Positions 1 through 64,000 of a stretch of DNA of 64,000 nucleotides are shown in pieces. The position numbers and the translations under genes are program-made. The DNA comes from Rhynchobatus australiae. Lineage: Eukaryota. Under the pieces are notes generated by a model. The model was not told the origin of the DNA. It did not search any database and saw only the letters and a program-made list of their open reading frames with translations. The stretch lies in NCBI GenBank assembly GCA_034780895.1, contig JAUZTB010000062.1:25163547-25227546 (forward strand). The letters run 5' to 3'. Every line of letters begins with the position of its first letter. Position 1 is the first letter of the stretch.

Positions 1-179
1 ATTACACTGAAACAAAAGAGCAAAATGTAATTAAATTTTCTGTTAGGAAGAAACATTCTGATTCTGGGCTCCATGAACATTTGATCAGATCAAAAATTAC
101 AGCCTTGTCTTTTTTCCAGCAGCATCCTCACTTTGAAAACAAAGCTTGCCAGGGACTTTTCTGCAGTTGCCACATTTGC

Positions 180-703
180 AGTATTGAGTGTGGTTCTGGA
201 AGGATGTGATTGAACAAGAGAGAATGCAGAAAAGATTAGCAAGAATGTTGACTGGACCAGAGGGCTTGAGTTATAAGGAGAGACAGGATAGGCTGGGTCT
301 GTTTTTCCTGATATGGAGAGGCTGAGGGGTGACCTTTTTGAGATTTATAAAATCCATGAGAGGCGAAGATAGGTTAGATGGTCTCAGTCTTTTTCCCAGG
401 GTAGGGGAGTTTAAAACTAGAGGGCATGGGTTTAAGGTGAGAGGGGAAAGATTTAAAATATCAGAGGGGCAAATTATTCACACAGAAGGTAGTGGATATG
501 TGGAACCAGCTACCAGAGGAGGTAGTAGAGTGGGTACAATTACAAAGTTTAAAAGACACTTGGACAGGTACATGGATAGGAAAGGTTCAGAGGGATATAG
601 GATCAAACACAGGCAAATGGGATAAGCGTAGATAGGCATCTTTATTGGCATGGACAAGTTGGGCTGAAGCACCTCTTTCCGTGCTGTATAACTCTATGAG
701 TCT
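180..703 (+). mobile_element. CR1-clade LINE, 5'-truncated 3' end
   Basis: Degenerate ORF2 C-terminus (GLSYKER, LFPRVGEFKTRGHGFKVRGERFK, FKRHLDRYMD) followed by the typical tail gggctgaag...gtgctgtataactctatga. Confidence 0.92.
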
Positions 704-1109
704 ACAAATCAAAATGAAGCTGCTCAAACAATGATAAAAGATGCTCGAAGTCTGTAATTAAAGTTATTTGTAAGTTTTGTGGGTAATTAAAGCATTACCC
801 ACAGCACCATCAGCAACTGAGAAAGGAAAATATTACATTTTTTGAGGAGACCATTTGTCAAGATATTTCAACTTTCTAAAATGATTGTGTCTTTGATGTT
901 GTGCAGTTGCCGACAGACATACTGTTTCTTTCCAACATTATAAATAAACCTCGATTGAATAACTGAAAGCTGGAGCTAATATTAGGAACTGGTATTAAAT
1001 AGGTAAATTTACTAATTTTCTGGTTATACAGAAACCATTGCTTCCCAGAAATAATTTTGCTTATTGCTGGCTTTCGGTTCTTCACAATTGAAAATCAATC
1101 ATTTCATAA

Positions 1110-1652
1110 AATTGTAAGAAGTTAAAGTAGGAGTTGTCCATTTTGCCCCTCATACCTGCTCCTGGTTGATTTTATGCTTTAGATCCTTTTCCTGCACCAA
1201 CCTCTTATCCTATGATAATATCCAAAAATCTAATGATTTCCATCTTGAATATACTCAGTGAATGAGCCTCGACAGCCCTTTCAGGCAGAGCATTCGAAAA
1301 GTTCTTGGCTGTCTTGGGGAAAGAAATTTCTTCTCATCTCTGAACTGAGTCATCAACCTATTATTTTGAGACAGTGACTCCTGGTTCACGAAATACCAGC
1401 CAAGGGAAGTATCATCACTCCATCTACCACACCTAGCCCCAGAAGATCCAAGCTCATTCTTCTGCACCCAAAAGAGTTGGACTGTCCTGATAGGATGATC
1501 TGACTCCCTCCAATTCCCAGGAACTATCCAGTGAATCTTATTCCACTCCCTCTCTCACAAGATATCCTTTCTTGAGTAGAGGGACCAGATTGGTGCAGTA
1601 TATTCCAGATGCAGTCCTTTTTTAATAAGACATCTTCGTTGTTGTACTCAAC
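1110..1652 (-). mobile_element. Old CR1-clade LINE 3' fragment
   Basis: Reverse-complement similarity to the other CR1 3' ends (gaagaaatttcttctcatctc; gggaccagattggtgcagtatattccagatg). Confidence 0.75.
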
Positions 1653-1664
1653 ACNNNNNNNNNN

Positions 1665-2700
1665 TAGGTTTCAGAGAAGGTTGTGAAAGCATCTTTCCTC
1701 TGGTTGAATCTCGACAGGTGGAACATGAGATGATGGTCTTCTAGCCACAAAACCCACTTGTGCACATCACTCATACGTCACATAAAATGTACAAGCACGT
1801 CACAATACTTCACCTCACATCCAACAAATGTCCCACGGGAGTGGAGCTAATCTTCAGAACTAATTGGAAACTGTTCAACCTATGGTAACTATGTCTAAAA
1901 ACAAGGTTATTTGACCATTAGTAATTGAACTGCAGTATTCAGTCAAAGCTTGTGTTTACATGCACTCAGAAGCTGAGATCCAAGTCATTGCTGATGCTTT
2001 TCACTGAAACACATGAGAGCATCGGGCTTTCACTCAACGTCCNNNNNNNNNNNNNNNNNNNNNNNNNNNNNNNNNNNNNNNNNNNNNNNNNNNNNNNNNN
2101 NNNNNNNNNNNNNNNNNNNNNNNNNNNNNNNNNNNNNNNNNNAGAGCATCGGGCTTTCACTCAACGTCCACAAAACAAAGGTTCTCAACAAACCTGTCCT
2201 GCTGCACTACACCACCCTCCGACAATATAGGTTTGTGGTGAGACTCTGGAAAACGTGGACCATATCCTAAATCTTGGGAGCCACTTCTTAGCAAAGATAG
2301 ACATCACCACTACCTTCAATGCACCAGCACAGCCTTTGGTCATTTGAGGAAAAGGATATTTGTAGGTCAAAATCTTAGACCAGGCACAAAGCCCATGGCC
2401 TACTGGGCAGCAGTGATCCTTACCCTCCTTTATGCTTCTGATTCCTGGACTACCTACCTCAAGGCGCTGGAACAATACTATTAGTGCTGATTCCAGATTG
2501 TCCTCCAAATTCAGTGGAACAAGCAAACCAATGTCAGTGCCCTGTCCCAGGCCAATAGCTCCAGCTTTGAAGTCCTAGATATACTCAGTCAGTTTTGTTG
2601 GGTAGGCCACATTGTTCACATGCCCAGGCTCCCACAACAGATACTCTATTCTGAGCTGTGTCATGGCAAGGAATGACCAGGTGGACAGAAGAAAAGCAAA
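1665..2700 (+). mobile_element. RTE-clade LINE, degenerate reverse-transcriptase fragment
   Basis: Reads GVELIFRTNWKLFNL (about 1838-1882) and HESIGLSLNVHKTKVLNKP, resembling the RTE/BovB motifs YRTDGKLFNL and FGLTIS..KTKVL.QP. Many stops; spans an N gap. Confidence 0.8.
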
Positions 2701-2709
2701 ATTCTCACT

Positions 2710-3530
2710 AATTACTTGCTTCTTCTGCATGCTCGTCTTTTGTGAATTATGCGCCAGAACACCTGGATCCCTCTGGATCTCAAAGCTCTGCAATCTCTCC
2801 CCGTTTAGATAACGTGTTTCTTTTTTATTTTTCTTGGCAAAATGGATAATTTCACACTTTCCTAAACAATACTTGATTTTTTGAGATCTTTTCCTTGTCT
2901 ATGTCTCTTTACAGCCTCCTTGTATCTCTTCACAACTTACTTTCCTACCTACCATTGTGCCATCAGCAAATTTAGCAACCATGCCTTTGGTGCTTTCATC
3001 AGAGTCATTTATATATATTGTAAAAGGTTGCTGCCCCAACACCAATCTTTATGGCACACCATTCGCTACATCTTGACAACCAAAAAAAAAGACCCACTTC
3101 AGCCTATGCTGTTTCCAGTTACGTTCAAGTTCAAGTTTATTCTCATAGGCATAGGGTATTAAATTAGCTTTTTGCAGCAGCAGCAGTTAGCCAGCCAATC
3201 TTATATCCGTGCCAATATGTCACCTCCCACACATAAGCTTTTGTTTTGCACAATAACCTTTGATGCACCTAATCAAATGTCTTCTGGAAATGTTAGTACC
3301 TCCACGAATTCATCTTTAGCCACAGCACATGTTGCTTCTTCAAAAATACTCAAAATAAATTGGTCATATGTGATTTTACTTTCACAGAACCATGTTGATT
3401 TTGCCTGATTACTTTGAATTTTTGTCCTGTTTTAGTGCTTAGAATAATAGCTTCCAGTGTTTTTTTCTATGACAGATGTTCAGCTAACTGCCCAATAGTT
3501 TCCCGTTCTCAGTCTCTGTTTTTGAATAAA
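2710..3530 (-). mobile_element. CR1-clade LINE, RT-region fragment
   Basis: ORF 2575-2793 (QRDPGVLAHNSQKTSMQ) and reverse motif tcagcaaattt (KFAD) match CR1 RT. Confidence 0.8.
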
Positions 3531-4261
3531 GGAGTTCCACTTACTGATGGACCAGAAGCACTTGCATACCGCTTCACTGAATGTCTCATCCTGGAGCTTC
3601 ACTGGTTCTTCTGTGGTACCCATGCACTGAACTAGGGTGGACCTAATGCCTATCAGGAGGAAGACCACCTCCCCCAATTGGTTAGGTTCTGAACATCGGA
3701 GGATCCACCTCCTGTCTGCTGGACCTGTTGCCTCTTCCTTGTTATTTTAGACTGAAAGATAAAAAGGGAAATTTATTCTGAAGTGATTTCTTTGAGCATG
3801 GTTGCCTCTTTCCATATCTCTGTGCATAAATGCGGGTACATGCCTGTGTATCAAAGATTTATACAGGCCCTCCAGCTCAAATTGTCCATGCTGACTAAGT
3901 TGTCTACTTAAGTTCATCCCATTTCACCACATTTGGTCCCTATCCCTCTGAACCTTTCCTATCCATATGCCTGTGTAAATGTCTTTAAAACATTGTAATT
4001 GTGCTCACCTCTACCACCTCTTCTGGCAGCTTGTTTCACATATCCGCCACTCTCTGCATGAAAACATTGTCCCTCAGGCTTATTTTAAATCTTTCTCCTC
4101 TCACCTTAAACCTACGCTCTCTAGTTTTAGACTCCCCTATCCAAGGAAAAGTACTGTTACCTTCCACCTTATCTATGTCCCTTCATGATTTTATATATCT
4201 CTGTAACATCACTCCTCAATCTCCTTTCCTCCAAGGGAAAAATGCCCCAGCCTATTCAGTG

Positions 4262-4401
4262 CAACACAGTCCTGATGAAGGGTCTCGACTTGAAACATCA
4301 ACTGTCCATTTCCCTCCAATAGATGCTGATAGAACCTGATGAGTTCCTCCATAATTTGTGTGTGTTGCTCTAGATTCCAGCATCTACAGAATCTCTTGTG
4401 A
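4262..4401 (+). mobile_element. Short Penelope-like terminal-repeat-derived insertion with hammerhead core and 16-bp TSD
   Basis: Flanked by cccagcctattcagtg (4246-4261) and cccaacctattcggtg (4402-4417), 14/16 identical. Shares its body with the copies at 6202, 12395 and 19916. Confidence 0.75.
4266..4305 (+). ncRNA. Degenerate minimal type-I hammerhead ribozyme motif
   Basis: acagtc-CTGATGA-a-gggt(ctcg)actt-GAAAC-aTC-aactgt: stem I acagt/actgt, CUGAUGA box, stem II, GAAA box. The cleavage triplet reads ATC where other evidence suggests ancestral GTC (CpG decay). Confidence 0.65.
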
Positions 4402-4537
4402 CCCAACCTATTCGGTGTCTCCTTATAACTCAAGCCCTCCAGTCCTGGCAACATCGTTGTGAATCTTTTCTGCACCCTCTCTAGTATAACCACATCCTTC
4501 CAATACCCAGGTGACCAGAACTGCACACAGTAAGCCA

Positions 4538-4715
4538 AAAAACATAAATGGGAGTAGGAGTAGGCCTTGTTTCCCCTTGAGCCTGCTCTGCCATTCAGCA
4601 GGCTCAGAGCCAATCTGACCTTGGCCTCAGTTTCACTTTCCTGCCTTTTCCCAATAATCTTTTATTTCCCAGTGGACCAAAAATCTGTCTTTCTCAGCGC
4701 TGACTATCCCTAATG
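4538..4715 (-). mobile_element. CR1 3' tail of a second subfamily
   Basis: ggagtaggagtaggcc...gagcctgctctgccattca...atctgacc resembles the tail at 51015-51130. Confidence 0.75.
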
Positions 4716-6201
4716 ATTCACATTATATCTTGCGTCTTTATTATTTACTGAATCTGCAAACTAACTTATTGTGTTCTTTTTAAAAGGACCCAGGTCATGT
4801 ACACGTGTTGTTGTCTGGGGAGTCATTGGTGCAACTGGAAATAGCACAAGTCAGGTGCAGTTTCAAGCATTGGGAGGTCTCACCTTCACATATCTAGTGA
4901 GGTAATGGATCTTCTTCCAGCACTGCTGCAGGGGTCTGGGAGAGACATTTTTAAAGGATAGACCATCATCTCCTGGCATCTTCATTGTGAACATGAGTGG
5001 ACTTAACCCTTCCTCCCAAAAAAAACCCTCCTCCTCTCCACCTGTGCCATAACACATTCTCACCCCATCCCACACCTCCTCTACCCTCCTCATTCATCTC
5101 CATCGCACCTTCCATTACAGCACCAGAATCCTTAGAACATGGCACTGGCGGCAACATTGTGGATCTTTCAAGGATGGAAGCTTGACTTTGTTTCGCATTG
5201 AAAACTATCAGCAGATGTGCAATATCCATTGCCGTGTTGTCAGGATCCACGTTACTTGTCAGTAAGAAGACGTGCTCCTTTACTTGGGGAATATGATCGA
5301 AAGGCACAGACTCGCTACCCTGGCTGAACTACACAGGGCTGGATTTGTACTCAGCAAAAGGAGCAGAAGAGTTTCTGGAGGCAAGATTCTGAAATCACCC
5401 TCTGTTAAATATTAACAGCGCAGAGAGCAGAGCAGTGCACAACTTTTAACTGTGAAATTCAGGAAACCTTATTTTTAGACACAGGACTCAGAAGCTCCAT
5501 TGAATAATAAATACTGACAAAGGACCCCTTGCCTCTAACAACTATAAGCTGTTCCAGATGTTGAAGGAGGAAATACCACTAAATAATGGTTAGCTTCACA
5601 GAACATACAGAGTAGTAAATGACCCACCTACTGCTATCAGCTCACCACTGGTTAGTAATGTTGCAGCAAATCTAGTTGATTTTACATGTATGCACTTACC
5701 TTCAAACTGCATAGCCCTTCAAACTAGCACTGAAAATGCCTATTATTTTAAAACCTAATTCTATTGCAAGGCCATGCTTTTACTGTGAGTTTAATTTCTG
5801 GCTAAAGTAAACAGTATGATACCTTGTGGCCATCAGTTGCTATTTTCATTCAAAGTTATCATGTTCCATTGAACCTTCAGTTCAATGATTTGTATTGTGT
5901 TTAGACTAACACTTCAGAGGAAGAACCATGGGGGAATCTGGTTTAGAAACCTTTTAGCTTGAAAGCTGTTGGAGACAAGGGCTGCTTTAGTATTGTTATT
6001 GATGTCATAAGCTTGCAATATGCTACAGGACTTTGCTCACTGCAGAAAAAGCTTTTAAAGTGGTAAAATAGCAGACTAAAGAATTTACTATAATCATATT
6101 TAATGTCATTGTATTAATCTTTCCATAGCATTACCTGAAGGTCATTGCTTTCCAAGTAACTGATCCTGAACAAACTACAGCTGACATGATAAATGAAAGC
6201 A

Positions 6202-6390
6202 ACACACAAAGTGCTGGAGGAATTCAGCGAGTCAGGCAGCATCAATGGGGGGAAATGGACAGTCAGTATTTCATCTGAAGGGTCTTGACCCAAAACATCG
6301 ACTGTCCATTTCCCTCCATAGATGCTGCCCGTCCCACTGAGTTCCTCCAGCACTTCGTGTGCCTCTGCAGGTTCCAACAACTGCAGTCTC
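6202..6390. mobile_element. Fold-back (inverted-arm) Penelope-like short insertion with perfect 17-bp TSD
   Basis: catgataaatgaaagca at 6185-6201 and 6391-6407. Arm acacaaagtgctggaggaattcagc...aaatggacagtc is the reverse complement of gactgtccattt...ctgagttcctccagcacttcgtgt. Confidence 0.8.
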
Positions 6391-6469
6391 CATGATAAAT
6401 GAAAGCACTTCTGGCCTGTAAAGTCCATGCCCACCTTTGTTAAAGTTGTACAATTATGCGTTTACCTCA

Positions 6470-6660
6470 CCACAGCACTGACTTTCAACTGAGACTTTTC
6501 ATAGGGCTATGGAACAACTTCCCTCCTTGTTATCCTTGACCTCTCTGCAAACATTTGATATGGCTGCGACTGTTCAGGCCTGGTCCTCTTCTTGTCCATC
6601 CAGCCCTGTTCGGCTTCTGCCCTTCCTTATCTGCCTGCTGACATTGGAGTCTTTATAAAG
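6470..6660 (+). mobile_element. L2-clade LINE RT fragment
   Basis: ctccttgttatccttgacctctctgcaaacatttgat resembles the L2 motif LLLLDLSAAFDT with a frameshift. Confidence 0.6.
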
Positions 6661-6669
6661 ATGTATCAT

Positions 6670-7160
6670 AGGATCACAGAAAGAATACAACACAGAAGGA
6701 GGCCATTTGACCCATGATGGCTGAGTCAGTTAACAAGAGCAACACAATCTAATTCCAGCCAGCACTAGTCCACGGCCCTGCAGGTAACAGCTCTTCAAGT
6801 ACACTGCCAAGTACTTCTTAAATGTAATGAGGATTTCTACCTCTACTCCCCCTTCAGTAGTGAGTTCGAGACCCTAACCATTCTCTAGGTGAAAATCTTT
6901 TCCTCATCTCTCCTCTATTCCTTCTATCATCACTTTCAATTTATTAACTTTATCTAAGACCTCATAATGTTCTACATTTCAATTAAGTCTTCCCCCAGCT
7001 TTCGCTTTTCCAAAGAAAACAATCCAAGCTTATCCAATCATTCCTCAAGGTGATGATTTTCTAATCCTGGAAACATCTTTGCAAATTTTCTCTGCACCCT
7101 CATCCCATCTTTCCTGTAATGTGGTGACCAGAACTATCTGCAATATTCAAGTTGTACAAC
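6670..7160 (-). mobile_element. CR1-clade LINE 3' end
   Basis: acacagaaggaggccattt tail and ctctgcaccct...tggtgaccagaact, as in the other minus-strand CR1 copies. Confidence 0.85.
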
Positions 7161-7389
7161 CACCTGAGGCCACTTACTTACAAGATACACCCAACTGAAT
7201 GGGCTGCCTAATTCCCTCATGGATGTCTGCTGCCCTTCACTCAGCTACTGAATATTTAAGACACTAATATTAATGCTTCACTTTAAAGTCCATGTAGTTA
7301 CAATTCCAATTAAAGATGAATGTTCCCTCTGGACAATTATCCCAAAGCCCAACTGGCCATCCATGATCTGTAAGTTTCAGTGTACACCA

Positions 7390-7710
7390 AACTCTGCTGC
7401 ATCCCATCTCACTCATTCATCACTCCTGCTTTTGTGACCTTCATTCTCTGTCGTCTCCAATTTGAAAGTCCTATGCTAATCCTTCAGACCCTTCAAGGCC
7501 TTGCCTCTCCATACTCGGGTAATCTCATCCATTTCTCTGACTCTTGTGCATCACTTGCACTCCACCGCTTTCCACTCGAGGCAGATGTACCTTCCGCTGC
7601 CCAGACTCCAACCTCGACATTTCCAATCCTAAATCCATCACCCTCTTCTCTCTGTCTTGCTTTCCTTTAAGATCCTTTTAAAATCCATTCTGACCAAACT
7701 GTCCTCCACT
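7390..7710 (+). mobile_element. L2-clade LINE 3' fragment
   Basis: ORF 7380 reads HSFITPAFVT...LQTLQGLASPYSGNL, similar to L2 HITPVL..LHWLP...FK.LHGLAP.YL. Confidence 0.65.
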
Positions 7711-8089
7711 ACTTCATTAATTAAGAACAGCCAAAAGAGATTATTAATGAGAAATAGTGTCTGACAAATATATCTTTTCAGTGTTTTGTTGGAATAAATA
7801 CAATGGATGTTGTTGACTTGTTGTTGGACTATGATGAAACACAGCAGCGTAGATGGAAAATTGGATAAAAAGCATCAACCAAAGCAAAGGATGTTGTTGT
7901 ATCCAAGAAATATAGTGATGATAATTCTCAAGAACCAGTGGACCAGAAATTATTACATGCTGACAGAGTGCATTAAAACCCAGTAATGATATTCTATTGA
8001 GCACAGAGCTCAACACATTGGGTATTGCTGTACAATAGACCTAACAAGGGGACTAGCAGAAAGGCCTTCATCTTGCAAGAAATCAGTTG

Positions 8090-8465
8090 GACAGCGGGTG
8101 AAGGGTGGGATGGAGAAGACTGGAGAGGATCATGAGAGGAAAGAGATGATTCCAGGAAAAAGACTGTATCACAGGCCTACAAAGAAATCATGGAGTGGAG
8201 AGATGATTGTCAGAGGAGAAATGGTTAGGGAAGACTTGAGTCAAGAGATATTCAGGGAAATAATCAGAGGACTGAGATTCAATGGAGAAATGATCGTGGT
8301 GATGATTGTGAGGGTGTTGGCTGGAGTGAGTTGGAGGGAGAAGTTCAGTCAGGGATAGGGTTGGTTGGATGGATGACTGCAAGGAGCAGAAGATGATGGA
8401 AAGGAGATGATTAGAGTTGAAGATGGTAACTCGGGATATGATCAGGATGGTTGAGGAGTGGAAAT
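8090..8465 (+). repeat. Purine-rich degenerate tandem repeat (recurring (g)gagatgat units)
   Basis: gagatgatt, gagatgattg, gaaatggtt, gaaatgatcg, gtgatgattg, aagatgatgg and gagatgatta recur at short spacing. Confidence 0.6.
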
Positions 8466-11400
8466 TGAGGCCTGATCTCTTCAGCAGTGGGCCATAGTCA
8501 CTCAGGAAAAGTACTCGAATATGACAACACCTGGAAGATCAATGCCACTGACTGACCAGCAAAGGCCCAGATAGGATTGGCCTCTCTTTAAATAACGTTG
8601 AAGATGGACTCAAAACTTCTGTAAAGGACTTTTACATGACATGGAGTTCATTTGTACACCACCATTTCACCCAATTGACTTCAAAATGAGTTTTTGAGTG
8701 CCATTTGATATCACTGAACCTGCCCAGTGAGTCCAAGAATCTGCACTCCACTCAGGACAAATGCAACAAAAGTCCAGAAATGCACTATGACCTCTCTTGG
8801 AACCAAATAACTTGCTGTCAAAAAATGTTTGTATCGGTTAATGAAATATGATAAGGCCTTCTATGAAGTCTATTTGCAGTNNNNNNNNNNNNNNNNNNNN
8901 NNNNNNNNNNNNNNNNNNNNNNNNNNNNNNNNNNNNNNNNNNNNNNNNNNNNNNNNNNNNNNNNNNNNNNNNNNNNNNNNGCTTCTCATAGTTGGAAAAA
9001 GCTCAAATCTTGGGCACCAGCTCTGAAGATCAGCAGGTGACCTCAGAAGGACATATTGGGACGGTGGAGGTTAGGTGAAGTTTATCCCAGGGAAATTTTA
9101 GGATGAAGGATAAGGAGACAATATGTACACGTGTGTATACATGATATATATCTAAGGGAGTACAGAACAAAGTAGAAAGCTTTGTCAATTGTGTTGCAGC
9201 TAAGATGTTGTTTCCTATGTTTCTGATTTTGGGCATCTTACTTTTTTGGGAGAATGTCAAAGCCAAAAAATGGTGAAGGAAGATTCACCACAAAAGATGA
9301 AATGCAGTGGTGGGAAGGAGTTGGTTATAGAGCCTGAGCAGTGCCTGTAAAGAGGTGTTAATGGGCTGGTGTGCAGTGGGCCTGTGAATTGTTTGTTCAG
9401 GTGCCAATCACTGCAACATTCAGCGGCACAAGAAGCTCAAGGGTGTTGTGCTCTCCTGAACAACCCTTACACAATCAAAGGCCTTTCAATCATGTTTCCC
9501 ACCATTCCAGATATCAGCTAAATCTGGCTCCAGGTTGTAGGGGTGGTGGTGGGGAATGTGGGGCAGAGGGACTGGAATGTGAGTAAGAATCGGAGCATTA
9601 GTTGGGCACACTAGGATGCAGCTTATGATTGGCCATCAATTGGTTGGGGGGGGGCAGGGTTGGACCACTCGAACACCTGGTACTTGAAGAGATAACTGGC
9701 TGCCGGGGACTGGTAGGGAGCTGTGTCAGGGGTTAGATTAGGAGATCAGTGTCAAATAGCAGATTAATGGTTAGAGTGGGCTGGGTGGATGGGATCAGAT
9801 AACATATCAACTTCTGGATAATGGGAACGAATCAGGAAGCTGATCACTGGTCAGGGTGTTCAGGTGACAGATCAATTTAGAAGTTGGGTGAACCTCACAA
9901 GCGAGAGGGAAGAGCAGGGATCACAATTCATGAGGTTGGAGCTGGAGGTCAGACACTCAAGGAGACATCCCTCTAGGAAGCCCTATCTGAGGTGGGTTAA
10001 GGAGGACTATCAGTGGTGGGTTACCATAACTAGCACTATAGCAGCCTGTCAAGCACTGAGCACACCTGCTTTTGCATGAGTAACCTGGGCCACACAAGTG
10101 ACACAATATCCCACAAGTCACATCCAGTGGACGTAATTGAATGCTACTGTAAGTGTGCTCCTGTGTGCATTAGTATGTCAGACCCACGAGGAAAGAAAGT
10201 CAGAGGTCTTGTGGAACTCACAGTCTACAAATTTTACTCTACCAGTGACTTTTCACTAAAATTGTACCCTCTAGCACACATGATCCACTTTCTCGGTCAG
10301 CATATTTTACATATAGTAAGCTGTTCCAAGCTGCCGTGTGATAATAGCCAGATCAGCTTAGAGGTTTAAGAGTAGCTCAAGCAGAGGTGTTCTAAGTAAA
10401 TAGAGAGTTCAGTAAAGTAACCAGGAAAATTTATTTCCAGTCTTTTGTAACCGATAGACATATATTTAAGATCACTAAAATAAATTATTACGAGGAAGAT
10501 GTTAAAATATTATTTTTTAATTTGGAAAGTTGTCAGAAGGAACAGTCATGTAAGCAAAATCCATACCACATTTCAAAAGCAAGGAGGATACATACCTAAA
10601 CTTCAGCCAGTTGTCATTGCTTTGGATATCTTTCGTCTTGATAAACACATGAAACTGTTTACTGTGAAAATGTCTCCTGGATGAAATGTAGAAAGGTTAA
10701 GAACATCTTAACCATCTGTCCTGATGATTAATATGATGATACTTCTGTGAATAGGACTCAAAACATGAACATTAGGGTAGAAACAATTGCTAACTGAACA
10801 ATACTGCCACTGATCTCTATATTTGAAAGATACTTGAGGAAATGGAATATAGAATCCTACAAATATTGCATCATTAGACAAAACAAACTGAAAGATCAGG
10901 CATATGGAAGATAAAAGTTATAATTTTATCAATTTCCAAAGAATAAGGAATCTATCTGGTCAGAAACGGGTTATCTCCAGTTCTGGGTGAGGAGAATCTG
11001 GAGGCTAAGGTTGGCAGTGTACATTGGAAATACTGTTGACTTAGTGTACATTCATCCTGCTTGCTCTGACTTCAATGCTGTTCTCATTAAACATCTGTTA
11101 TGGTTACACAATTCGAGGAGTTCTCGTGGGAGAATTGGAAGGTTGGACACAATTGGAGCCATAAAAGCAGCTCCACAGTTAACAGTAACAACCCCATATA
11201 TTAGAACCTATAAAACTATGTGCTTTTGCTATGATATATTGAAGGTTGAATTTTGTATTGGCATCTCCTAATGAATAATTGAGATTTAGCACGACTCACC
11301 GTACCAAACAGAAGCAAAAATGTTCGTCTCTGCTGTTCCTTATTATATTGATGTGTTGCCCTATGACTGTGATGGAAACAACATTCATAGTTGGAGTTGG

Positions 11401-12394
11401 GTTACTCTTCATGTTTAATTTTGAAGGAAGTTGATTGCAAGTGCCAACAGTTGGTTAAAGAGTAGGAAAAGCAGTGTGGGAGTGAAGAATAATAGTATTG
11501 GAATAGAAGGTAGTTTCTAGTTTGACAGCAAGCTGTTTTAATTCAAGTTACAAAGAAGTTGTACAATCAGGAGAGATACAACTTTTCAATCAGTGTGGGA
11601 ACAGTGGCAAAAAAGAGGCTCATGGCAATTTCTTCAGCAGTTGTCAAGAGTGCACCGGTTCATCTGCTCCCAAGTAGGCAAAATGCCTAACGAAGAAGAA
11701 ATAGCTCAGTGCTAAATGCTGCCTGCCCACAAACACAACATGCAACATTTCTGTATGAGTACCAATGTTTCAAAACCATTTTTATTAAAAACTGGACTTT
11801 CCTTCTTGGTAATATCGACCAGTTTTTAAATAGATGGGTGTAAAAATTCCATTGTGCTTCAAGACATGTATTAAAGTGGTGCTATAAGTGCATTCCTTTC
11901 ACAGAATTAACCTTGTTTGCCACCAGGTACATTATGAACCAGCTTGGAAACACAAATTGATGCAGATGGATCTGCATGAAGCTTAAGTGCAGACATTTTC
12001 CATAACCTGAGCAGCTTGCTACTGACTGCAAAATATGGGCAGATTTATATTTTACCTGTTTTCTTTTCTTCAAATCTCCCCCTCTCTCTGTATTGTTCTT
12101 TCTCTACATATCATTTGCATTACTGTTATAACTTTACAAATTAAAAAAAAATAAATGAGATTAGGTACTATTGTTTCACATTACCAAATAGCTCTTAGCT
12201 CTGCAAATATATGAAAAAATAATTCATATTATGTTTTTTTTACTGTAGAAGAGGTTATTGATATAGTAAATGAAATAAAGTCATTTAATATCTGTAAAAC
12301 TGCAAATAATTTTGCCCTTGGCCAAGAGGCCAAAGTTGATATCTGCAGAATTTTCTCCATAGATTGTTTTGGGTGGCATATTAGAGAGGTTAGT

Positions 12395-12597
12395 CAGGCA
12401 GCATCTATGGAGGGAAATGGATGGTCAATGTTTTGGGTCTAGACTCTTTATCTAGACTGTTTCATCAGTTTAAACAAAGGGTCTGGACCCGAAACATCAT
12501 CTGTCCATTTCCCTCCATAGACGCTGCCTGACCTGCTGAGTTCCTCGCGCTTTGTGTGTTGCTCCAGGTTCCAGCATCTGCAGTCTCTTGTGTCTCC
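12395..12597. mobile_element. Fold-back Penelope-like short insertion with about 15-bp TSD
   Basis: attagagaggttagt (12380-12394) and attagagagtttggt (12598-12612). Inverted arms caggcagcatctatggagggaaatgga / tccatttcccctccatagacgctgcctg. Retains gggtctggaccc-GAAAC. Confidence 0.8.
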
Positions 12598-12650
12598 ATT
12601 AGAGAGTTTGGTAAACCTTTGGTATAAGGTTAATCCATGGACTCAACAAC

Positions 12651-12698
12651 TGTGTTTTTGTTCATTTATTCTTTTGTGTTTTTGTTCATTTATTCTTT
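12651..12698 (+). repeat. Perfect 24-bp tandem duplication
   Basis: tgtgtttttgttcatttattcttt occurs twice. Confidence 0.95.
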
Positions 12699-13239
12699 CA
12701 TTAAATATGGTTGCCTCTGGGTAAGGCAACATTTTTTATCTCTAGTTGCCATTTTGAAGATGGAAGCAAGCTTCCTTTAAGATTTCAAAATAATTTTTCA
12801 TATATATTTGTGAAAATCTATGAAGTTAAGCAAATCCTTGATGGCTTTTGCTTTGTACTTGGCCCCCTGTGCTGGCTCTACAGCTGTAAGTTCTTTCTGC
12901 AGCCCCTTAAATCTACTCCAGGCTTTGTTGCCATATCTATTTCACAAGGTCCGACACTCTACCAGCAGCAAGTAGGCCTCAGGAGGCTGATCCATTTAGA
13001 CAGCAAGCTTTTAAATAGCTTTAATGTTTATAGATTTAAAATTACTTGAAACAAATTAGATTAATTAAAGCAAAATTATAAAAGTTTATCCAAAGTAACT
13101 TCATTGTTATAAATTACTTAAAATCAGTTATAAGTAAATAAAAAGCAACAAACCACTTACTTGCAATTAGATTTTCAAACCAGAGTGCTGACCCCATTGA
13201 AATGAATCGGATGTTAGATTTCTATGTGTTCCTTACAAT

Positions 13240-13555
13240 AGTGAAGGTGATTCAGCCCATTGAGCCTATGCCAGCTCTCAATGTAACCCTGTCAATCTTA
13301 TTTCCCCACTCAGTTCATTCTCTTTTTCATGTTCATCAAATCCCCAATTCTCCAAACACACATTCACTCCAGAACTCTCACAGTAGCCATTTAACCTACC
13401 AATAAGGAAATGGGATGCAGGAGGAAACCAGAGCGCCTGGGGGAAATCCATGCAGACACAGGGAGAATGTGCAATCTCCTCAAAGCCAGTCCCCAAGGTC
13501 AAGACTGAACAAGGCTCCCTGAAGCTGAGAGTCAATAACATTAGCTGCTGTGCAT
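13240..13555 (-). mobile_element. V-SINE (HE1-like)
   Basis: Reverse V-domain ggaggaaaccagagcgcctgggggaaatccatgcagacacagggagaatgtgcaatctcc and CR1-type tail ttcagcccattgag. Confidence 0.85.
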
Positions 13556-14609
13556 GTGTGTTACGTACAGCAGCAATGGCTGGTGTAAAGCTGAGGGATG
13601 CAGAGGGCACCTGCCCCCNNNNNNNNNNNNNNNNNNNNNNNNNNNNNNNNNNNNNNNNNNNNNNNNNNNNNNNNNNNNNNNNNNNNNNNNNNNNNNNNNN
13701 NNNNNNNNNNNNNNNNNNNNNNNNNNNNNNNNNNNNNNNNNNNNGAAGAGCACTTTGCCAGTGGTGTTCAGGTGAAAAGTAAAGACATTTCAACCCGGTA
13801 TTTTCCGTGCAGGTAGGTAAGTGAATTTGTTCCCTCACAATTTGTGCTTCCATAAGTGAACCAATTTCAGGGTGTAATGTGGAGCTCTTTACTCTTCTCA
13901 TAATGCAGCCATTATATTGAAAGACAAGAAATATGTAATTTAGATTGATCTTTTCAAATTTGCTTCCTTTCTCTATTAAATATTTATGCAGCAGTACTTA
14001 ATGTATTTTAGTAGACTTTTTTGGCAAAATGTTTTGCCTTCAAACTTGAATAATAGTCCAGTTCTTCAGGGAGTGATTGTCTTTTTATATGAACAATTGA
14101 TTTCGACTACAGAGTTTTAAAAAAAAGTAAAGATTTGGAATTCATTTCAAATCATAAAGATACCACTTTGACATTTGGCATTGTTTCAGTGTCATGCATG
14201 TCGCTTGCAATGAATAATACCTTTAATATCATTTATTTTGGTAAAGCAGTTTGGATAGCCTTCTCAAGTTTATGCTTAATCTCGAGCAAAGACTGAAGTT
14301 GTGGTTACCTTAGCTGCTCTTATAATAGTTTCCATCTGCTGAGTTCATGTTCTCAGTAAACTTTAATGGTGTAACAGACTGAAGGAGAGTATCTGGCTTA
14401 TAAATGACAGAATCTCATAACTTATAGGAAAGGCCAGTCCAGCTCACAGTTCTAACAGTTCTCGACGTTAGAGATACAGTTACTGTGTCTGAAATATGTG
14501 TACTTGAATCTATCTAAAAATACTGCTGTCTAATGAACTCAAGACCACATTTTTTCTTGGAATGAATTCCCCAATAGGTTAATGGAAGAATACACCACTG
14601 GAATTAGTT

Positions 14610-14900
14610 ATTTGAAATAAAAAAAAGATGTGCATTGATCTAGAACCCAGAGCACTTTACAGTAAATTAAGTCTTTCAGAAGTGCCACCACCGCTGTGAT
14701 GTGGAATACATGGCAGCAAATTTGCATGCAGCTAGGTCCCACAAGCAGCAAAGTGGTAAATTGTTTTGTGATGTTGGTTGTGGATAAATGTTGGCCTGCG
14801 CACCAGAAGAGTTCCCAGCTCTCTTTCCAATTCATCTGAGGGGGGATATAAGGCCTTGTTTCAATGGCGTGAGATTTGCGATCAGTGTCACTGCTTGGAC
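14610..14900 (-). mobile_element. Deu-domain SINE (SacSINE1-like)
   Basis: agcactttacag...atggcagcaaatttgcatgcagctaggtcccacaagcagcaa...gtgatgttggttgtggataaatgttggcc follows the recalled reverse DeuSINE consensus. Confidence 0.7.
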
Positions 14901-16267
14901 AGAGCTGATCACAGAGACCCTGCATTGCTTTTGGTGTGCATGACTCCTTTCCAACCCCAGTCACAGACAGCCACTAGTCCCCACTGCACAGCAAATGTGA
15001 TCATCAACTTGGCTGAGCAGCCATTCATGTTAAGGATACTGTGGGAGAGCAGTCCAACATGCAGTTTTAAGATCCAATTTTAAGATGCAGGACAGAAATA
15101 ATGTTCATCATTGAAACTTCCTCTGTCATCACAACCCAAATTCTGGTCCAGTATCTCATCTGAAACCTGGCACTCTCTCACACTTGCTCTGGATTGTCAC
15201 CCTGGCTCAGTTTATGCTTGAAAAGGAAATAAAGTTGTTTAGCTACAGAGAACAAAAATTCTTCTTTGAGACTAAGAACACTCTTGAAGTCTTGGGTAGT
15301 CTAATTTGGTGTTCAGATACAGGCATTTGAAGTAAAAAAAAAGATACAGCTATGCTGAATGCTTCCAGCTGATTCTGAATCTCAGGACAACAAAAGTAAT
15401 CAAAATTTCGTTCTTTGCACAAAGTGTAACTTGAACTCATGGAGATTCTCTTAGGTACTTCATCTGAAGAAAAGTATGTTATGTTACAGATGTTTACTGA
15501 AGGTTGTAATGCACACAGCAGGTGAGGAAGGAGCAGCCTGGGGTGCAACAATCCCTCACCTGGGATCTTTGTCCACGGTTTCTGCCTGCTTGGAGTTACC
15601 TGGGATTGGTGCAGAGGGACAATCTCATTGACCATGTGCAGGCTCATCCCAGGTAATGGACGGGTTCCGTTTTTAAGTTGATTTTGTCCATAAGTTGGAA
15701 ACTATGCAAAAATTACTTGATATGGTAACCATACCTCCACAATATTGCAATGAATGGCATCAAGAACACATGAGACAGATAAGAAAAAAAACAATTACCA
15801 GAAGTGAGAGGTTGGGGAAACCAGTTTTGCCTTTCATAGATACAGATATTTCTATGTTTGTCAACATCAGAATTTAATAATATTATGGAAGTTTGCTTGT
15901 GTATGTGGTTGTCAGTAAGTCAGCCATTCTTAACCCAGGGATGGCCTGTACACAGTTGAGTGAGACAGCGAGGCCCAGATGCTGACAAGCCTCATATTAT
16001 TTAATAGATACACCCCATCCATGGAACAACCCTGACAGGTTGTGACAGAATGAAATCTCCAGGCAATGCTCTATCTCCAGCCCTCGCCATGACTGACTTC
16101 TGTCAATGTCTCTGACAGTTGGAGACATAAAAATAATTAAAATTTTAGTAAAAAAGATAGAATAATATCAATTATCTTGTAGAAATAACAATGAAGTTAA
16201 TTAAAACACATAAAACTAACAACATTAAAGTAGAAAAATTACAAGAAAACTTTTGCTCCCCTTTAAT

Positions 16268-16440
16268 AAAACAGAAAGTGCTAAAGATACCCAGCAGATC
16301 AGGCAGAATCTGTGGAGACAAAAAAAGTAAACATTTCAGACCATTATCCTTTCACCAGAATTCTCACTACAGGATGCTCCCTGACCTGCAGTGTATTCCA
16401 AAATGTTCTGTTTTTATTTCCAATGTCCAGCATTAGCAAT
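16268..16440. mobile_element. Older-subfamily fold-back Penelope-like remnant
   Basis: aaaacagaaagtgctaaagatacccagcagatcaggcagaatctgtgg versus caggatgctccctgacctgcagtgtattccaaaatgttctgtttttatt. Confidence 0.7.
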
Positions 16441-16499
16441 TTAAAAAAAAATTCAGTTATCTTTCCCTTTGCCTTGTCTTTCCCACTGCAAGCTACAGT

Positions 16500-17660
16500 C
16501 AGGTAACTCCAGAGGCATGAGAGAGGAACTGGCCAAAGTTGATTGGAAGGGTGCCCTAGCAGGGCTGACAGTGGAGCAGGAGTTTAAAACTTTAACACTT
16601 TAAACAAACTTTATAGAACTTTATTTATACAGCACAGTAACAGACCCTTTCAGCCCAACGAGCCCACGTTGCCCAATTACACCCATGTTAACAGACTAAC
16701 CCGTACGTCTTTGGAATGTGAGAGGAAACTGGAGCACCCACACAGTCATGAGGAGAATGTATATACTCCTTATAGACAGTGGTGGGAATTGAACCCTGAT
16801 CGCTGACATTGTAATAACCATAGCTAATCGCTATGCTACCATACCGTACCATTCTGGGAGTAATTCGGAAAACGCAGGATCAGTTCATCCCAAAGAAGAA
16901 GAAGCATTCCAAAGGAGGATGAGGCACTGTGGCTGACAAGGGAAGTCAAAGACAACATAAAAGCAAAAGAAAGGACATACAATTTGCAAAAATTAACAGG
17001 ATTGGGAAGCTTTTAAAAACCAACAGAAGGCAACTAAAAAAGCAATAAGGGGAAGAAAAGATGAAATATGTAGATACGCTAGCCAATAATANNNNNNNNN
17101 NNNNNNNNNNNNNNNNNNNNNNNNNNNNNNNNNNNNNNNNNNNNNNNNNNNNNNNNNNNNNNNNNNNNNNNNNNNNNNNNNNNNNNNNNNNGGGGAAGAA
17201 AAGATGAAATATGTAGATAAGCTAGCCAATAATATAAAAGAAGATACCAAAAGTTTCTTTCAGTTGTATAAAGAGTAAATGAGAGGCAAGAGTGGACATC
17301 GGACTGCTGGAAAATGACACAGGAGAGATATTAATGGGGAACAAAGGAATGGCGAACGAACTGAATAAGTATTTTGCGTCGGTCTTCACTGTGGAAGGCA
17401 CCAGCAACATGCCAGAAATTCGAGAGTGTCAGAGGGCAGAAGTGAGTTACGAAGGAGTGATAGTAGTCACTATTACTGAAGAGAAGGTGCTTGGGAAGCT
17501 GAAAGGTCTGAAGGTAGATAAGTCACATAGGCCAGATGGACTCCACCCTAGGGTTCTGAAAGAGGGAGCTGAAGAGATTGTGGAGGCATTAGTAGTGATC
17601 TTTCAAGAATCACTAGATTCAGGAATGGTTCTGGAGGGCTGGAAAATCACTCTCCTCTTG
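16500..17660 (+). mobile_element. CR1-clade LINE ORF2 internal fragment (between endonuclease and RT), interrupted by a SINE and an N gap
   Basis: ORF 17292-17696: GNKGMANELNKYFASVFTVE...LKGLKVDKSHRPDGLHPRVLKEGAEEIVEALVVIFQESLDSGMV. Confidence 0.95.
16600..16850 (-). mobile_element. V-SINE inserted in the CR1
   Basis: Reverse complement of the 29256 element: B box gaattgaacc, A box gctaatcgctatgctacca, V-domain gaggaaactggagcaccc. Confidence 0.9.
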
Positions 17661-19915
17661 AAGAAGTGGATCTGGATCAGTGTGATCTGGATGTAATGAT
17701 TGCTGATGCCAGGTGCTAGAAGTGGGAGCAGCTATTTCCACTAAAGTCACTTCTCTCACTTCCCTGAGTGACAAAATCAGCATTTTAATATTCTTTCTAG
17801 AGGAGCAGATCCAATTCTAAACTTGTCCTTAATTAATAATTGTTAAGAGAGGTTCTTTCCTTTATGTAGGTTGATATTTGCTTCTTGGCAGGCACTGCAA
17901 GAATATGTCTGTCATACATTGTCTTTCTTACATAAAACTTCTGAATTAAACTTTGATATGTACATGGGTAGAATGCCAACACTTATCAAAAAGTTCTACT
18001 GCTATTGTTGATGTATGGTTCGCTTTCTCTCTAATAATTAGCATTTGGTTGAATGCCCATACTTATGGTTAAACTTTAGTATTCCCAGGTCAATCACAGG
18101 GCTCAAGCATAAATTTAAATTGGTTTATGCTCCTATCAGAGGTGTGCACATCATCAGTACTGCACTGCTTCCTTGACCATTAAAAGAACATTGTCTTCCT
18201 TCCATTACTTCCTATTCCTCCTGTGCACTTAAAGATATGTTTGACTTCAGAGCCCATGAGATCTTTTGGCATCAGGTCAAACATGGGCAAGGGAATCTCT
18301 TGATTATCACTTACTATCCTCCTTCAGTCTATGTATCAGCACTCATCACAACACTTGGAAAGTAGCAAAGGTATGCAATATATTCTCAAGGGGAGTCTTC
18401 AACGTCCATCACCTTATTAATAGCCACAGCTCTGCCCAAGCTGGCCAGTATCTGAAGACATGGCTGCCAGGTTGGGTATGAAACCAGTAGTGAGAGATAA
18501 CAAGGGACAAACCAAACTTACCATTCACCTCGGGTAAATGTATCTATCCCTGACAGCTTTGGTAGAGGTGACCATTGTGGAGATAAAGTAGTGTCTTCAT
18601 GGTCACCCTCCATTGTGTCGTGAGACACCACAGTCACGCTGAGTGGGATTAATTCAGAACTGATCTGGCAGCTCAAAACTGGGCATCCATGAGGTGCTGT
18701 GGACTTATCAACAGCATCAGAAATGTACACCACATCAATCTGTGGCCTGACATAGCCCTCTCTCTACCATTACTTGTAAAGCCAGGGGATTAAACCTGAT
18801 TCACTGAGAAGTGCCGAAGAGAAGCAACACAAAATTTACCTGAGAATGAGGAGTTAAGCTGTAGCAGAGGAAATAATGGGTGATAAACAGCAAAAACAGC
18901 ATGGAATAGACAGAACTGAGTGATCTCACAGCCAACAGACTGGAATATCCACATTCTCTATGCAGGGCCCAACTTGTGAGGGCCAAAGGCAAGGCTAGAG
19001 CCTTCACAGTCATGTTCAGTCAAGATGATGCTCCACCTCAGCTTCTTCCTGAAATCCGTACTGTCACAGAAATCAGTCTTCAGCCATATCAACTCCATGT
19101 AATTTCAAGAAATGGCAGAACGCTCTGGATACAGGAAAGGTTATGGGACCAGACAACATTTCAGCTATTGTACTAAATAAAGCACTCCAGAACTAGTTGC
19201 ACCTCTAGCTAAGCTATTCTAGTGCTGTAGCAACTCTAGCACCTACTTAAAAATATGGAAAAAATGCAGGGCAAATCAGTCTGGCTAATTACTGCCCAAC
19301 CAGAATGGTCTTAATCACGTGATGGAAGGTATTGTCATCAATGCTGTCAGGCAGAACTTGCTGATAACCCGCTCACTGATGTGCAGTTGGATTTCTCCGG
19401 TGTCACTGGGTTCCAGAGCTTTTCGCAGCCTTTGTCCAAATATGGATCAAAAAGCTGAATTCAAAGGATGAGACCAGAGTGACTGTNNNNNNNNNNNNNN
19501 NNNNNNNNNNNNNNNNNNNNNNNNNNNNNNNNNNNNNNNNNNNNNNNNNNNNNNNNNNNNNNNNNNNNNNNNNNNNNNNNNNNNNNGTGACTGTCCTTGA
19601 CATCAAGGCGGCATTTTGACCAGGCATCGAGGAGCCCTGGTAAAATTTATGATAATGGGCTTCATGGGGAAAACATTCCATTGGCTGGAGTCATATCTCA
19701 CATGAGAGCAGATGGTTGTGGATATTAGAGTTCAATCATCCTCGCCTGTGGATGTCGCTGAAGGTGTTCTTCAGAGCTGTGTCCCAGACCCAAACTTCTT
19801 CATTATGGAGTTCAGAAGTGAGAATGATTGCTGATGCTTGCAAATGTTAAATTCTATCTATAGCTTCCCAACAAAGAAATAGTCCATGTCTGAATGCAGC
19901 AAGTTCTGGACAGTG

Positions 19916-19988
19916 GGTCGACCCATTGAGTTCCTCCAGCTGATTGTTCGTTGCTCCAGATTCCAGCATCTGCAGTCTCTTGTGTCTC
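19916..19988 (+). mobile_element. 5'-truncated copy of the Penelope-like short element with 16-bp TSD
   Basis: caagttctggacagtg (19900-19915) and caagttctagtcagtg (19989-20004); same 3' end ccagcatctgcagtctcttgtgtctc(c). Confidence 0.8.
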
Positions 19989-20534
19989 CAAGTTCTAGTC
20001 AGTGTTCAGGCAGAAGTGGCTGGTATAATTTGGACTATAAAAAGTGTCAGAAAATGACCATCAACAACAAGAGGGAATCTAATTGGTTCCCCTTGACATT
20101 TAATGGCATTACCATCACTGTGTCCACCCTCATCAATATTGCAGGATCACCATTATCCAGAAACTCAATGGAACCGATCACAAAAGTTCTGTGGCTGGTT
20201 GGCAGGTCAGAGATGGGACATCCTGTGGTGAGTGACTTACCTTTTAAAACCCCAGTGCCAAGTTAGAAGAGTGCAATTGGATAATCCTGCATGCCTGGAT
20301 GAAGGCAGCTCAAGAAGCTCAACCTTCAGAATCAAGCAGCCTATTGACTGGTACCCCATCTACCATCCAAAACATCACTCCCAACGCCATAAGTCTACAG
20401 TGGCTACAATGTGTTCCTTTACAAAATGCAGTGCAGTTACTCACCCCAGACTGCTCTGATAGCAATTTACAAAGCTGCAATATGCCCAATCAAGAACGAC
20501 AGGGGCTTCAGGTATGTTGGTATACCACCACTTG

Positions 20535-20995
20535 TGGGCTGACCTATGTCTCATCCCCCGCTCCCCCAACCACCGCCCCTTCCTCCTGAGAAGGCAGAGT
20601 GAAGAGAGAGCGAACCATGTCGGGCGCAGTGGTAGCGAGCAGCAGGGAGAAGCACGGGGCAGCAGGATGATCTGGAATGGACCTGGTAAACTGAGTGTGG
20701 ACCCAGCAGGGTGGAGCTCAGTCTGACCTGAAAGGGCGGTGGCCCATTGGACGGTGTAGTGTGAACCAGGGATGGACAGGACAAAGGGCAACTAACCCAG
20801 GGATGCACAGTGGTAATCAGCTGCAGGGTGAAGCAGGGTGATTGGAAGTGGTCCACGAAACACCAAGAGGGAGTGGACCCAGCTGGGTGAAGCAGAAACG
20901 ATGCAGATAAATAGGACTAGTGCAGATAGTACAAGTGTGGTATGGATGTGGCGGGCCGAAGGGCCTGTTTCTGTGCTGTACGACTCTCTCTGACT
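20535..20995 (+). mobile_element. Chimeric insertion: about 360 bp GC-rich segment fused to a CR1 3' tail
   Basis: Interrupts the host LINE between accaccacttgt and ccatcctggcttgg; ends with gggccgaagggcctgtttctgtgctgtacgactct. Confidence 0.6.
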
Positions 20996-21299
20996 CCATC
21001 CTGGCTTGGAAACATAAATCTCTCACCAGCAGTACTGCAGGAGCACCTTCACCAGAACTCCAATGGTCCATGAAGGCAAATCGCCATCACCTCCAGGTGT
21101 CAATACGGATGGGCAATAAGTGTTGGTCTTTACAGTGATACTCAGATCCCAAAAAATTAAAGATTATAAAAATAATTTTGTTTCCAAAAGTATCATTTCT
21201 TTGATATCTGTGTGTTAAGACTCAGTATATTGATGGTTATGTATTTACAGCAAGAATGGTGTGCTGTATCATATCATCAGTTATATCAGTCTATTCATC

Positions 21300-21660
21300 G
21301 GAACAGAGGAAGTTCATTCAGCCACATGACCCTGCTCCATTATTCATTTAGATGATAGTTTATCCTCAGCTCCGTTCCATACATACCTTCTCCATAAATA
21401 CCTTCTTACCCTTACCTGATGAAATGTCATCACTTTTGACGTTTTAAACTGAACTAGCCTCAAAAGCTTTTAGGAGAGGCATCTCCATATTTTCATTACG
21501 CTGACTGAAAATGTGCTTTTTGACATTACCTTTAATTGGTGTAGCTCAAACACTACAGAATTGTCCCCCCTCCTTCTGAATTCCCCAACAGACGCAGCAG
21601 ACCTTAACAAATCTACCTTCACAGACCTTAATAGATCTACCTTAACAAATCCCTTATTAA
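21300..21660 (-). mobile_element. Old CR1 3' fragment with internal 24-bp imperfect tandem repeat (about 21598-21650)
   Basis: ccattcagcc-type tail remnant; cagaccttaacaaatctaccttca followed by cagaccttaatagatctaccttaa. Confidence 0.65.
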
Positions 21661-22834
21661 AAGCAATATGCAATTGCAGGAGAAATTTGCCCACAGGTAG
21701 GCATTGTTAAACACATAGTACAGGAGTATCTGTGTCCCTCAAATCTGATTTGTTTGAAGTCACTGGGTGACTCACCTTGGACTCCTGGTTTGCCAACACT
21801 TACACTTTCCAGATGTGGAGGGCTGATCTCACTGACCATTCGCGTCCAACAAGCAAGGCAGAATTAAAAGCTTTTGGCAGTTCTCAATGTCTCTGAAAGT
21901 CAGAAGTATTTAAAAACTATTAAGGTAGATATAAATAATTTTAAAAAATAATACATTTAATTAAAACCCGACAAGACACTAACAATCAGAAGCTCAAAAG
22001 TATTTGCCTTTGGTATGCCAGTCTCTCCCAGATTAATACAGACGTTAAATAGAGAAATGGAAATAATGGAGTTTCTCTGACTCCTATATCATATGGACAA
22101 ATGAGAAACATGAGGTTAAAATGCAGGGTTCATCCAGATCCTTTTGTTAGCCCCACACTGCTCCATTACAGGATTCAGTGGTGAGCCCCATGGCAGATGC
22201 ATTGACACCTGATCCGAGCATGTCCTGGAATTTTGCATTTGATAGCATTTACATGGAAGTCTAAGACTGCCTGAAGTGCAAGTGGTTGACAGTTGGCCAT
22301 TCTCTTCAGCCAGCATAATTTGACCCTGTGGAACTGTATTTTGGCAGCATGATGAAGGAAAGATCTGCAGATGCATCCAAGGATAATTTTCCAAGCATGA
22401 GTTCATTCAGTTTATCCTGCTGTTGCAATAGTTTAAAACACATACATATGATTTGTTTTGGTGCTTTCTCTTTTGCTAAGCCATTCACTAGATTTAAGGA
22501 GCGCCAGAGGGAAAAACAAACAAGCCCTTTGGAGAATTTGGCTTTGTGTAGAACTGCAACAGATTTATGAATGAGATCTGGAATGTTGTGTACTGTTGTT
22601 GACTGCATATCCTTCTGCAATATTGCCAGTTCAATACAAGCTAAACAAGTCAGAATAAATACAGAATCATACCTGACACTTGGTCTAATGTGAAATTATT
22701 CTGATTATTTTATAAACCATGGTAGCAGAGCAGATCTGAGAGACTAAATTTGTAAAGAGAATAAACTAATAACTCACTTTAGCTTAAGTTTGACTTGAGA
22801 ATTGAATGTTTGGAGCTGGAAGCAGGAATAGGAA

Positions 22835-23395
22835 TAGACTTGGTGAGGCCGCACTTGGAACATTACATTTAGTTCAGTACCCACATTATAGGAAGGATAA
22901 GATTAAGTTGGAGAGAGTGCAGAAAAGATTCACACGGCTGTTGCCAGGAATGGAGGGATTAAGTTATAAAGAGAAACTGGACAGGCTGGGACCATTTTTT
23001 TCTGGAGCAAAGCAGGCTGAAGGGTGACCTTTTGGGGGGTTTATAAAATTACGTGAGGGATGGGTAAGTTGAATTGTCAGAGTCTTTCTCCCAGGGGAGG
23101 GGAGTCTAAAACTAGAGGGTATTGGTTTAAGGTGAGAGGGGAAAAATTAAAAACAGAATTGAGAAGCAAGTTTTTCCACACAGTGGGTGGTAGATATAGG
23201 GAACAAACTGCTGGAAGAAGTGGTAGGGGTGGGTACAATTATAGCATTTAAAAGACTGGTACATGGATAGAAAGGTTTAGAGGGATATGGGCCAAATGCA
23301 GTCCAATAGGAGCAGCTCAGGAAGACACCTTGGTTGGCATGAATGAGTTGGGCTGAAGGGCCTGTTTCTGTGCTGTATAACTCTATGACTTTGAC
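22835..23395 (+). mobile_element. CR1-clade LINE 3' end
   Basis: PHYRKDKIKLERVQKRFTRLLPGMEGLSYKEKLDRLG and SKTRGYWFKVRGEKLK; tail gggctgaagggcctgtttctgtgctgtataactctatga. Confidence 0.95.
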
Positions 23396-24354
23396 TTAAT
23401 GCTCCAGCAAACAGAACAATGAGCCAGACTGAGCTCATCTCTAGAGGGTGGTTCTGCAGGGAACTGTCAGTTGCCTCCTCCTCACTCTCTAGCTATCACT
23501 GGCTTTCATGCATGTCCAAAAGTCAGAGTTGAGCTGGAGGTCAGAGGTCACTTCCACCAACCTCCTGCTCCTCACTGGACTCAGTATCACTGGGGTAGGG
23601 TGACCCCAATATGGAATTCAGAAAACATCTTTATCCAAATCTTTGAGAATATGGAATTCACTATCACAGAGACTGGCTGAGATAAATGGTATTGGTACAT
23701 TCCAGTGGTGGCTGGACAAGAATAATGGAGAAGGGAATTGGAGGTTATGATGAAAGATTTAGACAAGGAGAAATGAGGCATGGAAAGGGGGGCAAAGTTG
23801 GAGCATAAACACTCACATGGCACAATGGCCTTTCTTGGTGCTGTATATTGTAGGTAATCTTATGTGATTTGAATGGGTTCACTGACCCAGACTAAGGGTA
23901 AATGCAACATTTTAATTAACTTCTCAGACTTTTAGATGTTTTGATTAAATTTATTTGCATGTGCATGTATTTCTTATTCTAACCACAAGCAAAGCATAAA
24001 CATGGAGACGGATAAATAGCTGCACAGTCTTGAGCCATGCATAAGATAGACAAGCAAATATGAAAGGGAGATTAGATGCAAGAATCTCCTAAAAATCAAA
24101 TGCAATGAGTGTTATATTTTTAGGTGTAAAAATTTTAAATATGTTATGTGTGATTGACAGCTCATCACAGTTAGTTTTAGTGAGACCAGGTAGCTATCTG
24201 GGACCTCCCCGGTCCAATACGTAAGAGTTAGAGGGTTTTGTATTTCAGTGATGCCAAGTACTTAACTCTGAAATGTCTCGTGGTTCTAATGCCTGGAATA
24301 TTCACCTATTATTTCTTTGTTTCTGTTGTGTAGACAGCCGCCTGATAGAATTCT

Positions 24355-24436
24355 CAACAAAAAACAAACTGCTGGAGGAACTCAGAGGGGAAAGGACTTG
24401 TCAGTGCTTTGGGTCAAGATCCTGGATCAGGACTGA
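24355..24436 (-). mobile_element. Fragment of the Penelope-like short element (decayed hammerhead)
   Basis: Reverse strand reads cagtcctgatccaggatcttgacccaaagcactgac...ctgagttcctccagcagttt. Confidence 0.6.
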
Positions 24437-26440
24437 TCAAGTCACACCTCACTATAATATGTTGATCTCCCTTATCTTGATCTGATCAGTGTGTCTAGCT
24501 TGGAGCTTCAATGTGTCTCTCTAGGGGTTGATTGGAATCTGATTAACAAAGCCCTTTGTCTCAACACTCTCCCCATTATCTTCCCCTGTACCTTTGGCCA
24601 ATCATCCTAGAATACCTCATGGCCATGTCACATTTGCTCTGTCCCAATTTTGAAAAAAAATGTATTCTTTATACACATCCATCTTGGGAAACCACCACTG
24701 CCTGTATACGTGCAACAATCAGTTTCCAAACCACTTGTGTCAAGTGTCTGCCNNNNNNNNNNNNNNNNNNNNNNNNNNNNNNNNNNNNNNNNNNNNNNNN
24801 NNNNNNNNNNNNNNNNNNNNNNNNNNNNNNNNNNNNNNNNNNNNNNNNNNNNTCTGCCTGTTCTGTATCAATAAGGCTGTGGTTTCTCAGAGAGGGTGGT
24901 CTTTGTTTCCATAACTGTACCTTGTGATTTCAAAACTCATTGCTGGTTTTAAGTATATGTGCACTCAAAAAAGTTAGAAAACTGCATCTTGCTTGCACTA
25001 ATAATTTGTGTATTACCTACTTCTTAACTATCTAGGTGTCACAGGTTGAGGCTTATAGTAGATCGACTTTGCACCTGGTCAAATACAAATACTATAACTT
25101 TTAAAACCTGTATAGGTATCCTTCAATATTTCTGTACATTTTCCAATGTTATGTCTAAGAGAGATTTTGAAAGATCCACACAGTCTCTTTCCTGTGTACT
25201 TGATTTACTGAACCTGTCTTTGTTCAATGTTCATGGATTAGTCTACAACCATTGATGGTTCTATGTGCTGACTATGACACTGAACATTTCATTGGCCTAA
25301 AGTCTTCAGTACTTCATCTGAATTTATTTCCAAGTGTAAAACAATGAATAGTGGCCCTTACTGGTGGAGTTGAACATTAAAAAGTGAAACAAATCCATGA
25401 TCACTAGGTCACCAAACACAAACTTCCACAATGACATTGTCAGATATTTATATTATTTTTGAAATATGACTTCCTAATCCCTCATCTTTCATTGAAGTGG
25501 ATGTTCACTGTGAATAGAGAGTTAATGAAGAAAACAAGTTCTGAGGGTAATCTGTTGTAATGTTTGGCTGTTGGACAGGAATTAGGTGTGGAACACCAAG
25601 CCTGTGTGTTTACATCAAAATGGAACAGGATTTTGGAAATGGAGCAGCCATAATTATCTCAGATGGGATGACAGGCTATTTATTTAATTATCTGTGAACT
25701 TCACAGTGCTTACAGGAAACACATTGCATGATGCATTTATAGCCAAAAAATGTTACTACTACCTTTAAAGAAACACTTACATGGAACTTTATTTTCTGCA
25801 GGATTTCAATGCTTGCTTAATTGAGGAATAATGCTCCCAGTTTAATGATGGCCCTCACTGACAATGTGAGATGCAGATTAAATAACAATAGTCTGAAGAG
25901 AAAACATATATTCTTGCATAGGTTTATTTCCACTCAGTTTCCTTAATAACCAAAGATTTCTGCCATGGTCCTTGAAATAGTAATACCAAATAATACCGAT
26001 GTGGATGGCAATATTTTGAAAAGCTTCACACAAATATTACCCCTGAATGCAGTGACTAAGTCATGGATGTATTAGCAACTACAGTATCTGCAGACTCAAT
26101 GTTTATTTTGATGTTTAGTTTTGTCTGCTGTTATAAATTTGTTTTTATTATAAACAATTTTCTTGAATTCAGAGGAATAAATCCAGTCTTAGGTGGTCTG
26201 ACACTCCACTGGGCCTTAACTCAGGCTAACCTTTATCTCCCTGATACAGTTTGGTCATGTGCATAGCTTCAATGTCTCTTCAGGGAAACCAAATTAACAA
26301 TAAATAAACTAAAACTTGATCTGAACTGTTAAGATACTTTATACCGTCTTATAGACACATATAGCATAGAAACAGGCCCATTGGCCAATTAATATCCATA
26401 CTAACCACCAAGACAAACATACTTATGAGAAATACATAAA

Positions 26441-26755
26441 GGGCGGCTCAGTGGCACAGCCAATTTGTGCTGTTATTACACATCTCAGGTTCAATCCCAA
26501 CCTTGGGTGCCTGCTGTGCATTCTTCCTGTGATGAATCGGTTTTCCTCTGGCTGCTCCGGTTTCTTCCCATCTCCCAAGGGCATTCTGATTGCTAGGTTA
26601 ATTAGCTACTATAACCTACCATTAGTGTAGATGGGTGGGCAGAAGGGAATTGACTGGGATGTGAGGGAGAATAATTACAGTGAAATAAGTGGAGTAATGC
26701 TCTGAGAGTCAACATAGACTAAAAGGCTGAATGGCCTCCTACATTGTAAGTAAAT
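26441..26755 (+). mobile_element. V-SINE (older)
   Basis: tRNA-like head ggcggctcagtggcacag...ggttcaatcc, V-domain tgctccggtttcttcccatctcccaagg, tail ggctgaatggcctcct. Confidence 0.85.
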
Positions 26756-29255
26756 ATGAAAAAAATATAAATACCTGCAGAATAATGATTATGTTTAGAG
26801 TCAATTCCTTACAATCTTTTATTAACATAAAAAGAATGAAATTGCCATACATCTCTTGCTGGTTTTGATGGCTCATTGTACTTGACTTAGACTGCAAACT
26901 CAAAATTCTACCCCCTTTCTGGGATCCCTTCTCTATCAGCAGCTTTAACAAAAGCCAAAATCTTCTTTGGGTGCTTGCACCACTGATTTACTTTGACATC
27001 TTACAGTCAGAAAAGAAATCAAACATTTTCCATACCTTGAAAACACTGTTAAAATTCAAGCATTTTCAAGGATTTAAAAAGTGCTGGGGATCTGAATAAA
27101 GTGCTTGAAACTAAATGAAATAGTTTTATCAGACATTGCTATTTAGAGCTGGTTTTAAATTGAACTGCTGTTTCTTTACGTTCTATTGATGACTNNNNNN
27201 NNNNNNNNNNNNNNNNNNNNNNNNNNNNNNNNNNNNNNNNNNNNNNNNNNNNNNNNNNNNNNNNNNNNNNNNNNNNNNNNNNNNNNNNNNNNNNNNNNNN
27301 NNNNNNNNNNCCTATTGTTGCATTTTCCTAAGGTGTATGCTCGAATTATATAGCTCAAGTAGGCAGATTTTTATGAGTGCTTTATAAATGTCGTATGTTA
27401 AGAACAAACATTGAAATTAATATCTAAGAACTATTTTTGACACTGCATATCAAAATATACAATCAAATAACACTAATTTTCTGCTGATCAAGAAAGTGTT
27501 AATAATAACAGGGAAATGAGCTAAAATTCTATTATTTTTAGTAGATGAACCACATATTCCATGTGTTTTCAAAATAAATGGATAAATACATATACACAAC
27601 ACATATTAATATACATATACACATTATGTCATTAGACCAAGTTTGTGCAATACTTTTGAGAGTTTAAATGCAATACTTCCCATCTTGAATATTGCTGTAA
27701 ATGTTCATTTCAAATCCCAGAAAAAGAAAGTCTGTAGGATATCTTGTACAAAGTCAAGATAGAAACAAAAATCAGGTTTTCATAAATTGTAAAAGACAAT
27801 TTATACAATTCTTCAAAGGAAGAATCTTGGGGTATAAAAAGTAATGAAAATTTGCTGACTCTTAATGTTATGAAGGTAATTCAATTGAAACAGAAAATGA
27901 AAAAAATAATTTTAACATGAAATTTAATGATGTAGAATTGGGGTAAGAAACTCTTGAGCCATATTCCAATCTCATTCTATTGACAATGGCTCCCAAAGCC
28001 AGCATTTCATCACCAAGTTGCACACTGTCCTAACTTCCAAGTATATCTTGTCCTTTCATTCAGGAACTCTTCATGCAAAACAATGAATGAGAGAAGAATC
28101 TTAAGGTACAAAAAATTAGGAGAATTGGCTGCTACTTAATGCAGCACCAGAAAGATTATAGTGTTTCATGAAGGAGACTTATTGCCATCTTATTAAGGTC
28201 AAAGTGAGCAATAAATGTTGGCTCTTACAGCAAATCCCTTGTCATGTAAATAAATGAAAAATAGATAAACTAAGTTCATGTGGGTTTTGAAACATCACTG
28301 GGATTACAGAATGAGTAAAATTCTTATATTCGACTTTCTTGTTTCTTGTGGTCACCATTAAGTAAATGCACATTGACAAAAGGGCATTTATTTATTTTGT
28401 GATTGGGATACATTTCATTCTGTCTGCATATATTAGTGAAAAGGTTAGCGTGCATATATATATAGCAGGAAATTCCTGCCTTGCTTTAAACTCATGAACT
28501 TTCTCACTTATAACAGCAAACAGTGAGTTATGCCAAATATCCCCAGTAATCTACTGGGTTATGGATACAATCTCACGTATTGAATGTTTTTCTTTGCAAC
28601 AAAGTGAGGCAGTTGCAAGGTTAATATAAAGAGTATAAACAAACACCAGCAATAAAGCAAATTACCCTTCAGCTCTTCAAAAATGTGTTTTTTTTACATT
28701 TAATACCATCATCCTGGTGCCGATAAATGAGCAAGTATTGCAGTCATTTGAGAGTTTAAATACTTGATTAGGTTATTTCACATTTTCCAGTACATTATTT
28801 CTGTCAAGACATAGAAATATTTAAACAGGTTTATTGAAGGGATTGGAATTCTAAATTCTGATCTTTTTTTCAATGGGAAAAGCAATTTTGCCACAGTTCT
28901 GACAAGTAACAAAGCAGATGGCAACATTCATGATTGAAGATCCCTTCACAAGGCACAGATTTTGTATGTCTGCATGATCTACATCATTTTGGAGCCAACA
29001 GCTACATTGGTGAATATCTGTAGAAAACAAAATTTCACTGCTGAGTTACAAATAACATCTATATTAAGAGATAAATAGTCAATATCTACCACAGATGTTA
29101 ACCAAACTTTTAACATAAATAGTGACACCATTATTCCCAGACTGTTTGGAGGTGATTGGGTAATACTGCCTTCAATCAGATTTTGAGACCACAACGTTGA
29201 AAGTAACATAAAAGTAACCATCCCATAACTGTTGTATTTTGCTGGAGAAATGTTT

Positions 29256-29630
29256 GGGGGTGGCATGGTAGCGTAGTGGTTAGTGCGATGCTATTACAGC
29301 ACCAGCGATCGGGGTTCAATTCTTGTCGCTGCCTATAAGGAGTTTGTACGTTCTCCCATTTCTCCAGGTGCTCTGGTTTCCTCCTACATTCTAAAGACGT
29401 ATGGGTAGGTTAATTTGGGGTTTAAAATGGGCAGTGTGGACTCGTTGGGCTNNNNNNNNNNNNNNNNNNNNNNNNNNNNNNNNNNNNNNNNNNNNNNNNN
29501 NNNNNNNNNNNNNNNNNNNNNNNNNNNNNNNNNNNNNNNNNNNNNNNNNNNAATTTGGGGTTTAAAATGGGCAGTGTGGACTCGTTGGGCTGGAAGGGCC
29601 TGTTACCATGCTGTAAATAAAATTTAAATA
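29256..29630 (+). mobile_element. V-SINE (HE1-like), relatively young; N gap inside with duplicated flanks
   Basis: Pol III A box tagcgtagtgg (29269-29279), B box ggttcaattc (29313-29322), V-domain ggtgctctggtttcctcctacattctaaagacgt, CR1-type tail gggctggaagggcctgttaccatgctgta. Confidence 0.92.
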
Positions 29631-29729
29631 TATAAAAAATGGCCTTGCTTTTATTGAATAACCTTCTTGTAGTTATTATAGTGCATAATGATTCATGTTT
29701 AAACATTCTTAACTATAGTGTAGTTTAAA

Positions 29730-29895
29730 GAGACTCAGTAGGCACAGCAGCATCCATGGATCAGGAAATTAAGTTAACATTTTAGGTCAATGACCTTTTA
29801 TGGAGGGAAGTCATTAAACTTAAACTTCACACCCCACAAATGCTGTCTGACCTGCTGAGGATTTTCATTATTTTCAACAGGATTTTTGCTTTTGT
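29730..29895. mobile_element. Older fold-back Penelope-like remnant
   Basis: actcagtaggcacagcagcatccatgg...gttaacattttaggtcaatgacc versus ccacaaatgctgtctgacctgctgag. Confidence 0.65.
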
Positions 29896-31796
29896 ATTTA
29901 AATATTTTTCCATTTCTGTAGTGAATAGATGTTGTTTGCTGTAAGACAGGCTGGTTTGTTTAAGTCTTCTCAAATCCCGAATTATTTGCTGCCACAGTGC
30001 AATTTTTAGTTCGGCACAGTGGAGCCAATAGATTGGCCGATAAATCAAGATCAAACATTTTGATTTGAATATTGTTAGGGTTCCTAAATTTAATAGTAAA
30101 AGCCCGAACATGCTTTACTATTTGAGTATTGTTGCTGCAAAGTGTACTAGGTTCTTCTTGTAGTGCCATAACATAAGCAAGCTTTAACATAACTCACTTA
30201 GACCAGGAACAGCCAATAGTTAGAGCATGATACCAATAATGCTGCAATAGCTGACCATGTTACATTGTTTCTGAAGGTGATCCCACCAGCTTAAAAGCAA
30301 CACCTACTACTTCACATGAGTATCCATATACCACATGCAAATTTTAAAAAAATAATTGTTCTCAAAGAATTAACACGTTTACTGAAGCATATGATACTGA
30401 CTTTCTCTGAAATCCTACAGATCTTTTGGTGATGGGCAGTTGCTTTATTTTCGGTGTATGCAAAGTCTGGTTACAAACGTACAAGAAAGGGTAAAGGTTC
30501 CTCAAGGTCTTCTCCAACATACATTACAGGGACCCTCATGCTGCTTCACCCATCACGCAGCACATAGTCTCCTAGGAAACAGCAGAAATAAAGAAAAAAT
30601 GATTGGGTCTTCTTCAGAGGAAATGGAAATTAAGACTTTGGTTTTGACCTGAGGGTGATTGGGTAATCTCTATGGGATGGGAAGGTAGGGGTGGAGTAGG
30701 TGGGGATGGTGGTGGTGAGGGATGCAGGGAGGTGGAATGGTAGAGGGATTCTCCTTTTTCCCTACTCGACAATAACTTGGAAGGGTGGATCACTTCCATC
30801 TGCATCATAGAACTCACCTAGTTTTCACTTCCATTGTGATGAGACCCCCAGGAGACCACAGAGACACCCTTCTTCCACTGACACCCTTCTTCCACCTTCC
30901 ATAACTCAGGAGATCTTTGTCTCACAGGAACATATCCAATTTCATAATTACTTAATGGACTGGTAATCTATTCCAGTAGTTTCTATGAAAATAACTATTC
31001 ATAGTATCTGATAAGTATATATGTTTGCATTTTGCTTTATTTCTTACCTAGTTTCATTAAGTTGTGCACCCAGAAAAATGTGTTGCCTTCATCATGTCAA
31101 ATTTCACTTTGAAGAATCATTAAAAAGTCTTCCATACACCCATGTGACTCAGACTACATTTATTCCTGGCAACCCCCCAGTTGTAATGTGCAAGTTTGAC
31201 AGGTTAAAAAAATTAATGTGTGCACAGGAAACTGACTGGGCAGAGATGGATGACATACAACTGATAGGTTGATAGATTGGTTCAAATTAAACATGAACAT
31301 CACAACCAAATAGAAGCATTTTCCGTGAGGAGATGGACTAGCTCAGCCTCATCAGTCACTGATTACATCGCGCAAATCCTCACAGCTTTTCATTGGACTC
31401 ACTTGACTATAAAACTGAGAAAATGGGTGTTAAGTATAATATCGAGTCATCGACAAAACTGGTTAATGACTGATTCCTAGGGTTTAAGTAATTGGATTGG
31501 AGTGATTTTCAAGTGGCACAGATACTACTTTTAATGTAGTGTGATCTCCTTGTCTGTGCTGTTGCAGGATTTCCTGGCTCCTGCATCTGACAGCTCCTTC
31601 TTTTGATGTTTCGGGTTCAGATACAGTGCCATTAATATGTCACAGGATGCCCTTCTCCTTTGTCCATGCTCCTGAACTTCATTCTGGGGCTCAAGGGCTA
31701 CAGCAGATGGAGATGTTTGAATCCATCTCATTTCCATATTTCACCATGTAAACATTGCAATAATAGATTTAAAAAGAAACACCAGAAACTGATTAC

Positions 31797-31875
31797 AAGT
31801 CTGCTGACTGGACATTACATCCACATGCAGTAGGAATCAGTGCAAGTGCGGATGTAATGTCCAATCAGTGGACTT
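31797..31875. other. 79-nt imperfect palindrome (hairpin)
   Basis: aagtctgctgactggacattacatccaca pairs with tgcggatgtaatgtccaatcagtggactt. Confidence 0.9.
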
Positions 31876-32961
31876 TCAGGGTAAGAAAAAGACAAGCAGC
31901 ATCTCCTTAATACTCAAGGTGCAGAATGAGAAAGATCAAACATAGATCAAAACAGACAGATAGATGAACTTGGAGCTATTAAAATCTAGGTGCTAAAACA
32001 TATTCATTTGGCATATTTCTTGTCATTTCAGTTGGTTCCTTCAATGTGCCTAAGTTACTAAGTTTTCAGGAACTGAAAGAATCAATGGAGATTTTGGAAT
32101 TTTCATGGAATACTCTCAGTAGAAATGTTGCATCGTCCTTGCTGAGTGTTTCTGCAGGCACAGCTGCTGTGCATTAGCATTAACCTCAGCCAGAAGATGG
32201 AACGGAATGCGAGTCTCTGTTTCAGCGGTGAACTGGGAGTTCTGCCTCCTGTTAGCAACCTTCATTCTGAATTCTTGTCTGGGGACCACATGTTTTCATT
32301 CTCCGTGTTTACTTATGCAGTCAGCAAGTGAAGTATAAAAAGTTGTGACTGGATGACATCCTGGTGGCAATCTAGGCACACTCTAGAGTTTGCCCTTTTA
32401 TTTGATCCAACCTTGTTTTCTTTGCAGCTTCTCTTTATGGTTCTGCTCCTAGATCCTGGGTATTATACCTGACAGCATTCTGATTGCATTCTCAATCCAT
32501 ACATCTCAGGGAATCGAGGGTGATATGAAACCAGCATGCAGGAGGAGCGAGGCATGGGGAAGATCAGCCTTGATTGGCAGGGCAGACTAGGAAGGCTCGG
32601 TGGCCTTCTGCTTCTATTCTCTTGTGTTCACGTGTATCTTAATTGTATGTTAAGATCAGACCCTGTTCATAATGAAAAACTGCATCTCATTTTGACAGAT
32701 ATCCACATAACAACTTTTCCATTTTATTATCAGCTGCATCATCTAAGATCATAACAAATAATGGTACCTTTAACTCTGCTTTATTACCAGTGATATGAAT
32801 CAAAAAGCAATCTACCTGATCAAGGTGGGAGTTTGGGCAGAAGCAGGAGTGGGGTTTGGATTTTAGATTTCTACATTTCTACATTTATTTCTTGATGATA
32901 AACTCTAATCTGTCCCTCATGTGCACATGCTTATCAGCATACAAACATATACTTAGAGGCA

Positions 32962-32965
<4 letters not shown>

Positions 32966-33011
<46 letters not shown>
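32966..33011 (+). repeat. (CA)23 microsatellite
   Basis: Read directly from the sequence. Confidence 0.99.
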
Positions 33012-33017
<6 letters not shown>

Positions 33018-35129
33018 TTGCTGAGGAAATTGGCCCTACCCTACAATTTCCACCTACTTACATTTTCCCTCCCACCAGCACCCCTCCGCCATTCACTCCC
33101 AAAATGAGAAAAACTACCAGCTGAACCAGATGTGGAACTTGAGGTTGATTTTTATGTTAATCAAAAGAAATTAAGCTGCAAATCATGTGATCTCTGCCTC
33201 TTGATCCAGCAAAAATATGCATCTAGAAGAACTCCTTGGAGAGAGACACACAAGCAAGTTGAGAGGCTTTAATTGTGTTGTTTCTGTAAACAAGGGAGCA
33301 TGGATAAACAATTTCTCAGTATTCTGAAAACATTTTTACACACCACAATTATTGGAAGTTTAGGTTTGGATTCAAGTATCCTGAGGTTTTAGATTCAGTG
33401 AAGATGAGATTACCCAGTCTGTACCAGATCTATCTCCTTCATGTCATCATTAAATCACCATGGAATCTCAAAATGCTGACATCTGCTGAATTACCAAGAA
33501 CACAAAGGCTTACAGCTTGATGGACATGTGGCAATATCTCTATCTCCCTCATTCCCAGACCATCCATACCTCTAAACAAAATGCAACGTTAAATTTTAAG
33601 GAACTTGTATGAAGGTGCCCACACACTAAGAGAACTAGATACAAATCAACACTGATCTACATGATTCCATGCAGGGTATCACTAGCTATCTCTGGTACCA
33701 GAATTCCTTCACTCTACTCACACACAGGATTGCAAGGAATTTACGCACAAACCATAATTCTAAATTTTGAATTAAATGGTCCACTAGAAAACTAAGTGCA
33801 GACCACAAATGAGCCACTGAAAGTCAAAAAGTTTTTCCACTGGGCAATGATATATGAGGGCAATTATTTTGGCTGAATAGCCCCTTTTATTATTCTCCAT
33901 CTGACTATGATTGCCAGACAATGTGCCACTCCCCACTCTGTAATGCACATAATAATCTAAAATAGCCTTAGGCGTTACACCTTCAGCTGGTTGGCTCTCA
34001 CTGACACACATATGTGAAACTTACAGATCAATGACACCACGGCTCCACAAAATTGTGGCTTATGAAGATTGTAATTTGACCTTATCATTAATTGAAAACA
34101 AAAATTCAGATGTGTGTGATGTTTAAATTATTGGAGTCTGAATCATGTATTTGCTCAGCTGGCTCCTTTGTATTCTTTAAAGTTATCATTTGAGACAATT
34201 TTACAATAAGATATTGCTTTGTTTAATTGTCTTCTCTGTAACTGGGAAGAATGCATTTGCTAAGAAAGGAGAAAGTGCTTGTTAGCAAACTTTCTTATTC
34301 TTATGGATCAAATGGAAGCCATTCAATCCATTGGATCCATGCCAGCTCTCAGCAGAACAATCCCATTAGTTCTATCCTCCCTCTTGTTATTTCCCTGTAC
34401 TCCTGCAACTTTTTCTTTCTCCCAGATCCCCATCAGTTCCTCTGCGATAGTTTTTGCCATTAACCAATACCAAGGTTAATTTACAGCAGCCAATTAACCT
34501 CTTGGCTGACAGGTAACATTGAAGCGGGTTCTGTTTTAATTGGGAACATGTATCCAGATGCAGAAGGAAGACTCCCTCTTCCTAAGTGTTGCATCTTCCT
34601 TCACTGCAACTTAGGACACCATGTCTTGGAAGTAAAACTGAGGAAAAGGAATCAAGCATGATCAGGAAAAGTCACTTGAAATGTTAATGATGGTCATGAA
34701 TGCCCTCTTTCCCTGAAGTATTATTAACTGATGTTTATTTCAAACTGTCAAAGTAGCAATAAGGATTTTGGTACAGGTTCACATGAATTGAAATCTGTTG
34801 CCTACTTTAATATGAAGCAGCACCAAACTACCAATATTCTTCTCAAGAATAAAGAAAACTAAAAATATAACAAGTTAAAATCCAGAAAAAAGGCAAATAG
34901 ACCTTTGCAAAGAGGAAAGATAATGTGCCTGCTGTTGTGAAATTCTCTTCCAAGACCAAGCTGTGGAATTTTCCAGAGAGGGATTCCTTGGTAGAGCTTA
35001 CACACATTGAAGTCAGTTTCCTTGAAGAGCTCAGCAGAGGGATTCTCTCGTCGCTGTTAACGCCTTCCATGATTGGCCTCTTTCGATCACACCACTGACC
35101 TGTGACAGGAAATTGCTGACAGGAAATAG

Positions 35130-36285
35130 CTGTGCAGAAGAGAAGTATAAAGGAGACCCCTACCCCCTCCCTCCCTGACCCACCGCCTTCTGCCGTTGAA
35201 CAAAGAAAGCTTGTGCAGAAAACAGGAAAAGAAAGTAACACTTTGGCCACAGCTGTGTTCTGAAGAGATTTTTGAAAATTATTGGACCCTGACCAAATGA
35301 TTTAAGAAATACGTTTTTAAAAAAGTACTATGTTCTTGTACGTCTTTTTATTTTAACTACATTCTGTTTCCCATGTTGAAAACCTGAAAGCAAAATAAAA
35401 AGCGAAATATCTCTAATCATCTGCAAGTAAAATGTGAACATTCTTACTGACATCCTGAATTTATGCAAACTTATTACAGACAGATATTGCTGGGAAGCGG
35501 GCTACTCATTCATTAACCTCAAAATGGTAGAAAATAGCAAGAGGCACCACTAAACTTAATGCTAACTGTGAAGTGACTGGATTCACAATATTGTTATTGC
35601 ACCACAGCCATTTAAATCAGTCATGAATAATGATGTGACCCATGGTCTTCATCTAACCTGCAATTAGGAAGGTCCATAATGGGACTAGGGCGGTCAGGAA
35701 GGCCATGTCCTGCATCTGGCGATTGCTCCCAAAGGCTTTCTTATTTCCTTATCTGCCTTGGCAGTTTTACCATCCACACTCCTGTTAATGTGAAGTCATT
35801 ATTTCCAGGATACAGAGATGTTCTAACATTTAAAAGAAAATAAACAGTACAAAATGACCTTCCCATTGGGTGCTTCATTGTTTCTGACCAAGATTGATGA
35901 CCAAAGAGAGGAGCAAAGCATTGAGTATGGCATCTGGCTACAGGCCAACGAAATATAACTGCTCCCTACATCCATCCACCCTGGCAGTTCACCTTAAGAT
36001 TCTACAAAGGGAAAGAATGTCCTTTTAGACAATGCTGGAAGAATGCGTTGAAGCGAAGCACAGAAGAAATCCCTATGTCACCCTCCCTGACCCACCTCCT
36101 TCTGCTGTTGAGTGAAGAAAACGTGCAGAAAACAGGAAAAGAATGTGATACTTTACACCACAACTGTGTTCTGAAGATGTTTTTGAATATTGATAGAGTT
36201 TGCTCCAATAATTCAAAAATAATTTTTAATGAAGTGTGCGTTTTTTAAAAATTATTTCAACTACATTCTCTGGTCCCTGTGTTAG
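35130..36285 (+). repeat. Diverged direct duplication of about 245 bp (about 35130-35378 and 36044-36285)
   Basis: Shared collinear blocks ccctccctgacccacc, gtgcagaaaacaggaaaagaa, ctgtgttctgaaga and aactacattct. Confidence 0.9.
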
Positions 36286-36824
36286 TGTACCTTTAAGAAC
36301 TAGATGGATCACTGATGCATTTTTTGCAATGGACATGTTGTCAGTTCAGATTGGCTGTCTTCCATAAAGGCTGTCTATTGTTAGTTCTGCCCAGTGTAAG
36401 TGGTCATACTTGCAGCACACCAAAGAAACTCACAGAGACTACAAAGAATCTGATATACATGGGCTGCAATTTGGGAGCAAGGCACTGTCCAACCCTGTGA
36501 GATGCTAAATGAAAACCTGAAGCTGTGGTTCCTGTCAAGTGGGCAAGGGTACACCCTGCAACATTTTCCACTCATTCAGCAAGATATAGATACACTGCTC
36601 TTTAAGTAAAATGTCTTCAATACAGAAAGCATTAGGGCTATCAGCTTCCCTTGGTCTTCTGGCTTCTTCAAAGTTCAAGCCATTTTCAGATGTCACTGAA
36701 GATATCACATGAGGAAGCTCCCTTGTCCATAAATTGTAAACATTTCAATGCCACTACAGTCTTTGATGATCAAATGCACCTCTAAATGTTTTCATTTTTT
36801 CATATAATTTCATATTTTCTTCTG

Positions 36825-37095
36825 ACACGGAAGGAAGCCATGTCAACCCACGTGCTGGCTCATAAAGTAATCCTTTCCCCTTTCATTTTTCCAGAAAACT
36901 TTTTCTCCCACATTCTCATCAAGCTCTGCCACTCACCTGCACAATAGCAGAAATTACAGTGGCCAACTAACCTATCGGCTCACAAGTCTACAGGATGTGG
37001 GAGGAAACCAGAGCACCCACATGGTCCAAGTGAAAGTCCAAGTTTGCATACTCCACACAGGAGTGAATGTGGATGGCTGGAGCCATGAGACTACT
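36825..37095 (-). mobile_element. V-SINE remnant
   Basis: ggatgtgggaggaaaccagagcacccac and ggccaactaaccta motifs. Confidence 0.8.
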
Positions 37096-37956
37096 CGCTC
37101 TTGGATATGAACTCACAACATGTTCATTCTTTGCCCTCCCATGTCACTGGGGTATTCAGCAGAATGTGAATGGATTTCAGGAATGTGGCCTTTACTGTTG
37201 ACCTTCTGCATCACATCCAGCATGATACTGGAAAGGGATATCCAAGCACACAGATCAACGCATGGTGGGCAGGATAACTGGGTTGCTTAAGTCAGCATGG
37301 ATCAAGGACATGGTAGTGATTATAAAACTCAGCTCACAAAGTGGTGATTATTGTAGTGGTCCACTGAATCCCTCTGACCCCTTCAATGATGTAAATAATA
37401 TCAATATTTTCTTCTACTATCTAATGAGCCTGAACCACAACTTCAGAACAGTGTCCCCTACATTCCTGAAGTAACATTTTTATTTTCCGACATGAATCAT
37501 CTTTTGACTTTCTCACTGAGATGTCCTAATGGACATTTTAACATTTTATGTTCTGTCTTATAAGGGATTTCAGTAAGATTGCCAAACCTCATTACACTTG
37601 GAATCATGTAGATAACTTTTCGTTCAGAGAACAGAAGGTTGTTTCTTTCCCAGTTTGTGTTTCAGTTTCTGCAGCTGCATATTTATTTTACTCTTCAAAT
37701 ATGAAAGATGCACAACCCCAACCTGCCTGGATTTTAATTAAGCGCTGCCAAAAATCACATCTCAGAACCTTACTCGTCAAGTATAACAGTTTTACATTTT
37801 CCCTGCAGCACCTCACTCGGAAGGAGGACGGCAGTGTGGGGAAGGGATAATGTCTCAGCTTTCTTCTTCTGAAACTAAAAGTATTGTAAAACTCCTCAGA
37901 GATTTCATCAGGGTCAAGACTGAATAACAAAATGTGGTATGGAAGTTTGTTCTTCA

Positions 37957-38064
37957 TTAGATTTGAAAAAGATTTTGATGAGAGAGACCAACTGAAGTAC
38001 TTTCATCCATTCAAATTGTTATTTAAAAAAATAAGCAGAACTGGATGTACTTCATCCTCCTGTC
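37957..38064 (+). repeat. 108-bp near-identical copy of 42726-42833, ending at an N gap
   Basis: 106/108 identical by eye. Confidence 0.92.
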
Positions 38065-39569
38065 NNNNNNNNNNNNNNNNNNNNNNNNNNNNNNNNNNNN
38101 NNNNNNNNNNNNNNNNNNNNNNNNNNNNNNNNNNNNNNNNNNNNNNNNNNNNNNNNNNNNNNNNGATGAATGGGGAGCAGACTCAAAGGCTTGAATGGCT
38201 ACTCCTGCTTCTGTTTCTTACATTCTAAATATTTGTTTCCCCCATTCTCAATGAGAATATCTTACTACTTCATAGGAAGGTTACCTTGTGTGTACAAACC
38301 AAAACAAGTTTTTAGACTTGAATCTATTGATTACATCTAGTGATCTCATGTTTTAAATCATGAGCTGCCTTCTTTCTGTCTCCTTAAAGTATATGCTTTA
38401 ACAAGATAAGAAGACCAGTCCTGTAAGCCTCCACTGATAACTATGCGTCCTTAAAGTAATTATCATTCTTGCATCCTCTGTATTTTATGCACGTTCACTA
38501 CATAAACCATGCAAAACTGGATACTCTTTTTTTAATATGGCTTAATTGGGGCACATATTTTACAACCATTCATTGTCCTGAGGAAAAATATTCCACATAC
38601 AAGCAGGCTTAAACACTTGAAATCCAGGAAGTTGCATTTGGAATTGGAAATGGATTGAGAATTCTCGAGACCATGTGCATCAGGGATGTTCGAGGCCCCT
38701 CCGTGATCAAGCACAGCCCTTTTCCTCAATCCATTAAAACACAAACATATCGGTAGATACAGGAAGAAATAAATATGCAGAATGATTAAGTGCTTTATAT
38801 ATGATATAGCAATTCGTACCGCAATCTATTATGCTTAAACAAACTGATCCAGCACTTGTTTGCCGTTAAGTCCAGTTTCACTGGGATCCAATATTTTGCT
38901 GAACCCCTTGACCAGGATTCCATAATCCTGATGTATTGAACCCTTGTGCTGAATGCTCCTGAAATAAATCAAATCAGGTTTTTTTTTGGTTTTGTTGCAT
39001 TTCTTTGCTATATCCAGCTTTCTTCTGTTACCTCCCTGCTTTGTTTTTTGTGCTCAGTTTACTTCTGTGGGCTTTGATGACTGACACTTCCACCACATTG
39101 CTCCTGGATTGGTGTTTCGATAAAACAGATTGCTCATCTCTGCCATCTGAATCAAATATAGCCTTACTTTTGAGGAAATTTGAGCAGATAATAAATAGGC
39201 TCTTTGCATTCTTCGACAAGTATATAAAAGTACAACCATGCAATTTTAAAGAGAGATCTAGATCAATGTCTTCTATAATTATTTTCATTCCAGGAGATTG
39301 TGGGGTTGACACTGGCAACATTGCTTATTTTTAGCACCGTCATCCATTCTAAACCAAGAAGGTCCCCTTCAGAGAGGGGAACAAAGCAGATTTCCACATC
39401 AAATCCGGTTAATGAGAGCAAGTCTCAAAGCATAATGTGTATCTTTGAATATATTTACCATTTACTTTGTATAAGATATTTGGGTCTTTTATTCTTCTAG
39501 GTACCTGTTTTGTTGGTCCACAACCAATTTGCAAGATGGATGCATTCAAATGAAATGTAATTCAGGCAA

Positions 39570-39790
39570 AATAAAATCAGAAAGTCCTGAAAACACTCAG
39601 CAGGTCAGACAGCATCTGTGGAAAGAGAAACAATTAATGTTTCATATTCGGGACACTTTGTAGTCTGTTCTGATCAAGAGTCCTGGATTGAAAATGTTAA
39701 CTGTTTCGCTTTCCACAGATGCTGCCTGACCTGCTGCATGTTTCTAGCACTTTGTTTTTATTTCAGATTTCCAGCATATGCAGTTTTTAT
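39570..39790. mobile_element. Older fold-back Penelope-like element with decayed hammerhead core
   Basis: cagcaggtcagacagcatctgtggaaagagaaaca is inverted against tgtttcgctttccacagatgctgcctgacctgctg; centre ttctgatcaagagtcctggattgaaaatgttaactg. Confidence 0.8.
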
Positions 39791-40609
39791 TTTCATTTTT
39801 ATTATAGTTGAGCAAGCTTGGAAAAAATTTCAAGACTCTCCCTTAAAACCCTGTGACAACTGATATCATTTTGATACTTTACCACAATGAGCTGTACATT
39901 TGCAAGCCAGTAAAAAATCTTGGGTCAAAGCAGGGCACTTAATGATATCAACAGCTTTCAGAAATTGCTTTTCTCTGGTAATTGATAAAAGTGCATTGAA
40001 ACGACGCATTAAGGGGAAAGGGACATTGGAGTGACGTGTGCGTCTCTTTTAGAGATAACACTGTTCCCTGACTGGGTAGTTTTCAGTCAACATCAGGCTG
40101 GAGACTCGCCTGAGGTCTGGGGTTTCTCGGCTAGGCTGCAGGCTTTGGGCAGCATGGCTGCTGGGGCCAGGTGTGGGAAAGGCTGATGGGCAAGTGGGGA
40201 TCAGCCCTGAAGAAGTTACATTCAGGGATGGCCTCATTCTTTCAGGGTGCAGGGGAATTGGGAGGGAAAGAAAGAGGGAAGGGGCTAAGAGCAAGGTGAA
40301 TGGAAATTGGCTGAGTTGGGAGACTGAGAGAAGCAGTTAGATAAATAGAGACAGAGTTATGGAGGCAGAGAGGAGGAGGAGGGAGATTAGGGTGGGAGAG
40401 GTACAAGCGAGTGGAGCCAAGGAAAAGGGTGTGGGTAAAATGGTGCATCTGTGTTCATGTCTGTGTGTTTGTGCACCAGACCCTGGTCTCCATTCATCTT
40501 GGACCTCCATGCTATTGGACTAGGACCTTGCTCTGCCAAGTCCTTATTGTAGAAGGTGTGCAAAAGCCATCCTAGGTTAAAAGTACTGATACATCTCATG
40601 CTGGTTAGA

Positions 40610-40700
40610 ACTGGTCATCCTTGATCCTGAGGGACTGCTTAAGAAGTCATTCTCACTGGTCATCCTTGATCCTGAGGGACTGCTTAAGAAGTCATTCTCA
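40610..40700 (+). repeat. Perfect 45-bp tandem duplication
   Basis: actggtcatccttgatcctgagggactgcttaagaagtcattctc occurs twice. Confidence 0.97.
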
Positions 40701-42725
40701 ACTCGCACTTCAGCAAATTTGTGAGGATTTTTTAAACTCTCTATCTGTAGTGATAAAATGGGCTTTCTATGAGATGGATACTTCAATAAATTCTCCTGGA
40801 TAATTACTCCATCCTAGTATTGGGAGTAAGATTAAGATGTACAGCTGGCAAATGCACAATCTGTTTTTTCTCACAGGTACTCTTTTATTAATGAAACCTC
40901 TTCAACAAGTCAGGTGATGTTGTCTGGTGTGAACTTCTTCACACCAGGGGCATTGCAACCCTTTTTAAACCCTGGTGTGAAGTGATTGCTCTGTTTTGTG
41001 GGTAAAGCTGCATTTCTGCTAATGCTGGCCTTGAATTATTATCAGTGTAGAATTGTGCACCACCATGAACCTTTTATCACTGATGGTGTGTCTTAAAGCA
41101 CCACTGTCTGACCTTCAAATATGGTAATCTTGTTATACAGTGCTGGCTTTCATCCAAAAGAATTTTATGGACTGTTAATTCACTCTATACATTGGGATTG
41201 TTAAATCTAGTGACGCACATCCAGAAAGTGGGAAATAATGAGCCAGCTCTGTATATTGGCTAAGATTTGTATGCAGAATTCTGGAAAATAGATATAAATT
41301 TTGATGAATAATATTCTGGTTAATCTGACAGCATGCTCCTAGCTGACTGAAATTTTGCCCAAGTTGTCCAAAAAACTAAGCCATTCAGAATATTACATTA
41401 ACACAACTAAAATTCATGATAATAACATGGTATTACTCTAATAATCTCTCACTTCAAAAATCTCACACCTTAAAAAAGGAATATAGTAATATTTGACTGA
41501 CAGTTACAAAGCGTTCTATTTCTAATAGCAGAGTTGCCTGCATGGTGGCATTCATTGGCCTATCATGAACTGGTGGTGATTCTTACAGTTAGAGTGTATC
41601 TGAAGGGCAGAGTTATTTTTATTATGTAGTGGATATAGTCTACTGAGTACCTGAGGTAAAGTTCCTGTCAGCTACATATATCTCAGCCTCAACCCTTCAT
41701 CTGATGTACCATGCATACAAATCAGTTACCTTCAGTACAGTGTTTCTTTGGTGTAAATTAACAAGATGCCTTTGAACTGTTGTATAGCCCTTTTGTAAAT
41801 TGAACTGTAAATAGTAGGTGTTCAAACTTACATGTTAAATGTTGTTCTGTGTACTGTGTTAATGAAATCTAATAATATATCATTAGACTCCAATGTTTGT
41901 TGGTTTGTTTGTTAACTTTCTGCTAATTACTAATATCATTTGTCAAACATTTCCAGAGAGATTTAGTGAGGATTAACTTTTGCTTTTCTTAAATATATTA
42001 ATGATTATTAAACACTAAGATCTATTAAATACTAAGGTTAAGGATCCTTTGTATCAAAAAGTTTGTGCCCAATTTACACAGAGCTATGTGAGAACTAGGA
42101 ATTGACACAGTGCTGACAAATCCAGACCAACAAAATCCAGACAAATCAGACCAACAACAACTCACTTGGCATTTAGGCCTTTCTTACTCCTGTGATGCCT
42201 GATTTATTCAGAAAACATTCTCTTGACTCGCATTTATCTGGAAGTTGATGGATAAGGACATCTGGTCCCTGGTAAGTTTACATATATCTTTGGGACTTGA
42301 TGTTGTACTTTCAAGATTTACTTTGTAAATCATGAATTCAGCAAATGTAATTGTTAATACTAATACCCTGCCTCAGTTTCTTCCATTCACTAACTATCAT
42401 TTGAGAGGGCAGGTAATACATAATGACCACTTCCTTTTTTTTGATAGTAGGAGACAGCACACAGTAAGCTGATGCCAGTTGGAGTTCCAGATTTAATAGT
42501 ATTGAATCAAGCCAGACTAAATATATTTGGCTGAATGTTTTGAGTCTTTGTCCATGATTTTCACGAGTTGAGGATTTGTCAATATTGCACGGTAGAATGA
42601 TGCATTGACAGAAATTATAGGCAAAAACTACAATATCAGTGACCTTTACAGTAATTTGCTGGTGATTCATTGACAGTATTGACATTCACGTGTAACTTTA
42701 CCCCTTTCAGGCATTTTTTCAAGAG

Positions 42726-42833
42726 TTAGATTTGAAAAAGATTTTGATGTGAGAGACCAACTGAAGTACTTTCATCCATTCAAATTGTTATTTAAAAAAA
42801 TAAGCAGAACTGGATGTTCTTCATCCTCCTGTC
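42726..42833 (+). repeat. 108-bp near-identical copy of 37957-38064
   Basis: Direct comparison, two substitutions. Confidence 0.92.
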
Positions 42834-44839
42834 CCAGCTGTACTGGACTGTGCAACAGCTCTTTGTTCCCCTGCAGTGTTTTGGAAAATATTTCAGAAAA
42901 GGCTCTTTCAAATCAAAAGGGGTGGGGGAGGATCATGGGAATGGGTGTAGGCTATTTGTTGCTTCAATGTGTACCATCATTCAATTAGATCATGGCTGAT
43001 GAGAACAGATTATTTACTCCGAGGGAACACACTGAAAGTGGGACACCCTGTCCACGTATATAAAACATCTGGCAGGGGAATGTCAGGAGATTATTATGCA
43101 CTGAAGATAACCCTGATTGTATTAACCATTTGCAGATGAGACGTCCTTTCCTTGTTTCCTTTTCCCCTTTATAGAAGGGCTGCATATTTTGAGACTTTCC
43201 TCTTCAGTCTTCATCCCCATCTCTGCTTTCATGTGATACCACTTTTCAGGTGTCTGCTACTATCCAGTGCATTAACCAAATAGATGATGGTCACATCCAA
43301 GATTCGCCAGAAAGCTCTAGCGTTTAACTATCACAGAGAAGTCCACTCTAACCTCAGCTTAGGTGCATGCATTTGCATTTTGAGGAGAGGTCAATATTTG
43401 TAGTCTATGATAAACCAGTAGCTATTACTAATTGTGATGATCTTACTGTGTCATGGGCTAAGATGATGTACTAAATGTAATGTATTGGCATTAATGCACT
43501 TACACACAAAGGCAGTTTCCAATATCCCTAGTTCATGCAATTCTTCCTTTCTTTTATTCCTATTGTTTGTGGCACAGCTATTTTCTGGATACAGTTGTTG
43601 GTCAAGTTTATGTTTTAAATGCACAATTTCCAGTGATTACTGTTCAAGTAACTAAAAGGAAAAATCCATTGGAAGAGGAAAGCAGATAATAGAACGTTTG
43701 GAGTTTTCTCATGGCAAAGCAACTAAACAGTCTGAATAATCATATCAACAGCAGATCATTTGATAATATACTTCATAAAGCTAGTTTTAAATTTTTTTGA
43801 TCAAATTCTCATGCAGTATAGAACTCAAAGGAACGGGAAGGAAAAGCAATGCTGAGCAAACTATCTAGAGTAGTTGGAATTGTGAAAAACTGCAGGGAAT
43901 GTTGCAAGTAGCTTCACAAACACAAAACAGACAATGATTTCCTGGACAACATTTGATTTTGAAAGTGTTTCTAGCAACTAGCTGATTAATGCAGATTCAC
44001 GAACAGGTTCATGAACACACCATGAGTGCATGCACCTCACTCTGTGTAGCTGCAATGGGCAAGTAGAGATGGAGCATGATCAAGAAAGTGTATTCATTAG
44101 CTCCAAAATCAACATATGCCCACTCTAGTGCTGCATATGTTCACTGGCAGCTCAAAAAAAAAGTTTCCTGCAGTTTTCCTTCTCTTTATGGTGATGATTG
44201 ATGACCAAACTAACATCTAAATATTTGAACTTAATCTACAACTAACTAGTAAACTGGCAACAGTATTCACTTGAATCAGAAAGGAAGCGAAAGAAACACC
44301 TAAATAAATGTATCAAGTGCTCTGAGACCCTGTGCCATACAGCGCAGATTTCTTCCACTCGTGATGCCTTTTATTGACACAATTTCAGTCAAGCAGTTGG
44401 ATACTAAACTGAATGAGCATTTCAGTTGGAGCCATGATTGACTCTTTTGCTTGCATTATGTTTACTTAAAAATCCACCAGTTGAAGGTTGTAGCCACAAA
44501 GGCTTAAAGCAGGTGCAGCTCAGTTTAACATTGAGTCATCTGCAAGTAGTTTTGAATGAAATGTTTTATGGAGAAAGGTTGGATGTTAGATTGTCTATTT
44601 TAATTGATCTAGTCCATTTATGTAATTGTACAATAGTGTTGTTCAGCAGAGGATTAAGATTAATTTCCAAAGTAAATGGCTGTAAAGATAATGACAACTT
44701 TTTTTTATTGTTGTCAGTACCAAAACTTATGGCTTTCAACACTCTCACTAATTCTGTATTTATTGGACTGAAATTGGATGAGACAATATTGCCAGAAACA
44801 AATTAAATTTAACTGCTTAGAGAAAGGCACGATTTTTTT

Positions 44840-45015
44840 CTGTTTATCCATTTTTTTTGTCGTGTGGCCATCTCTTGCAAGGCCAGGATTTATTGCCCAT
44901 CTGTTATTGCCCTCGAGAAGGCTGTGGTGAATTGCATCTTGAGGTTCTGCAATTCTGTGAGATGAAGATACTCCAATTGTACTTTTGTGAAGTTACAGGA
45001 TTTAGACCCAAAGGT
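44840..45015 (-). mobile_element. 3' end of the LINE family seen at 18430-21165
   Basis: aaggccaggatttattgcccatc is the reverse complement of the gatgggcaataa...ggcc tail. Confidence 0.7.
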
Positions 45016-45379
45016 GAAATATCTCAACATCATGATACATTTTACATATTTTTCTACACACACACTATGATTATTTGGGGTAACTATGCTTCTCCCCATC
45101 CTACATATCCACCCTGTACATGCCCCTAACTGGAAGGAAAACTGTGCACAGATTTCAGAATACATATACAGCTCCTGGGGAAAAGGGTAACTGAGTGTCA
45201 ACAACAAGAAGTAATATCAAAACATATTCCTATTGTGTTGAACAATGATTATCACCAAAGACCTGGTGATATATTATGTATATATAAAAATAAGGAAGAG
45301 GGGGATTAGAAATGATAGTAAGAAAACATGAATCCCATTAAAGAATTGTAAGGATGACCTGATATCACAGAACCAAGAG

Positions 45380-46200
45380 GTAACAGATATATTAAATGCA
45401 ACCTTCTTCCACAGATAGTGGAGGGGATTACAGCCAACATAGTGGAAGTGGGAAGGTGAAGGCAAGGAGGTATTTAAAAAATAGGTATTTCAGGTAAGGC
45501 ACTTGGTAACATACTGTACTCAAAGGAACACAAGTCATCACACCCAGGTAGGCTTTATGTAATTATACTTATAAAGTGGTTGGTAAATCACTCTTAAGAA
45601 AATTATTAGAAAAGAAAGTAAGATCAAAGGAGCTATACACAGTTAAGCTAACACCAATCTTTAGACAACCCAATAATGAACTGCCAATGAAGCTTATTTC
45701 TGTTGTGGATGAAGTATTACCAGGCTTCTAAAAAAAGAGACAGTAATCATTTCCTAGGCTCTAATTGTGAAGTATGAAGGAGTCATCATGAACATTTAGA
45801 TGGAAAGTCTTGCAAACAAATTGATTGATTTCTTCTGGGGAACATTGAAGCTCGTTGACAGTAGAAATTTTCTGAATGTGAAATATTCACATTTTGGCAA
45901 GCTCTTTGCACCAGAATAAGTTGGTCCATGACATAGGAAAACATGGGAGGGGCTTTAAACTGAGCAACAAAGCAAACAGTGATTGGGAGTTGGCTTGAAT
46001 CAATATGGCAGTGTGCCATTAGCAAAATATTGCAGAGATTGGAACTAGGGCCACCTCTGTTTACAGTGTATGTCAGTGATTGGAACTAGGAACAGAAAAA
46101 AAATGCCACCTAATTTTTAAACTTAAGCAGACCCAGACAGTTCAAAAAAGTGGGCTGATGAATGATTAATGGAACCTAATGTGGACAGATGTTGGTGAGC
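45380..46200 (+). mobile_element. Highly decayed CR1 fragments
   Basis: ctgtttacagtgtatgtcagtgatttgg (LF.IY..DL-like) and tgggctgatgaatga...aatgtggacagatgt (WA..W.M..NV.KC-like). Confidence 0.5.
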
Positions 46201-46679
46201 CAGAACTTACGGTTAGTACTGATGAGATTTTGCTTCCCATAGCAGGCATCATCCCTGACACAAAGATATAGCCATCTCGACAGTCAGAGCGAGCCCTGTC
46301 CTGACACCTGTCATTGCCAGCTGTCATTCAATGGAGTCCTTGGTGTCCCTAGTTATGACATCATCTGGCCAGCTGAGCAGCCAATCACAACAAAGAATTT
46401 GCAGCCAGGGAACTCAAAAGAATTTTTAAATTAAGTTTTTATAGAATGTCAAATAATAATCATAACATATGCATGGTTAAAATAGAAGCTGATAAACTTT
46501 TTATTTACCACATAGTTTGTTGAGCAGTAGTTATGGCTCCATGCACCATTGAAAACTTATCTAAGCCACCTGGAACCAAGTGCAATGGTGTCAGGGACAT
46601 TTTATTTAAGAATTAGTTCAAAAATGAAATTCAGTTTGTTCTATCTCTCCTTCCCCCACTGACTTGTTTTCTCTCTTTT

Positions 46680-46790
46680 CCAGTTCTGACAAAGAGTTTT
46701 GGAGACAGATGTAAGAGGTATTATCTATTTCTCTTTCCACAGATCCTGCCTGACCTGCTGAGTGTTTTCAGCACTTTGTTTTTATATAAA
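46680..46790 (+). mobile_element. Single arm of the older Penelope-like element
   Basis: cagttctgacaaagag...tttccacagatcctgcctgacctgctgagtgttttcagcactttgttttt. Confidence 0.7.
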
Positions 46791-48719
46791 AAAAACATAA
46801 TTGCACATCAATCAGGAAGACAAGAAACCAAAGCCTTTCCAAAAAATCCAATTGATGAACCTTCAATTGGCCATGCAGAGGTGCTTAAACCAGAAACCAT
46901 CAACTAGCTTTATTTCAAAATAAAGTTATAAGTGAAACATGAAATAAAAATTGGAATAGAAATGAGTAACGATCACACATTGCAGCATTAGAATTCTCTT
47001 CACTCCTGAATTTATCATTGTAACTGTTTAAGGTGTCTTTAGTGTGTTACTGTCACTTCACACCCTAGCATGGATTTCACAGCTGAATTAAATGGCAGAG
47101 CCTGCTTCAGGCCAGCCTATAGATAAGCTGGGTCCCATAGCAGGCACCACTTTTCTCCACTGGCATTTCAGAAGACCCTTGACTGGATTGGCTTTTCATG
47201 TGGTACAGATGAAGATGGTTTTACTTGTTTATAAAATTCAGATGGTTATTCCTGCCTCTGCCAAGACTGCTGAACCAGAATTCAGGCTTGCATTCTAGTT
47301 TTCTATCACTCAGAATTTATGTGTGGAAAATAGGTTGATCCTGGGATCCCTGCCTCATTGGCCACACTGCACTTGTGGCAAGAGACTCAATCAGGTAAGA
47401 TGATAGCACGGGGATAACTGCACATGCCTCAGTATCTCTCTCTCTGTAAAATATTTGAAAGTAACTGATAATTCAAAGTAACAAGTTTACGGTTAGGGTG
47501 AGCATTCATCTTCCTGTGACTTCCTCCACAAATGCAGATAGATTCCAGCACAGTGTCCACATACTAAACAATATTGTAAAACCAGAGAGCCATTGGTCAC
47601 CATTCTTAACATTTACCGATCAATAGCCCACATTTGTGATAACACAGAGAAGATCACTGTGTAACTCCTCACCTGTATATTCCCTCATTTCTGTGGTAGC
47701 CTTTAGCGCTGCTGCTTCCTTTAAGGTTTGACATCCTACCCAACAATCAGCATGGCAAAGATGCAGTAACTGCAAGATTCTTAAGCAGCTCCCAATGGGA
47801 ACCATTGAGGTAACATTTTAGTGCATTGATTCTAGGGGTAGACTACCATTGAATTTTTTAAAACATTTTTGGCCAATTTCATATTTGGAGCATCAATAAA
47901 GAGAGAAAACAACTTCTACACAAAAATATATTCCTTTTATTAGAATGCACAGGACATTTAGCAACAACTAGACAAATTTTTTGCAAGGAACATTAATCAA
48001 GAACTTGCAGATATGAATTCAGTATTCTGACTTTTATTAGTGGGCTTGAATATGCCTACATTTTCATAGAAAACCTGTTCCTAACTGAACTGCACAGATT
48101 GGCTTAGCTTTGACCTGTGTATTGAACCAAAGTTGGAGATGAGCTGGAAGTCAGATTCCAGCAGAGCAGACCTTCCACTCCACTGCTGGACATGCCACTG
48201 CCTCAGTTGATGGGAAACAAATATCCTGAGCTGAGGAAGCTGATGCACTTTGGAACTGACCCCTCAGCTTCAGGCCAGCTGTAAGTGGTATAGATAGCAT
48301 GGTCCCATTCAATTAAACAGAGTGACTGATCCTAAATAAAAACATAAATGTTTTGTTTATTTTTCTTTATTTCACTTTACCTTTATGCTTGCAATAATTG
48401 CTGGTCATTGAAGACATTTTTGAGTACATTTATTGTTTTTAAATAACATTAAAGTCATTAGAGCCATCTAAAATTGGTGGAAAGACCTATGATAAGCTGT
48501 CAAAAGCCACCAGGTCAAGTCAGGGGCAGGCCTAAAAATCTACTGCCTGTGGCTTAGTTGACAATTGCAACCTGTTCTGTCTTGCTGGACAGGTGTAGAA
48601 TCCAGTTCTGATGGTTGATCAATTGCATAGAACCATGTTGCTAAGTATGGCCTCAGTAAAAACGGGGGAGATAAATACCAACAGAAAGCTTCATCAAGCA
48701 CCATCTGCCTCATCAATAA

Positions 48720-48885
48720 TAGGTCAGGCAGTAACTGTGGAAAGAGACATTTCCTTTGTTCTACCATTCTCTTCCTCAACTTCTCTTTTCTATGTTTCTC
48801 TTCCCACTGATGCTGCATGACCTGCTGAGTGTTTCCAGCATTTTCTGTTTTTATTTCAGATTTCCAGCATTAGCAGTTGTTTTTT
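48720..48885. mobile_element. Older fold-back Penelope-like remnant
   Basis: aggtcaggcagtaactgtggaaagagac versus cccactgatgctgcatgacctgctgagtgtttccagcattttctgtttttatttcag. Confidence 0.75.
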
Positions 48886-50379
48886 ATTTTCATCCGCCTT
48901 ACCAAGATAGTTTAAACTTGGTATGGGATTGAACCTGAAGTTGGGCTGTTCTAATTCCTTGACTTCAGTGACCTGTCTTCATAATTCACATAAATTATCA
49001 ACAATCAAGAGAATGTTTTACACAAAATTCTTTAGGTTGCTTGGATGTTCCACATATTTTTGGCAAAAAAATCTCCTTAGAATCAACGAATGGAGATTTT
49101 AAACCAGACAGCCAGAGGAAATGCAACAAGCTTAGTCAAGAGTGTGGTTTATGCAACACTGCTATCAAGAATTTTGTGCAGTGCACGTCAGTAGCAAATG
49201 GTTTATCACGTCAGAGTTCTGCTTTTTGCTTAATAAGGTCCACATTATTGGAGAGAATAATACAACAAAATCCATAGGCTTTGGTTCACAGTACTTTCAC
49301 AAAGAGGATCAAAGTTTGCTTTTCATGAAAACAATGGCAAAGGAATGTTCAGCTGGTCTTGTTTAATAAAATAACTGTATCTGCCATTAGTTCAGTAGGG
49401 AAGCTCAATACGTGTTGAACTAGATTCGCTTTGAAGCTTATTTTACTCTTCTGCTTCCACAGTTCATCTAGGAACAACCAGAGAACATGAGGCAATACTT
49501 ACAGATGCAGACAGGCAGGAACAGTGCAGAAGACTTTGTAAATCATAGACCTGAACATCACTCTAATCCTGGTCCTGAAAGGGTCACCTCCATTTTACTT
49601 GGGAGTACAATGGCAGACAAGGCACCTACCTGTTTCAAAAGCAAGCCAATGTGTAATAAGACAACGGGAGTATTATGACATCCACCAAATCCTGATGGAA
49701 TTTTATGGTATCAATGTATAGATTATGTACTAGGCACACCAGCACAAAGTGACCTAATCAGCATTCCTGAAAAAAACTGTCACAGGCTACTCCAACACGG
49801 GTGAGAGAATTGTGAATGTTTCCCCAAATCTTCCCATTCCTTTGTCACTTTTATGCCCAATGGTTTCCTGCCCAGTTTTGAATAATGTTGCTTTAAACTT
49901 GCTGGTGAAATGGAAATGAAGTTTGGTCATCGAAAAGGCTCAGGTTTCTTGCAAAAGATATCATCTTCTTTGTTTCCAAGAAGAAACTTATGGATGTGAA
50001 CATTATTAACTCAGATTTTAACTCAGAATTGAACTCAGATATTAAAATCAGCTCTTAGCATTGTACTATGTGGGGATAAAATTACAAGTAATCACTTAGC
50101 CTGCTCACAAGATGGTGAGCTTTTGTAGTGATTGTTAAAGGTTCTTGAAATGACCATATCAGACGTGCTCAATAATTCCCTCAAAACTTTTCTGGAAATA
50201 TTAGTGGAGTAACTGAAGAACATAGTGACACTTCTGACAATTTTGTAACATTTACTTCCTCCTGTAATTTATGCTTGATAAATTGTGAGCTATATGAAGT
50301 CTTTTTATCCTAAGCAAGCAGATGATTGAGTGAATACATAACTAACATATCAATTTGCCAAATATGTTCTTTAAAACTA

Positions 50380-50700
50380 TTCTTGTTAATGGGTTTTATT
50401 ACAGTTATTATAGAATAACATTGTTTTTCTGTTATTGATCAATTTGTATTATGCACTCATCCATCCGGTCCAATAAACATATAGACCAATTTTATTTCTG
50501 CTACATCAATGTTAATGCTATTTTCACTGTCCAAGATTTTGATTATTAACCTTAGGAAAAACATTTAAAAAATTAAATAGGATAAAAAGGATGACATTTA
50601 AAATACGTGAAATTAAGTAACATCTAACAGAATATGACATTTTTCCTTGGAGTAAATTAATTTCTTTTTTTCTTAATAAGTTCCTTTGTCTTCTTTGCTT
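50380..50700 (-). promoter_or_regulatory. DNMT3A: Proximal DNMT3A 3' UTR with two candidate AATAAA polyadenylation signals (50491-50496, 50395-50400)
   Basis: AT-rich, repeat-free sequence right after the TGA; plus-strand tttatt at both positions. The true 3' end cannot be determined and may lie kilobases further. Confidence 0.55.
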
Positions 50701-50865
<165 letters not shown>

Positions 50866-51012
50866 CTATTGTTCAATTACATTCTAATGAAATTTCGTTC
50901 CAATGAGGCCTGTATTGCTTTAGTATCATTAAAGCTTGCCAGTCCATGCGTTATGCAAGTAACTTGACCTAATTTCTTACTTCCACGTGAAATCTGGAAA
51001 ATTGTCGAATTT

Positions 51013-51790
51013 AGGAACATGAGAACATAAGAAATAGGAGCAGGAGTCGGCCATCTGGCCCGGCGAGCCTGCTCCACCATTCAATAAGATCGTGGCTGAC
51101 CTGGCCGAGGACTCAGATCCAACTACCTGCCTTCACCNNNNNNNNNNACCCCATAACCCTTAATTTCTCTACTATGCAGAAATCTATCTAACCATGTCTC
51201 AAATATACAGTATTTAATAAGGTAGCCTCGACTGCTTCTTTAGGCAGAGAATTGCACAGATTCTGGGAAAAGCAGTTCCTCCTCATTTCTATCCTAAATC
51301 TACTCCCCCGAATCTTGAGGCTATGTCCTCTAGTTCTAGTCTCAGCTACCAGTTGAAACAACTTTCCTGCCATTATCTTATCTAGCCCCTTCATAATTTT
51401 ATATGTTTCTATAAGATTTCATCTCATCCTTCTGAATTCCAGTGAGTACAGTCCCAGGCAACTTAATCTCTCCTCACAGGCTAACATCCTCATATCTGGA
51501 ATCAAACTGGTGAACCTCCTCTGCACTGCCTCCAAAGCCAGTACATCTTTTCTCAAGTAATGAGACCAGAACTGCACACAGCACTCCAGATGTGGCCTCC
51601 CCAGTACCCTGTCAGTTGCAGTATGACCTCCCTGCTCTTAAATACAATCCCTCTCGCAATGAAGGTGAACATTCTATTTGCCTTCTTGATAACCTGTTGC
51701 ACCAGCAAACCAACCTTTTCCAATTCATGCACCAGAACTCCCAAGTCCCTCTGCACAACAGCATGCTGCAATCCTTCACCATTTAAATTA
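51013..51790 (-). mobile_element. CR1-clade LINE 3' end inside the last DNMT3A intron
   Basis: ORFs 51188-51394 (ETRTRGHSLKIRGSRFRIEMRRNCFSQ) and 51553-51771 (QRDLGVLVHE...QQVIKKANRM); tail aacatgagaacataagaa. Confidence 0.95.
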
Positions 51791-52834
51791 TAAGAGATTT
51801 AAACAAAGATTTTTTTATCACTTCAAGGAGCTGGTTTTGGAGTTCAGATGACAAAGTAGTCAAGCTATTCTATATCGTATGCTCCCAACTGAATATTACA
51901 TAAACTAATATAATAGAGAATATTTTTATTCCTTCCTTACACGTATTCAGATTATAACATAAAATAATGACCAAAACTCAACCCATTCTTTTCTGTTTTT
52001 CATTTTGTTGGACTAAAATATAACTTTTGCTGCAAGCTGCAATTTGTCAATGCATTTATGATTGTTCTTTCTGGCATCTGTGCATTGAAAATAAATAGAG
52101 GCTTGAAAAGTCTGCACAAAAAAACAGCCCTTCAACCTTTGTACTTACAAACTACCGCACTGTGCTTTGTCTTGCTTTCTAATCTGAAACCCTTGACTGC
52201 GTTGGTGTCTCCAAAATCCATGACAAAATTTCCAATAAATTCCTGTTTAAGTCACCTTAATCTGCTACTGTCCTATAAAAGCAATGATATTAGCCTTCTC
52301 AGTAACATCTGCCATTGTGACCACAGTGTTGGATCTTCCTTCTCTTCTCTGTAGTCCTTGACACAAACACCATAAAGTTCCTTTGCAAATTCAGTTGTCT
52401 ATTATCCCTGGCTTGGTTCCACTCTTTTCCTTTCAATCATTGTCAGATAATTTACAGCAGAGGCTTCTCTTCCTGCACACTATGTTAACGCTGGAGCTCT
52501 AAAATGGTCTATCATTGGCCTTCTTGTCATGCCCAAGTTGTGATTACACATCCAAAGAAGAGGGGTTAGCCTCTCTACATATGTTACAGTGAGGAATGGT
52601 GGTGACATCATTGATTCGGAATTTTGGTAAGGTGGTAGGAGACATATAATTAACATGTGGGAATAGTGCAATGAAGTTATTATAGTGTAGGGAGGAAGCC
52701 ATATAACAGTGGAGGAGAAATGGGATGGATTGGAGAAACCTTATCCTCTTGAACCTTGCATGGATGGTGAGTTAATGTTTGTGACTTTCAGGAGAAATAC
52801 ACACTGGGGAGGGAACTATCATATTTCATAAATA

Positions 52835-52925
52835 AAAAGGTCTAGGACCAAAAACATTAACTGTTCTTTTCTTAACCTGCTGAGTGTTTCAGTTTTTATT
52901 TCAGATTTCCAGCATATGTAGTTCT
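52835..52925 (+). mobile_element. Fragment of the older Penelope-like element
   Basis: aaaaggtctaggaccaaaaacattaactg...acctgctgagtgtttc...tttcagatttccagcata. Confidence 0.6.
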
Positions 52926-54144
52926 CTTTTAATTTTTATTATCTAATTCTTCTGGTTTGGTTGCTAGCTGACCTGCATCTATTCAAAAAACCTGAGCATT
53001 GCAGGGCTTCAGCTGATTGTTTGAGATGGCCACCTATTCCCATGAAAAAGAGTGGGAATTTTAGCAGTGGAATCAACATCCGTACAGAGTGGGGGCCAAT
53101 TAATCCACTCCATGCTCATTGTCCATTCCATGCTCAAAAAACAAGTCTAAGTATATTAAGTTCTATCCGAGCTAGCCCAAGCATAGTAATGTTTGATAGT
53201 TCATTTGATTTGAAGCAAATTCGTCAATTTTCTATATTTTTCTGCCACTGACAAGAAAAATAAAGGACAGGCTATTTTTGATTTACCAGTTCATGCAATT
53301 AGCATGCTGTACATAAATTCAGAAAGTGGCCCATTAAAGCATGTAATTCTCTAATGTGTGGCACTTTCATTGATAACATCATGTTATAAATCAAATTCAG
53401 GCATTTGAAGCACATATGCAGCTCACGAAGTACGATTGTGACTGAAATAGACCAAGGTCCAGGTTGTTTAACTGATGATTGGGAATTCATACGAGAGAAC
53501 CATCATGGCAGTGGAAAAGAGAGATCTGAAAGAGAGTCACCAGCAGCTAAAACCAGTGTAGATTGAATTGGAGAAATGAAACGGTTGCAAAATAACAGTG
53601 GGAGTCTTTTATCATCTTGAGCATCCTGATATAAAATGAAGAATGTGCATGCAGATCAGGGAGCAATGAAAGTAGAAAACAATATGACAGTAATGGTTGA
53701 TTTTAACNNNNNNNNNNNNNNNNNNNNNNNNNNNNNNNNNNNNNNNNNNNNNNNNNNNNNNNNNNNNNNNNNNNNNNNNNNNNNNNNNNNNNNNNNNNNN
53801 NNNNNNNATTACTTTCTATTAAAATAATTAAATTATTTTAATTAGGGGTATTTCTTACAATTTATACAAGAACTTTAAAAAGTTTGTCAAAGCAAAAGCT
53901 TTAATTATTAAAGACCAGTTTGTTTAAAGAGCTATCTACAACAGGTAAGACATTATTTGTTTATATCATTTACACAGAACCACATTTCAAGTTGCTGAAA
54001 TATCCCTTTAATGCATCCATTAACGATGGTTATAATGTGAAATACACTGATCTAATTGAAGAGTTTGTTTTTCCAGATTATGCAATGAATCTAATAGATA
54101 GCAACTTGGCTGATACTCAATACAACTGAGTCATAAAGTTAGAA

Positions 54145-56600
54145 ATATAAAAAGATAGAGAATAGGAATACAATATGGACATTCAGCCCTTCGGACCTGT
54201 TTCCTTATTCAACACAGTCATAGCTGATCCAATCTAACTACCATATTCCCATTCCTTCCTCATGCCTCTTGCTGCTCTTTGTGCCTAGAAATCAATCTAG
54301 TCAAAGAGTAACACAGCTCAGAAACAGGCCCTTCAGCCCATTGAGTCCAGGATGACCATCATTTTACACTCATTTATACCAATCCTACACTGATCCCATT
54401 TTATTCTTCCCCTATTCCCACCAGATTCTAAAGTTCACTGCACCTTAGGGGCAATATACAGGGCCAATTAACAGACCAACTCACATGACTTCTTAAATGT
54501 ATTTAGTGCCTTCTATACCTTCAGTGGTAGAGGTGTCTACAGGTTCATCACCTTCAGAGTGAAGAAAGTTCTCTTCATCCCAGTCCCAAATGTTTTACCC
54601 CGTATCCTGCGACTGTGGCTCTTGTTCTTGATTCCAACTTCAGCCCCCATCCCGACCCCCACCTCCTACCCATCTTTCTGCCACCACAACCAGTCTGTCT
54701 GTCCTGACAGAATTCTGTATACTTCAATGATATTCCCATTCATTCTTTTACACTCTAGTGAATACAGGCCGAGGCAACTGTTTGTCCTCAGTCCGGCCAT
54801 CCCAGGCATGAGTCTGGTGAACCTTCTCTGCACTCCATCTGTGGCCAGTATATCCTTTCTTAGGTAAAGATCAAAACTGTACACAACACTGAGTGTGATC
54901 TCACAAAGGCCCAATAGAATATACCAAGATATCCTTGCTCCTATATCCTAAACCTTTCAAAATGAAAGGCGTCAGACCATCTACCTTCTTAAGAGTTTGC
55001 TGCACCTGCATGCTTGATTTCAGTGACTGGTGTACAAGGGCACATGGATCAACATTTCCTAATATATCACCATTTAAATATCATGCTGTCTTTTTGTTTT
55101 TCCGACAGAACTGGATANNNNNNNNNNNNNNNNNNNNNNNNNNNNNNNNNNNNNNNNNNNNNNNNNNNNNNNNNNNNNNNNNNNNNNNNNNNNNNNNNNN
55201 NNNNNNNNNNNNNNNNNAGAACTGGATAACCTCGCATTTACCCGAGTTATATTGCATTTACCATGTACTTCCCACTCAGTCAATTTGTCTAAATCATTTT
55301 GAATCCTCTTTGTGTCCTCCTCACTACTTATGATCCCACGCAGTCCTGAAAAATATTGCATTTGGTTCCCTCATCCAAACCATTGAAGTACATTGTGAAT
55401 ATTTAGGGTCCAGGCAATATACCTGTGCTGCACCATTAATTACCCCCTGCCACCCCACAAAAGTCTCTTTTATTCCTATTCTGTTTCCTGTCTGTTAACC
55501 AATGGTTAATCCGTACCAGTATATTATCCCCAATCCCATCTGTTCTGTTTTGCACACTAACCTCTGATGTACAATTTTATCAAAGGTGTTCAAAAATACA
55601 CCGCACCTACTGGTTATCCCTTATCTATTTGACCAGTTGCATTCTCAAAAATCTCCAGCTGATTAATTAAACACAATTTCCCTTCAATGAATCTGTTAAC
55701 AATCTAATCCTGTTGATATTTTCTAAGTGTCCTGTAAATTATGTTCTCAATAGTAGGCTTTAACATTTTTCCTACTACTGATGTCGTCCTTTTTTCTCTC
55801 TCCCTCTTTTTTTTCTTTTAAATAACAGTGTTACATTTTCCATCTTCCAGTCTACTGGAACTATTCCTTAATCCATAAAATTCTGAAAGAGGGCATCCAA
55901 TGCATCCACTTTTAGTACTCTGGGATGCAGGTTATCAGACCCTTGGGATTTATCAGCTTTCAATGCTATTGATTTCTCCAGTTCTATTTCATTACTAATA
56001 CTATATTCCTTTAGTTCCTCCATTTCCTCTGCCTCTTGATTCCCTAACATTTCTGGGAAGGTATAGAACATAGAACAGTACAAACCGTGTAGTGTTCCTT
56101 TACATTTGAACTCCCAAAGTGCAACACTTCACATTTGGCCAGATTAAACTCCATTTGCCATTTTCCCACCCATATTTGCAACTGATCTGTATCCTGCTGT
56201 ATCCTTTGGCAATCTTCTACACTATCCACAACACCACCAATCTTTGTATTGTCTGTGAACTTAAGAACCAACCCATCCACATTTTCATCCAGGTCACTTA
56301 TATATATCACAAACAGCAGAAGTCCCAGGACAGATCCCTGCGGAACACCAGTAGTCACAGAGCTCCAACCAAAATAATTCTCATCGACCATTACCCTCTG
56401 TCTTCTATATTTGTATCCTCTTCTGTCAAGACAGAACCAAAATGTTTGCTTTGCCATTTCTTTGTTCCCTATTATATATAACTCTTGCTCATTTATTGCT
56501 GAATTCTCAAATGTTCCCAATTCTCAGGCCTGCTTCTTCTTCTGGCAACTTATATACCATTGTTTTGGATCTCATATCATCCTTAGTTTATCTTATAAGC
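54145..56600 (-). mobile_element. Nested CR1-clade LINEs (older copy with a SINE tail at about 54310-54490 and a younger RT fragment at about 56065-56400)
   Basis: ORF 56044-56520: GVPQGSVLGLLLFVIYISDLDENVDGLVLKFTDNTKIGG...WQMEFNLAKCEVLHFG. ORF 55868: LKADKSQGSDNLHPRVLK. ORF 54666: VQRRFTRLMPGMAGL. Confidence 0.93.
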
Positions 56601-56724
56601 TTTTGTGTGGTTGTATTTTTTTTATTTTGGACTTCTGCTGCAGAAAGGAATGTATTACTGTTCCAGTTCCTGGATTTATTCTTAAATGCAAAATATTTGG
56701 AGTTTAAGCCCAACTCTGTCACAT

Positions 56725-56880
56725 GAGCAATTGAGGCTGATACCTCAGTGTTCTAATGAGAAGATGCCTACAGCTGAAGGTGGAAGCCTTCAGATGAGAG
56801 GCTGAACTGAATTCATGCATGCTGGCATTAAAGATTCCACCTTACTGATCCACTGGCCATACTCTTGCTTTAAACAAAAG
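56725..56880 (+). mobile_element. Possible Deu-domain SINE fragment
   Basis: aggctgatacctcagtg...gaaggtggaagccttcagatgagaggctgaactga loosely resembles the recalled DeuSINE body. Confidence 0.4.
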
Positions 56881-58149
56881 AATAAAACAAAATTACCATT
56901 CCCTAGCAAAAATTTTTCTATCAACTGTTGATCAGAAATGGTAATGATAGTAATAGTGCTATATAAATGTATATTTGATAAAAACAGTTTCAAATAATAT
57001 GTTTGAACTGTTTTGGCATTGCTTTGACTGTGAAAAAGGTTCTTGATTAAGGACATGTTCATCATACCCATTCCACAGCATCCAGGTGTCTATCCTTTAA
57101 TGACGATATATGTTCATCAGTAAAATGTGAATTACATCTTAAGTGGAGAAGCTGCATCAAGAGAATGACATTCATTTTATGGACCTCTGTGCAGAAATAC
57201 ACTTCTTAAATTTGGATCTAAGTGGAGCAACAAATGGACAGCTATTATTTCAAGCAGGTAGCATTAGGTTCAGAGTTAATGCTGTCTGACAAAATGCCTA
57301 CATTATGGCGATGCATATTTTGAGGAAGATATAAAGGAAGGGCCCCTTGCCAGAAGTGATTTTTTTTTATTAAGGAGTTGAAACACTGAGAAAGGAGCTG
57401 ATAATTGTAATGTCAATCTTCTTCTCTGACTCAACTTGAAAGTCAATATGTGGATGGTGTTTGATGTAGAAATGGTATGAATATGGATACAAAGATATTG
57501 AACCTGTCTGAGTTATTTTTATTGATGACATTCAGAACCTGAATTAATGGTAACATCCAATTTTTAGGATAAGTGAGGGATTTTTGTTTTAAAGACACAA
57601 ATTGTTTCTTTCAGCTGGTCATAGTTGTGTCCCAATGTTGAGCAAAGAGCAAGCTCACAGAGAACCCAAATACAGCACACTGGTACAAGACTGGAGTCAG
57701 GATACTTCCNNNNNNNNNNNNNNNNNNNNNNNNNNNNNNNNNNNNNNNNNNNNNNNNNNNNNNNNNNNNNNNNNNNNNNNNNNNNNNNNNNNNNNNNNNN
57801 NNNNNNNNNAACCACTCTAAGCAACTAGGAGCCAAAGTACCCAAAGGCAGACCAATACTCTGGCAACTAGTGCTAGAGAAACCCAGATACTTATGCTAGG
57901 CCCCTGATGGGGCTCGGGTGTGTGTCATTATGTAATCAGTCCAGCATGGAATCCATGTGCTGGACAACAAGCCATTAAAGAAGCAAAATTGAAGGCTGGA
58001 ACTCAGAACCATGACAAGTTGGATTTTCAGAAGATAGGAAGCCAGTCATCATATTTCAGGATGATATGCTTTCAAATTGTGTTTTAAACCACTGGAGCCT
58101 CATATCATTTTCTAACATTTAGCAGCATTTAACAGCAGAACTCTCAGAT

Positions 58150-58660
58150 ATTGTCTTTAATGTAGCAAAAGCATCCCAGGGGGCTTGGCAGGTATATTAT
58201 CAAACAAAATTTAACTGCAAGCCTCTAAAGTTGATATAGGATGGATGACATAAACCTTAATCAAGGAATTAGGATTTAAGGCTTTCCTTAAAGGAGGAAA
58301 GGGGTAAAAATATGAAGAGATTTAGAGAGGCTCTACCAAACTCTAGGCTCTTGGCAGTTTAAGGGATGTTTGATAATCAGGAATGTGTAAGAAACCAGAA
58401 TGACAGGAGTGGAGAAATCTCAGAAGTTTATAGGATTGGAAGAAGATATTGGCGACGCCAAGTGAAAGCCCATGCAGGCATTTGAAAATGAGGAAGGGAA
58501 TTTTATATATGGGGTATTGCCAGATTGGGAGCCAACATAGGTGGACATGTATAGGATTGATGGATAAATAGGAAGGAGTACATGAGTGTTTGTACAGCAG
58601 ATCTTTCAATGAGCTCAAGTTTATAGAGGGTAGAACATGGAATGCAACTAAAATTCCCAG
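58150..58660 (-). mobile_element. L2-clade LINE 3' end
   Basis: ORF 58343-58711: SINPIHVHLCWLPIWQYPIYKIPFLIFKCLHGLS, similar to L2 HITPVL..LHWLPV..RI.FKIL.L.FK.LHGLA. Confidence 0.85.
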
Positions 58661-59789
58661 TTTCCCCCCTCTCTGTGTGCCAAGACATGCCCAGTATCCA
58701 GAAATGGCCATTATTGCATTTTACCCTGGAAGAAAAGATGACTTCTAATTGTACATTGTTGAATGAGAACAGCATTATGAATCTGAATATCAGAGCACAC
58801 ATATTTAACCGAAACATAGGGAAGATTTTGGAGGAACAGTAGATCAGTAAAAAATGATAAAACCCTCCTAATCATTTTGTTAAATTGTGTACGTGAAGTT
58901 GCTGTCCAATTTACATTATAACATTAATGAATGCTGTTAGCCTCATTCTTGGTCCTTCCCAAAATCCATGCTATTCCGAGCATGTGCCATGTTTCCTTTA
59001 AATTGGAAAATGGCACAATGACGGTATCTTCAGGAAATTTGAACAAGTCAGTTCTCTTTCATTTGTATTTTCTGGGCAGCAAGTTTCACAATAATATTCA
59101 GCATTTGGTCATTAAGTTAAATGAGCCAGTACACACAGTGTCCTCTTATCTTCCCCTCATTTTTCAGAGAGCACTCCACAGCTTGACAAGTGCACCAAAG
59201 TATGACAGTCCCTGTCTTATATACATTTAGTTGCCTCAGTTAGTATTAGTTGTTCATTTCTTTAGTTCTGTGAGTTAGATGGTGAATAGTTTCCTTACTC
59301 TTGAAGGTTTATTGCATATTAAGGAACTGAAAATTTTTCTCCTTAAGGTCACTAGACTTCATTGGATTGCTTTATTTTTCTTAGAATGGGTCTAAGGTTT
59401 TACATGACCTTTTTGACAGATTTTTTAACAGGGATGTCTTTGAATTGAATTCCAGAGACAATCCTGCAAGACATTTATCAGCAAAAATATGCTTCCCTCT
59501 GATGAACTGAGTCTTCTTGCAGCTGAAGCTAAACATCCTGCTTAGCTGAACACAATTAGTTCTGAGGTAAAATACATTTGTGCAGGTGCAGATAGCAAAG
59601 CTTAGATTCTTGACCACACTTGACCAAGATTAAATTCATGGACCACTAAGCTGGATTCAGATTTACTGAGCACTGGCAGCTGATAGATGGCCAGATTGTT
59701 GTCATTTTCATAGCTTTAATGAAAGGATCTTTCATCATTAAAAGGTTCTATTTTGCACAATGGGTATGTTGGTGAGTTATGGGTCATTC

Positions 59790-60225
59790 TTTCTTTTTCA
59801 ATCTTTTTTATTAATTTTCAAATTAATACAGAATAATACATATAACATCAGTGATTATATACATGATACAAAGAGCTCAATACAGATTGGTATATAGCAT
59901 CAAAGTATTACAAAGAGATCTGGATATCACTCAAGTCTTAGATAATCATACAATAAAATATAAAAAAAAACAAGGTCCAGCAATTTCTTAGTTAATGAAT
60001 AGAGTATAAAAGAAAGGAAGGAAAAAGATTTATTGTATGAATTAAAAAAAAGAAAAAGAAACCCCAAATCAATATATTAAAAAATCATAAACAATGTAAA
60101 TTAAACTAAGCAAACAAAAATAGAAAAAAAACCAAAGAAAAACTGGGCCAAAATTTGTCAATAGAAACAGAGCAAATGATGTCATCAACTCCATTCCTCT
60201 AAATTAGATATCTATTGTATGATTA
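59790..60225 (-). mobile_element. A-rich segment, probable 3' UTR of an L1/Tx1-type element
   Basis: Begins ttctttttcaatcttttttatt (reverse: AATAAA plus A-tail); strongly skewed composition up to the N gap. Confidence 0.45.
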
Positions 60226-63039
60226 NNNNNNNNNNNNNNNNNNNNNNNNNNNNNNNNNNNNNNNNNNNNNNNNNNNNNNNNNNNNNNNNNNNNNNNNNNN
60301 NNNNNNNNNNNNNNNNNNNNNNNNNGGTGCATCATGGTGTAATGAATGACCTGATGCCTCTTCATAAAGACACCACCAAAGTCTCTTCCACCCAGCTCCT
60401 TGAGGTTTATGGCTTTGGAATACATTCATACATGTTAATTTTGGATTGTATGATCCTTTCTACTATCACCTCCCTCTTTTCATTTCGAGTTTCCGTAAAT
60501 ACAGCAAAATAAACTTAAGTCTGATGGGCAGCCTAGAGCTTTGTAACCAACCAATGATTTTTTTCATATTTGAACTGTTGTTGACATGTCACAAAAATTA
60601 AATAAATAAGTAAACAATTAATGTTTCAATTAATAAAAAAGCAGCTTACATCTTTCAGCTTTCTGAAGAATATTTCTTCAATTTGTGTGTTAAGCATGAA
60701 TTCTATCCTAACTGCTATTAATTTTCATTTATTTTATCAAATTATATAACTGTTCAGTAGCTATTACCAATTTTCATTGTAATTGTTTCATTCGAGTTGA
60801 CAGGTTGCCAAACTTTGTCTGAATTAAGTGACATTCTGTTCCCCTACTGTACACTGTTTGATCTTACTTGCACAATTCTCACACATGCCTGACAATCCTC
60901 ATCAGTGTCAAAACTCTGATGAATGAAACTTGGATTTATAGGCCCTGTGATTATTTGTTTTGGATAATTCTTTTTGATTGGTCTTAATGCAAGCTCACTC
61001 ATGTAGGAGGTAACTATTACAACAGTTGACCTGCCATTTCATTTAAGAGATCTTTATTTTCTTTCATAATTCACTTTGGAGTTCAATTATGTTGAAGACT
61101 GATACCATGACTGAACTGAAAACACTGAGCAGTATGGCAGTATCTTTGGGAAGAACTCGGAAGGTAATGTGTCTAGTTTCTTCCTGCACTGGAAACATTA
61201 ACTCGTCAGTACTCCCAAAAGCTGCTCCTTGAGAGTGGTCCTGATCCCAGCATTTTCTCATCTATTTATTGCGCATGTAATCATTTTGGTTTATAATTAA
61301 AATGAAGTTAATTGCAATACAGGCACATACCATTTACAGCACAGAAGCAGATCCTCTTGGTCTATTAGTTGTTTCACACCACACACATTTTTCCCAATCC
61401 TGTCATCCTACCCTTATATTCCTTTCTCCGTCCTGTTCTTATCTTACTTCTCTTCAAATGAAGCTATGCTATTGCAACATACTGTAAAAAAAGACTTAAG
61501 AAAGGGGGAATGAGTAGGATTGAAACAAGGAATGTAATAATTCTTGTTTATTTGGTACCCTGCCCTGCATTACCTTTTTCTGTGATGTTATCAGTTGGAA
61601 ATTACCAGTGAGCATCTTGGCTAATTTTCCCCATGCTAAAGCAGAACGGTGGTGGCGTGTAGCAAGAAAAATTGTTTTGCTGCTCCTTTCAGAAGTGATA
61701 TCAATTAACACAAGTGTGGTGTTCAGACCTGATACCTTCCTAGGTTTGTATAACTCATATCCTTAGCAGAGAAACTTGATACTGGCAACCTCAAAACAGC
61801 ATATGCAAAGGTTTGCACCACTCCATATGTATTTGCACACAGGCCAGCTGTGCAAAAACTAGGCAACAAATGGTGCATCAAAAGAGCATTGAAGAAAGTT
61901 GTCAAGTCAGCAATCTGTGATTTTTTATGTGACTGAAAATTAAAGGAAAACCTGGATGGCATTTGAACTCGAACTCACATTTTCACTTTTTTAACAGTTG
62001 GCAAGCACACTAAATCTAGATTAGATGCATTTTCAGATTCCTAGATAATAAAAGAAATGGTGTTTATTTTGAATAATATACTCTGTTTCTGAATCCTTTC
62101 AGTGTTAAGATCTTCCAGGTTTCTGGCTGCACCACCAAGTGGGATGTGGCAAACTTTGGGGCAATTGGGGGCTGATCGTTTTGTATTCACCATCAATCTG
62201 TTTTGGGAGATAAAAATAATGAGGATTTTTTTTTAAGTTGCACCTTATCTGGGTCAGGACAAAGATGAGCATTCCAAAGGAAACAAGTGAGGCTCAATTT
62301 TAAGTTGCAATGTCAGAATTATATTGATTTTAGTTAAACATTCATTAACATGTCAGATGAAGGAAAAACAACATTGATTTCAAATAATACATAATTTACT
62401 TTAATCAACTTGATTTTTGTAGTCAGAGGCAAATGAATGGTGGTAGCATCTGCCACATTTATACTTGCCCATGCTGTCATTTTACCCGATTGTCCCGAAG
62501 TTATGGTTATAAAACTACAGGGGTTCAGGGGTTCAGGAATCTTTATATCTTGTTTAACCAAAGAGATTTTAAGAACTCTCATGAGATATGCAGGGACTGA
62601 ACCAGACAGTGTAGAAGAATAACTAATTCAATGCCAAATTAAATACCTAAAGCAAAATAAAGAGAGGGAAAATAAAACAGGATCAAGAGTAAAAGAAATA
62701 GGAAAATAAAAAAAAGTTTTTCAAAGGTAAGTTGCTGTCAATTTTCTATGTAATTCTGGAGCGTGTTGATCATCTCTCTCATTTATAATTTTGGAAAGAG
62801 AAATAGAGTTATGATGCTAAGTGTTTCCAACATTTTCTATGGACACACTGTGCCATAGTTTCTGTCTAACTTAAGTCATTAGTGTAAGTTCCAAATAGCT
62901 GAATACACAGTACTGATCCCTGAAGCACCCCTCCCTGACAAACTGAAAAATGGGCTTTTTTTTTAAACTGCTTAGCCAATTTGCTATTCATGCTGATATG
63001 TTACTTTAACAACAAGAGTCCTTTAATTATGCAACAACC

Positions 63040-63315
63040 TTTTATGTGGTATTTTTATCAAATACCTTTTGAAATAGATCTATTATTTCCTTCTCATGTA
63101 TTCATTAAATAAGTTTATTCTTAGGTTTTCCAAATATGATATTTCCTTCATAAAACAATTTTGGCATTGCCCAATCATATTTTGATTTTCTATATCATTT
63201 TACTTCATCCTTAACAATGGATTCCAGCATTTTACTGACAACAGGAGTCAGACTAATTAGTCTATGGTTTCCCACTTTTTTTATTTTCTCTTTTATAAAA
63301 GGCAGGGATGAGAGT
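63040..63315 (-). mobile_element. Decayed CR1 RT fragment
   Basis: tcaaataccttttgaaa (DFQKAFD-like) and gtcagactaattagtctatggtttcc (GNYRPISLT-like). Confidence 0.7.
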
Positions 63316-64000
63316 GATATTTAAGTCATTGTACAGAAAGCTAGATAAAGACTTTGGTGAACAAATGCCACTTTAATACCAGGGCACAAGCTCAATAAAT
63401 ATTATATTAAAAATATGCAAGTTATGACATGATCTTCTGAGTGAATGAAAGACTGTAGAGGTTATACAGTAGCAATAAAGTCTTAAAACTCAAGTAATTC
63501 TGATTGAACAAATCTTAGCTTTTATGTAAACCCTTGCAGCAAGAACAGTGAATAATTAGTTGAAGATAATGGTAAATCTTTGAAGTTTATTTGTAATCAG
63601 CTAAGACCACAATTGTTTATTTTGTGGAGGTAACATTTCTGATAAAAATTATCTCCACAATTAAAATGGATGCATAGAAATCATATTTAACATTGAGATT
63701 CTGTAGAATTTTTGTTTAATATCTTATGGATCCTAAACTTGTATTGCCAAATCTTGTTGATAATCCAACTAATTCTGCTTTCCAACCTGCTGTCAACTGT
63801 GTTATTTTGTGATATTAAAAAATTCCTTAAGACCAAAGTACAATATAAATTTCATACATCAAGGAAGAGGAAGAAAAATAAAGAACTACATAGTAAGACA
63901 AAAAAAGAGTAAAAACTTCTGAAGGATAATCACAATTGGTACAGTTTTTACATTTCAAAGAAAAAAGACCCTCAACAGTAAGAGCTGTTGGAAGTAAAAT

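Follow-up and report, generated by a model that had tools for sequence, protein, structure and literature searches.

At positions 4266-4305 of a 64,000-nucleotide stretch of Rhynchobatus australiae DNA (the window hereafter), a short repeat copy carries a hammerhead-like motif, which raises the question of what element produced this copy and why it starts at the edge of the ribozyme. An earlier note on this DNA had assigned the motif to a non-autonomous, retrozyme-like element. Here, a probability of about 0.85 is given to the reading that the motif is a mutated, likely inactive hammerhead in a 140-bp Penelope-like terminal-repeat stub, which the enzymes of the element itself probably produced. 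Terminal repeats of Penelope elements have been known to carry minimal hammerheads since 2014, and the finding in the window is ordinary as such; with the motif class and the insertion layout already published, it is the statistics of the family that carry value. The record of copies bears on the use of the ribozyme by Penelope-like elements and on the way in which their ends arise.

Copy sets and numbering

For the family consensus, 90 copies were picked by a 37-nt motif located downstream of, and outside, the ribozyme. The consensus was built from the 58 copies in register, leaving out 6 copies with N and 26 that were cut short or out of register. End mapping covered 179 unique copies, taken from two sets that had been selected with motifs lying downstream of the ribozyme, and 5' ends were counted in 146 of these after 33 with an N run hiding the end had been dropped. 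The samples are the first listed matches on two contigs and are biased to well-preserved copies. Family positions are numbered from 0, the first base after the predicted cut.

The motif and its insertion

The letters at 4266-4305 were reread on the window sequence and are those given in the earlier note; the parts of the motif are listed in Table 1. All three core boxes (CUGANGA, GAAA, and UH) are retained in the window copy. Two kinds of motif search had been proposed as checks: our own relaxed descriptor of the minimal hammerhead found a single match in the window and none in 300 pair-shuffled windows, and the Rfam hammerhead models remained unmatched in the window at E<=10. Folding energy alone does not mark the motif, with z values of -0.63 for the window copy and -1.76 for an intact natural copy.

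Four bases of the window motif differ from the family, at 4290 (non-CpG) and at 4291, 4297, and 4300 (all CpG). The change at 4297 breaks the 15.2-16.2 pair and that at 4300 the first pair of stem I, next to the core, leaving a C-A mismatch; stem II contains two G-U pairs, and the palindrome is lost, reading ACAT. The combined energy of the two stems changes from -10.2 kcal/mol in the family to -3.3 kcal/mol in the window copy. Because both broken pairs adjoin the cleavage site, the window hammerhead is likely inactive.

Table 1. Features of the insertion, its motif, and the sister copies, in window positions
Feature	Position	Strand	Basis or detail
Older LINE remnant hosting the stub, opposite orientation	3941..4507	-	inverted matches to sister copies, empty-site alignment
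Left target-site duplication, 16 nt, 14/16 identical to the right one	4246..4261	+	sequence
6-8-nt inverted stub of the tail-less 3' end	4261..4268	-	reverse complement of family tail-less end
5'-truncated terminal repeat (pLTR leader) of a Penelope-like element	4267..4400	+	-33 to about +100 in family numbering
Decayed minimal type I hammerhead	4267-4304	+	stem I 4267-4271/4300-4304
CAGTC	4267-4271	+	stem I 5' arm
CTGATGA (CUGAUGA box)	4272-4278	+	
Extra A	4279	+	unpaired base
GGGTCTCGACTT	4280-4291	+	stem II
GAAAC (GAAA-C)	4292-4296	+	
ATC	4297-4299	+	triplet at cleavage site
AACTG	4300-4304	+	stem I 3' arm
Penelope 'tail' of roughly 35 nt between two preferred 3' ends	4369..4400	+	two 3'-end classes
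Right target-site duplication	4402..4417	+	
Sister insertion	6185..6407	+	inverted tail-less arm joined to tailed direct arm
Sister insertion	12380..12611	+	two opposed arms

The direct segment of the insertion comprises 134 nt, and 118 of 135 columns equal the family majority. The duplicated word is present only once in two sister LINE copies in the window, as seen in an empty-site alignment. The first base of the inverted stub is common to the duplication and its last two are common to the direct copy; the A at 4266 is part of this stub and not of stem I. An equivalent inverted stub was found at loci L014, L015, L062, and L063. The LINE remnant hosting the insertion, within or overlapping which lies an open frame (4209-4661, minus), is taken by us to be CR1-like from a translated motif. 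The tail and the reverse transcription start sites bounding it have been described earlier for Penelope elements (PMC3846280; PMC11167929).

Sister pieces had been placed near 6287, 6300, and 12486, and all were found there. The two sister insertions are two other young copies in the window, both inverted pairs. The one at 6185..6407 has a perfect 17-bp duplication (6185-6201/6391-6407) and a hammerhead core broken at the join, and the one at 12380..12611 has a duplication of about 14 bp (12380-12393/12598-12611) and a direct arm lacking the 5' half of the core. Older-subfamily copies, some of them hairpins, were also observed at 16265-16442, 29826-29875, 39569-39790, 46720-46787, and 48721-48893 of the window, and further LINE remnants with RT-like open frames at 192-699, 17283-17696, 22887-23388, and 56044-56523. 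Outside the repeats examined, a 120-codon stretch without stops at 4966-5328 is possibly a host exon.

The family ribozyme

The consensus that the earlier note had called for has an intact core with pairing stems: the majority of the 58 copies is a complete minimal type I hammerhead with all core bases and with stem I (5/5) and stem II (5/5) fully paired. It is arranged as a 5-bp stem I, CUGAUGA, an unpaired A, stem II, and GAAA-C-GUC. The unpaired A between 9 and 10.1 occurs in 57 of 58 copies, loop 3 is missing, and the majority forms an ACGT (ACGU) palindrome, so that the earlier assignment to type I with a palindromic, vestigial stem III holds. The length of 6 bp proposed for stem I does not, as it comprises 5 bp in the family and the preceding base is C in 39/58 and A in 3/58 copies. 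The ancestor reconstructed in the earlier note has to be shortened by its initial A, which belongs to the inverted stub, while the rest of it equals the family majority and occurs naturally in an intact copy (L047:1491-1528).

The columns that vary among family copies comprise four CpGs and a single A/G site, the latter giving U-A or U-G in stem II; with three of the four window changes also at CpG, the proposed CpG decay is borne out for most of the changes. The three core boxes are kept in 15/58 copies and a loose full test is passed by 5/58; genomic copies therefore decay freely. In the genome, the 35-nt core is intact and exact in 304 copies (reversed control 0), the looser descriptor gave 2160 matches, and the exact downstream 37-mer gave 2370 (reversed controls 0).

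The older subfamily accounted for 1027 descriptor matches. Its core-adjacent stem I pair was U-A in 24, U-G in 5, and C-G in 1 of 30 copies, and the same pair was C-G in 20 and C-A in 8 of the 28 copies of the 12-nt-stem class. Overall, 94% of stem cells were paired, compared to 9-39% in slid controls. The covariation amounts to a single compensatory change, from C-G to U-A, plus a wobble variant; both are probably single events in a hand-picked alignment. The hammerhead of the older subfamily was further seen to have a 13-nt stem II region, U-A beside the core, and mostly U at the cleavage position, and a subfamily within L031-L060 (e.g., L052 and L053) appears to carry CAGAUGA for CUGAUGA and a different linker.

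In the predicted lowest-energy folds, the intact monomer is not a hammerhead and the dimer is an extended duplex and not a double hammerhead. These predictions for the intact copy are in line with the low activity that was reported for minimal hammerhead motifs.

The parent element

Many copies extend upstream through a pyrimidine-rich stretch into a GIY-YIG remnant and then into RT motifs, placing RT and GIY-YIG in this order upstream of the hammerhead, with Pfam matches that are weak on these decayed copies. In 14 gap-free copies, 287-396 nt separate the ORF stop from stem I downstream of it. Matches to RVT_1 (E 1e-5) and GIY-YIG (E 4.5e-5 and 0.015) were obtained in 3 of 7 fragments adjoining such ends, of which the RVT_1 match and one GIY-YIG match fall below the Pfam cut-off and the passing GIY-YIG match comes from a sister subfamily (L202). 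The remaining 4 of 7 fragments and a frameshifted ORF piece (P0001) had no Pfam match. The Penelope-type origin suspected in the earlier note is thus upheld by ends that adjoin RT and GIY-YIG remnants, and the copies attached to both ORF parts for which it had suggested a search do occur.

At loci picked with the ORF-start region, the tail continues into the ORF start. One locus pair (L348/L355) reads end-ORF-end, although it carries an internal deletion and also a gap over the 5' ribozyme. Since the identical end flanks ORF remnants on both sides, we identify the repeat as the pLTR of an EN+ Penelope-like element that is autonomous. One screen gave four apparent 5' pLTRs, three of which proved to be unrelated neighbours. 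Among the fetched loci, only broken ORFs and no intact ORF were found in a search that scored the best candidates only. The parent element probably belongs to the Neptune clade because a Cys-rich linker between RT and EN is seen in the family; a Zn-finger-like Cys-rich motif in this place is given for Neptune and also for Nematis (PMC8557442).

Seventeen of 30 loci picked for the ORF start (L358, L361, L362, L364, L372-L375, L377-L381, and others) were short partial tandems, in which the leader and about 250-580 nt of ORF are joined directly to another end piece. The end piece begins at about -31 to -34 in 7 of these 17. Such tandems could be template jumps onto short transcripts or internal deletions. 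It was also observed that the ORF stop codon lies within a GTAA word resembling a splice donor (37 loci, e.g., L047:1168-1176), and that this word occurs at the stop in two subfamilies with different last codons.

Tails, inverted arms, and duplications

The 3' ends fall into two classes ~35 nt apart, with 40 of 86 at or before +76 and 39 of 86 at or after +95. An inverted partner within 1.4 kb was called for 82 of 179 copies. In the unselected set, 26 of 33 inverted pairs had opposite tail states (Fisher p 0.0013); a tail was missing from 43 of the 45 arms paired with a tailed copy. Duplications of 10-22 bp, mostly 10-17 bp, were scored in 30 of 141 copies at a score cut-off of 10, the 99th percentile of the null being 8. 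At L129, L161, L245, and L278, short fillers between duplication and element often copy nearby sequence, and their appearance is, we assume, that of polymerase-theta-type joining.

A one-sided tail with an inverted pLTR has been described before (PMC3846280; PMC8557442; PMC8969392), and two internal reverse transcription start sites bounding the tail were shown in vitro for a lizard element (PMC11167929). Judged from the genomic copies, the two 3' ends, the opposite tails, and the duplications match these descriptions.

A pile-up of 5' ends at the edge of stem I

Many copies begin at the 5' edge of stem I. At -37 to -31, 32 of 146 ends were counted compared to 7.7 expected from the flanking rate, and only 1 of 146 ended at -51 to -38. 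The window copy, with its 5' end at -33, belongs to the pile-up class. An artefact of the method was ruled out by grafting real long copies onto foreign flanks, where 18 calls were made for 14 true ends at -37 to -31. Five of the 32 pile-up copies have pyrimidine-rich flanks and are possible miscalls, one of them being in fact joined to the ORF start. In a larger but less clean set, 75 of 287 ends lay at -34 to -31 (16, 24, 19, and 16 per base), at least 4 of the 24 at -33 being read-through copies of other subfamilies miscalled by the reference. Among copies of the older subfamily, sampled later and separately, 10 of 30 stop at this edge, 4 of the 10 after a G. In a literature search of mostly open-access main texts, no paper on a 5'-edge pile-up or on the present family in cartilaginous fishes was found.

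The sequence at the A of -32 fits the initiator consensus, and it fits a 3' splice site equally. A G precedes 10 of the 19 ends at this A, compared to 15 of 121 comparable ends elsewhere (Fisher 2e-4), and it precedes 7/16, 4/24, and 6/16 ends in the other three bins; the excess was noticed after inspecting the four bins and is absent at -33 (4/24). Full-length L1 insertions from capped RNA carry an extra cap-derived G (PMC11702581). The stop would be explained if copying ran off the end of a capped RNA whose start lies at or beside the A of -32, and we put the chances of this at roughly even. The extended version is held more tentatively and at somewhat less than even odds: capped RNA may begin at the first or second base of stem I, the autonomous mRNA may yield SINE-like, G-marked copies of its ribozyme leader, and the ribozyme may serve as a decapping switch that removes a leader of ~32 nt.

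RNA reads of a related organism (three runs and one contig set) covered both strands and showed no pile-up of starts at the ribozyme, which is uninformative because any active copy would be hidden among thousands of passive ones. The reads had 81 joints, and among the 15 that were examined, 4 start at the equivalent of -32 or -31. Parts of the family also occur in sequencing runs from 13 studies and several organisms, while no RNA data set was listed for the query itself. A host exon spliced on before -30 was rejected, as duplications lie 0-24 nt from the junction where found and the ends depart from the usual base frequencies of exon ends.

Alternative explanations

A stop at the same place would also result, for the same element, if reverse transcription were blocked at a 3' splice site ending at -31 (a pyrimidine tract with CAG, perhaps in factor-bound unspliced RNA) and not at an RNA start; we regard this as rather unlikely, yet deserving of weight. 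Pyrimidines make up 91-100% of each of the 14 columns that precede the AG in 91 read-through copies, although, with the whole 3' untranslated region rich in pyrimidines, this tract could be a coincidence. In the older subfamily, the CAG is unchanged and follows a different tract, and a branch-point-like word lies 12-40 nt upstream in 7 of 20 copies. The spread of ends over -34 to -31 is wider than a single start site predicts and fits a splice-site block, but such a block leaves the extra G at -32 unexplained. In D. virilis, the end of an intron coincides with the 5' boundary of helix I (PMC4209133), and the start site has been placed 46 bp ahead of a 75-bp intron (PMC2377424). In the family studied here, however, one pattern search for the ORF end spliced to -30 yielded no genomic copy, its single match being a target duplication, and none of the 15 joints shown (of 81) in the RNA reads of the related organism was this splice. 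Retained introns are normal in such elements, and the absence of a spliced copy therefore does not exclude an intron. The sequences preceding the pile-up copies are not shared, as judged by eye, hence there is no common first exon.

New cDNA of the same element might instead fold back through the two arms of stem I at -33 and so end its own copying, which appears improbable. The junctions of L068 and L032 are exactly the shared 5-bp stem I word, and 15 of 82 partner arms also end at -37 to -30, but no adjacent inverted arm was called for 23 of the 32 pile-up copies. The 5-bp stem would also have to outcompete an RNA-DNA hybrid, and folding back at stem I predicts no extra G.

The retrozyme-like element of the earlier note, a separate and non-autonomous carrier of the hammerhead that borrows Penelope enzymes, is largely refuted by the copy record and we give it very little credence. 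The shortness of most copies (only 12 of 179 were mapped to -360 or beyond) and the 5' end near the ribozyme shared by many of them, resembling a SINE of fixed length, would speak for it, and retrozymes have been proposed to derive from pLTRs (bioRxiv 10.64898/2026.07.22.740005). Non-LTR retrozymes also share with the present family a type I hammerhead, a relation to Penelope, and short non-coding copies (PMC7229834; bioRxiv 10.64898/2026.07.22.740005). Retrozymes are, however, described in these sources as head-to-tail tandems with monomers of about 150-450 bp, mostly canonical hammerheads, and circular RNA. Unlike these, the copies here are dispersed and of the same kind as the end of the autonomous element. 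Their lengths are continuous from about 40 nt to >2 kb, no sequence is private to the short ones, and the same sequence stands on both sides of the ORF. Regular tandem arrays were not found, a second same-strand core within 1.2 kb occurring in 5 of 179 loci at irregular spacings of 163-866 nt. The genomic copies show no selection on the core, with G12 replaced by A in 25 of 58. A fixed short master with the window junction was considered as well, but this junction is exact only 4 times in the genome and there is no sign of such a master.

Least probable of all is that the ribozyme cuts the template in vivo and that copies usually begin at the cleavage site of the cut RNA, since the excess there is slight and displaced by 1-3 nt from the cut (9 of 146 ends at -3 to 0 vs 4.4 expected, Poisson 0.035, uncorrected), a single end coincides with 0, several of the 9 mark places where the copy meets an inverted arm beside a palindromic word, and 105 of 146 copies run past -4.

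Proposed mechanism and comparison with known elements

In the preferred reading, the stub would have been made by the enzymes of the Penelope-like element copying only the first ~135 nt of its RNA. Experiments in vitro with a lizard element showed that reverse transcription begins at two internal sites of the RNA, that cleavage and extension involve both strands of the target, and that the template is mainly RNA left uncleaved (PMC11167929). At the window locus, one target strand may have served as primer at the tail site, with synthesis passing the uncleaved ribozyme and ending at its 5' edge, and the other may have served as primer at the tail-less site, where only 6-8 nt were added. The two products would then have been joined at a 2-nt overlap, and a staggered cut would have given the 16-bp duplication. 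Copying would have ended at the 5' edge if the capped RNA started at or beside the A of -32, a step that we hold to be about as probable as its opposite. In the active ancestor, cleavage by the ribozyme, 33 nt into the motif, may have required a dimer or the help of a protein of the element. Decay after insertion would resemble that of neutral methylated DNA.

The hammerhead of the family agrees with the minimal hammerheads of Penelope-like elements described in PMC4209133 in its type I order, the CUGANGA, GAAA, and UH boxes, the unpaired base between 9 and 10.1, the G10.1-C11.1 pair, the palindromic 15.2-16.2, the missing loop 3, and a helix I of 4-5 bp, as well as in thousands of solo copies, which were read there as truncated Penelope-like elements. 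Helix II here has 4-5 bp, unlike the 7-8 bp of Schistosoma (PMC4209133). The main text of that paper names fishes, coelacanth, frog, and reptiles but not cartilaginous fishes, and describes no pile-up of copy ends at helix I.

RT followed by a C-terminal GIY-YIG, strong 5' truncation, partial tandems, an adjacent inverted copy, a tail of 30-40 bp at one end only, and a target duplication are shared with EN+ Penelope-like elements (PMC3846280; PMC8557442), with duplications mostly of 10-17 bp here compared to 8-10 bp in the rotifer EN+ examples. As in PAc, the Poseidon element of the green anole (PMC11167929), the hammerhead lies within the pLTR, shortly ahead of where the ORF begins. In both PAc and the present family, the tail is bounded by two internal RT start sites, and in the account of PAc, as here, cleaved RNA is unsupported as the main template (PMC11167929). 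The ORF of PAc starts at stem II, whereas in L348 the ORF remnant has its first in-frame ATG about 22 nt past the cut. The main text on PAc (PMC11167929) leaves the 5' ends of genomic copies aside.

Meaning for the family

The copies constitute a natural record with two fixed 3' ends, one of each per inverted insertion, and little sign of cleaved templates. If the stop is the start of capped RNA, many solo hammerheads would be explained without a non-autonomous family. Solo minimal hammerheads, of which animal genomes contain thousands, would then be complete run-off copies of the leader, not random truncations or non-autonomous elements, and reverse transcription starting about 100 or 135 nt downstream would keep generating ribozyme-leader copies from the autonomous mRNA. 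The ends of the copies would, if this is true, map the promoter and both reverse transcription start sites of the element from DNA alone.
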